Shown here one piece after another: positions 1 through 64,000 of a stretch of DNA of 64,000 nucleotides. Numbering within the stretch: the first letter of the stretch is position 1; each line of letters opens with the position of its first letter. The notes under the pieces are model-generated. The model had not been told where the DNA came from. It saw only the letters and a list, made by a program, of their open reading frames with translations, and did not search any database. The translations under genes and the position numbers were made by a program. Source of the stretch: Octopus vulgaris (lineage: Eukaryota); contig OX597815.1 in assembly GCA_951406725.2 (NCBI GenBank), forward strand, positions 164,362,001 to 164,426,000, read 5' to 3'.

Positions 1-355
<355 letters not shown>

Positions 356-765
356 CTGCTGCTGTTGATGATAATGGTGGTGGTGGTGGTGGTGGTGGTG
401 GCATCGTCATTGTTCTTTTGCGCTATTTCTATTGTTGAACAGGCATTCAAACCGTGGTCATGACCTTTTTATTTTTTTTTTCCGCAAAGCTGTTTATATA
501 ATTCACCTGTTGCGATGTTATTTCCCTCACCTTCATGATACAGCAGTGATTGATCTGAGGAGCAGCGACCTTTTTATTACTATTTACTAGACAAACAGTT
601 GCATACTGATCTGGCTTCTCTTCGTTTTCTTGTCTGCTTCTCTAGTTCAATGTTTCATGTGAAGACCTAGTATTGCAAGTTAACATAAAAACGCTATACT
701 GTCTCCGCTGCATTCAGCACTGAACTGCAGTAATTATAGGAAGATACTATCGTAAGTCAACACAA

Positions 766-807
<42 letters not shown>

Positions 808-1944
808 TGACTCTGTCACTTTTAATACTAGACTGCATCAATTCTACATTGTTGTTTATAGCCAGATGGACGGAAATGGCATGTGCTAAATATCTATTTC
901 TTTACTACCCACAAGGGGCTAAACACAGAGGGGACAAACAAGGACAGACAAACGGATTAAGTCGATTACATCGGCCCCAGTGCGTAACTGGTACTTAATT
1001 TATCGACCCCGAAAGGATGAACGGCAAAGTCGACCTCGGCGGAATTTGAACTCGGAACTTAACGACAGACGAAATACGGCTACGCATTTCGCCCAGCGTG
1101 CTAAAGTTTCTGCCAGCTCGCCGCCTTAGCATGCGCGAAATATCTTTAGTTATGTGTTATGCCTTCAGCTGGGCTCTATGCCATCCCTGCTTAACTATTA
1201 AATATTGAACTTTCTAACGGGTTCCATAACCAACCAGATACGGTTCTCTTGGAATTTACTTAAGATATGAGGGCAAACGGAAGTTAGCCTTAATTTGAGA
1301 GAGATCAATCTAATTATTCAAAAGTAAGTTAATATTTCATTACCAATGTTTATTTTCGCTTTGAAAACATAAATAAGACTGTATACGACGTTTTCTAACG
1401 GAATTGTTGTTGACACTGTCGGAAGTAATAACTCGAAAATAACGTAACAAAATTATTTCGGCAGGAAGACGAAGCTATACTAAGATAGATAACACTTGTT
1501 TCATCTTTTGAAAATTACGCAATGTTTATCCTCTTTTGTAAGTAGTTTTCTATTTCTGCTTCTGCCATTTTCTTTTCATCTTTTTTTTCAAAAGTCATTT
1601 TCTGTCCTATTATCTTCCATCTTCCTTTCTCTTTCTTTTTTGAACATAAATTATTTTTATATCTTTGAAGGAGTTTTTTGATGTTAGTTTTTTTTCTTTC
1701 TCGACGCTTCCTCTTTTAGTGTTATTGTGTCTAATTTTGACAAGTAGATATTCTATGATCGATACTGGAATATATTATTTCTCTTTTCTTTTCTTTCTTT
1801 CTTTCTTTTTTTTTTTCATTACACCAGAAAAGGCGTGTTCAGAAGCTGACGTCACTAAAATAAGTTTATATTTCTGAAGCTAAAATTGTCTTAGAGACCG
1901 TCCACTTTCTGTCAATGCCAGTAACCTTTGCTAACAATATTTCA

Positions 1945-2330
1945 GGCGCGGGAGTGGTTACGTGGTAAGTAGCTTGCTTAACAGCCACATGGTTCTGGGT
2001 TCAGTCCCACTGCGTGACACATTGGACAAGTGTCTTCTACTATAGTCTCGGGTCGACCAAAGCCTTGTGAGTGGATTTGGTAGGCGGAAACTGAAAGAAA
2101 CCCGTCGTATAAATGTATATATGTATGTGTCTGTGTTTATCCCCCAAACATCGCTTGATAACCGATGCTGGTGTGTTTACGTCCCCGTAACTTAGCGGTT
2201 CGGCAAAAGAGAACGATAGAATAAGTACTAGACTTACAAAGAATAAGTCCTGGGGTCGATTTGTTCGACTAAAGGCGGTGCTCCAGCATGGCCGTAGTCA
2301 AATGACTGAAGTAAGTAAAAGAATAAAGAA
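1945..2330 (+). mobile_element. tRNA-derived SINE family A (representative; others about 4235-4638+, 10040-10457+, 13795-14060+, 18335-18495-, 37240-37810+, 41680-42082-, 46495-46875-, 50700-51070-, 56730-57195-)
   Basis: A box GTGGCTGTGTGG, B box GGTTCAGTCCC, CORE-like CCTTGGGCAAGT, internal (TA/TG)n and a conserved 3' block. Highly repeated in the window. Confidence 0.9.
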
Positions 2331-3009
2331 TACAAAAGCATTAAGGCGGCGAGCTGGCTGAATCCTTAGTATGCCGGCCGAAATTCTTCGCAGTATTTCG
2401 TCAATGTCGTCTTTGCCTTTCATTCTTTGCTTTTCAAATTAAAGAATGCGACTACATTATTCGCAGCTACATTATTCGCCGTGAAATGCTCCAAGTTTTG
2501 TGAGTCAAATAGGTTAGTTATAGACCGAAAACGCACGGAAGCTTAACCTGTCTTGTGGTTAAAGGCTGCAGCTTTATCCTTGAGTGGAACCATTCTTTAG
2601 CGGAACCCATTCTGTTCCAAGCATTCAGAACAGGTCACTAGTCTAAGAATAGCTCATGAATCGTCGTTTCTTTCTCGTTTTCATCCATCAACGTTGAATG
2701 GTCAACAAAAAGGTTCTGCTGTAAAGAATTAATGCTTTGTTATAATCTGCCATAAGGAAAGTTTTCATACAATAGATAATAAACCATCCTGTAGTCGCTT
2801 CGATGAGTCCAAGCAAATGCTGTTTTACGCAGTACAATCTGCAAGTCATTTGTAGTTGTGAATTGGCTATTTTTGAGAAAATAAGATTTTGTTAAGAATG
2901 TCACAGAACTGTTGATGTCAGCGTATTTAGATTTAGTTGTGTTTTTGTCATACATAATTGGCATTGAAGCCATTTTGAAATGAAATGCAAAAATTTTTTT
3001 TTAGCCCTT

Positions 3010-3305
3010 TTCAAGCCTAGCCAGGCTCATGGGCCCGGTTTCCCGGTTTCTGTGGCGTATGTGTTCCCCCCAGCTGGACGGGACGCCAGTCCATCGCGAC
3101 GTTATTCAAGAAACAGGAAGAAAGAGTGAGAGAAAGTTGTGGCGAAAGAGTACAACAGGGATCGTCACCACCCCCTGCAGGAGTCTCGTGGAGCTTTAGG
3201 TGTTTTCTCTCAATAAACATACACAACGCCCGGTCAGGGAATCGAAACCGCGATCCTCTGACCGCGAGTCCGCTGCCCTAACCACTGGGCTATTGCGCCT
3301 CCACA
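3010..3305 (-). mobile_element. tRNA-derived SINE (copy also at about 15605-15880)
   Basis: Head GGAGGCGCAATAGCCCAGTGGTTAGGGCAGCGGACTCGCGG...GGTTTCGATTCCC followed by a non-tRNA body. Confidence 0.75.
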
Positions 3306-3653
3306 AAATTACTTTTACTTAATACATATTCCCAAAGTAATCGGTCAGGTACATCAACGCACAAACACAAACACAAACACACGCGCGCACACATGTATGT
3401 ATGCCTATATACTTTTGTTTCTTTATCTTTTACTTGTTTCAGTCATTTCCCTGCGGCTATACTGGAGCACCGCCTTGAAGAACATTAATCGAACGAATCG
3501 ATCCCAGTATTTTTTAGGGTTTTTTTTTTTTGTAAATCTTGGTACTTATTCTATCTGCTTTTTTTACGGAGCCGCTAAATTACAGGAACGTAAACACACC
3601 AACACCGGTTGTCAAGCGGAGATGGGGCACAAAGACACACACACATAAATATA

Positions 3654-3694
<41 letters not shown>

Positions 3695-5747
3695 GTGTGA
3701 GGAGGTGATGGACTCTCTCATCTTTAGACGTCGTATGAGGTCTCTGCAATTTGCTGCTGGACAACCACACATTTGACTTGTTTATACTGATCAAATGTTT
3801 GCGTTCACATAAGCTCACTCTCCCGATCCAATCGACATAACCTGCACAGGTGCACGACTTGCACATGTCAGACGACGAAAAGATAGCAGGGCAACGCGAA
3901 ATGAAGTGTTTTTCCCAAGAACACAACGCAATGCCCAGTCTAGGAATCGATCTTTCAGTTTCCGTCTACCAAATCCACATACAAACCTTTGGTAGACTCG
4001 AAGCTAAAGTGGAACACATTTGTCCAAGGTTCCGCACCGTGGGACTGAACCCGGAACCATATGCTTGTGAAGCAAAACTTCTTATCACACGAACTGTATT
4101 TGTATTTCTTTCAAAAACCACCAATGTCAAGGCATTTGAATTCAAAGTATACGACACACACAAGTGGGTGATACATGTGTATATGGTTATATGTTCGCAA
4201 ATATTTTCAGTCGTTAAATAAAAATATATATATTGGCTGTGTGGTAAGTAGCTTGCTTACGAACCACATGGTTCTGGGTTCAGTCCCACTGCGTGGCACC
4301 TTGGTCAAGTGTCTTCTACTATAGCTTCGGGCCGACCAAAGCCTTGTGAGTGGATTTGGTAAATGGAAACTGAAAGAAGCCCGTCGTATATATGTATATA
4401 TATATGTATGTGTGTGTATATGTTTGGGTGTCTGTGTTTGCCCCCCCCCCCCAACATCGCTTGACAACCGATGCTGGTGTGTTTACGTCCCCGTAACTTA
4501 GCGGTTCGGCAAAAGAGACAGATAGAATAAGTACTAGATTTACAAAGAATAAGTCCTGAGGTCGATTTTCTCGACTAAAGGCGATGCTCCAGCATGGCTA
4601 TAGTCAAATGACTGAAACAAGTAAAAGAGTAAAGAGTATTGAACTCCGAGGGACAAGTATAAATTCTTACGTTGAGGCAAGGGAATAACAGAGTCGCCCG
4701 GATCAATCTCAATACATTCCCTGAATTATTTGATAGTACTTATTTTGTCGACCCTGGATTCATGAAAGACAAAACCGGCGTCGCCGAGTGAAATTCATAA
4801 TATATAAAGATATAACTAAGTACCTTTAAGCTTTTAATGCGAAGCATTACTATCTCTCTTACACCGTCAGATCGTTTATCAACAGAATATAAGATTAAAA
4901 CGCAATTGTGTTTCATATTGTCTTTGAAAGATTTAATATTGTCACATTGGTATCAGACTTTATACTTGGAAGAAAATACTAGCACTCAACATAGCCTAAT
5001 ATTGGTGATTGATGTAAGAAACATATTATAAACCATTGTGGACGACGAAGAATTTACACCAGAAAACTAATTTGCGCAACAAATCTATCTTAACACTACG
5101 CTGTGTTCGAATATGCTTGGAGAGACATAAATATTAGGAAGATTATCCTGGAAATAAAATCAAGTTATAAAAATTACATTGATTCTCTCGGAAGAAAACA
5201 TAACAGAAATCATGATGAATGGCTCACTGAATACTTACAGGCTAAAGTGAACTTAATCCACTTTTTCCAAAGAGAATGACAAACTGCATCAGAGATTTGT
5301 GAAACTTCGACTATATTTCTCGAGAAAATGGAAACGTTAGATCCTTTGATATTTCACCATTTGCAACTTTGCAACACTTAAGAGAATTATCAACTCTCAA
5401 GGCTATCAATGAAAGAGATTGTTTTCAAGCCGAGTAGAAGAGAATGAGATTTTCTTTCCTTTCTTTCTTTTTTTTTTATGCTAGTCATATATAGAAATAT
5501 TCAGGAAACCGATGTATTCTTCCGTTAATTTTCAGTAAAACGACTTATGTTTACTTCTGTTTCACTAGAGCAAGAGTTGGTGACATTATTGTAACTTGCA
5601 GTTGCTAAAGAGGTGTATATTTCGAAGTTGAAAGTTACAATAAAAAAGAACATGGAAAGGTATTGGTTACAACCTCCTGTTGTTGTTATCACCAATATGT
5701 ATATACATATGTGTGTGTGTGTACATGTGTATATATGTATGTATATA

Positions 5748-5815
<68 letters not shown>

Positions 5816-5869
5816 GTTAAATGGATGTACTATTAAATTAGTATCCAATTTTCTCACCCTTATTAGTTG

Positions 5870-5909
<40 letters not shown>

Positions 5910-6099
5910 TTCAATAGGTGAATGAATTATCCTATGTTTATCGTCAGCATGGAAAATTCGTTGAACCGATACCAGGGTAGCAAATTCACGTCAGAAACAC
6001 GGTTAAAACTACCTGTTCAAGGGTAGAAACTCCGGGTTCATGTGGTGCAGAAATTTGTGTGTTATAAATGAATAAATGAAAGAATGGAGTCGAACGAAG

Positions 6100-6810
6100 A
6101 TGTTAACAAAATTCCTTTACTCTCGACATATGTTTCGAAGACAACATGGTTTCATTCCAAAGGAATAAAGGGTGCAAGATGCAATCTTCTCATCAGGAAA
6201 GAAAGGGAGCCTGTCTCGGCAACAAGACAAACAAAAATTCCGATGACCGCCTACATGGTAAACAAAACGATAAGTGTTTTTAAAAAAACCGATAGAAGAA
6301 TTGACGTCAAAGTTAGATAGTAGGAAGAGAAGGGTTAAAGGAATGATAGGTAGGGAACCAGTGGAAAGGGAAGGGTACGTTGATTAAGAATGTTCAAAGG
6401 TTTAGGAAAGAATTTCGCTATTGAAGTGGAGTGCACGTTAAGCTAATTGTTCAAACCACGATGCCTATCGTAATCATTTGTATGAGTAAAAAGTATGTTT
6501 CTGCCAGTTTATATTTATACGATTTCTCTATGAGTGTGTTTACAAGGGAAACCTTAGAGAAGAGGATATGGAAGAGCTCAGAGTTGCAAATGTTACAAAA
6601 TCTCCTGCCCTTATCAAAAGGAAAGGATACAGACAGTATGAACCAATCTAACTTGAAATCTATATTATTGTCTTTAAGACGCCAAACTAATTTACTTAGC
6701 CCTGTACTATGTCGTTTTTTACTATCCCTGAATGTTGAATAATGGTTTGAAATTCTCTTGGATAACTGGGAAGTGGACGCTCCTATATAGAAGAAGATAT
6801 TACTTTATAA
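6100..6810 (-). mobile_element. Penelope-like element 3' remnant (GIY-YIG endonuclease C-terminal part, 3' UTR and HHR)
   Basis: Minus frame from about 6804 to 6500 has no ATG, so it is absent from the ORF track: FFYIGASTSQLSKRISNHYSTFRDSKKRHSTGLSKLVWRLKDNNIDFKLDWFILSVSFPFDKGRRFCNICNSELFHIL. This gives YIG, R..H, T.LS..W.LK and CxxC..E motifs of PLE endonucleases. Confidence 0.85.
6114..6207 (-). ncRNA. Type I hammerhead ribozyme associated with Penelope-like element
   Basis: Minus strand reads CCUUUCUUUC-CUGAUGA-GAAGA...UCUUC-GAAAC-AUAU-GUC^-GAGAGUAAAGG: 10-bp stem I with one bulge and one G-U pair, G-C-closed stem II, palindromic stem III (ACAUAUGU). Confidence 0.85.
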
Positions 6811-7302
6811 CTTATAAAATTGTAATGGTAGGGTGAGTTATTTTGGGAAAAACTGAGAAGACTGCGAGAGTATTAGTGTGAGAGAAATAAGGTGGCTTAG
6901 GTAGAGTGACTGATATCAGGGAAGAGGAGAACAGATTTGTGTAAGTGACATATACAGAGTAGCAGTGGGATGGTAACGTTAATACAGCTGTACACATGCG
7001 CGCTTTCAATCAGTTTACAAAGCCAAGTTATAACAGACAAACGATAACTAATGCAAACAGTGCTTGTATGTGTGTGTGTGTGTGTATGTATGTATGTGTG
7101 TGTGTATGTATGTATGTATGTATGTATGTATGTATGTATGTATGTATGTTATACGCTGTCACCTTTAAGAAAAGGAATGATTTAGGTCAAAGGTTTAATC
7201 TATTAACATGTATATACGTACACTTATGACATTACGCACACGAATGGAAGTAACTTAATCCTACAACTATATTTGTGATTAAACCAAACTCATTCTTTTT
7301 TC

Positions 7303-7304
<2 letters not shown>

Positions 7305-7333
<29 letters not shown>

Positions 7334-7341
7334 TATATATA

Positions 7342-7403
<62 letters not shown>

Positions 7404-7419
7404 AGACAGACAGACAGAC

Positions 7420-7508
<89 letters not shown>
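7305..7508. repeat. Compound microsatellite (TATC)n(TA)n(CT)n(GACA)n(GATA)n, representative of dozens of microsatellites in the window
   Basis: Directly visible in the sequence. Confidence 0.95.
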
Positions 7509-7509
<1 letters not shown>

Positions 7510-7514
7510 ATCAG

Positions 7515-7825
7515 GGACAAAAATCATGGCCACTGGCTTGATGTTTCTTTAATTCATTTTCTACATATGTTTCAGTATTCTACAACACATGACGTCACAT
7601 TATAAATCCAGTTATTAGATATATCCCACAGGGCCAACATGAGAAGGAAATACATCGTCAGACAATTATCTGACGATGTACCTTTTTCAGTTGCCTGACG
7701 ATGTGTTCATGCTGACCCTATAAGGTGAATCTATCGTGCGACGTCGTGTGTTGCAGAATACCGAAACATATGTAACAGATGATTTAAAAGAGTTCCAAGT
7801 CAATGCCAAATTTTTGTTTTTGTCT
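7515..7825. repeat. Imperfect inverted repeat with hammerhead-like cores on both arms
   Basis: Centre TACATCGTCAGA-caatta-TCTGACGATGTA (7651-7680). Both arms read outward CTGACGA...GAATAC(C/T)-GAAACATATGTA. Stem I is not convincingly formed. Confidence 0.55.
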
Positions 7826-7959
7826 TTGTTTTTTTTTTCTTATTATTATTGCTGTGCTCTTTGCATTAGGTCATAGACCACCTTTGACTGCGGAGGACCC
7901 GTGTGCATATGCGACATTGGGTTTAGCATTAGAACGGAAACATGGCCTATGATTGACAG

Positions 7960-8940
7960 TTTATGGACGCTAATCCTTATTATTACCTTTCCCGATGCTG
8001 ACCGTCACCATTACGTTCCCCGATTTCTTATATATAATTGGCCCCAATTATATATATAATTGTCCTATCTATACCATTAATTTTCTCGAAGTTTAACGTA
8101 ACCTTACATTTTCCAGCGTTAATCCTTACAACTGCATTTCCCGGCAGTTATGTATACCAAAACCTTTCCCGGTGTACTTGTTACTATTACCTTTGCCGGC
8201 CTTAATCTTTGGTATTGCATTTCGTGGGGCTAATCGTTACCATTACATTTCACGACCCTACTCGTTACACTTATATTTCTTGACGTTAATCTTTACAATT
8301 CCATTTCACGACTCTATCTATATCATCAAATTTGTCGACGCTCATCGTTACCATTAACTTTCAAGACGCAACTCATTACTTTTGCCTTTCCCGACGCTAA
8401 TTGTTACCAATACCATTATATTAACCAACTCTAAACGTTACACTCAACTTTCCCGACGCTCATCTAAACCATTACCTTTCCCGTCGCTAAACGTTACGAT
8501 TTTCTTTCTTGAGGCTAATCCTTACATTTGATTTTACCGACACTTATCTATACGACTTATTTTCTCGACGCTGATTATGACCATTACATTTCCTGGCACT
8601 AATCATTACCATTACGTCTCCCCAAGCTAAATCTAACACATTTCCCGTCGCTTCATTGTATACCATTATTTATATTTCTTGAAGCTTATCGTTGCCATTA
8701 ACATTCAAGAATTTAATCAATGCAATTGCCTTTCCCGACGCTAATCGTTACCATTGCCTTTCTCGATGCTAAAGGTTATCATTACCTCTCCCGATGCTAA
8801 AGGTTACCACAATATTGCTCGACGCTAAATCCTACATTTGCATCTCCTGATTCTTTTCTATACTTTCAAATCTGACGCTAATCCTTACAATTGCATTTCT
8901 TGGCGCTACTCATTAAAAATGGCATTGCCGACGCTAATAC
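7960..8940. repeat. Degenerate 28-bp minisatellite
   Basis: Consensus about CCATTACCTTTCCCGACGCTAATCGTTA, clear for example at 8722-8810. Confidence 0.8.
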
Positions 8941-11900
8941 GTACGTACACTCGAGCGTGCGCACAAACGGCTACACATACATATATTTGTACAAGCCTAT
9001 GTATGTCATCTGTAGTCGTGTACGTACGTCCATACATTCGTCTAAATATACGCATATACATACAAGACTACGTACCTACATACATAGTTCAATATGTAGA
9101 AGCATACGTAAGTATACACAGGCGTACATACTTGCGTACATACGTACGTGCATATGTACATAGATACGAACTGTCATACGTGAGCCATAGGGGATCCGTT
9201 GACTGTGATCCATAGGTGGGGAAGAACCTACGCTGTGACTCATAGGTTGAGAGAGCTATAAGGAGTATATATACGCTGGGAAAAATATCTTACACTGTGA
9301 CGCATAGACTGCAAGGTTCCCTCGATTGTGACTCAGACCCGGGTATATTCTTTTCTGCTTTTCTGCTCTAGGCACAAGGCCCAAAATTTTGGGGGAGGGG
9401 GCCAGTCGATTACATCGACCCCAGTACGCAACTGGTGCTTAATTTATCGACCCCGAAAGGATGAAAGGCAAAGTCGACCTTGGCGGAATTTGAAATCAGA
9501 ACGTAAAGACAGACGAAATACCCATTTCTTTACTACCCACAAGGGGCTAAACTCAGAGAGGACAAACAAGGACAGACAAACGGATTAAGTCGATTATATC
9601 GACCCCAGTGCGTAACTGGTACTTATTTAATCGACCCCGAAAGGATGAAAGGCAAAGTCGACCTCGGCGGAATTTGAACTCAGAACGTAGCGGCAGGCGA
9701 AATACGGCTACGCATTTCGCCCAGCGTGCTAACGTTTCTGCCAGCTCGCCGCCTTTCAAACTCGGGTTTATCAAACTGAGACTCAACGGCTAGGATGACC
9801 CTAGATTCGTGACACAGAGTGGATAGGCCCTACACTGATTTATAGGATGAGTTGACCTAAGACTGACTCAGTGACTGAAGGCCCTTCGACTGTGACTAGT
9901 ATGTACAAGTATACTTAAATATGAGAGTAAATTTGCACTTACGAATTAGCATACTCATATCCGTACATTTATGAATACTTATGAGCAGACGTATATACGT
10001 ACAGTACATATATGCGTACAAATGTATGCACATATGCGCATAGGCGTAGAAGTGGCTGTGTGGTAAGTAGCTTGCTTACAAACCACATGGTTCCGGGTTC
10101 AGTCTCACTGCGTGGCACCTTGGGCAAGTGTCTTCTACTATAGCCTCGGGCCAACCAAAGCCTTGTGAGTGGATTTGGAAGACGGAAACTGAAAGAAGCC
10201 CGTCGTATATATGTATATGTATATCTATATATGTATGTGTGTGTATATGTTTGTGTGTCTATGTTTGTCCCCCCCTCCCACATCGCTTGACAACCGATGC
10301 TGGTATGTTTATGTCCCCGTAACTTAGCGGTTCGGCAAAAGAGACCGATAGAATAAGTATTAGACTTACAAAGAATAAATCCTGAGGTCGACTTGCTCGA
10401 CTAAAGGCGGTGCTCCAGCATGGCCACAGTCACATGACTGAAACAAGTAAAAGAGTATACCTATGTACGCACATATGTATGCACATAAATGCATTCGTGT
10501 GTGAATAAATGCATGCGTAGGTGTGTGAGTACGTACGCACGTAACTATGTGCGTGTACGTGACCGTACGTATGTTTGTACTTGTGTACGTACGTATGCAC
10601 AGAGATATGGATGTACGTATGCACACAAGTATGGATGTACGTATTTTGTCAGGCACGTGCCGTCGGTAATTACTCAGGGTAAGCAGTTGGTGACCTTTAT
10701 GTAGTAAAACATACAAAAAATAAGCGAAACACAGGCGCATGAATGAGTTGAAGGCAAATTTACTCCTGCCTTTATAGCACGTAAAGAAAACGTTGTTGTC
10801 GGAGTGTACGCAGCACGTGTACTGCAGCGTAGCTTAATACTAAGATTGAAAGGCAGGAGCTAATTATGCCTACCTAATCTACAAAAATAAAAATAAAATA
10901 TTTTGCATTTTACGCATAGTAATCAGCGTAACCTTCATAATTTTATTGAATTAGGTTCTTATTTTGCCATAAAAGGAAAATGTTGCTATCGATCTATTTT
11001 ACTCAAGGCAGGCACTACCTCCCTTGCCTACTTAGGCGGCACGTCCCTGGTATTTGCGTATATATGTGCGTACGTATGTCCATAATCAAGTACGTACGTA
11101 TTCGCTTACGTATGTGTATTCGCATACGCGTTCGAATGTCCGTATGTATTCGTATATTATGCACGTAAGAATAAGCGTACGTATGACGATATTAATCTTC
11201 GTTCATATGTATGTACGTATGCGAGGACATATGTGCGGACGAATTTGAATACGTACGTGTACACGTACGTGCATACCTGCGTGCGTACATAGTCACACAA
11301 CCGTACATAAGTACGTGCATACATCCGTCCATACATACATAAAAACATACATGCATAAGTACATCATACGCACGTCCATACCTACCACCATACATACGTC
11401 CATACGTACTTGCATAAATACATGCATACATACATGCATTCGTAATTGTATATTTACGTATCTATTACGATGCATACGTACTAGCATACATACATGCATA
11501 CGAACGTATGTATGCACGTGTATATGTAAAGTGCAGAGGTACAGATATGCACACATATGTGCATGCATACGCACGGCTACACATACGTATATGTATATTT
11601 GTACAAGCAAACGTGTGTCATACGTGGACAAGTACGTATATACGTAACTCATAGAGAGCCCTAGTCTATGACGCATAGGCTGTGAAGGAGCTCAGCTGTG
11701 AGTGATCGCTTTGGGGAGGAGGTCTAGACCGACTCATAGGCATAGGGACCTTAGACTGAAAAATATACTGGAGGGAAGGTCCTAGACTGTGATTATTAGG
11801 CTCGAATGACTCCAGCCTCTGATTTATACGTTGGGGGACGGTGTAAAAACTATGTCATGGGCTGTAGAAGGCTGTAACTGTACTTATGAGGGCATATATG

Positions 11901-13190
11901 CACATATATACATGAATATGTACTTACTTATATACACACGTACATACATCCGTCCATATATAAGATAGACGTACATCCAAACGTAGATACATACGTAAGT
12001 GCAAACAGCCTTATATACGAACGTAAAACCTACCTACAGACAAACATACATACATACATACATACATACATACATACATACATACATACATACATACATA
12101 CATACATACATACATACATACATACAAACATACATACATACGGTACGCGCATACGTAAGACGATACATATGTCAAAACAGGCATACGTCCATTCATTCAC
12201 ACGGACATACATACATGCATATGTACTTAAAGCGTACGTACATACATACGTGAATACGTAAGTACGCACGTATTTACGTACAGGTATACTTATAGCCATA
12301 CGCATACACATACGTACTCATAGAGAAACCGTTGTCTGTGACCCATAGGCTGGGGGAGTTGCCTTGACCGTGACTCATGGGGAGGGATAGGCTAGTATAT
12401 GACTCATAGAATGGAAAGGCCCTAGTTTATGAGTTGTATGCGCAAATGTATGGACATACATTAGTATGTACCTATGCGCTTACGTATACAAGTATCAATT
12501 TGCATACTTAAGTACTTAACGATGTGCCAAAATATGTGCATACATGTGTCTGTACGTCTGTAAATAAATATGTACGTCTGTGTGTATATATGTCCGTACG
12601 TATGAGCAACCCTATGGAGGTACGTATACACCTAGGTATGTGAGAATGTACGTACGTTCGTAACTCCGTGTATTTGCGCATGCCTGCGCATGAATGTATG
12701 AGCGTATATATGTGTGTACGTTGGTGCCAATATATATACTTACCTATTGAAAAACATATGTGCGTACGTATGTAGATTCGTATGTCAAAACGTATGCTTA
12801 TATGTATATGAATGCGTATATGCAAACATGTCAGTACAGACGTACGTCCGTGTACGCATGCGTGTGAGGATACGCACGTATGTAAGTGTGTATGCGAGGA
12901 CGTAAGCGCGTAAGTAAGCAGATACGTGCGTGCGTATTTCCATAGTTCCTTATGAATGAATGGACGTATGCATGTTTTGGTATATGTATCGCCTTACGTA
13001 TGCGCGTACCGTAAGTAGTTCGTGCGCACTTTCATACGTACGCGCATACGTAAGAGATAGACGCTTGCATACCTGCGTCCCCACACACCTTCTTTCACAC
13101 GCGCAAATGTACATTCATACATATGTCCATACGTAAATACAGACATATGTACACACGTACTCATACGTATAGACAGACATTAATATGTGT
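8940..13190. repeat. Cryptic alternating purine-pyrimidine (TACG/TATG/CATA) domain with interspersed ~30-bp repeat blocks
   Basis: Kilobase RY-alternating tracts. CTGTGACTCATAGG-containing units at about 9180-9340, 9780-9900, 11645-11890 and 12315-12435. Confidence 0.75.
10650..11049. mobile_element. hAT-like MITE
   Basis: TIRs CAGGCACGTGCCG...CGGCACGTCCCTG. Flanks GTATTTTGT and GTATTTGC resemble a degenerate 8-bp TSD. Confidence 0.65.
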
Positions 13191-14064
13191 GTGTAAGGCG
13201 GCGAGTTGGCAGAACCGTTAGCATGCCGGGCGAATTGCGAGCCGTATTTTGTCTGCTGTTACGTTCTGAGTTCAAATTCCGCCGAGGTCGACTTTACCTT
13301 TCATCCTTTCGGGGTCGATAAATTAAATACCAGTTACGCACTGGGGGTAATTGACAATCCGTTTGACTGTCCTTGTTTGTCCCCTCTATGTTTAGTCCCA
13401 TGTGGGCAATAAAGAAATAAGAAACGTTAGTACGCCGGGCGAAATGCTTAGCGGTATTTCGTCTGCCGCTACGTTCTGACTTCAAATTCCACCAAGGTCG
13501 ACTTTGCCTTTCATCCTTTCGAGGTCAATTAAATAATACCAGTTACGCACTGGGGTCGATATAATCGACTTAATCCATTTGTCTGTCCTTGTTTGTTTCC
13601 TCTGTGTTCAGCCCCTTGTGGGTAGTAAAGAAATAGGTATTCCGTCGATCTTTACGTTCTGAGTTCAAATTCCGCCAAGGTCAACAATGCTTTTCGTCCT
13701 TTCGGGATCGATAAATTAAGTACTGGGGTCACTCCCAAAAAAATTTCGAGGCCTTTTGCCTAGAGTAGAAAAGAATGTGTGGGGAAGGGGGTTGGTAAGA
13801 CGCTTGCTTCCCAACCACAGGGTTCCGGGTTCAGTCCCACAGTAGCACCTTGTCTTCTTCTGTAGCTTCGGGCTGACCAAACCCTTGTGAATGAATCTGG
13901 TAGACGGAAGCAGAAAGAAGCCCACTGTGTATATATATATGTGTGTGTGTGGTGGGTGGGTATCTGTCTGTGTTTGTTCCCCACCACCGCTTAACAACTG
14001 GTGTTGGCGTGTTTCTGTCTCCGTAACTAAGCGGTTCCGCAAAGAGGCCGATAGAGTAATAATA

Positions 14065-14450
14065 ATACAATAATGAAATTATTGTATACAGTGCTCAGGT
14101 GCACCACAACTTGTCAGAAAGTGCATATAAAGTACATGCAGTAATGTAGAAATGTCTGGAAAGTGAACAGTGTATGAGTCAGATACATGCTTGTGTGTGT
14201 ATGGAGGGGAGAAAATCAAGTGTAGTGTTGGCGAATCTCAGGAAGCATGGACGTTTTGAAGGATGCAGTGCTCCGACAACTAACAACCGATGCCGGCAGT
14301 TTGTTCCATGCTTCAGCAACTCTCAGCGTGAAAAAATGTTTCCTGAAGTCATGGGAGCTGTGCTGTTTTCTTACTTTGTAAATATGTCCACGGGTGTTAG
14401 ATGGGTGGAGTTTGAAGAGGTGCTCACAGTTATTGTTTGTGCGATGGTTG
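14065..14450 (-). mobile_element. CR1-type LINE 3' fragment (other copies about 20155-20390 - and 63285-63655 +)
   Basis: NTRGHIYKV...RKHFFTLRVAEAWNKLP..VV...TASFK is the CR1 ORF2 C-terminus. The copies share a 3' UTR and (ATT)n tail. Confidence 0.85.
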
Positions 14451-14684
14451 AAACACCAGGCTTCGAAAAAAATGTATTGGGACCGATTCATTCGACTAAA
14501 AATTCTTCCAGGCGGTGCCCAAACATTGCCTCAGTCAAATGACTGTAACAAAGTAAAAGAAGAAAAAAATATATAGCCGGTTCGTCTGGAATGCAATACG
14601 TACGCAGATATTTACGTGCTAAGTATATAGAAACGTACGGTCATGTTCGTACGGGAGTTAGACGTATGTAGACATGTACTGTAA

Positions 14685-15385
14685 AGGCGTGTAGCTTAGT
14701 GGTTCGGGCATTCCGCTCACGATCGTAAAGTCGTGCGTTCAATTCCCAGCGACGTGTCCTTGAGCAAGACACTTTATTTCACGTTGCTCCACGTCACTCG
14801 GCTGGCAAAAATGAGTAGTACCTGTATTTCAAAGGGTCGACCTTGTCACACTTTATGTCACGCTGAACATCCCTGAGAATCACGTTAAGGGTACACGTGT
14901 CTGCGGAGTGCTCAGCCACTTGCACGTTAATTTCACGAGCAAGCCGTTCTATTGATTGTATCGGCTGGGACCCTCGTCGTCGCAACCGACAGAGTGTCCC
15001 TTACACACGTACATACATAGTACGAACATGCGTACTCTCAAACATGCGTCCATACGTGCCTACAGAAGGCGCGTGTCTTAGTGGTTAGGGTATTTGGCCC
15101 ACGATTATAAGGTCATGAGTTCAATTTCAGGCGATACGTTGTGTCCTTGAGCAAGACACTTTATTTCACGTTGCTCTAGTCCACTCAGCTAGAAAAAATG
15201 AGTAGTGCCTGTATTTCAAAGGGCCGGCCTTGTCACGCTCTGTGTCACGCTGAATCTCCCTCAGAATTACGTTAATGGTACACGTGTCTGTGGAGTGCTT
15301 AACTACTTGCACGTTAATTTCACGAGCAGGTTGTTCTGTTGATCAGATCAAGTGGAATCCACGTCGTCGTAACCAACAGAATGCC
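14685..15385 (+). mobile_element. Two tandem copies of tRNA-derived SINE family C (V-domain-like)
   Basis: GGCGCGTGGCTTAGTGGTTAGGG...GTTCAATTCC...GTGTCCTTGAGCAAGACACTT. Related pieces at about 46020-46250, 47260-47435, 47810-48000, 58800-58980 and 61140-61400. Confidence 0.85.
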
Positions 15386-16181
15386 GATTGTATGTGCATG
15401 CATGCATACGTGTGGTCAAACATACAATTGTACGAACATGCATACATACGTGTGGTCAAACGTACAATTGTACGAACATATAGCCTATCCAGCTACCTTC
15501 CATTATTTTAATTTCTATTGAAGCTCTGTAACTTATGAACAATGATCACCTGTCTGCCTACCTGCCTCGCTGCCTGTCTAATCAACTGTGTGTCGTTTGC
15601 TCCTTCTCGAGCCATGCTTGGTTCATAACGGCAGGTTTCCCGGTTCCATTAGCGTATAGGTTCCCTACCTTGACGAGACGCCGGTCCGTCGCAGGTGAGC
15701 TGCTAGATGCAGGAGGAAAGAGTGAGATAAAGTTGTGGCGAAAGTATCAGCAGGAGTTCGCCTTTACCTTCTGCCGGAGCCGCGCGGAGCTTAGGTGTTT
15801 CGCTCATAAATACACACATCACCCGGTCTGAAATTCGAACACGCGAGTTCGCTGCTCTGGCTAATAGGCCATGTGCCTTCACCTAATCAACTGTGGAGTC
15901 TGTTTATCAAATGGATGACGTAAACCTTTCCTTGGATATGGCGTTATTCAATTGCTGGTAACTTTTCCCAGGTGTTTCATGCACTCAGTATTTTTGAAGG
16001 TGAACAGATACAGAATTACAATACAATATCAATAATAGAGTTGTTATTACAAAAGATAATCCGGTTCTCCAATATGCTATGTTTTCATTCATTTTACCTG
16101 TAGACACACACACACACACACCTGCCAGTCTGTGTCTCTCTCAATCAATATGCGTGTGTGTGTGTGTGTGCGTGCGTGTGC

Positions 16182-16230
<49 letters not shown>

Positions 16231-16240
16231 AGGTTGTTTG

Positions 16241-16432
16241 TTATGGCCGGACAGAGAGTGACCATTGGTTTCGCATCTAAAAAGTGCATAACTGCAAAGG
16301 CGACTTGTCAGACTCGTTGGCCGGTAGCACCACCCTACCTATGTGCCTCCGGTCAACGAGTCTGACGAGTTGTTTATACAGCTAAGCGCTTTTTAGGTGC
16401 AAAACCAAAGATCACTCTTTGACCAGTCATAA
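16241..16432. repeat. Palindromic element made of two divergently oriented, mutated hammerhead units
   Basis: Left arm (-): GAGU-CUGACAA...GC-GAAAC-CAAUG-GUC-ACUC. Right arm (+): GAGU-CUGACGA...GC-AAAAC-CAAAG-AUC-ACUC. The arms are reverse complements of each other. Confidence 0.65.
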
Positions 16433-16486
16433 AAAAAAACAATCTTGTAAGTATTACTGTTCCAATGCTTTGGAGTTAGAGTGCTC

Positions 16487-16880
16487 TTCATCATCATCAT
16501 CGTCGTCGTTTAACGTCCGCTTTCCATACTGGCATGGGTTGGACGGTTTGGATGAGAACTGGCAAGCCAGGAGGCTGCACCAGGCACCAATCTAATCTGG
16601 CAAGGTTTCTACAGCTTGATGCCCTTCCTAACGCCAACCACTCCGAGAGTGTAGTGGGTGCTTTTTATATGCCACCGGCACGAGGGTCAGTCAGGTGGTA
16701 CTGGCATCGACCACGCTTGAACTGTGCTTTTTACGTGTCACCGGCACGGGAGCCAGTCACCAACACTGGCAACGGCCACGCTCGAATGGTGAGTTTTACA
16801 TGCCACCGGCACGGGAGCTAGTCAGGCGGCACTGGCAACGACCACGCTCGGATGGTGCCTTTTACGTGCCACCGGCATAT
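16487..16880 (-). mobile_element. Short (GAT)n-tailed elements sharing the RTE 3' end (others about 27255-27470-, 31398-31725-, 37875-38260-, 40840-41196+, 51130-51520+, 59657-59980-)
   Basis: Share GGCGTTAGGAAGGGCATCCAGCTGTAGAAAC...CATGCTAGCATGGA...GGACGTTAAACGATGATG with 35380-35565. Confidence 0.85.
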
Positions 16881-16889
16881 GAAATACTG

Positions 16890-16928
<39 letters not shown>

Positions 16929-17959
16929 CCTCTACGTGGTCGCTTCATCTTCGAGAAACAGCAGCCAAATCTCCTTTAAATCGCACTTGCCTATTTTTAA
17001 AATACCTTTAAATGTGGAGCTAAAGAAGGGAAGCAGCTGAATTAAGGGGAGGCAACCTGTATATTGTCAAAAACATTGAAACGTGAAGCTACAAAGGGAG
17101 ACTACTTATTTAAGGGGAAGCAACTCCTCTTGCACACGAAATATGCTTTGCATTTCAAAATTTGAAATTTCTCTTTCTTTACATTTGCTGATCTTGAGGA
17201 AAGGACAGTGCCTGTGGCTTTGCTGAGACTGATATGTCTATGTTCCTTTAGTAAGTCAATACCTGTGAGAAAGATAAGAACAGGGATGAAATTCCAGAGG
17301 ACTGAAATTTGGGAGAGGAAAAACTGGAACATTGGACACAGAAGAGATGAGAGGAAGACAGACAAGTAGGATGGGATTTCCTTAGTAGAGGCGGCGTAGG
17401 TCTAAGTACCTCCCAGGTGCAGAGGCCATTGTAGTAGCAGTAGAAAAGGCAGAGATATAAGACAGCATGCTTGAGAGCCAGAGGATTTGTCAAGGCTGGA
17501 AAGCCTGTGATCATATGCTTGTATGATCCAATAACAACACACTGCCTGTTCTTTTATTCTTTTACCTGTTTCAGTTATTTGACTGCAGCCATGCTGGAGT
17601 ACCGCCTTGAAGGGTTTCAGTCGAACAGAATTTATTTTTTAAACCTAGTACTTTTTCAGTCTCTTTTGCTGAACCGTTAAGTTACAGGGACATAAATACA
17701 CCAACACCAGTTGTCAAGTGATGATGGGAGGGAACAAACACTGACACAAAGACACACACACACACTCACACACATACACATACATACAAATATATATATA
17801 TGTTGTTCGAAAAATGTTCAGTTTCTATGCTTTTGTTTTTATGCTTTCGTTTCTCATTGTGTTCAACATTTTTTGATGCCCTGTACCTATATAAGCATGT
17901 ATATACATATATATGTAGGTATGTACATATGTATGTATATATTCATATATTATTTATAT

Positions 17960-18011
<52 letters not shown>

Positions 18012-18306
18012 TGCATATATACATACATACATACATACATACATACATACATGCATACATATATATATATAATGTGAAATAGAAAGATGAATAATCTTGT
18101 AGTAGATTAATCAAAAGTTTAACCGATACCTTAGTAGCAAAAATCACAGCAGTAAACAGCACGGTTAGAGGTACAACCATATGGTGTTGCAACCATTATT
18201 CAATCGGAATTTGGTAATTTGTGCCTTTCGAAACACGTGTAGAATGAAATAAAACGATTTCTGTTCAATCTGCGTTCAGCTCCATTTCTTCAATTCACCA
18301 ATAATG

Positions 18307-18338
<32 letters not shown>

Positions 18339-19569
18339 GCTTCTTTTCAGTTTGTCTACCAAATCCACTCACAAGACTTTCGTTGGTCCAAGATTGTAGT
18401 AGAAGACACTTGCCCAAGGTGCCATGCTGTGGGACTGAACCCGGACCCATGTGATTGGGAAGCCAGCTTCTTACTACACAGCCACGCCTGGGCCTATGTA
18501 TAAAAAAGAAATGTGTTAATGTATTCAAATAATGTAGAAGTTACCACAAGATACAAAATATGACCAACCAATTTTTGTAGCATTGTTTTATGTAGAAAGC
18601 ACACTAATTGAATCCTTAACATATCAGACAAGATGCTTTCCAGCATTTCTACTAGTTATACATTCTGAGTTCAAATTCCACTGAGGTTGACTTAGCATTT
18701 AATCCTTTCAGGGTCAATTAAATAAGTATCAATTGAGCATTGGGGTGGATGTAATCAACTAGTCCCTTCCCACATAATTTCAGGTTTTGTCTCTATAGAA
18801 AAAAGACAATATCTACTCCTTTCACTCATTCACCTATTCTTGGTCATGTTGCCTTGAATGAATAAAGGCACCATACATTGATGAGAATAATGAATAATGT
18901 TGCAGAGTAAAAGGCAACCATAGCAGTTCTGGAGCAATGGTTAATGAATGAGTGGAACAAGATTCTTTAGTCTACACTCTTTTGTCAATCTGAAAACATG
19001 AAAACATCTCTAGTAATGATCCCATGGAAAAATGAACTCAGAACACCATGTAAAGTGATTAGCGTTATGAAGAGTATCTAACCACAGAAACTATACCAAA
19101 AATGAAAGGTTTTCAGTGAGACCTGGTCCTCAGACCTGTCTAGTAGAGTAGCGGTAACTTTGAATAAGAACTGACTTAGATCAGGTTGACCAGATCAAAC
19201 TATGTCAGTAAAGTAAGTGAACACAAAATTGATGATGATGCTAGAGGATATTACACCATCTCATGAATTATTATAAGTTATATTTTTATAATTCAAAAAT
19301 TGATAGTTTTGTTGTCTTTGTAGGCCTCCTTTGACTAGACAATTTGGTTCCCAACGAAAATTCCACACTGAAATTAAAATTGGATAAAAAATATGGTTAG
19401 CTCAGTTATGATGTTGAGCCAATGCTGAAGGAGAATCACTTCCACACTGTTAAAAACTATTGGCAGATCAATGTTGTACATCAGTAATGGGTTGCCTGTA
19501 AATTAATGATTTTCCAGCATATCTTCATCATTTTACGTTTGTTTATCCAACTTTGTTATCTCAGATATG

Positions 19570-19930
19570 TTAGTTAGTTAGCTAATTTGGCTCAAAAGCA
19601 AATAGCAAGGCCATGTAGGGGAACATGGAGTTACGTACAGGGTGGTGTTCATGTAAAGAGTTCAGGCCACTTGAGGTCAAGGGAGGCTTTGAACAAAGCG
19701 GTCATCGGCATCTTCACCATCTCGTCTGGCAGCTTGTTCCACGGATCCGCAACCTGGACGGAGAAAGCTCCTCTCCTTCGATTGAGATGAAATCGTCGCA
19801 GGTAGAGCTTTTCGGAATGACCCCGCAGCCGACGCTCTGGAGCAGGAGTGAAGAACAGCTCTTTTGAGAGGTTACACTTTCCGCTTATGATGTTGTGGGC
19901 GAGAATGAGATCACCACGGCGGCGGCGTGC
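19570..19930 (-). mobile_element. Second CR1-type LINE family, 3' fragment
   Basis: Minus strand RRRRGDLILAHNIISG...RLRGHSEKL...RRGAFSVRVADPWNKLP...FKASLD. Confidence 0.85.
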
Positions 19931-21615
19931 AACACAGCATCCTGAGATTAACTCTTGTCATTTCTACTCATATTTTCCACAGTCTTTTCCTTCTGTTAGT
20001 CTCTTTCCCATGGTTCTCCTGACACTTCTTTACCTATCTGTTATTATCCATATGTTTTGCATGTCCATACCCATTCAGTTGTGCCCCTTGAATACTATCT
20101 CTGATTATTCTATTAACCAGTTTTCTCTCAGTTCATCGGTACCTCATCATAATATAATAATAATAATGAAATTATTGTATACAGTGCTCAAGTGCACCAC
20201 AACTTGTCAGAAAGTGCATATAAAGCATATGCAGAATGTACAAGTGTCTGGGAAGTGAACAGTGTATGAGTCAGATACATGCTTGCGTTTGTATGGAGGG
20301 GAGAAAATTAGGTGTAGTGTTGGCGAATCTCAGGAAGCATGGAAGTTTTGAAGGATGCAGTGCTCCAACAACCAACAACTGATGCCGGCAGGCACACAAA
20401 CATTACACATCCATTGGATCACGATAGCTTCATCGCTCTCCAACCTTTTCACTTCGGCTGCATTCAGTACCCACATCACGCTAACATACAGCATTACAGT
20501 TCATATATAAGCATTGTACAATGTATTCTCCGTTCGGAGGCAGAGTCCTGTTGTCAGTAGAGGTAATAGTTTCCAGAACTTTGTCCATCTTATGCTTGTT
20601 CTGACTACAATGTTTTCAGAACATCGCTTCCACTGCCAATTTAATTGCCTAGGTAACATAAGCCATCAACTACTTCTATAGATTCTTCTAAGCATCACAA
20701 AGACTTTATTTTACTGGTGCTCTGACTTTTAACTAATTTAACACTACAGCCTCAAACAAAATATTTATTCACAGTTAGCCTACTTTTGACTGCACAAAAC
20801 TTCTTGTATACCTATAGATCACATTGGAATTTATACCTATTCCTTAAAAAAAAATTGAAGCAATATTATTACCAGGAATTATTTTACTAAGAATCTATTT
20901 TAGGATATTATCAAAGCCTAAGAACATACTGGATTTTGTGATATAAACTTCCAGCTTTATGTAAATTGATCAAAATCAAAGCCCGCCATCAAAATTTCAA
21001 GTTGATCAATGGCCCAATACCAGCTGAATGATGATAAAGTTTTTGGATTTGGTTTGCAAGATTCTAAATATGAGTTCGTGTGTTGAAGCATATTCAGTTG
21101 TGTCTGGGGAGGGTCATTTTCTTTTTGTGCCTTATGATGTAACACACTCACTAGTAAAATTTCCACTTATTTCTTATTTTTATTTTCCTAAAATTTTTAC
21201 TAAATTCTTCATTATTTTCAAAATCAATCAGAACAACGGATGTGTATTCCAAAGGAAATATGACTGGAAATGGGCTAAAAACATTGACTGTGTGTGTGTG
21301 TGTGTGTTTGTCTGTAAGAGTGTGTGTGTGTGTTCATTTGTGTGTGTGTGTGTGTTTGTGTGTATATACACCAGGGATGTTTGGCCTCGTGACTGGCACA
21401 AACTGATTAGATTTTGGGATCCATCCGGTACCAGACAAGGATTCTGGATTATTTTTTACTTAATTTTTAAGAGTGGTCAGGTTCAATTTTAGTATTCTCG
21501 TTTGTGAGAGCAGTCAATTCTATTTCAGATATTCTCATTTTAAAAATCATCTCTGGCTAATTGTTGAGAGGATGTTGGTATTGCCCTGACAGAGGTTTGC
21601 ACTCTCTGAGTGCTC

Positions 21616-21656
<41 letters not shown>

Positions 21657-23214
21657 GTTGAAGGCAGTCAGCCAGAGGGTTCATTAGCACTTTGGACAAA
21701 ATCTTTAACAGCATTTATTCTGGTTTTACATTCTGAGTTTAAACATCACCAATGTCAACTTTGCTTTTATCCTTTTGGAGTCAATAGAATATGTACCAGT
21801 TGAACACTGGGGTTGATGTAATCAACTAGTCCCCTGCTCCAAAATTCCAGGTTTTGTGCATATAATAGAAAGAATTATTATTATAAAGGAGGGAACTTCT
21901 AAGGTCAAATTCCGCCAATGTCAACTTTGCCTGTCATCCTTTCGGGGTCGATAAATTAAGTACCAGTGAAACACTGGGGTCAATGTAATCGACTAGTCCC
22001 CTCCCCAAAAAATTTCAGGCCTTGTGCCTTTAGTAGAAAGGATCTTTAAAGGCAGGATGAAGGTAACAAGCTAATAGAATAGTTAGCATGCCAAGCAAAA
22101 TGCTTAGCAGCAAATTCTGCTGAGGTCAACTTTGCCTTTCATCCTTTCAGGGTCAATAAAATAAGTACCAGCTATGCACTAGGGTCAATGTAGTCAACTT
22201 GCCCCTTCTCCAAAATTATTGGCCTTTTACCAATCGGAAGCTGAAAGAATTATTAAGCACCAGACAAAATGCCTGCTAGTATTTCTTCTGACTGCTTACA
22301 TCCTGAGTTCAAATCCTTCCAAGATCAACTTTGTCTTTCTTCTCTCCATGGTTGATAAAATAAAGTACCAGTCATGTACTGGGGTAGATGGTGTCAACAA
22401 CTCCCCAACCCCTCAAAAATTGTCAGCAACAAGGCAATAAGGTGGCGGAATCATTAGAGTGTTAAAAAAGTGAAAATGCTTTATGGTATTTGTTGTGGCT
22501 CTTTATGTTTTGAGTTCAAATCCCACCAGGGTCAACTTTGCCTTTTGTCTTTTCAGGGTTGATAAAATAAAGTACCAGTCAATCACAGGCATTGACTAAC
22601 TTTCTCCACTCAAAATTGTCAGTTTTGTATCTAAATCAGCTATGACTATCATCAATTTTTGCATCTATTTTTCATGCTAGCAAAGGCTGGCTGGGCCATT
22701 CTTATCCAAGTGAGTTCTTAGTTGAAATTATTACTCTCTTAGACAAGTTAAAGGGTTCATTTTGCTTATACACTCCAATATTATGGTAATAAATAAGGTG
22801 GCAAGATTACAGAATCATTAGCACAAGAAGCAAAATGCTTAGCAGTATTTCATCCATCTTTATGTTCCGAGTTCAAATTCCACTAAGATCGACTTTGCCT
22901 TGCATTCTTTGAGGTCAATAAAATAAATACCAGTTGAACACCGTGGTCAATGTAATCAACTAGAACCCCTTCACCAAAATTTCCGGTTGGGGAAGGATTA
23001 TTATGGTAATAAATAAAATGGCAAACTGGCAGAATCTTTAGCACACCAGATAAAATGCTTAATGACATTTAATCCAGTGTTACATTCTCAGTTCTAATTC
23101 CTCCAAGGTCAACTTTGCCTTCATCCTTTCGGGGTCAATAAAATAAATAACAATTGAGCACTGGAGTCAATGTAATCGACTGGACCCCTTCCTTAAAATT
23201 TCAGGCCTTGTGCC

Positions 23215-23867
23215 GGATCTTTTCCTTTTGAACGGCAGTTTTCAACACAATTTCTAGTTAACTAAACACTTTTAAACTTCGTATACTGGTAGAATGTGTC
23301 AAAATAAAACATTTTTTTCTCTTGGCGTTCTAGAGAAAATTGTAATTTGTAAGTTTAACGTAGTTTAATTTTTCGAATTTTAACCAATCCTATGCCCTCT
23401 ATTGAGCTAAAATCATTTGCTGCATCTAAAACTGAGACAACATCCTGTCACTAACTCTAACCCTCACCCTAAATTTTAGCCTTTCGGTTTTTTTTTCTTA
23501 ATTGTTAAATTAATTTAATTGTTACGTGTGTGTCTAAAATTATTTGTTTTGTTTTTGTTTTGTGTTTTTGCTTTTTGTTTTAGCCTTTCGTTTTTCTTTT
23601 TTTCTTAATTGTTATCCTTAAATTAATTTAACAATTAAGAAGAAAAAAAACGAAAGGCTAAAATTTAGGGTTAGGGTTAGTAACAGGATGTTGTCTGTTT
23701 TAGATGTAGCAAAATTAAACACGTTAAACTTACAAATTACAATTTTCTCAAGAAAGCCAAGAGAAAAAAATGTTTCATTTTGACACATTCTACCAGTATA
23801 CGAAGTTTAAAAGTGTTTAGTTAACTAGAAATTGTGTTGAAAACTGCCTTTCAAAAGGAAAAGATCC
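23215..23867. mobile_element. Palindromic MITE / foldback DNA transposon with 8-bp TSD
   Basis: About 145-bp near-perfect TIRs GGATCTTTT...AAAAGATCC plus inner inverted segments. CTTGTGCC is duplicated at 23207-23214 and 23868-23875, and the insertion splits a SINE tail. Confidence 0.9.
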
Positions 23868-24110
23868 CTTGTGCCTATAGTAAAAAGAAAGAAATTATTG
23901 TGGTGATAAATAAGGATAAAAGTATTTAAATTATCAATGATATAATAGGAAATAGTACAGGAATATTTATTGTGTACTCCAGACAAATACATGCTGAAAT
24001 GACAAATCAGATTCAATAGTTGTTTATTCTATAGTCGAAACAGTTTATTTCAGCTTTTCGAAAATGAAAGACAATTTTATGGTGAATGAGATAATTATAG
24101 AGATTTTTGT

Positions 24111-24298
24111 TTACAAATGTGGTACGCATACTTTCCCAACAAAGAGTTCTGAGACAACAGTGATCCACAATGCAAGAACGAAAAAAATGTAAGAGATTCC
24201 AACTTGAAAGTTGTGTGGGAGTTGATATGGTAATCCACCAATCTGGTCCATGTTAAAGCCAATCGGGAAAATGACAGCAGCCATACAAAATAATATCA
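24111..24298 (-). CDS. MOSMO: MOSMO coding exon 3 (terminal)
   Basis: ttag acceptor. A|TG rebuilds MILFCMAAVIFPIGFNMDQIGGLPYQLPHNFQVGISYIFFVLALWITVVSELFVGKVCVPHL*, compare vertebrate MILFCMAALIFPIGF...GGQPYKLP...GKVCLPG. Exons total 103+216+188=507 nt, i.e. 168 aa plus stop. Confidence 0.95.
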
Positions 24299-24647
24299 CT
24301 AATTAAAAAGAAAAAAAAAAAGAAATATAAAACATCAGTATTAGTAATGCTAAAATTGAAAGAATGAAACAAAAAAAATGTACAAGCACATATAAAATAT
24401 ACATAAATTCTGATAATTTAACTTCCTCAGCAATGATTTATTCTAAACCTTTTGTAAGTATTTATCATCTATATTATCATCATATTGAGTTTCAATTAAT
24501 TTCAAAAATAATCAAGAATTTCCTAAAAGATATGAATTTGTGAAACAATACTATAATGTCCTTAAGATTAAGATATGAACATGAATATAAAAACATTTAG
24601 AATTTTCAATGATTAATTAGTAAAGACAAAATGGTTTTAATACTTAC

Positions 24648-24863
24648 TTGCAACGAAACCAAGCCAACGAGCAAATCTTATTGCTCTATAGTGCCAGAAA
24701 GAAAACCAAAGGAGTAAAATAGTAGATGATATAGAACCAATTCCAAGTACTATGCAAATGAAAGTAATGAACCATTCAGCACGAGCAGGTTCTGGATTGT
24801 AACATACGGTTGGTCTTTCATATATTGTAAGACAGGTTTTCAGTAACCCAATAGATGTTGCAC
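24648..24863 (-). CDS. MOSMO: MOSMO coding exon 2
   Basis: ttttag acceptor and GTAAGT donor, 216 nt, phase 1-1. Translates ATSIGLLKTCLTIYERPTVCYNPEPARAEWFITFICIVLGIGSISSTILLLWFSFWHYRAIRFARWLGFVA, with the claudin/PMP22-like GL..C...C motif and the ARW motif. Confidence 0.93.
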
Positions 24864-26173
24864 CTAAAAATGAATTTAAAAATACCTAATTATTACAGAT
24901 ATAAATTATAAATTTCAAATGTAAATTGATATTAAATAAACCTGTGACAAGAGTATCCACTGAGGTAATAGAGATGAGCCACAGACCTAATGCAATTCTT
25001 CAAATTTACAAAGAGAATCAGAAATCTTTGGCTTAAACAAAGTGCCTTGGTTAAATATTCCATATTAGGTCATTGTAAATAAAACACAAAAGAATAGTCC
25101 ATTTCATTACTCAAACTAGTAATGATTTATCTTAAAAATGAGAAAACCAATTTAAGGTGCTAGTATTGTCTATCTTGGATTTTTCTGCTGTTTCCAAACA
25201 TGGGTCACATCAATTTAATATATCCAAGAACAGACTAGTGAAAATTGTGCTAACATTTGGTCAGCAGACTGCAAAATAACAGAAAATTACTTGAAGCTGT
25301 TGCACTAGTCCAATGAGGAAGATTGGCAGAATTGTTAGAGCATCAGTTGAGATGTCTTGCAGCATCAGTTCCTGCCTCATTACTGACCACCAAACAATAA
25401 AACAATATTTGCAATGGCTGTAGCACTTAGCTCTACAGCAAGACTGCTATTTCTACTTTCATTCTATTCATTGTTAAAAGCAACTCAAGAGTCTGAAAAC
25501 AACTCTACCTCTTATCATCCTCAACAATATGTAAGGTCTGGTTTTCATACTGGTATGGATTGGAAAGGTCTGCTATGGAGTATATCACCAATCTTCTCAG
25601 TATTTTTTCATCTCTTCTGGTAATGGGGCGGGGACAGTATCCTGAATTTTAATACCATCATTTCTGCTCATGTCTTTTTCAGTTTTTCACTAGAATACCC
25701 TTATTATATCACACTTTTTTTTTACCAAGCATGCATTATCCTTTCATATTAATGAAGTTGCCCTTTCCTGCATACATCAGCCCAGATACTTTCAGTTCAC
25801 TTGTGCTAAGTCTTTCTTCCATATGATTCAGCTGCAACTAGTTTCATTAGATTTCACCATTATGCATCTAATGGAGCATACTCAGCTCATATTTCTCTCC
25901 CACTTTAGTAGATTTTTCACATTTAATGTTATGTTCCACTACCATGCAGCATCACAATTTGTACGAATGCTTCATTCTGTCTGTTACCAAAAGAGATTGC
26001 CAAAGCTCTTTGAATTTCTTTATCCTTTCCTACTCTAACAACAATGCTTTCCCTGCAGCCCCCTCCAACAATAATTACATTGCAGATAGCATAAACTATC
26101 AGCCAAGTCTAGTGAGTCATATGCGTAGTTCTTAAACTTTACTTCATGGGTACTTTTGTTGCTAACTACAGCA

Positions 26174-26365
26174 GTGCATCCATCTCATCTGCAACCCTGT
26201 CTTTGTCTATCTGAGGTGCATCCATCCCATCTGCAATCCTGTTTCTGTCAATCTGGGGTGCATCCATCCCATCTGAAGTGCATCCATCTCATCTAAAATC
26301 CTGCTTCTGTCTATCTGAGATGCATCCATCCCATCTGAAACCCTGCTTCTGGCTATCTGAGGTCT
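26174..26365. repeat. About 42-bp minisatellite in MOSMO intron 1
   Basis: Unit GTGCATCCATC(C/T)CATCTG(C/A)AA(C/T)CCTG..TCTGTCTATCTGAG, about 4.5 copies. Confidence 0.8.
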
Positions 26366-28324
26366 GTCCCACTGCAACTTTTTGTGTATTCATTCCTAGC
26401 AATGCATACACAGTACTGAGTTCCTACCAACATGTTTTCCTATACATCAAACTAGGTCATTCACATAGCTCAAAGTTGTTATGCTATGTTATTACAAACT
26501 TTGAACTTAAGAAAATACTTCCGATTTTCCTTTTTCTGCAACTCTTTGACAGATTCTATGGGAACTAAGCCATCAGCATATAAGAGCTGGTTTCTTATGT
26601 TATAACCTCAAGAATTAAAATGAATAAAAAGAGTTTGTAGATAGGACTCTAGGACACCATCTTGCAACTAGTGCCCTTATACATGCTACACATGACCCTT
26701 CCATATCATTCAGCTACACCTAGTTTCATTAGCCTCCACCAGAACTACAGAGACTGGTCTGTGTCAGAGACCTTAATGCAACTCTAAAGTAGAGTGTTTT
26801 AATTTCAGATATGACCAGCTCTTACAGATTGCATCACCTGAAATATAGAATATGTGGTGCCCTGATCTCACACAAATCCAAGCTAATATTATCTTTGGTA
26901 ACTCACTCAACAACAGTTAAGAGTTGGTGCATTAGATTCAGGTTTTTGTAATTGCCTTTCAACAATGCAGTCTCCTTTAATCTTGAATCACTTGATTATG
27001 ATAAAACTGTGCCAGTCATTTGTGTACAATGTTATCTTGAATTCCTGCACCACCTCATTAACAAAGATAGCAACTAGCATATGAATCCATAATTGGAGCT
27101 GTGATAGTCAACCCCTTTAGTTCATTAGAAATAATCCACCACATTCCCACTCATAACCATGTTCCATTCAATAATTTCAAATAATCCTTTCTACTGAAAG
27201 ACTTGAAAATTTTTAGGGATCAGAGCAAGTCAATTACACTGCTCCACTGCTCATCATTATCATCATTTTACATCCATTTTCTATGTTGGCATGAGTTGGA
27301 CGGTTTGACAAAAGCTGGCAAGTCAAAGAGTTGCACCAGGTTCCAGTCTGATTTGGCATGGTTTCCACAGCTGGATGCCCTTCTTAATGCCAACCACTTT
27401 ACAGTGTATGCTGGCACAAGCACTTTTACGTGGCACTGGTACAAGAGTTTTCTTATAATGCACCTGCACAGATAAGTACTTGTTTCGTCAACAACAAAAG
27501 AATGAAAGGCAAAGTCCACCCCAGTCTAATTTGAACTTGGAATGTAGAGAAGGAAGAAATGTCACTATGCATTTTGACCAATATGCCAACGATTCTGCTA
27601 TTTCACTGCCCTACCACCTCTTTGGTAAAGTGCCACCTGGTTTAAAACCATCACTAGGTCCTTATATATCTTTAGCAGGTTTTCCTCTATGGCAGGCTTT
27701 CATCTCCCAGCCAACACTTTTCCAGTAGACGTTGCTGATGTTCGATCTTTGCATCAGCCATATGGATCTCACCAATCTGGGAAAGCCTACAAAAAAGAAA
27801 TGCATGGGTGCTGATTTCTCTGTTACCCAACTAACAGTTAAAAAATAGGTACCCCACTTCTGTTCAATGATGCCTTGATCATCATGATCAGAAATGTCGT
27901 GCAAAACTTAGATTGAGCAGGAAGAGAATTCTAGTTTCACATAACAAATACATACAATATGCTTCGCTACAAATTCATTGGAATTGAACGAAAAATAAAC
28001 AAAAAAATAGTTCTGATGGATTCTTAAAGTAGTAGGCATATTTTATCCGTACAAATCCACAAGGTAACAAGGATAATGAAGTAAAACCTCTTTCTGGAGA
28101 AGAATTGCAGGTTCTGAGTCCGTTTTATGATAAAGATGGGAAATTTATACACAAAATGTGTCAACTGATGAAGTCAGACACTTCAAAAAATTTATATTTA
28201 TACAGACAAATTAATCACTGAATTAAAGCAAAATGATGTAAAATTAAAGGATTTAATCTAATAATTTAAACAAAAACTAAAAGCGCGGTCGAAATCAGTT
28301 AAATCATATATATGTGTGTGTGTG

Positions 28325-28376
<52 letters not shown>

Positions 28377-28453
28377 GTTATCAATAATGGATAAGTACTA
28401 CAAATCATAATATTGTCAAATATATAGATATATGTATGTATGTATATGTGTAC

Positions 28454-28492
<39 letters not shown>

Positions 28493-28821
28493 TTAATTGA
28501 TTTCAACAGCGCTGTATACACACACACACACAGAGTTATCAATAACGGATAAATACTACAAATCATAATATTGCCAAATAAATATATATATATATATATA
28601 TAATCTTACGATCTTGAATTTTAGGTTCATAAATGTGCAGGATTCACTACTATTATTTCGTTGATACACGAAAAGGTTTCATAATCAAATCGTAAATCGC
28701 CATGCAATTAACAATAATATACAATAATATTTTGCAGGTTTCGAATGAGTATATAATAAGTCAAATTACAACGTATATGATTTTTTTGAAAATACTGTCA
28801 ACATTTATATATATGACTTAC

Positions 28822-28924
28822 CTCCTATTTCTGACACTATCCAGTTTGGCATTGTAATGCTGGCTACTGCTAAAAGATCTGCTGCGAAAAAGAATGCCAT
28901 CGAAATTATGCTCAGCTTATCCAT
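28822..28924 (-). CDS. MOSMO: MOSMO (modulator of smoothened / C16orf52 / ATTHOG), coding exon 1
   Basis: ATG at 28924. Translates MDKLSIISMAFFFAADLLAVASITMPNWIVSEIG(G), matching the recalled vertebrate MOSMO N-terminus MDKLTIISGCLFLAADIFAIASIANPDW. Ends at a GTAAGT donor, 103 nt, phase 1. Confidence 0.93.
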
Positions 28925-29093
28925 ATTCTTAGGCTGTTATTTTTTCAAATCAGCGAATCTTCAAGGGGGACTTTTGAAAAGCCTTCGCCTTATTATCAGT
29001 ACTTTTTGTTTGATTTTATTTCTGGATGAAAAAAAATACTGTTTGCCCGTTTTATAAATGTCATTAAACAGGCTCATTTAAGAAAAAAAATTA

Positions 29094-29145
29094 ACTACAA
29101 CTACATTTCTTGCATCGTCTGATTGTCAACATCGGGTCACGTGAC
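29094..29145. promoter_or_regulatory. Putative MOSMO proximal promoter: palindromic E-box GTCACGTGAC (CLEAR/USF-type, 29136-29145) plus an ACTACA-like motif
   Basis: Perfect 10-bp palindrome about 210 bp upstream of the ATG, in a small CpG-containing patch within AT-rich DNA. Function is inferred. Confidence 0.5.
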
Positions 29146-30560
29146 AAAGAACGGTGACTTGAGATGAATTTACATTATGCAATTAACTATATGATTAAAT
29201 ATTTTGCATGTTTTCATATTCTCTTCTTTGATTTACTTTTTTTTAAATATTATATTGCAATGTTAAAGGTTACTCGGGAGGAAATAATTCATTTCATTTG
29301 TAAAAATTTCCGTGTACTATAGAAAAACAGTGTTACATGGGAAAAATGGGCTTCCATAACATACGGGACTTGGGGGTGGAGGAATACATTTAGATATAAG
29401 TTTCTTATCTGTTACGGAAAAATTGGAATTCATATAAATAAATATGATTTTGACAAAGAAACTCATCCAAAAAGAAGGATAGAATTTATTTGCTGCTTAA
29501 TTGTTCATAATGCAGAATATTTCCGGAATTCAAATATGGAAACACAGAAGTATCACAATTCTAGAATAACGAGTTTATATTGGGATGAGAGTGTGGTATG
29601 AATTATAAAATAAACATTTTTCATTCTTTTATTGTGTCTGGGGAGAGTCGTTCTGTTGATAATCAGAAAATTAAATACAAGAATTTGAGATTATTTCTAG
29701 CAATCTACCCTAGCAAAACCTTTTCCAATTGAGTAAGGAAAAAAATGACAGATACGAAATGCAGAAGAACACCCAATCACTTTAAATACTAATATTATAA
29801 ATTACCAAAATTCTATTTCATTTCCTCAGCACATTAACGTTATCAATATAAATGCGTGTGATTAAATATATTTGAAAACTTTTACCATTATTTTAAACAT
29901 TCAAACGAAAAAAAAGAAAGAGATATTTTTTCATTAAGTAGAGTGACTGTGTGGTAAGTAGCTTGCTTACCAACCACATGGTTCTGGGTTCAGTCCTTTT
30001 AGAAATTGAAGAGTAAACTAAAATGTAACCTGAAGTAATTGCCCTTTAGGTTGTAGATCACATGCCAAAGTAGCACCAAATAAATTTTATATGAACGATG
30101 TATACAACAGGTGCAGGAGATTTTCATCAGAAATTCAATCATTAGAAGGCAGTGAGCTGGCAGAAACATTAGCATACTGGGCGAAATGCTTTACGTTCTG
30201 AGATCAAATTCTGCCAAGGTTGACTTTGTCATTCATGCTATCGGGGTTGATAAATTAAGTACCATTTGCGTACTAGAGTCGATCTAATCGATTGACCCCC
30301 CTCCCCAAAAATTTCAGGCCTTGTGCCTAGAGTAGAAAAGAATATTTAGGCCAATTTTTCACATCAAAACATATTCATGTTGACGTGTTTGTTTCTTCAT
30401 CCAACTCACCAGGTTGAGTATGAAGTGTGAAATCAGCTATTAGTGAGAGAGAAATTCATCAAGATTAAGGTCAAGCAACTGACAAGCAAATCTATGGTAT
30501 TGAGGAGATTATTATTATTATTATCATTAGTATTATTATTATTATCATCATCATCATCAA

Positions 30561-30596
<36 letters not shown>

Positions 30597-33112
30597 GAGG
30601 GCAAGCTGGCAGAATTGTTAACATACCAGGCAAAATGCTAAGCAGCATTTCGTCTGTCATTATGTTCTGAGTTCAAATTCCACCGAGATTGGCTTTACTT
30701 TTCCTCCAGTAGGGGTCAACAAAATAAGCACCTGTTGAATACTGGAGGATGTAGTTGACTTGCCTCTCAAAAATTTGAAACCATTATTATTATTTTTATT
30801 ATTGGAAAGTGATGTGATTGGCTAAGAGCTTACAGTTGAAATTGATAGAGATATATACTGCAATCATTGTTTAAGTTTCTTCTGGGGTGTTATAATCAAT
30901 AGCTTAAAAAGATATGACATGATATTTTGAAAGAGAGTTACTGTTGGGGAAATATTTCAGTACATTTGTAAGATCAATGTTACAGGAAAACAGTGTTTTC
31001 ATAATGATACTAGATATTTTTGTAGAGGTGTGGAGTACACTTTTTACATAAGTCTCTTGCCCATCAAAGAACTTGTGTAAGTAAATATGAGTCTGGCAAA
31101 GAGATAAATCAGAAGAGGTGTATTTCTTTGCTAAAATGTTTTATTGTGTGAATAAATTTTCGAGGTAATAAAAAAACAGAAAAACCAATGTGAGTTGTTA
31201 GAGAAACTCATCATTCCTTTATGCGTGTTTAAGAACATTATCTATGTTGTAGAACTTTAAATATTACATACTAAACTAATGAGGTAAAGTAAGTAGCATT
31301 TATTTCAAACAGTTCACAAGGATAAAAAAATATGTATTTGAATTAGTTATTGAGTTCAACAATAATTAAGGATTCTTGTCAAATCTAATCAACCAGTCAT
31401 CATCATCATCATCGTTTAACGTCCGTTCTCCATGCTAGCATGGGTTGGACGGTTCGACCGGGGTCTAGGAAGCCAGAAGGCTGCACCAGGCTCCGGTCTT
31501 ATCTGGCAAAGTTTCTACAGCTGGATGCCTTTCCTAACGCCAACCACTCCGTGAGTGTAGTGGGTGCTTTTTACGTGCCACCTGCACTGGTGCCAGGCGA
31601 GGCTGGCATCGGGCACGGTCGGATTGGTGCATTTTATGGAAGCCAGTCAAGGCGGCACTGGCTTCGGCTACGATTCGGATGGTGCTTTTTACGTGCCACC
31701 GACACGGAAGCCAGTCGAGGCGGCAAGATGACTCTTAAACTGCATTCTGATAATTTTAAACTAGAGCATGTGAAGAGATAAAACATTGACATGACAGAGT
31801 ATTTGAACAAATTTCTTTTGATGGTAATAGGTCAGAAAATCCGTAGCTAATGAAACTAGAGCACACAGCACATACATTATGATTTATCAACTGTGATGCT
31901 ATTACAAAAACTATTACGAAGAATGATTAGATCAAAATATTGAAGTACATGATTAATTAAGTTTCTCCAGAAAGCTGGTAACACAGGTGTAGAGTTTTCA
32001 TTAATGTAAGTTTATAGAGAAAATGTGTGTGCTGAATCAAACTTGGCGCTTAAGCACACGAATGTCATTTTACAGAAGTATTACATGGCTGTACAAGAGT
32101 AGTCTCCCTTCCACCTCTTTCAATCGGACTCTACCCGTTTCTTTTTATCTTTTTTACTCAAGTTTTCCTTTCAAACTAGGTTCTTTTTCTCAACACATTT
32201 ATGCTTCATTATGTATGCACACTAATATCTTACACCCAGTGAAGCATACTCAGTTTATTTCTTTCCAGCTGTCACTTATCCTTCACGTTTAATGCCTATA
32301 ATTCATTGTACTACATACAGAATTATTGTACAATTTATCCTTCACTTCAAGAGAGATTCCCTTTGTGCCAGCCCCATGACATTTCTCTGCCTCATTCTTT
32401 CTCTGGCTACATTGAAATACACTGATATTTAAGCTCTTGATAGGAAGCCATTAACTACTTCTACAAACCTTCCAAGTGTTTGAATTATCGCGCGCACACA
32501 CACACACATACATAGGATTATAGGAGTTCCACATGGTAGCAATAAATATGTAAATATGTTTATAAACTGCCAACAAGTGTTGTAATAACGACTTGCTACA
32601 ATATCTTGCAATCTTCTATAAATTTGATGAGGTGGCAGCTATCAAAGAGCAGGAAAATAAGTACACCAAAACACATTTTCGACTGTTCGCTGTTGGACAC
32701 ATGTACCTGAGGACACAATTCGGTTCTTAAGGTTCTCTTCAATGCTGCAAAGAACTAAGTTGCTCTAATCAACAGTCACAGAGGAAACTACAGAAGAAAC
32801 CAGCAAAAGATTTCATTGCCTTTGTTTGTCCAGGAAAGCAGATCTGCTAGAGAAAGAAAGTTCCTATGAACAATGAAAACTGGAATGGCTTTCAGGAGGT
32901 GGCTGCAGAATTACCAATATACCAAAGATTCTTCTCCATGCCAGTTATGAAGAAACCAGATACTATCACCTGCTGATGAGAGGAAAAGAAAATGATAAAG
33001 CTGGGCAAACTGATGTCTTCCATGAAGATAATATGAACAATGTTGTATGCTTGTGTATGTATATGTATATAAGTGTGTGTGTGTGTATACACATACTTGT
33101 ACACACAAATAC

Positions 33113-35565
33113 ATGCCACTATGAAAGGTTGCTGAATAAAGAAAATGAATGGGATAAAGAGAGTCTGCCGAATGTTGACCCAACAGAGGGACCAGCTATC
33201 CGAGTTGATAGTTCCGTGGTAGCTAAGGCAATTAGAAGCATGAAGACAGGGAAAGCCCCAGGCCCATCAGGAATTACTGCAGAGATGCTCAAAATATCTG
33301 GCAGTGTCGGCTATAACCTAGTCACCCGTATAGTCAACCAGGTGATACACGAAGGAGTCATACCCAATGACTGGTGCAGCAGCATACTAGTCAACTGCTA
33401 CAAAGGTAAAGGTGATGCCCTAGATACAAATAATTACAGAGGTATCAAGCTGTTGGATCAAGTAATGAAGGTTACGGAGAGGGTCATAGCCCAACTAATT
33501 AGAGAGAGAGTTAGTTTAGATGAGATGCAGTTTGGGTTCATGCCAGGGAAAAGTACCACTGATGCTATATTCCTGGTAAGGCAGCTGCAGGAGAAATACC
33601 TAGCCAAAGATAAGCCCCTGTACCTGGCTTTCGTTGACATGGAGAAAGCTTTTGATAGGGTCCCCCGATCCCTTATCTGGTGGTCAATGAGGAAACTAGG
33701 GATAGATGAATGGCTGGTGAGGACTGTGCAAGCCATGTACAGAGATGCCGTAAGTAAGGTTAGGGTTGGCAACATGTACACAGAAGAATTCAAAGTAGAG
33801 GTTGGGGTCCACCAGGGTTCAGTACTCAGCCCCCTCCTATTTATCATAGTCCTCCAGGCAATTACGGAGGAATTCAAGACAGGTTGTCCCTGGGAGCTCC
33901 TCTACGCTGACGACCTTGCTCTTATTGCTGAGTCACTATCAGAACTGGAGGAGAAGTTCCAGGTGTGGAAGGAGGGTTTAGAATCGAGGGGCCTTAGAGT
34001 CAACCTAGCTAAAACCAAAGTACTAATAAGTAGGAAGGTAGACAATCCACAAATGTCTTCAGGAAGATGGCCCTGCTCGATCTGTAGAAAAGGTGTAGGT
34101 AGAAACTCTATAAGATGTACCCAGGGTAAGCTATGGACACATAAGAGGTGCAGCAATGTCAAAGGTAGGCTAACTGGGAAGATAGTTTTTGTATGTGGCA
34201 GATGCTCGGGAGCATTAACCTCCGAAAATCTGCAGAAAACAACTTCCGTCACTTTCTAGGGGGAAAAACTAGAAGTAGTTGATAGCTTCCGTTATCTAGG
34301 TGACCAAGTCAGTAGTGGGGGTGGGTGCGCTGAAAGTGTAACTGCTAGAATAAGAATAGCCTGGGCAAAGTTTAGGGAGCTCTTATCTCTGCTGGTGACT
34401 AAAGGCCTCTCGCTCAGAGTAAAAAGCAGACTGTATGATGCGTGTGTACGAACAGCCATGCTACATGGCAGTGAAACATGGGCCGTGACTGCTGAGGACA
34501 TGCGTAAGCTCGTGAGGAATGAAGCCAGTATGCTCCGATGGATGTGTAATGTCAGTGTACATACTCGACAGAGCGTTAGCACCTTGAGAGAAATGTTGTA
34601 CCTAAGAAGCATCAGTTGTGGTGTGCAAGAGAGACGATTGCGCTGGTATGGTCATGTGGCGAGAATGGATGAAGATAGGTGTGTGAGAAAGTGCCAATCC
34701 CTAGCAGTTGAGGGAACCCGTGGAAGAGGTAGACCCAGGAAAACCTGGGACGAGGTGGTGAAGCACGACCTTCGAACTTTAGGCCTCACTGAGGAAATGA
34801 CCAGCGACCGAGACCTTTGGAAATATTCTGTACGTGAGAAGACCAGGCAGGACAAGTGAGCCCAGCCCACTTATGAATGCCTTTCCTCCCTTGGACACAA
34901 AGACCTGTTGAGGCAAGCGAAGTCGATATAGAACCTCATCCGACGACAGGCACCCATGCCAACCCCCTTTACTTGCGAAGACATGTTGGGGCAAGCGAAA
35001 TCGAAATCGAAACCGAATTGAACCAGCCAGGATCCCTGGTCTGGTGGCACGTAAAAAGCACTATCCGACTCGTGGCTGATGCCAGCGCTGCCTCCACTGG
35101 CTTCCGTGCCGGTGGCACGTAAAATACTCCAATCCGACCGTACGACAGGCACCCATGCCAAACCCCTTTGCTTGTGAAGACATGTTGGGGCAAGCGAAAT
35201 CGAAATCGAATTGAACCAGCCAGGATCCCTGGTCTGGTGGTACGTAAAAAGCACAATCCGACTCGTGGCCGATGCCAGCACCACCTCGACTGGCTTCCGT
35301 GCCGGTGGCACATAAAATACACCAATCTGACCATGGCCATTGCCAGCCTCGCCTGGCACCTGTGCAGGTGGCACATAAAAAGCACCCACTACACTCACGG
35401 AGTGGTTGGCGTTAGGAAGGGCATCCAGCTGTAGAAACATTGCCAGATAAGGCTGGAGTCCTGGTGCAGCCTTCTGGCTTCCCAGATCCCCGGTCGAACC
35501 GTCCAACCCATGCTAGCATGGAGAACGGACGTTAAACGATGATGATGATGATGATGATGATGATG
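33113..35565 (+). mobile_element. RTE-clade LINE, 5'-truncated, young copy (RT, PHD-like finger, C-terminal domain, 3' UTR, (GAT)n tail)
   Basis: Motifs KAPGPSG, NYRGIKLL, QFGF..GKSTTDA, AFVDMEKAFD, GVHQGSVLSP, LYADD and RLRWYGHV..M...RGRGRPRKTW. ORFs 32976-34259 and 34395-34859 share one frame, broken only by TAG at 34257-34259. Confidence 0.95.
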
Positions 35566-36317
35566 CATATATGTATATATATGTACGTGTAGGAGAATAT
35601 GTGTGTGTATATGCATGTGCATGTGTGTGTGTGTGTGTGTATGCGTATAAAAAAAGCTTTGTAAAACAAAGCACCATCAGGTTAAAGTATAAATATAAAT
35701 ATAAACCTTTATTATAGCATCATATATTATTGACTATATATTATATTATTGACTATATATTATCATTGTTGTGCCACTATCCTACATTTATACTTTAACC
35801 TGATGGGGCTTTGTTTTACTGGGAAGCAATACTACTGTTTTGCACTACTTAATAATTTTTTGTTTGGAAACTTTTCCACTTTTCTCGGTCTGTTAACAGC
35901 TAGGCATTCAGACAAGTAATACTGGCAATGATGTAGTGGCATTTGAAATTTTGTCTAGGTGAATCTAGCCAAAGTGAACTAATCAAATTTATGTTAGCAA
36001 ACATAATTTGGAAAGTTTGAAACCTAGGTCCTAGATTATCCACATCTGGGTTGTACATTTATTTAATGTTCTTCTCACAGGTAAGATGAAATTTTTTATG
36101 TTCACCACCTGCAAACACTTTTGCCAGAATATATATATACAGTGTAGCTTTATTGTAGTGTCGTATATTATCAATTGCTATTTCCAGTAAATATTGGTAC
36201 ATTGTTGTACCACTATTCTATATTTATACTTTAACCTGATGGTGCTTTGTTTTACTGGGAAGCAATACTGCTATATTGCACTTTTTAGTAATATTTCTTT
36301 CAGTATATATATATATG

Positions 36318-36369
<52 letters not shown>

Positions 36370-36501
36370 CATTTTAGTTATGGTTATGCTGCTTTAGGTA
36401 CAACATGTTCTTTGTCTATCTCCTTGACTTCTTGGAGATTTTAGGTATAGTTATACTAATGTGTCCATCTGTTCTAATTTAATTAAATTCTATGTCTTTG
36501 C

Positions 36502-36586
36502 GCAGCTGAAGATTGCTCTACATTTTAAATTGATGTAATGATTACATTTTTCAATTAAATGGATTTGCATGAAACAATCGTACTGC
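36502..36586 (+). ncRNA. Type I hammerhead ribozyme-like motif with long stem II
   Basis: GCAG-CUGAAGA-UUGC...GCAU-GAAAC-AAUC-GUA^-CUGC. The stem II insert has nested complements CAUUU/AAAUG, AAUUGA/UCAAUU and UGUAAU/AUUACA. There is a U-U mismatch at the base of stem II. Confidence 0.65.
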
Positions 36587-36702
36587 ATTACCTCTGGATA
36601 TCCTTGTTGCTTATTTTGATTTTAATCACCTTATTTTGAAATTGTATGGATAATACCATACTAAATTCTGGTGCCTCAACTTAAGTACCATATTCATCTG
36701 AA

Positions 36703-36739
<37 letters not shown>

Positions 36740-36751
36740 GTATGTTTATAT

Positions 36752-36836
<85 letters not shown>

Positions 36837-36869
36837 CATACTATATATATGTGCATGTGTGTGTGTGTG

Positions 36870-37152
36870 CAATCTAAATAAGAAGATGGAGAAACAGTTT
36901 ATCATTAGGCCTAGATTTTTTACATCTGAAGAATTTTGATCTTACTTAAGACTATAAACCAAGAGTATAGATAGCCTAAAGCTCAGGATGAGGTCCTGGG
37001 AAGGTAGAAAGATGGAGGATTTTTGATGCAACATTCATCCTAAGCTTTAGGTTATCTATACTCTTAGATCATAGCTGTAAGTGAGTTCCAAATTCTTCAG
37101 GTGTAGAAAATCTAGACCTTATGAGAAACTCTTTCTTGTCTTCCAATTTAGA
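36870..37152. repeat. Long imperfect inverted repeat (about 120-bp arms) between microsatellites
   Basis: For example AAGAGTATAGATAGCCTAAAGCT vs AGCTTTAGGTTATCTATACTCTT, and TCTAAAT vs ATTTAGA at the ends. Confidence 0.8.
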
Positions 37153-37186
37153 GTGCACACACACACACATATGTGTATGTATAGTA

Positions 37187-37238
<52 letters not shown>

Positions 37239-37403
37239 GGCATAGGAGTGGCTGTGTGGTAAGTAGCTTGCTTACGAACCACATGGTTCTGGATTCAGTT
37301 TCACTGTGTGGCACCTTGGGCAAATGTCTTCTACTAAAGCCTCAGGCCAACCAAAGCCTTGAGAGTAGATTTGGTAGACAGAAACTGAAAGAAGCCCGTC
37401 ATA

Positions 37404-37463
<60 letters not shown>

Positions 37464-37556
37464 AATAAGAAAATGGAGGAACAGATTCCTTTCAATCATC
37501 AACTTACAGATAATACCAATTCATATAATTTATTAACTAATTCAAACCCCTATCTC

Positions 37557-37611
<55 letters not shown>

Positions 37612-37816
37612 GTATGTATATGTTTGTGTGTGTGTGTTTGTCCCCCCAACATCGCTTGACAACTGATGCTAGTGTGTTTACGTCCCTGTAACCTAGTGGT
37701 TCGGCAAAAAGTACTAGGCTTACAAAGAATAAGTCCTGGGGTCGATTTGTTCGACTAACGGTGGTTCTCCAGCATGGCCACAGTCAAATGACTGAAACAA
37801 GTAAATGAGTAAAAGA

Positions 37817-37865
<49 letters not shown>

Positions 37866-38364
37866 TATATATATCATCATCATCATCATTATCATAATCT
37901 AGGGTCTGCTTTCCATGCTGGCATGGGTTAGACAGTTTGACTGGTAAGCTGGGGAAACTGCACCATGTTTCAATCTGATTTGGCATAATTTCTACAGTTA
38001 GATGCCCTTCCTAATGCCAACCATTCCAAGAATGTAATGGGTGCACAGGTGCTAGTTACATGACACCAGCATTGGCCACAAATAAAGGTTTGATTCACTT
38101 ATCTGCTTGAGGTCCAACATTCAAAGGGTGCTTTTTATATGCCACCAGCACAGGTGCCGGTTACATGACAATGGTCTTGACCACGACTACGATTACACTT
38201 GGCTTGATGGATTTTCTCAAGCATGGTATATCACCAAAGGTCTCAGTCACTTGTCATTGCCTCCGTAAGTTTTGTAGTGAACCCTGGCAGTCACATCAGG
38301 AAGCAAAACATAAAAGGGATTTAACAAGAGTAATCTCCCTCAAGCTTCTAAAAAGTTTACAAAC

Positions 38365-38562
38365 ATTCTGGAAGCTTCCGGTTTATGTGGAAGTCAGAGA
38401 CTCCCGGTTCATCCCTTATGTAAAGGAAGGAATTTCTAAATTCGCACCATCCAATGCATGTCAAAGAATCAACAGGCACTGAAGGGCACGAATTTAGAAA
38501 TTCTTTCCTTTATATAAGGGATGAACTGGAAGTCCCTGATTTCCACGCAAACCAGAAGCTTC
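38365..38562. repeat. Imperfect inverted repeat (about 90-bp arms)
   Basis: GTTCATCCCTTATGTAAAGGAAGGAATTTCTAAATTCG vs CGAATTTAGAAATTCTTTCCTTTATATAAGGGATGAAC. Confidence 0.8.
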
Positions 38563-39559
38563 TTTTGTTACTTACTTAGTGTTTATCTTGGCTACAGTGC
38601 ATATGTAATATTGAGCTTATATTGTTTTTCTTATTTTATTTATTAGCACTTAAACTAAAGTATGATGGAGGAGACAACCATCAATTAACAATGATTAGAA
38701 GTTTGCTTTCTAGTTTTAAGTCTTTTTAACTGTCACGGTTATAAAGTCTCTCTTGGTTTACAACATGATGTTGCATACCAATACATAACTTGTGCTGTGT
38801 GTTAACTTGTGGAAATTGTACAAGAAGCAAACTTTTAAACAACAGTGAGACTTTATTCCTCAGCTAAATTATACAGTGGACCAAATAAACACATCACAGA
38901 TTCTGTTGGTTGTAAAGTTCATCCATCATTTGGATAATTCAGTTCTGGGCATCGTTGGTTGTAAGTGCTTTGTTATAACAGCAGGAAAATGTCATGATCT
39001 ATTCTCCAGGAATTCTCTCACCACTCTCCAAGTGAGGTTTTTGTTAAGGTTATATGTAAGTGAAAAAAGGCTCCCAGCAAAGGTTCAAGTTAGTTATTTA
39101 GAAAGTATTATGCTCAACATAATTGGATCTGAAATCTATATCCTGTGCAATACTTGACCAATCAAAATACAGGACCCAACTAAATGTTCCAAACTCACAT
39201 GATAGGTCAAACAACCAATCATTAAAGATTAACATATGGAGCCTATTTAAGGCTAGTTGACTACAAAATGCCACAACCAAAATGGGTTCTGCTACATCTC
39301 AATAAGATATTTGAAAATTTGCTTCCTTCTTCTCAAGCTAAACTGACCATCTACTTCATAATCTAGTGTTAAAATATATCATTTCTTTACTTGTCTGTTT
39401 CTTTCTATATATTTCAATTATATTTTTTCTGAACTTTCAGCTTCGATCATCTGTCTTCAGTGTTCTAAAATGGTTTCCACATTCATTATTAATAATTAAA
39501 TTCACATCCTGCTTCTTCTCTAAGTCTACCTTCTGCCTATATACTGCTACACAAGATCT

Positions 39560-39960
39560 GATCAAAAACTTTCAGGAGTAATGCTATAAAAAGAAAACTG
39601 CAATACATTTCAATTTGGCATATAACCTTCTTTGAGACACACACTCCCTGAAGCCACACACTTTATCCAGTATTGTTTCCATAGATGGAGGCATTCCTGG
39701 AACTCCCTCTCCCTTTTTTTTTTTTTTTTTTTGAGATAGCAAGCAGCTACTTCATTACATTTTCTTTGCTTTCTTCAACATCATGAAATCATGTTCCTTT
39801 CAAGTGGGATTTGAGTTTTGCCTTGGTTTCAGGATTATAGCCATAGACTCATGATTCATCACCTGTTACAACCATTTTCAAATAAGTCTTCATCTTCCTC
39901 AACACAGTCAAGGAGATCCTGCATCATTGAAACTTGATCTTCCTTTTGAGACAACGGATC
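39560..39960 (-). mobile_element. Mariner transposase fragment
   Basis: Minus strand VVTGDES*VYGYNPETK matches the mariner TGDE.W...Y.PETK motif. Confidence 0.7.
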
Positions 39961-41270
39961 ATTGTGGTTTTTGTCACTGTTTACAATTTTGTTCCAGTTG
40001 TTTTCAAATTTGGTATATGGATAAAGTATGTATACTAATTATGAAAATGAAATTAATTTTCCCTATAAATCCATAATTAAAAAGTTATTAGCCTTTAAAA
40101 TCTGCCAAATTTGAGTATTTTAGCCAATCAAAAGCAAGTATTTTAGACATCACCATGGTGAAGAAGTCTGTTTCTATAGTAGCCAAAGCAAAGAAGCACC
40201 ACATGTTCCATAGCTGATTGTGAAGAACTCTGTTGCCATAGTAACCAAAGATGCTGCGCATGCATACAAGGAGTGTAACCATCACTTGTTCTATAATTGT
40301 TTATTTTCATAACAAGTGGGATTTACACTCAACAAATTGAAAGTACCTGGGCATGGTTGACTCTTATACTTGTGAATTTATATGGAGGAGGAGATACGAG
40401 AAAGATAATTTATTTTATAAAATCCTAGAGTGTATTGTAAACTTTTTCTTGAAATTTTTAAAACTAATAAATGATGTTTTAAACAATGTTTTGACTGTTA
40501 TTTCTAGCAACGTCTGTTGGCTTGTTCGTAGCTTTTAAATATTTAATTTGCTTGCAAATGTTTTAATATTAACTTTGCTCATGTATATCTTAATGTTTTG
40601 ACTGTTATTTCTAGCAACTCCTGTTAGTTTGTTTGTTCATAGCTTGTAAATATTTAATTTGCTCACATAGCTAGTTTAATGTTTTGACATGCCAATGCCC
40701 CACTCCCCCTGATGATGGAAGAGGCAGCGAATGCACTGCTTTCTGATTGGCTGAAAATTCTGAAAATTATCAAACTTTGAACACCTGTAATATTTTTGCA
40801 AAATCTTTCTGGAATAAATGAATAACAAATTTGGATTACCTGCGTTACCTTACTGGCACTTGTGCCGGTGGCATGTGAACAAAACATTCAAGCGAGGTCA
40901 TTGCCAGTGCCGCTGGACTGACTCCTGTGCAGGTGGCAAGTAAAAAGCATCATTTGAGCGAGGCCGTTGCCAGTACCGCCAGACTGGCCCTCGTGCTGGT
41001 GGCACATAAAAACACCCACTACACTCTCAGAGTGGTTGGCTTTAGGAAGGGCATCCAGCTGTAGAAACTCTGCCAGATCAGATTGGAGCCTGGTGCAGCA
41101 ATCTGGTTCGCCAGTCCTAAGGCAAATCGTCCAACCCATGCTAGCATGGAAAGCGGACATTAAATGATGATGACGATGATGATGATGATGATGATGAATT
41201 GTAAACAGTGTCAAAAGCCACAAGGATCTGAGACAACCACACTCTACACACTTTACTACTAAGCACTGCT

Positions 41271-41498
41271 TTAACCCTTTAGTGTTCACACTGTTCTGCC
41301 AAAATTAATGCTTTTTTATCCACATTGTTTTGAACTAATCATGCATTATCTTGTAGCTATGAGATTTTGATGAGGTAGCTGTTAATTTTTAAAATGATAT
41401 TGTAGGGTTGGTGTAAGAGACCAGATCTGGCCAGTTTGAACATAAAACAGGCAGAATACTTCTGGCCGGATATGGCCGGTTTAAATGCTAAAGGGTTA
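41271..41498. mobile_element. piggyBac-like MITE
   Basis: TTAA-CCCTTTAG ... CTAAAGGG-TTAA termini. A partial copy lies at about 60490-60615. Confidence 0.7.
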
Positions 41499-42079
41499 AA
41501 CAACAGAAGTGAGTGAGAATGTTTTAACTTATTGGGCTAAGCAACTTCATAGTGCATACTTCAGCTCCATTACCTTAGCAACAATACTTTTTAATCAGAC
41601 CTTCTACTTGATGAAATTAGAAAAATAACTGACTGAAATATAGTCTGAGGAATGAATATATATTACTCTTACTCTCTTTTACTCTTTTACTTGTTTCAGT
41701 CATTTGACTGTGGCCATGCTGGAGCACCGCCTTTAATCGAGCAACTTGACCCCGAGACTTATTCTTTTGTAAGCCCAGTACTTATTCTACCGGTCTCTTT
41801 TGCCGAACTGCTGAGTAACGGGGACATAAACACACCAGCATCGGTTGTCAAGCAATGCTAGGGGGACAAACACAGACACACAAACACATACATGCATATA
41901 TATATATATACATATATACGACGAACTTCTTTCAGTTTCCGTCTACCAAATCCACTCACAAGGCAATGGTCGGCCCGAGGCTATATTAGAAGACACTTGC
42001 CCAAGGTGCCACGCAGTGGGACTGAACCCGGAACCATGTGGTTAGTAAACAAGCTACTTACCACACAGCCACTCCTGCG

Positions 42080-42203
<124 letters not shown>

Positions 42204-42779
42204 TAGATATAGATATAATTCCACTACCACTGTTGTTATCTTATATTAAGCTTTAGGAATACTTTTTGAAAATATAGAATTACAAGCTTGTTGTATGTGT
42301 AACATATGAGAACCGAAAGCAGTAAATTATTTTACGGCTTTCATAAACACATCTGGTAGCTATTATCTGTTAGTAGCAATATTAATTAAGTTTGAAATTT
42401 CTTTAGTATGTAATTTGTTTATTTATTCCCTTATTTTATAGATAGATTCCTCTACTTTTACTATTTAAATTTGTGCTACTTGATGATGAAAATTGAGTAT
42501 TTGCAGGAAGTATTAATGGAGAATTTTAGACAGAATTCTGATTTATACACAACATAAACCCCTCGTAATCTCCTTATTTTTTTTAAATTATGAGAATATT
42601 TTTTGTGCATTTGTGTTCTACGCAAGGGAATTCATAAGAGATGCAAAAAAAAAAATCTGTTTGTAATTTTTCGAAACTTAAAGAATTTTTTAAATATTTT
42701 AATTAAGAAATATTTTTTTCAGTCACAGTTTAAAATACACACAGATTGAAATTTTGGCTTAAATCCAAGCAATAAACCA

Positions 42780-43008
42780 TTAACCCTTTCATTACCAACC
42801 TGGCTGAAACCAGCTCTGGCTCAGCGGTACAAATATCTTGTTTTCATAAGTTTTGAATTAAAATCTTCCACCAATCATTAGTCACAATTAATGTTCCTAA
42901 CACTAACTGAATGATAACTAAGTTATTTTACTAAATTCTTTGTTATATTTAAAATAATCGAAAGAAACACAGAGCATCTCAAAATAAATACAGTAACGAA
43001 AGGATTAA
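42780..43008. mobile_element. piggyBac-like MITE (related family)
   Basis: TTAA-CCCTTTCATTAC ... GTAACGAAAGGA-TTAA termini. Confidence 0.65.
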
Positions 43009-45396
43009 ATGAGTTTATAGGGAGAAAGACATTGAAAAATATCAATATGTCAGAGTATCAAATAAGAATAGTATGAGGTGGACATGAGATGCACTAAAAA
43101 TAACAGCTAAATCCCCTTACATCTCACAAAAATTTTTTTTTTTTGTTTTTGAACATTCATATAATTTCTCATGTGTAAAACACAAATTCACAAAAAGTTT
43201 CTGAAAATTCTGATAATTAAAAAGTTAGGATTCTACCATCTTGTATCTATGTAACTTTCCTTATGTAAGTCCCAATTGCTAACTCAACAGTGTCAGCATT
43301 CATTACTTTGAGGTTGATTTAGGAAGTGAATATAATGTATATTCACTAATTCCTGCTCAAAAGTAATAAAGTTTGAACTCAAGCTTTCCATTCACACATT
43401 GAAAAAGTAAACAAATTCTTGGATAGTTTTTAATGGTTTATTAAATAATTTTCTTATAAAAATGTAACAATTTGTTTGTCAAAAAAATATTGTAAAGAAT
43501 TTATAAAAACATGCATAAGTTTTCCAAATACTCGCATTGAACATTACAACACGCATAACCATACCAAACCATGCCATTTGACTTTACAAATGATGTTCTT
43601 AACCGTATCAAGTACCACCCCCAGGACGATTACCCCCCATAGGACAATTCCCCCCGATGACAACTACCCCCTATGACAATTAGCCCCTTTGGTTAATTAG
43701 CCCCTCTCCAATATATTAAGGAGTTTTAAATCATCATTTGTTGTCTTCAGTTACAATTGTCCTTGGCGGGGTATGTTTTGAGATCTCAGTTCTGCATAAC
43801 TTTGGTCAAGAAATACTTGAAATGCAAACTAGACCTCTACACCCGGTACATGGGTCAATATGTTTTAGAATCTGATCCAAGAAGCATTGTTTCTTATTGA
43901 CAATGCTGTCATAGCATATTCAGAATCTAACTATTGTTGATTAACCCTTAGGAGATGATAGGGCCGGTCTGTTGGTCAAAAAAGTTGTATGACAAAGAAG
44001 ATTGTATTAATTCCTTCAATTTCCTACAAGAATATATATAGTTTTATATATGTAAAGTAATTACTTCATTTGCTCATAATTTTTTTTTTAAAGTAAGTGC
44101 ATGCCCACAGTAGGGCTTGTGAAAAGGGCTCCATTTTCTTGGTACTGAAACTCCAAATGAAACTCTGTTTCCAAAAGGGTTAATGATTAAAGATTCTTCT
44201 TTTCATAAACTCATCTGTTGGAACAGCATAAAAGTTGGGCACAACACATGTAAGTCTCGGCAGTGACCCTAAAATTTCAACTTTCATTCATTGGTCAATG
44301 CTGATTCCTTCAAATTGCTCCAGAATATCATAATCTTGGCAGACAGTGTCCAGTCATCAGAGAAATAAGAGCTCAAGAAAATCACCTGAAGCCAGTCAAT
44401 CATTTGATTGCCAATGCTCTTATGGGATCAACCACAAAAACATAATGGTGACTACAACTTTCCAAGTTTACCATATCTTCTGCACGACTGTGAAAATTGG
44501 ACACCACATAGGCAACACATCAAAGAGCTTAACTGACTTAAAATGAGACTCTTCTAATTACTATAGCATCAAAGAGCAGAGTAGGGTTGCAGACTTACAG
44601 GGCTGGTCTGGTCTGGTTTAGTTAGTATCAATGCTAAACACAGCTATGCTGGGGAAGTCACATTATTTGGAAGCATTGCTTCTGTATGTTACTCTACATC
44701 CTCCATGAAATTCTCATAAAAGCTTGCAAAACACACGGACATAGAGAGAGAGATGAAAGAAGAGAGTTATTACACAGATGCCAGCGCACCTAAGACTGGT
44801 TTTATGATACAAGCCTTATGCTTATTTAACATGATCTAATTTGAAACTTTCCACCAACATTTTCTGCTGATTAATGTTCCAGACACGAGCTTAATTGTGA
44901 CAAAGTAATTTTACTAAATTTTTTATTATTTCAAAATTAATTAAAACTAAGGTAGTGTATTTCAATGGAAATTAAGATTTAAGTCAATGGAATTAGAGAA
45001 TGTAGAAAACCATCTGAAAAAGAGGATTTGAACAAAAATTGCAATGCCAAATCTAATGGTTGGTAGGTTATGCCCTCAAATATGTATATGTAAAATAAAT
45101 ATGCATTATTGAAATTAGTTTTCAATAAATAATATTTGCAACAGTGTGAGATTTAATACATATTTTGTACTAATAACAAAACATCTTGGAAAATGACTTT
45201 AAAATCCTTTTTTAAAGACATTGTAATAGATAGATTCTATAACATTGTTTGAAATAATGTAATCTAGAATCCATACTTGATGGAAAAAGAAAAAACATAA
45301 CCCAAATAAATATAACACATTTAAACTGAAGAGTTTGTATTTGTACATTTTGAACAAAATATATAGACAACTGCAGATCATCTCATTTATATATTT

Positions 45397-45523
45397 TCAA
45401 TCACAAAAGCTTTTTCCTACATCTCTAATTTTTGCAGCAAATTTATTTAAGGTCTCATTTATTTTGTTAACTCGTTGCATCCTTTTAACAACCAAACCTT
45501 GGCGGTCAATCAAAAATTTATAC
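45397..45523 (-). CDS. C3-like gene terminal coding exon (C345C/NTR C-terminus)
   Basis: ctttcag acceptor, phase 2 matching the previous exon. YKFLIDRQGLVVKRMQRVNKINETLNKFAAKIRDVGKSFCD* ends with the typical terminal helix and Cys. All six exons join in frame with no stops. Confidence 0.85.
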
Positions 45524-45831
45524 CTGAAAGAAATATTAGAAAGCATTTTTTTAGATAAAAGATTAGATACATTAAAAACATGATAGTTCAATAGTTTTGG
45601 AAAATATTATTTGGTGGAAGACACTTGCCTAAGGTGCCACACAATGGGACTGAATCTGGAACCATGTGGCCTAGAAGCAAACATCTTACCACATACTCAC
45701 ACCTACATCTTATATATATATTATAAATATGCATGTGTATTGGTGTGCGCTTGTTTACGTTTTTGAGCACATGTTTAAAGCCACACACACACACAAACTC
45801 ACACACACACCAATGTTTTGTGAGTGCATTT

Positions 45832-45895
<64 letters not shown>

Positions 45896-48831
45896 ATGTG
45901 TGTGTGTGTTTGTATGTGTGTGTGTGGCTTTAAATGTGTTATTCATAGATGACACTCAGAGATAACATTCAGAAATGGCACTCAGCCAAGTGGTCATGTA
46001 AAAAAAATTTTTTTAAATGTGCCCTTTTTAAAGCCTAACCAGGCTCATGGGCCCAGTTTCCTGGTTTCTATGGTGTATGTGTTCCCCAGCTGGACAGGAC
46101 GCCAGTCCATCGCAGCGTTACTCATTTTTGCCAGCTGAGTGGACTGAAGTGTTTTGCTCAAGAACACAATGCGTTGCCCGGTCCAGGAATTGAAACCACA
46201 ATCTTACGATGTTGATGCTGACACCCTAGCCACTAAGCTACGCACCTCCATGAAGTGGTCAGGTAGCAGAACTAAATCCAAAACTACGCAGTTGAGAAGT
46301 GAATTTCTTCACCCACACAGTTATGCTGCTGGCCAGTATTTTATGTTGTTCACAAAAGGAGGAGATGTTTAGTATTATGTTTATAAGAAGGAAGTGAAAA
46401 ATGAGCTTGAAAGAAAAAGTTTCTGATGAGTATATTAACCTGCTCAAATTAGCAACTAACTCGCATTCAAACTACTTTTTATCATATAGTTTTTACTTAT
46501 TTTAGTCATTAAACTGTGGCTATGCTGGGGCACTGTCTTGAAGAATTTTTAAGTGAATGATTCGACCCCAGTATTTATTTTTTAAAGCCTTGTACTTATT
46601 CCATTGGTTCTTTTGCTGAACCACTAAGTTATTGGGATGTAAACACACCAATACTGGTTGTCAAGTGGGGGGGGGGGGCAAACACAGACACAAAGACACA
46701 CACATATATAGATATAGATATATACGACAGGTTTTTTGCAGTTTCCATCTATCAAATCCATACACAAGGCATTGGTTAGCCCAAGGCTATAGGAGAAGGC
46801 ACTTGCCCAAGATGTCAAGCAATGGGACTGAACCCAGAACCGTATAGCAGGTAAATAAGCTTCTTACGACACAGTTTATGGATTCTACAAACCTCCTGTA
46901 ATGGTGCAATCTGAAACTAATTTTTCAGTACAAGTAGGACTACTTTCAGAGAGCGAGAGAGGGGGGGGAGAGAGAGAGAGAGAGAGCAGCTAATGGGATT
47001 TTTTATAGAAACTTTCATAACAGACCTTGTCAATATCTAAAGTACACCAGTGTTATTGGTGTGGGACATCAGAATAGATTTAGATTTGCAGATCCATGCT
47101 TAAAATTATCTAAAACTGTTTCCCAACATATTTTCCCTCCTCTGGCCTAACTATAACTTTCCTGAAAAATGTATGCCCCACCAGTGCTTGAAAAAAAAAA
47201 AAAACAACTTTATTTTTTATATTTTATCATAGTTATTTCAAACAAAATAATCTGTAGTACCTGTATTTCAAAGGGCTAGCCTTGTCACACTCTGTGTCAT
47301 GTTGAATCTGCCTGTGAACTATGTTAAGGCTGCACATGCTTGTAGTGTGCTCAGCCTCTTGCAGGTTAATTTCATGAACAGGCTGACCCATTGATTAGAA
47401 CCTACGTCGTCATAACCAACATAACGGAATGCCAGTTACATAATTTACAGGTAACTTTTTATTATGTACTGAGTATCAGCTTCTCATAGTTATATGCTTT
47501 CCTTAAAGAAATGTCCACACTTGGGCATTAGAATAGTGCTATACTGTCACAAACAGTCTTCACACTAAATACTTAGCTGGAGGGATTGGTTTGGCTTGGA
47601 TGAGTACAGATGTAATATGTCTGCTGTGGAAAAAGATTTTCAAAATTCTATATCCCACTAAAAAAAAAAATTTGGGATCTCATGCCCCACCACTATTTTC
47701 CCAGGCCCCATCAGTGGGCCATATGCCACATATTGGGAATCATTGATCTAAAATATTTTAAGATTCAACAAGAGGAAGGAGTAAATCTTCTGTTATAATT
47801 TCAAATTGATTCCTGGACCGGGCAACGCATTGCGTTCTTGAGCAAAACACTTCATTTCACGTTGCTCCAGTCCACTCAGCTGGCAAAAATGAGTAACACT
47901 GTGATGGAGTGGCGTACTGTCCAGTTGGGGAACACTTAAGTCATTGAAACTGGGAAACTGGGCCCATGAGCTTGGCTAAGCTTTAAAAGGGTGCATTTAT
48001 TTATTTCATTTATAATTTCAAATATTTTAAACAATATTGAATAAAGAATTAAAGAAATTGTTTATCTTGAGTCTAATGCCCAATTTGTTATTAGTGATGG
48101 AAACAGTATTAGTTCAAAACAGCATTCTGTATATCTTACTTAACGTAGATATACTTCAGAAAGCCAGAAAACTACATTATTCATCAAGAGAAAGCATCTT
48201 GTACAGATATATTAGTTCCCAAAAGCACAGATGTACCTCAGTAGCAGACACTCAGTAGCAGACACTCAGTAGCAGACACTCAGTAGCAGTGTTATTCTAT
48301 ATCAGTAGAGGCTGAATTTGCCTATGCAAATGGTTACTTCTAGATGCTTACTACTTATATACTTCTATGTTTTTTTTAGCATTATGCACCTATGGAAGAT
48401 GTTTTCTTGAGATGAATACTGTAGTTTTCTGACTTTCTATAGTATATCTACATTAAGTAAAACATACAGGATGCTATAATGCTCACATTTGCATGTGTCT
48501 GTGTGCATCGCTTGTGTTAGTTGGAATTTAGTGAGAAGTGTGCAGTACTTCAATGCTACACTCTTATCTTTTCAGATTTGGCTGCTTGATTAAAACAGAG
48601 AAGATTTAGGAAAAACTAATGAAAATTCACAAGGCAATGATACATCTATACATCAAATGTATTTAAAACAATCAGTTACCTACTTCAAATTCTCATTACA
48701 CAAGTATAAAAGATAGCAATACCAGAATTAGAATCATCCATCATTTTTTATATAAATTTTAATTTCTTAAATTTATTTGATTTAATGCATTAAAAGAACT
48801 ATAATTAATTTGAAGTAAATGGAATACTTAC

Positions 48832-48961
48832 CCAACTTCTGACTTGTAGTATTTATTTGTCATTATCAGATATCTGTCATTATCATAGTCCATTTCTGGA
48901 CAAAAGCAATAAGCTTTTTGAATTATTATTGTTATGTTATTTTGGTTCATGGAAGTGGGAC
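48832..48961 (-). CDS. C3-like gene exon (C345C/NTR)
   Basis: tttactag acceptor, GTAAGT donor, 130 nt, phase 1-2. PTSMNQNNITIIIQKAYCFCPEMDYDNDRYLIMTNKYYKSEVG contains the NTR CxCP...YLIM motif. Confidence 0.85.
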
Positions 48962-49638
48962 CTAGTAAAATTATACAAAAGGTAGTCAGATAAAAGTAAA
49001 ATAGCTATATTTGAATTTTTTATTTTTATTTTATTTTATTTCACTTGTTTCAGTCATTTGACTGCAGCTACCTTGAAGGGTTTTTCTAGTTGCGTAAATC
49101 AACCCCAGGGCGCATTTTTTAAAACCTAGTACTTATTCTATTGGTCTCTTTTGGGGGTGTAAACACACCAACACACCAGTGGTGGTGAAGAGACAAAACT
49201 TCCTGTTTGGACCATGCATGTTTATTTTTGCCATTTTAATCTTTCTTTTATTCTTTTATTATTTTACTCGTTTCAGTCATTTGACTGCGGCCATGCTGGA
49301 GCACTGCCTTAAAGTGGTTTTTTTTTTAGTCAATGGAATCAACCCCAGGACTTATTCTTTGTAAGCCTAGTACTTATTCTATCTTGAGTATTTTGCTGAG
49401 TGCTGTGTTTTTCACAGCGTGTTATTAAAGCCCTAAGATAACGCCCAAATGCCCTACATCTTGTAAGGCTTCTGGTAGTGAGCCCAAGTGCCAGAAAACA
49501 TTATATATATATATATATACATATAACATTATATTTTTATATTTATAGGCATTGTTATAGATCATGTCCAATATTTGCAGTTTTTTACTATTCATAGGTA
49601 CTCTAGGAATGTAACCCCCATGAATACCAGAGGACTAC

Positions 49639-49684
<46 letters not shown>

Positions 49685-50499
49685 CATGGATGTATATACA
49701 ATGAGCTTCTCTCAGTTTCCATCTACCAAATCCACTCACAAGGCTTTGGTTGGCTTGAGGCTATAGTAGAAGACACTTGCCCAAGGTGGGACTGAACCCA
49801 GAACCTTATGGTTGGGAAGTAAGCTTCTTACCACACAGTCATGCCTGCCCCTGTGTATTTTTTCTTCCTTTGATTTTTGAGGTTAATGGCAGGTAATACC
49901 TAAACAGTAAGTTAGAATTTGACAATATTGTTAATTAATGATTTATCATTTATTTATTAATGATTCAATTAGGAAATCAACAACTGGCAATCAATGTTTT
50001 GTAAATATTAATGGAAATATATACATTCAACTTTAATGTATTCAACCTACTTAGCAGGTGAAAGGACATAATAATACAGGTAAAAAATCTATAAGAATAA
50101 CAAAAACAAACCACATTCACAATGTAAGCCAATAATTATTATATGATACGAGCGAATTTCATCCAAATTTATTCAATAATTACATTTCTGTGATATTAAA
50201 TTTTTTGCAAAGAACTTGCAGATTCAAGTGCTACCAGTTGAAAGCTCTGGATACTGGAAGTTAGCAAGTTTATGGGGTCATCAGGAGAGAATGCAGACCA
50301 TTTTGGGTGCTTACCTCTCAATAGCATCACAGCGCACCAGCCCTCCTTACTGAAATGAAGCCCTACTTGTTAGATCAACTGGTTATCAGGTTTCACTCAA
50401 TATTCTTATAGCCGTTAATTATCGTCTCTTTTTAACCAAATCCAGTGGTTTGCCTTCTCCACTGTAGTTTGGATATCACTCATGGTGATATTTGTTTTA

Positions 50500-50700
50500 C
50501 AATGAGTTAGGCCTATCAATAATAACAGTCACCTCACAATTTGTCCATCAAATCTTCTACATCTGCCTTTGATTAGAAAATGTTCTGCTTTCCAGCCTGC
50601 GTCTTCACATTTATTGAGGAGGTTTTCATAATGGTTAATCTTTTGAGCCTGAGTTGTGTCCATGTTATCTTCAAGAGGAGCCATTAACTTGACACTCTTT
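50500..50700 (-). mobile_element. Restriction-like endonuclease (RLE) non-LTR retrotransposon remnant (R2/NeSL/Hero group)
   Basis: KLMAPLEDNMDTTQAQKINHYENLLNKCEDAGWKAEHFLIKGRCR resembles ELTVPWE....A...K..KY..L...C...GW......EVG.RG. Confidence 0.6.
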
Positions 50701-51648
50701 TTATTTTCCACTTGTTTTAACCATTGAACTACAGCCATGCTGGGGTACTGCTTTGAAGGGTTTAGTCAAACAAATTGCCCTGTACTTTTTTTTTTAAGCC
50801 TGGTACTTATTCTATTGGTTGCGTTTTATCAAACTAAGTTACAGGAATGGAAACAAACCAACAGCAGTTAAGTGGTGAGAGACAAACACAAAACACACAT
50901 ACACACACATATGATAGACTTCTTTCAGTTTCTGTCAACCAAATCCACTCACCTGGCTTTGATCAACACAAGACTATAGTAGAAGACACTTGCCCTAGGT
51001 GCCATGAAGAGGGACTGAACCTGGAACCATATGGATGTGAAGTAAAGGTCGTACCATACAGCCACACCTGTACCTGTTTACTATTTTTCATTGAAATCTC
51101 TTGCTTCTAACAGGAATGAGAAATTTAAACAGATAAATTGTAGTCGTGGCCAATGCCAGTGCTGTGTGACTGGCACCCATGCTGGTGCCACATTAAAAGC
51201 ACCATTCAAGCATTGAGCCTCATGGAAGTAGTGACAGGTGACTGAGACCTTTGGTAATATACTGTGCTTAAGAAGACCTGTCAAGCCAAGTAAGAGAATA
51301 GTCATGGCCAATGCCAGTGTCACATAACTGACATGTGTGCTAGTGGCATGTAAAAAGCACTCACTACGCTCTTGGAGTCGTTGATATTAGGAAAAGAATC
51401 TAGCTGTAGAAACCATACCAAGTCAGATTGGAACCTGGTGCTGCTCCCCAGTGTACCAGTTCTGTCAAACTGTCCAACCCATGCCAGCATGGAAAACGGA
51501 TGTCAAATGATGACGATGATGAACGACAGGACTTTAAAAGTGGATGGGCATGTGTGTGCATGTGTGTCTGGGTATAGCTATTAGTGATTAAATCTATTTC
51601 TTTGTAATCAAAATAAAAGTACAAATTAATTACAAAATAAATTCTTAC

Positions 51649-51723
51649 CTTTAAATAACTCTGTGATTTTTGCTGTGTATGTTTTAAAATCAGAATCATA
51701 TGACAACACTGTGATGAATGCCA
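51649..51723 (-). CDS. C3-like gene exon (C345C/NTR)
   Basis: ttacag acceptor, GTAAGA donor, 75 nt, phase 1-1. VAFITVLSYDSDFKTYTAKITELFKG fits the NTR Y...I...K.G strand. Confidence 0.82.
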
Positions 51724-51789
51724 CTGTAACAAATGGTGTTAATAAAATAAATAAATAAATAAATAAATATTTAAAAAAAAAAAAAAAAA

Positions 51790-51838
<49 letters not shown>

Positions 51839-52200
51839 GCCCTACTGCAATACCAGGCAGTGGCTCTCATGGCTTCTGATCTTAACTGATTGGAAATGCA
51901 ATCATGTACATTGTTTTGTCTTGGTATAAAAGATAGGCTACAGTAAATATTCTGCTCAATGCCACAGATTTACATGTCAGTTGCTTGACCTTAACCACTT
52001 GAGCATGTCCCTTAGTGGCTGACAATATGTGCATCTCTGATCATGCACTGTTTATCTTGATATGAGATTACCATGTCATGCACATGTGATTGTGATGCAT
52101 GTGTCTGGTGTACCCTTATCAGACTGGTAGTCATGATGGGTGTATTGGTCTTCATATAATTTTACGTGTCACTTTGATGGCATGTGCTGCTCTCTCACTC

Positions 52201-52270
<70 letters not shown>

Positions 52271-52379
52271 GTTTGAATGATGGTAGGTTAAAGTGAGAGA
52301 ACAACTGATGTGATAGGTCTGTTATCAAATGAACACGGAAACTTTTTTTCAGGTGCTAAATAACATCACACCTTCCCAT

Positions 52380-54560
52380 GTTCCCCACCACGTCCCTTTC
52401 CCAGTTTTCAGAGTTGGCACTCTCAATGTAGGCACATTGAAAGGTAGGTCTAGCAAGATTATTGAGATACTTGAACGAAGGTGTGTTGATAGATGTTGCA
52501 TGCAAGAGGTAAGGTAGAGAGGAGCTTCAGCCAGGTTCTTCACAGGCAAAATACAGGTATAAAATCTCCTGAGAAGGTAACAGTGATAGGGTAGGTGACA
52601 TAGGCATACTTCTTGCAGAGACGTGGGAGGATAAGGTCATAGAGGTAGCCAGAATAGATGACAGAGTGCTTAAGTTTAGGTTAGTCTTACAAAACAGTAT
52701 AGTGACAATTATCTCGCCTATGCCCCTCAAGCAGGCCTACAAAATGAACTGAAGGGCCACTTTTATGGCATTTTTCTGCTGGTTACCTCAAAGACAAGTG
52801 ACAATGATCTCCCCTTTATGGCTGGGGATTTCAATGCGCATGTCAGACGGCTGTCTGGTATCTTACATGGGGTGCATGGAGGCCATGGATTTTGCTCTTG
52901 AAACTACTGGAGTTCTGTGATGCAAATCACCTTTTGATCTGTAAAATAAACTTCAGTAAGCCAGCCAGCCACCTGATAACCTACCAATCAGGTGTCTGTG
53001 CTCGCCAGATCGATTACATTCTCACCAAACAGCATGATGCATGGTTGCTCCTAAATACAAAGACCCTTCCTGGTGAAGAATTTACCTCCTAGCATAGACC
53101 AGTCATTTGTGACTTTAGACTCCAAACCAGAAGGATGCCAAGAAGTAAACCAATCTGGGAGAGAAGGATTTGGAATCTTAAGGACCTTCAATATGGTCAG
53201 AGATTTAGGGACATCCTAATTGAGAAATTCAATAAAAATTCAATCGACAGGTCCATGGTAGATAAAGCAATTAAGGATATGAAGACAGGAAAAGCCCCTG
53301 GCTCATCAGGAATCTCCACTGAGATGCTTAAAACATCTGGCAGTATGGGTTATGGTCTAGTCATACATATTGTAAATCAGGCAGTTCACGAAGAGTAGTC
53401 AACTGCTACAAAGGTAACAGTAATGCCTAAGATAGAAATAATTACAGAAGTATCAAATTGCTGGATCAGGTGATGAAAGTTACAGAGAATCATAGCCCAG
53501 CTAATTAAGGAGAGAGTTAGCTTAGATGAGATGCAGTTTGGTTATGTGTCTGGGAAAAGCACCATTGATGCTATATTTCTGTTGTTAGGGTTAGGGTTAG
53601 AGAAATACAAAGCCAAAGATAAACTCTGTACTTGGCCTTTGTTGATTTAGAGAAAACCTTTGACAGGGTCCACCAATCCTTTATCTGGTGATCAATGTGG
53701 AAACTAAGGACAGACAAGTGGTTGGTGAGAGCTGTAGCAAGTTATGTACATGGATGCTACCAGTAAGGTGAGGGTTGGCAATGAGTACAGCGAAGAATTC
53801 AGGGTACAAGTAGGGGTTCACCAAGGATCAGTGCTCAGCCCCCTTTTGTTCATTATAGTCCTCCAGGCAATAACAGAGGCATTCAAAACAGGTTGCCCCT
53901 TGCTCTTATAGCTGAACCAATACCTGAACTAGAGAAGTTCCAAATATGGAAGTAAGGTCTAGAATCAAAGGGCCTTAAAGTTAACCTAACAAAAACCAAA
54001 GTCTTAATGAGTAGGAAGGCAAACAAATCACAAATCTCTTCAGGTAGAGGGCCCTGCTCAATCTGTAGAAAAAGTGTAGGTAGAATCCCTATAAGATGCA
54101 CCCAGTGTAAGCTTTGGACACATAAAAGGTGCAGCAATATCAGAGGAAGATTAACAGGGAAACTAGCATTCATGTAGGAAGATGCACAAGTACAATAAAC
54201 ACTGAAAATGGGCAGAAAATAGACTCTATCAGCTGCCAGGTGGGTAAGCTAGAGGTAGTAGATAACTTCCGTTATCTAGGTGACCAAGTTAGTAGTGGGG
54301 GTGGATGCTCCAAGAGCATAGCTATGAGAATAAGATTAGGATAGGCAAAGTTTAGAGAGCTCCTACCCCTGCTGGCAACAAAGGGCCTCTCTCTCTCAAA
54401 GTGAAAGACAGATTGTTTGATGCCTGTGTGCAAACAGCTATGCTGCATGGTAGTGAAACATGGGCTGTGACAGCCAAGGATATGTGTAGGCTTGAGAGAA
54501 ATGAAGCCAGTATGCTTCGCTGGATGTGCAATGTCAGTGTGCATGTTTGACAGTGTCGAA
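52380..54560 (+). mobile_element. Degenerate RTE LINE (APE endonuclease and RT), antisense in a C3-like intron
   Basis: GTLNVGTLKGR...MQEVR, GDFNAHV, QIDYIL, and RT segments similar to 33.2-34.6 kb, with many stops, frameshifts and internal deletions. A further fragment lies at about 56185-56330. Confidence 0.9.
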
Positions 54561-54589
54561 TGAACATGAATGAATGTGAAGGCCATTCA

Positions 54590-54960
54590 AAGTAGACTTC
54601 ACACATGATTCCAGCAAGACAAACAATGCAGTTGCTACGGAAGTGCTTTGGAGAGAGAATAATCTCCCACTACGGCAATGTCAACTGGCCTTCACGTTCC
54701 CCAGACTTGACAAGCCAGATTTTTTTATGGGGATACCTGAAAGAGAGGGTTTACGTCTACAAACCAGAGACCCTGATGCAACTGAAGGAGAACATCAATA
54801 GAGAAATCAGAGAAGTGGGGTCTGAAACTCATGAGGATGTTATGGTGCAAGTCTTGGAAAGAGTACGGGCGTATGAAGCTGAAGATGGATGCCGTTTAAG
54901 CAATGTCATTTTGCATATGTGATGCAAAGATGTTGCAAAATTTAACATGCGCATATTAAT
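54590..54960 (+). mobile_element. Tc1/mariner-superfamily (rosa/maT-like) transposase C-terminal fragment
   Basis: ERIIS...NWPSRSPDLT..FLWGYLKERVY..KP.T...LK..I motif in ORF 54605-54922. Confidence 0.85.
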
Positions 54961-55434
54961 TTGCATTATGTCCTTTATATTGTATCAAAATTTCATGCAT
55001 TTATTTGTGAAGTTAAGGAAGTTATTAAAAATTGAAAAATTGAAACTCCTCAATGACTATTATGGTGTCAGGAAGGGCATCCGGCTGTAGAAAACTTGCC
55101 ATACGCATAGCGCTGTGCATATATGCATACATTTTTGTAGGCACGGGCATGGCTGTGTGGTTAGGGAGCTTGCTTCCTAGCTGCATGGTTTCGGGTTCAG
55201 TCCCACTGTGTGGCACTTTGGGTAGGTGTCTTCCACTATAGCCCCGAGCCGACCGAAGCTTTGTGATTTAATTCGGTAGGCAGGAGTTACTGCCGTGTGT
55301 GTATGTGTGTGAGAGAGGGATATATATATATATATATATATAATTGAATAATAAGGGTAGAAATTGATATTAATCAATTAAAACCAGTGGCTCAGCATAT
55401 CTTTAAAAATCCGAAGATTAAAAATTGTGTTACG

Positions 55435-55526
55435 TACAAAATTTAGAGGACTGACCACTAATGGCAATTTGATTACTATGTTTAGCATATAGGCTGTCCA
55501 CTTTTAGTGGTCAGTCCTCTAAATTT

Positions 55527-55530
<4 letters not shown>
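55435..55530. repeat. Perfect 27-bp inverted repeat
   Basis: TACAAAATTTAGAGGACTGACCACTAA (55435-55461) and TTAGTGGTCAGTCCTCTAAATTTTGTA (55504-55530). Confidence 0.9.
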
Positions 55531-55582
<52 letters not shown>

Positions 55583-56047
55583 AAAAGACTATGGTATGTT
55601 TATCATAGTATTATCACAAAAGAAGTTATTTAACAGGATTCAAAACACCATTTGTCTTGGACAGACTCTTATTTTTGAGTGTAATTATGCTTTTGAACAA
55701 GTATTCTTCACTGCAAGCTCTATTAATTAGGTCTTCACCACTACCAGAGAGCTAGCAAAGTGATGCAGTAATACAAAGCACAAGTAGGGGGATAAAAAAG
55801 AAAACAGATACGAAAGTGGGGCAGCAGTAAGATGATCCTATGTAGTTTAGAGTAAAGAAATATGAAAATCATAAAAAAAGAATAAAATAAAATAAAACCC
55901 ACTGACTCAGTAAACAATCAACTTAAGCCAAGAAATAACAGAAAAAATTGCTGACTAGAAAAAAATAATAAAGAAAATATGTTACAGACGACATGGAAAT
56001 AATAGGAGGTTATTTGATAAAAAATACAAGGCATAAAGTGTGTGTTT

Positions 56048-56081
<34 letters not shown>

Positions 56082-56119
56082 CAGCAGCAGAAGCAGTAGT
56101 AGTAGTAATAGTAGTGGTG

Positions 56120-56155
<36 letters not shown>

Positions 56156-56984
56156 GTAAAATGCTGAAATAAGTAGGAGTACAAAATAGCTGTGAGAATA
56201 AGATTAGGATGGGCAAAGTTCAGAGAGCTCCTACCCCCTGCTGGCAACAAAGGGCATCTCTCTCTCTCTCAGAATGAAAGGTAGATTGTTTGATGCCTGT
56301 GTGTGGAACAGCTATGCTGCATGGCAGTGAAATATGATATAACAAAAAAATATATGTGTATATATATATTCTTTTAAATCAGCAATCAGTGATCTGCTTG
56401 AAATTATTGCAGGAAAATTTACAGAAAACTGTAAAAAAAAAATTTCTTTTTTCATTTTTGTGATTTTTCAAAATCTCAAAATAAAATTAAGGGTATGTTA
56501 AAATTGGCTTCAAATTTTGGCACAAGGCCAGCAGTTTCAGAGAAGGAGTTGAGTTGATTACATAGACCCCAGTACTCAACTGATGCTTATTTTATCAAAC
56601 CAAAAAGGATGAAAAGCAAAGTTAACATTGCCAGCATTTGAACTCACAATGTGAAGACAGACGAGATACCACTAAGCATTTTGCCTGGCATTCTAATGAT
56701 TCTGCTAGCTTATCGCCTTAAGGGTATTCTTTTATTTGTTTCAGTTATTTCTCAGGGGCCATGCTGAAGCACCACCTTTAGTCAAGCAAATTGACCCCAG
56801 GACTCATTCTTTGTAAGCCTAGTACTTATTCTATTGGTCGCTTTTGCCGAACTGCTAAGTTATGGGGACATAAACACACCAGCATCAGTTGTCAAGCAAT
56901 GTTGTGGGGAATAAATACAAACACACAAACATATACACAAACATACATATATACATACATACACACACATACACACACACACAC

Positions 56985-57032
<48 letters not shown>

Positions 57033-57734
57033 CGGGATGGTTCAGTTTCCATCTACCAAATCCACTCACGAGGCTTTGGTCAGCCTGAGACTATAGTAGA
57101 AGACACTTGCCCAAGGTGTCACACAGTGGGACTGAACCTGGAACCATATGGTTGCTAAGCAAGCTACTTACCACACAGCCACTTCTGTGGCTATGTTAAT
57201 ATTAATTTCTTCTCACTTCAGATTTAAGTGTCATGTTTTGTTCTGAACATAAGCAACAACATAAAATACATTGATTGCTATATTCTTTTATTCTTTTACT
57301 CATTTCAAGGCTTTGATTGACCCGAAGCTATAGTATAAGACAATTGTCCAAGGTACCACACAGTGGGAGTGAACCTAGAACCATGTGGTTGGGAAGCAAG
57401 CTTCTTACTACACAGCCAAGCCTGTACCTACATATATCCAATATTCTTTTAGCAGTAAGGTGGCGAGCTGGCAGAAACATTAGCACGCCGGGCGAAATGC
57501 TTAGCAGTATTTTGTCTGTCTTTACATTCTGAGTTCAAATTCTGCTGAGGTCGACTTTGCCTTTTGTTCTTTCACAGTCGATAAATTAAGTACCAGTTGT
57601 GTACTGTGGTTGATCTAATTGACTGGCCCCCAACCCCAAAATTTTGGGCCTTGTACCTAGAATAGAAAAGAATATTCTTTTAATGATTAATGAACCAGAT
57701 CAGTCAAAGGAAAATAAAAGAAAGACTAACTCAC

Positions 57735-57830
57735 CAATTTGGTTTGCTTTACAAGCTAATTGCTCATAATACTCCATTTTAGATAATTCATCATCGTCTG
57801 AGCAATTTACACAGTCTGTGTCAAGAAAAT
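57735..57830 (-). CDS. C3-like gene exon (start of C345C/NTR domain)
   Basis: ttag acceptor, GTGAGT donor, 96 nt, phase 1-1. NFLDTDCVNCSDDDELSKMEYYEQLACKANQI, compare C3 ...RLDKAC. Confidence 0.82.
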
Positions 57831-57949
57831 CTAACATATAAATTAATATGAAAAATACTTAAATTTACATTTATTAAAAAAAAGCAACAAAAAATTCTCA
57901 TAACTCTTCCAACTCCCTAAGTACAACAATGAGGACTAAAATTATCATA

Positions 57950-58795
57950 TATGAGGTTGTATAAAAAGTTCCTCGAACTAGTTCTGTAGCATGCCAACAG
58001 ATGGCAGCACATGGTTGCGTGTGCAGTTAGAGCTAGCAGTGACTTTCAGGAAGCTGTGTGCCGAGTAATGTTATTGTGTTTACTTTGCAAGTTGTGAAAT
58101 TTATGGCTTTGTGATCAAATGTATGCTGTAGTCAGCGATTCTGACATAGACACGAAGTTAGATCAATGTGAAATTTTGCGTTAAACTTGGGAAGTCTGCT
58201 ACAAGGACATTGAGCATGCTTTGGCAAGCTTAGAGTCAATAGGTCATACGCAATGTTTCAAGTGACACAGAAGAATGTCCCTGCAAGAGCTACCACAAGC
58301 TTTACCCCTGCAAATGTGGTATTGTGCATCGAGAATTTGTCACCCAGGGCCAGACTGTCAATTGACCGTTCAAAAATTTGGACCTGGAGATCTCCATTTC
58401 CAGCGACTTTGAGGGCCACCTCCCAGTGGTGTCGGGCATCAACAAAGAGCCCTCGACTACAACAAGACGACCAAAGTTTTTTTTTTCCAAGGTCTGGGGT
58501 CTCCCGCCCCTTATCCCTTGACCATCACCCAATCGCCCTTATCTGTCTTGTTGCTTAACAACAACAACGACTGTCAATTGAGAATTCTACTATGACGTTT
58601 TGAAACATTTGAAGGACATTTGGTAAAAGTGACTGGATCTGTGAAGCATGAAGAATTGGATTCTTCACGACGACAAAGCACCCTGTCACCAAGCCCTCTT
58701 CACTTGTGAGTTTCTCGTCAAAAACAACATGGCATCACTTCTGCACCTGCCCTATTCACCAGATTTAGCACCTGTGCACTTCCATTTCTTCCTAG
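57950..58795 (+). mobile_element. Degenerate mariner element interrupted by an (AAC)n-tailed insertion
   Basis: TATGAGG start, KFCVKLGKSAT, WILHDDKAPCH and HLPYSPDLAP motifs. Confidence 0.8.
58366..58568 (+). mobile_element. About 200-bp (AAC)n-tailed retroposon with 13-bp target-site duplication
   Basis: GACTGTCAATTGA is duplicated at 58353-58365 and 58569-58581. Homologous to 1-355 on the opposite strand. Confidence 0.85.
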
Positions 58796-59020
58796 CATGA
58801 TACAAAATATGACAAGGCTGGTCCTTTGAAATACAGGTACTGTCCATTTTTGCCAGCTGAGTGCACTGGAGGAATGTGAAATAAAATATCTTGCTCAAGA
58901 ACACAACACACCACTTAGTATTGAACTCATGACCTTTTGATCATGAGCTGAATGTCCTAACCACTAACCTACCCATCTTTACTATGTTTTTATGAGTATG
59001 TGTGTTAGTGTATGTATATA

Positions 59021-59069
<49 letters not shown>

Positions 59070-59454
59070 CAAATGATTAATAACAGACGATGGATAATTG
59101 TCAGCTCATAATGCGTGCTTTGGACCAGCCCCTAGGCTCCTAGGGTTGGTTTTTCTCTGTGTATATGACTGGAATATCCTATTTGATATTTACCAACCAT
59201 AGGCCAGAACCCTGGTTTATCCAACCCTACCTGGTGCATCAAGTACTTGATTCTATCTGAATCCCTATTTTACTATACATATATAGAGAGAATAGTTGTA
59301 TACTGTCAACTTAATGTGACAGTCCCATGAAGGGAATCACACCACTGCCATTTAGCCCTAGGAAGCATCAACACTTCCTGTTGACCTTGACACATTTCCT
59401 GTGTCCTTACGTTTACAAGGGGGAGACAAGCACCTCCACCCAGCTAAGCCTGCA

Positions 59455-59497
59455 TCCAGAGACTAGTTTCTGAGTTTTTACTCATCATCAGTCTGGA
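59455..59497 (-). ncRNA. Minimal type I hammerhead ribozyme
   Basis: Minus strand reads UCCAGA-CUGAUGA-UGAGU(AAAA)ACUCA-GAAAC-UA-GUC^-UCUGGA: intact core, 6-bp stem I, 5-bp stem II and palindromic stem III (ACUAGU). Confidence 0.9.
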
Positions 59498-59994
59498 GTA
59501 GCATGGCCTGCTAGTTGGAGATGCCTGTCTAGCCTTTGTAAACATATAAGAATTCCAGTGAAATAAATCCACTGATTACAAAAATAGAAATATTACATTT
59601 CTAAATATCCCAGAGAGATACAAGCAGTAGTGGTATGATAGAGTAGTTGTAGAGCATCATCATCATCATCATTTAATGTCCATTGTCCATGCTAGCATGG
59701 GTTGTGCAGTTTGACCAGGAGTGATAAGCTGAAGGGCTGCACCAGACTCCAGTTTGATTTAGTATGGTTTCTACGGCTGGAGGTCTTTCCTAATGCCAAC
59801 TACTCCAACAGTGTAAAGGGTGCCTTTACATGCCACTGGAACAGGTGCCAGTTGCATGACACCAGTATCTCTCATGACTATGGTTTTACTTGGCTTAATG
59901 GGTCTTCTACTCAAGCACAGCATATTGCCAAAGGTCTCAGTCTTTTGTCGTTGCCTCTGTGAGGCCCAACGCTCAACAAGAATGCGGAAAATGA

Positions 59995-60415
59995 AAGGTG
60001 GCGAGCTGGCAGAATCGTTAGCACACTGGGTGAAATGCTTAGAGGTATTTCGTCTGCCGTTACGTTCTGAGTTCAAATTCCGATGAGGTCGACTTTGCCT
60101 TTCATCCTTTCGGGGTCGATAAATTAAATTCCAGTTACACACTGGGGTCGATGTAATCGACTTGATCCATTTGTCTGTCCTTGTTTGTCCCCTCTGTGTT
60201 TAGCCCCTTGTGGGTAGTAAAGCAATAGGTATTTCGTCTGCCGTTACATTCTGAGTTCAAATTCAACCAAGATCGACTTTGCCTTTCATCCTTTCGGGGT
60301 CGATAAATTAAGTACCAGTTATGCACTGGGGTTGATGCAATTAACTTAATCCCGTTGTCTGTCCTTGTTTGTCCCCTCTATGTTTAGCCCCTTGTGGGCA
60401 ATAAAGAAATAAGAA
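59995..60415 (+). mobile_element. tRNA-derived SINE family B, internally duplicated (others about 890-1130-, 9365-9755-, 13195-13770+, cluster 21660-23210+, 30145-30340+, 30595-30780+, 56510-56720-, 57455-57670+)
   Basis: Recurrent AAGGCGGCGAGCTGGCAGAA...GAGTTCAAATTCC (B box)...GCCTTTCATCCTTTCGGGGTCGATAAATTAAGTACCAG. Confidence 0.9.
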
Positions 60416-60661
60416 TGTGGAAAGTGAAACTAGCTGCCTAATATCATAATATATGTCCGTGTCAATTGATGTGATTGTTTATTTTTAGAATGACATTGTA
60501 TGGTAGGTGTGAGGAACCAGATCTGGCCAGTTTGAACATAAAACAGGCAGAATATTTTGGCTGGATATGGCTGGTTTAAATGCTAAAGGGTGAAATAAAT
60601 TAAATAAAGGGTTAAATAAAATTATATAAAACCTTATAAGAAATATTAAAATCTTACTTAC

Positions 60662-60745
60662 TTCCTGTACACATACACTGTGATTGTTTTGGGTCACAGA
60701 ACAAATGTATTTCTTTCTTTGGATAAAGAATTGAACAGCTTTCAT
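60662..60745 (-). CDS. C3-like gene exon (end of MG8 / anchor region)
   Basis: ttttcag acceptor, GTAAGT donor, 84 nt, phase 1-1. ESCSILYPKKEIHLFCDPKQSQCMCTG, compare C3 ESCTRFYHP...KLCRDELCRCAE. Confidence 0.85.
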
Positions 60746-61732
60746 CTGAAAAGAGCATTATATGGTTTTATATATTATATATATAGTTTTCTGATTTAGG
60801 CACAAGGCCAGAAATTTTGAGGATAGGCGCTTTATCAATACAGTCAACTTCAGTAGTTGACTGGAAATTTATTTTGTTAATCTCAGAAGAATGAAAGGCA
60901 AAACTGACTAAGATATGATTTGGACATAGAACATAAAATACTGGATGAAACATCGCAAAACATTCTGTCAGCTTGTCACCTTTATATATATGAAGTATAT
61001 TGAAGCTTACTTGCAATTGTTATTGTTATTATTGTTGTTGTGTAGTCCCAGGTTATCTCTGATCAATTACTGCTATAATCAGACATTTCAGCCATAAACA
61101 TCATGCTTTATCTTTCAGATATAATATATCTAGTGGACAAGAAATGAAGTGTTTTGCTCAAGAACACAATGGATTGCTTAGTTCAGGGACTGAAATCACA
61201 ATCTTAGTTGTGAATTCAACACCCTAACCACTAAGTGACACACCTCCACTAGTGGTACTCATTTTTACAGCTGAGTAGACTGGAGCAACGTGAAATAAAG
61301 TGTTTTGCTTAAGAACACAACACATCACCCAGCCCAAGAATTGAAACCACAATCTTACAATCATCAGTTCAATATCCTAACCACTAAGCCATGTGCTTCC
61401 ACTATATCTAGGATTACAGGTTCCAATTTATTATTGTTTTATAAAGAGAATAGGGTGAGATTGGAAGAAGTTCTGACTGCTATTTTTGGCATTTTCAATC
61501 TGGTTGAGCAACCTCATTGGCTTAGCATGAGATTACCTTTTATCTTTTACTTTTTCGTTAATTTTGGGACTGCAGCTATGCTGGGACATTTCCTTGAAGT
61601 ATTTTGTGGAATAGATCAGCCCCAGTATAAATTTTTAAAGTGTGCTACTCATTCTATCAGACTCTTTTGCTGAATTGCTAAGTTATGAGCACATACACAA
61701 ACACACACATACATAGATATTATATACACATA

Positions 61733-62800
61733 TACGAGGGGGTACCCAAAAGGAACCAGAAACATTCTCTTAGGGACAAGTTGTAGATCAGGTTTCCGCC
61801 ACTAGAAACCACTTGATACAACACTCAGGCATCAGTCTGCCAACCGGCAGCATCAAGTCAGGTCGTGCTGTCACATGGTGTGTCTTTGTTCTACAATGCT
61901 TCTCCCCTGTTCATCAATTTTTGCAATGGCTGAAATGAAGGAACAGCATGCTTCCATGAAATTCTGTTTTCTGCTGGGGTAAACAGCAGCCAAAACAGTT
62001 CTCATGCTTCAAACAGCAAACAAGGACACTGCCATGAGCAAAACACAAGTTTATGAGTGGTTTTCACACTTTGGGAAGGGTCACTTGTCACTTGAAGACC
62101 AACCTCATTCAGGACAACTCTTGATCTCTCAAACGTATGAAAACATCACAAAATTTCATGAACTTGGAGGTCCATCGCTGAACAAGTGACAAACTTGTTG
62201 TTATAACTAGTGTCTCCTAGAGCCATTCCCAACGAATTTTGAGTGAGGAATTGTAAAGGAAAAGAGTTGCAGCAAAATTTGTGTCTTGCTTGTTCATGGA
62301 AAATCAAAAGTAATCATGACTGAATGCATGTTGTGAAGTGAAAGAACAGTTGGAAGTTGATCTGAACCTTTTTTGAAAGTCATCATTGGTGACAAGATCT
62401 GGTGTGCTGGCTATGACCTGGAAACAAAGCAGTAATCAAGTCAACAGAAGCATTCAATGTCACCAGGCCCCCCAAAAGTGCATCAAGTGAAGTCCAATTT
62501 TTCATTAATGCAAAAAGAATTGTCTGCACAGTATTTGTTCCTCCTGGTCAAACTGTTAACCAAATGTTTTACTTGGCAGTTCTGAAGCATTTGTGAAGCA
62601 TGGCAAGACAAAAACCACCCCAACCAGCGACAAAGTGGAGAGTGGTGGTTTCATCACGACAATGCACCTTTGCACACCACCTTGGGTGTGAGACAGTTTT
62701 TGACCAAAAATGACATGACCCCATTTACCCACCCTTCCTATTCACTCAATCTTGCTCCCTGCAACGTTTTTTTGGTTCCACTGAATGAAAAAAGTCCTTA
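61733..62800 (+). mobile_element. Degenerate mariner element
   Basis: TACGAGGG terminus. Motifs KFCFLLGKTA...MSKTQVYEWF..F..G..SLEDQPHSG, IIGD, FHHDNAPLH and HPSYSLNLAPCN. Confidence 0.88.
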
Positions 62801-63718
62801 CATATATATATTACTGTGGGACTGTATGAAATGCTTATCTACTAATCTCAGGGAAACCCTTCCATGAGAAAAGTAGGACTAACCAATGGACCTTATGGTG
62901 GTGCTTTCTTTTATAGATGTTAAGTTCCAGTATATAGGGGACGCATTCCTTAAACCAGCCAACTGTTTGAGCCTCATTGTAATAGGGGACCATTGCATCA
63001 AAAATATCTTGACTGAGGAATAGTTTCAAATGGCACAGCATTGAATGGCTATGAGGATCCACATGAGTAAAATATGTAACAAAGGGGTCCCTAGGTTAAA
63101 AAATGGTTGAGAACTACTGCTGTAGAGCCTGGTGCACTGGTTTGCACAAGGGCCTATGATACTGCTAAGATGACCCAGGCTGAACAACTACATGCAGGAC
63201 ATAAGCATAAACATGAATACAAACACATAGACATACACCACTTCCGTCTACAGAATAGAAACATATTAAGATAAAATTATTAACCATCTTACAAGCAATA
63301 ACTCTGAGCACCTTTTCAAACTCCACCTGTCTAACACCCGTGGACATGTTTACAAAGTCAGAAAACAGCACAGCTCCCATGACTTTCGGAAACATTTTTT
63401 CACGCTAAGAGTTGCTGAAGTATGGAACAAACTACCGGCATCAGTTGTTAGTTGTCGGAGCACTGCATCTTTCAAAACTTCTATGCTTCCCGAGATTCGC
63501 CAAAACTACACCTGATTTTCTCCCCTCCATACACACGCAAGCATATATACACTGACTCATACACTGTTCACTTCCCAGACATTTGTACATTACTGCATAT
63601 GTTTTATACACAAGTTGTGGTGCACCTGAGCACTGTATACAATAATTTAATTATTATTAAGTGTTCCACAAGTAATTAACATCAAGAGAAGTAAAAAAGA
63701 AGCACTAATTTGACTTAC

Positions 63719-63824
63719 GTAATTTATTCAGTTCATAAATTTGAATAGGTGATTGGTATAATACACTTTCCTTTCCCCCTCTGAAGATCAATACATGGAA
63801 AGATAGGGTGCTGTTGCTTGGAAT
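63719..63824 (-). CDS. Complement C3-like / thioester-protein family gene, exon in MG8 (A2M receptor-binding) domain; first exon visible, gene extends beyond window
   Basis: tttcag acceptor, GTAAGT donor, 106 nt, phase 0-1. IPSNSTLSFHVLIFRGGKESVLYQSPIQIYELNKL(H) aligns by eye with the C3 segment ...LIQPGAVKVYAYYNLEESC. Confidence 0.8.
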
Positions 63825-64000
63825 CTGAAATTCATTGAAACTCATTCATTATTTATAAAACGAGCTGGCTCTGTGCCATCAAAAATGATAGCTAATTGTA
63901 GTATTTGATATATAAATATGGATGGTAAATAAAATTAATACACTTGTCAATGCTATCTAGCGGTTGTCTTTTGAGGTGTGGCATCAATCATTGTTTGTTA

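What the first reader, a model, noticed from the sequence alone, without database searches (positions are those of the whole stretch)
59455..59497. Near-perfect minimal hammerhead ribozyme, sense-oriented inside an intron of the C3-like gene
Seen: the minus strand reads UCCAGA CUGAUGA UGAGU-AAAA-ACUCA GAAAC UA GUC^ UCUGGA. All core nucleotides are present, stems I and II are fully Watson-Crick, and stem I seems extendable through bulged pairs in about 59430-59520. Stem III is the palindrome ACUAGU with only a 2-nt loop. Known: minimal type I HHRs with palindromic stem III are typical of Penelope-like elements and metazoan retrozymes and cleave mainly as dimers. Inference: it sits in a non-coding ~260-bp unit (about 59300-59560) on the same strand as the host pre-mRNA (intron 57831-60661), so it is transcribed whenever the gene is. 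It may mark an undescribed cephalopod retrozyme or non-autonomous PLE family, and could cut the intron when two transcripts pair. Stem II is closed by U-A rather than the usual G-C.
Basis: partly seen in the sequence, partly recalled or inferred. Interest (0 to 1): 0.85.

Follow-up and report, generated by a model that had tools for sequence, protein, structure and literature searches.

The report
Penelope-mobilised hammerhead retrozyme, lone intronic copy
The predicted self-cutting RNA motif is real, but it sits in one stray copy of a 351-base, protein-free repeat with thousands of related copies in this genome, likely spread by Penelope-type jumping genes, so it is probably a passenger in the intron rather than a control switch for the gene.

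Summary
The hammerhead motif is present as described at 59455-59497 (minus strand), sense to a thioester-protein-family gene and inside the GT-AG intron 57831-60661. It is not a solitary intronic ribozyme. It lies in a 351-nt ORF-less monomer (59651-59301, plus a 15-nt wrap) of a dispersed repeat: 2,552 hits to one 20-mer against 0 for the control. Related 339-360-nt monomers show compensatory changes in helices I and II, a C3-G8 to U3-A8 core swap, and a helix III that stays palindromic through several different sequences. Insertions follow Penelope-like (PLE) rules: 103 of 124 segment 3' ends fall at two fixed sites, and 20 of 21 classifiable inverted two-arm insertions pair one long with one short end, as do 13 of 14 in an autonomous PLE of the same genome. 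Verdict: a new member of the known metazoan non-LTR retrozymes (non-autonomous PLE parasites). The window copy is old (3.7% from its subfamily majority), carries a single hammerhead, has two rare loop-II changes and is predicted to misfold. Intron cleavage by two paired transcripts is unlikely. Cleavage and circular RNA are untested.

The parts
59455..59497 (-). Type I hammerhead motif; predicted cleavage after GUC, between 59461 and 59460
   Evidence: Sequence; family alignment; covariation
59462..59467 (-). Helix III palindrome (6 nt): too short to fold within one copy, predicted to pair between two copies
   Evidence: Sequence; palindromic state kept across subfamilies
59471..59484 (-). Helix II and loop II; positions 59480 and 59476 differ from the subfamily majority, and the 10.1/11.1 pair is variable in the family
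59424..59530 (-). Long extension of helix I (rod-like hairpin carrying the hammerhead at its tip)
   Evidence: z -7.1; -10.1 for 59250-59600
59301..59651 (-). One full 351-nt retrozyme monomer, no ORF, GC 0.42
   Evidence: Period 351; circular fold -136.1 kcal/mol, z -10.5 against 30 shuffles; 2,552 genome hits to an internal 20-mer
59286..59300 (-). Wrap into a second monomer, ending at the family's 'short' 3' end beside a short TA-rich run
59585..59636 (-). Segment that forms the optional roughly 55-nt 'tail' in other copies (between the short and the long 3' end)
57831..60661 (-). Host intron (GT...AG) between two small cysteine-rich exons of a likely thioester-protein-family gene
   Evidence: Sequence; exon frames; TED exons upstream
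59655..59852 (.). Unrelated very-high-copy repeat whose (GAT)n run abuts the 5' end of the element
   Evidence: Hits in many loci
5910..6804 (-). 3' fragment of an abundant autonomous PLE (GIY-YIG endonuclease 6454-6804; own hammerhead 6196-6125; short end 6068; long end about 5910). Used as the comparison for insertion rules; no sequence similarity to the retrozyme

Best explanation
The motif is the hammerhead of one old, solitary copy of a 351-nt protein-free repeat family, a retrozyme that was likely copied into the intron by Penelope-like (PLE) proteins and is probably an inert passenger there. Shown: repeat family, monomer length, absence of an ORF, covarying hammerhead, PLE-type insertion pattern, a single hammerhead at this locus. 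Inferred life cycle: rare head-to-tail source loci are transcribed; two neighbouring hammerheads pair their palindromic helix III and cut out a monomer, which would be ligated to a rod-like circle; a PLE reverse transcriptase-endonuclease nicks AT-rich or microsatellite DNA on both strands and starts reverse transcription at two internal sites about 175 and 230 nt downstream of the cleavage site; it runs through the ribozyme on a circular or multimeric template and leaves 5'-truncated single arms, partial tandems, or two arms joined back to back. The window copy is one such arm with the short end. Lacking a partner hammerhead in cis, it would cleave the pre-mRNA rarely or never.
For: Copy number: 1,819 first-look candidates, best 40 at 92-100% identity; 2,552 against 0 control. 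Head-to-tail closure on itself at 351 nt; tandem monomers of 339-360 nt at 62-93% identity to the window monomer where they align, including a trimer. Selection on the ribozyme in source lineages: 18 of 20 named pairs show two-sided changes in 21 sequences, 0 of 500 shuffles reach this and slid controls fall to 26-47% paired; C3-G8 is C-G in 11, U-A in 8 and broken in 2. The U3-A8 pattern has 3,206 hits against 222 control; among the 100 listed, 52 of 58 two-base helix III inserts are self-complementary, in all four possible forms (hand count; copies are not independent). PLE rules: 103 of 124 3' ends at two sites (15% expected); 34 of 77 loci have 5'-to-5' inverted arms and none 3'-to-3'; 20 of 21 classifiable pairs are long+short (p 8e-6). 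The autonomous PLE shows 44 of 46 ends at two sites and 13 of 14 two-arm loci long+short. This matches the PLE tail and inversion (PMC8557442) and the two internal start sites on both strands (PMC11167929). 50 of 124 segments read through the cleavage site, 9 exceed one monomer, and only 3 5' ends lie within about 5 nt of the cut. The window copy is 3.7% from the majority and sampled arms 3.4-10%; its monomer fold traps the core (pair probability 0.95).
Against: No cleavage or circular RNA was observed. The partner PLE was not identified: the abundant autonomous PLE shares no sequence with the monomer and its tail is about 155 nt against about 55 nt. Long tandem arrays, typical of described retrozymes, were not seen: 25 direct-tandem pattern hits genome-wide, 7 of them an unrelated minisatellite. 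Rfam finds no hammerhead. Microsatellite preference is modest: 42 of 103 ends against 859 of 3,080 local controls. The read-through data fit uncleaved multimers as well as circles. Rare changes are somewhat fewer in the core than elsewhere (1.8% against 3.5%, p 0.05, 32 unbiased copies; 1.3% against 1.9%, p 0.14, all 83), which leaves room for some constraint after insertion.
Confidence: 0.72

Rival explanations
1. Same element and same PLE mobilisation, but cleavage and circles play no part in copying. Uncleaved multimeric transcripts are the template, and the hammerhead cuts only with protein help or serves as a binding scaffold.
For: In the anole Poseidon system the hammerhead cleaves only with protein, and its cleavage is not needed for insertion (PMC11167929). 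There is no pile-up of 5' ends at the cut. This subfamily has a mismatched 10.1/11.1 pair and a core-trapping fold. Only 1 of 9 Xenopus retrozyme dimers cleaved in vitro.
Against: The compensatory C3-G8/U3-A8 swap and the maintained helix III palindrome show selection on catalytic geometry and on pairing of two hammerheads. Mussel, coral and axolotl retrozymes of similar size accumulate as circles (PMC7229834).
Confidence: 0.18
2. The unit is only the terminal repeat (pLTR) of an autonomous PLE whose full-length copies were not sampled.
For: PLE insertions are mostly 5'-truncated and carry hammerheads in their terminal repeats (PMC4209133; PMC8557442). Only about 200 loci were inspected, out of thousands.
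Against: The 3' end of one unit joins the start of the next at 339-360 nt in every tandem examined, and the tail continues into the monomer body rather than into an ORF. No PLE ORF was found joined to the unit; the one PLE directly abutting a copy in sense order was an older element interrupted by it.
Confidence: 0.05
3. The copy has been co-opted by the host: it cuts the intron when two pre-mRNAs, or a pre-mRNA and a retrozyme RNA, pair, and so tunes splicing or output of the thioester-protein gene.
For: Sense orientation, intact core, intact 6-bp helix I and intact palindrome. Domesticated intronic hammerheads exist in amniotes (PMC6155905).
Against: An intact core is common in the family (64 of 83; 21 of 32 unbiased). 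The whole monomer, not just the ribozyme, is equally well preserved. Two rare changes alter loop II. No partner was found in cis, and the dimer is not favoured over misfolded monomers.
Confidence: 0.05

Closest known systems
Metazoan non-LTR retrozymes (Cervera and de la Pena 2020, PMC7229834), especially the mussel 350-390-bp and axolotl 330/350-bp families
   Same: Type I hammerhead in an ORF-less repeat of about 350 bp, GC under 50%, strongly self-paired monomer, short palindromic helix III; a mismatch at the base of helix II as in axolotl HHR_Amex2.
   Different: Mostly dispersed, 5'-truncated and inverted copies rather than long tandem arrays; helix III has a 2-nt, not 4-nt, loop in this subfamily; circular RNA not shown; no sequence comparison with those families was made.
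Non-LTR retrozymes as non-autonomous PLEs (Li, Clavereau and Pollet, bioRxiv 10.64898/2026.07.22.740005)
   Same: Co-occurs with autonomous PLEs; dispersed monomers; intronic copies are common.
   Different: That study covers vertebrates, insects and a coral (0 hits for octopus, cephalopod or mollus* in its main text) and argues from co-occurrence and pLTR phylogeny. Here the evidence is the insertion pattern itself (two fixed ends, long+short inverted arms), and no pLTR homologue was found.
Penelope-like elements (Craig et al. 2021, PMC8557442; Frangieh et al. 2024, PMC11167929)
   Same: Partial tandems, inverted 5'-truncated arm, optional tail at one end only, AT-rich or microsatellite targets, type I hammerhead.
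   Different: No RT or GIY-YIG ORF; tail about 55 nt rather than 30-40 nt; hammerhead of canonical rather than minimal geometry.
Domesticated intronic hammerheads of amniotes (RECK, CTCL, DTNB; PMC6155905)
   Same: Type I hammerhead on the sense strand of an intron.
   Different: Those are conserved at one locus across species; this one is embedded in an intact copy of a multi-thousand-copy mobile family.

Membership tests
Type I hammerhead ribozyme | Conserved core (CUGANGA, GAAA, NUH) in correct order and spacing | tested here: met
   intact in 64 of 83 copies
Type I hammerhead ribozyme | Helices I and II supported by covariation, with the ends in helix I | tested here: met
   All 6 helix I and 4 helix II pairs have two-sided changes; 0 of 500 shuffles (related sequences, hand-named structure)
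Type I hammerhead ribozyme | Helix III able to form within one molecule | tested here: not met
   2 bp with a 2-nt loop; palindromic, so able to form only between two copies
Type I hammerhead ribozyme | Match to an Rfam hammerhead model | tested here: not met
   No hit in the window or in 8 related loci
Type I hammerhead ribozyme | Self-cleavage after NUH | not testable with these tools
   Needs in vitro transcription
Minimal PLE hammerhead (min-HHR, PMC4209133) | Long helix II with an unpaired base before G10.1-C11.1, short helix I, helix III absent or vestigial | tested here: not met
   14 nt between the core boxes (4+6+4), with a direct G10.1-C11.1 pair in distant subfamilies; 6-bp helix I. 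Only the vestigial palindromic helix III is shared.
Metazoan non-LTR retrozyme | Type I hammerhead in a 150-450-bp non-coding repeat with GC under 50% | tested here: met
   351 nt, GC 0.42, no ORF
Metazoan non-LTR retrozyme | Head-to-tail tandem copies, each with a hammerhead | tested here: met
   Dimers and one trimer exist but are rare; the window copy is a monomer
Metazoan non-LTR retrozyme | Highly self-paired monomer | tested here: met
   Window monomer z -10.5; other monomers shown range from -1.5 to -6.8
Metazoan non-LTR retrozyme | Target-site duplications longer than 4 bp | tested here: inconclusive
   Of 37 single-arm loci a few show clear 9-12-bp repeats; most are short or masked by microsatellites. 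None is evident for the window copy.
Metazoan non-LTR retrozyme | Expressed as circular and linear monomeric RNA | not testable with these tools
   Only assembled contigs were available
Autonomous Penelope-like element | RT plus GIY-YIG ORF | tested here: not met
   The monomer closes on itself at 351 nt; no joined ORF
PLE-mobilised element | 5' truncation, partial tandems, inverted 5' arm, optional tail at one end | tested here: met
   same rule in the autonomous PLE
PLE-mobilised element | Sequence shared with the terminal repeat of a partner PLE | tested here: inconclusive
   None with the abundant PLE family or one other PLE remnant; other PLE families were not surveyed
Domesticated intronic hammerhead | Ribozyme conserved at one orthologous locus, apart from its mobile element | not testable with these tools
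   No related genomes are held; the copy is embedded in a full mobile unit

The most novel reading that the evidence does not exclude
This genome hosts a superfamily of thousands of viroid-sized circular RNA parasites of Penelope proteins whose palindromic helix III acts as a kin-recognition code: each subfamily pairs, and so cleaves, only with RNAs carrying the same palindrome. Abundant retrozyme RNA could then complete and fire lone sense-strand intronic copies like this one in trans, making them cut sites in host pre-mRNAs. The long+short two-arm rule would record a dimeric PLE protein priming both DNA strands from two fixed sites on the retrozyme RNA.
Probability: 0.1. Interest if true: 0.75.

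Novelty: new member of a known kind. Interest (0 to 1): 0.38.

Why it matters
The single locus is ordinary. The family has modest value in two ways. First, which machinery moves animal retrozymes was left as a suggestion (PMC7229834) and then argued from co-occurrence and phylogeny (2026 preprint). Here the insertions themselves obey the same two-end, long+short rule as an autonomous PLE in the same genome, which is direct genomic evidence and names the RNA sites to test in the existing in vitro PLE assay. Second, the superfamily is a natural mutagenesis series of a dimeric hammerhead (core-pair swap, several alternative palindromes, decay of the 10.1/11.1 pair) that current Rfam models miss.

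Tried and rejected
Chance motif: rejected. C/D snoRNA: two weak Rfam hits (E 0.44 and 3.3, far below cut-off), dismissed. Chimeric retrozyme-plus-PLE insertion at L116: it looked like direct proof of a shared machine but was rejected, because both flanks belong to one older PLE ORF that the retrozyme interrupted. Search for a partner PLE by sequence: negative for the abundant family and a PLE remnant about 180 kb upstream; 5' flanks of 37 single-arm loci gave no abutting PLE arm. Same template for the two arms: arms are closer to each other than to other loci (median rank 0.11, 32 pairs), which shows the same subfamily, not the same molecule. Expression: no RNA holder listed. Four runs only guessed to be RNA were laid as contigs; they cover the unit and show head-to-tail joints, which genomic tandems also have, so nothing is concluded. 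Pfam on four single host exons gave nothing useful; an NTR family search did not hit the window; one exon found no PDB match. The PLE half was spoiled by a (TA)n run in the reference; it is discarded and was redone. Rows dropped before counts: 6 overlapping loci; all but the first pair of the segmentally repeated locus L120; 3 reverse-strand self-matches of the hairpin (86 to 83 rows). Earlier scan findings: three look-ups returned nothing. The paper on dimer-cleaving PLE hammerheads by Lunse et al. was not held.

Full report
Observation. The motif is in the sequence as described: on the minus strand, helix I 59497-59492 and 59460-59455, core 59491-59485, helix II region 59484-59471, GAAAC-UA-GUC 59470-59461. 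It sits at the tip of a long hairpin (z -7.1, 0 of 200 shuffles; z -10.1 for 59250-59600). Rfam returned no hammerhead hit at gathering or E-value thresholds, in the window or in 8 related loci. A core-plus-palindrome pattern hits the own genome 974 times against 15 for the control. Hammerhead numbering below is the standard one (established knowledge).

Host context. The GT at 60661 and AG at 57832-57831 flank an intron between two small cysteine-rich exons; two more candidate exons follow at about 48.9 and 45.5 kb. TED_complement exons lie 37 and 43 kb beyond the window on the same strand (2 of 21 genome matches). Their best PDB matches are alpha-2-macroglobulin and CD109 (E 5e-6 and 3e-5), with C3d weaker. 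So a thioester-protein-family gene is likely; 'C3' and the joining of these exons are inference. The window exons alone gave no informative Pfam or PDB match.

It is a mobile repeat. A 161-base query gave 1,819 first-look candidates in the 2.8-Gb genome; the 40 scored are 92-100% identical. An internal 20-mer has 2,552 hits with up to one mismatch against 0 control (includes sister subfamilies and double arms). Homology runs from 59651 to 59286. The unit closes head-to-tail with period 351, so the window holds one monomer plus 15 nt. A pattern for two palindromes 325-350 bases apart gave 25 hits against 1 control; 7 are an unrelated minisatellite, and 14 of the 20 fetched loci (13 places, one a trimer) belong to this superfamily. 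Extracted monomers are 339-360 nt, and those aligning to the window monomer are 62-93% identical. No PLE-type ORF continuous with a copy was seen in L031-L050 or L186-L210, or by tblastn over the fetched loci.

The ribozyme has been selected in source lineages. In 21 hammerheads chosen across subfamilies (alignment A1), 18 of 20 named pairs have two-sided changes, 82.6% of cells pair, and 0 of 500 shuffles reach this; slid controls pair at 26-47%. The structure was named by me and the sequences are related, so these are not probabilities. The C3-G8 core pair is C-G in 11, U-A in 8 and broken in 2 of 21. A U3-A8 pattern has 3,206 hits against 222 control. In its 100 listed hits, 52 of 58 two-base helix III inserts are self-complementary (all four forms), as are 15 of 20 four-base and 5 of 19 six-base inserts, and 3 are odd-length (hand count; copies are not independent). 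Several distant subfamilies have a 4-bp helix II opened by G10.1-C11.1 and a six-base loop. The resemblance of loop II and the helix I bulge to the Schistosoma tertiary contact is recalled, not tested.

Insertions follow PLE rules. In 77 loci taken in genome order from the 20-mer list (83 fetched, 6 overlapping dropped), 124 segments have 3' ends at monomer positions -10 to 21 (58) or 55 to 75 (45), against 15% expected. 34 of 77 loci have two arms joined 5'-to-5' and none 3'-to-3'. Of 21 pairs with both ends classifiable, 20 are long+short (p 8e-6); 13 pairs had an unclassifiable end. An abundant autonomous PLE, found through a GIY-YIG fragment at window 6454-6804 (15,686 candidates; Pfam GIY-YIG only E 0.046; RT-like upstream sequence by eye), carries its own palindromic-helix-III hammerhead. 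It obeys the same rule: 44 of 46 ends at two sites and 13 of 14 two-arm loci long+short. Craig et al. describe the inverted arm and the tail at one end (PMC8557442), and Frangieh et al. trace the tail to two internal reverse-transcription starts with both strands cleaved and extended (PMC11167929). 42 of 103 ends abut a microsatellite against 859 of 3,080 local controls (p 0.005). 50 of 124 segments read through the cleavage site, 9 exceed one monomer, and 3 start within about 5 nt of it, so the template was circular or multimeric rather than a cleaved linear monomer (inference).

The window copy. It is 3.7% from its subfamily majority; 32 sampled arms are 3.4-10%, so no recent activity was seen in the sample. 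Two of its 13 differences lie in loop II, giving a loop found in 1 of 83 copies. Its lowest-energy fold pairs C3-U4-G5 with the helix III and cleavage-site bases (probability 0.95); the double-hammerhead dimer scores -43.0 kcal/mol against -43.4 for two misfolded monomers and -45.8 for an inactive cofold (tertiary contacts are not modelled). No second retrozyme-type hammerhead was found on the minus strand in the window or the next 200 kb. An intact core is common (64 of 83). Against my reading, rare changes are somewhat fewer in the core than outside it (p 0.05 in 32 unbiased copies, p 0.14 in all 83).

Mechanism. Shown: family, monomer, covariation, insertion rules, solitary state. Inferred: dimeric cleavage of tandem transcripts, ligation to circles, PLE-driven priming at two sites, and inertness of this copy. 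The main rival is that uncleaved multimers are the template; in the anole system cleavage is protein-assisted and dispensable, and 1 of 9 Xenopus dimers cleaved.

Comparison and novelty. The element meets the sequence-level definition of a metazoan non-LTR retrozyme (PMC7229834) and works like a non-autonomous PLE, as a 2026 preprint already proposes for vertebrates, where 42-44% of Xenopus copies overlap introns. Five searches found no description of this family or of any cephalopod retrozyme; the giant squid genome paper lists 235 Rfam hammerhead hits. Repeat databases were not searchable, and the PMC7229834 supplement, one PMC4209133 supplement and the preprint's supplements could not be read; these may list mollusc families. 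What I saw of each paper: PMC4209133 parts 1-2 of 4 and supplement passages; PMC7229834 parts 2-4 of 6; PMC8557442 passages and section 11; PMC11167929 parts 1-2 of 4; the preprint parts 1-3 of 5 and a term search; PMC6962438, PMC6765202 and PMC6155905 passages only; Lunse et al. nothing (cited within PMC6765202).

Verdict. Observation confirmed; interpretation partly supported; new member of a known kind; interest 0.38. The value lies in the family-level evidence, not in this intron.

Noticed in passing
L215:2810-2995 (G000:C2:164468810-164468995, minus), 43 kb upstream of the window: The TED exon of the presumed host gene reads GSGEQ where thioester proteins have GCGEQ, so this paralogue appears to lack the thioester cysteine.
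   Followed up: partly
window 5910-6804, minus: 3' part of a very abundant autonomous PLE with a C-terminal GIY-YIG domain, an asparagine-rich linker, a tail of about 155 nt and a hammerhead with a long branched helix II (about 60 nt) and an 8-nt palindromic helix III; clade not determined.
   Followed up: partly
window near 7695 (plus) and 36506 (plus): Two further hammerhead-like motifs with long helix II regions; the first has the same 8-nt palindrome as the PLE hammerhead.
   Followed up: no
L034 and L036 (G000:C1:46.29 Mb and 125.06 Mb): A separate family of 315-316-bp direct tandems with the same 6-nt palindromic hammerhead but AT-rich, weakly folding monomers (z 0.4 and -1.4) and no BLAST similarity to this superfamily.
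   Followed up: partly
L031, L032, L038-L044: Other old hammerhead families with longer helix II and the same palindrome, with no PLE ORF recognised within 4.5 kb.
   Followed up: partly
L094, L137, L141: A close subfamily has a 10-nt palindrome in helix III that could fold within one molecule (3 bp plus a 4-nt loop) and a shortened loop II.
   Followed up: partly
unbiased loci L076-L158: 5' truncation points cluster near monomer positions 138-152, 221-260 and 281-300; some may be alignment edges between subfamilies, others may mark hairpins that stall reverse transcription.
   Followed up: no
L120 (G000:C1:150.06 Mb): A segment of about 900 bp containing an inverted two-arm insertion is repeated in tandem about five times.
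   Followed up: no
window 32877-34856, plus: Reverse-transcriptase ORF (Pfam RVT_1, E 2.5e-32) of a LINE-like element, with similar fragments near 53093-54669.
   Followed up: no
window 22779-23202, 34943-35332, 60043-60411: Two-copy tandem repeats of 220, 193 and 184 bp; the last lies in the same intron and resembles a common short repeat also seen near 57540-57620.
   Followed up: no
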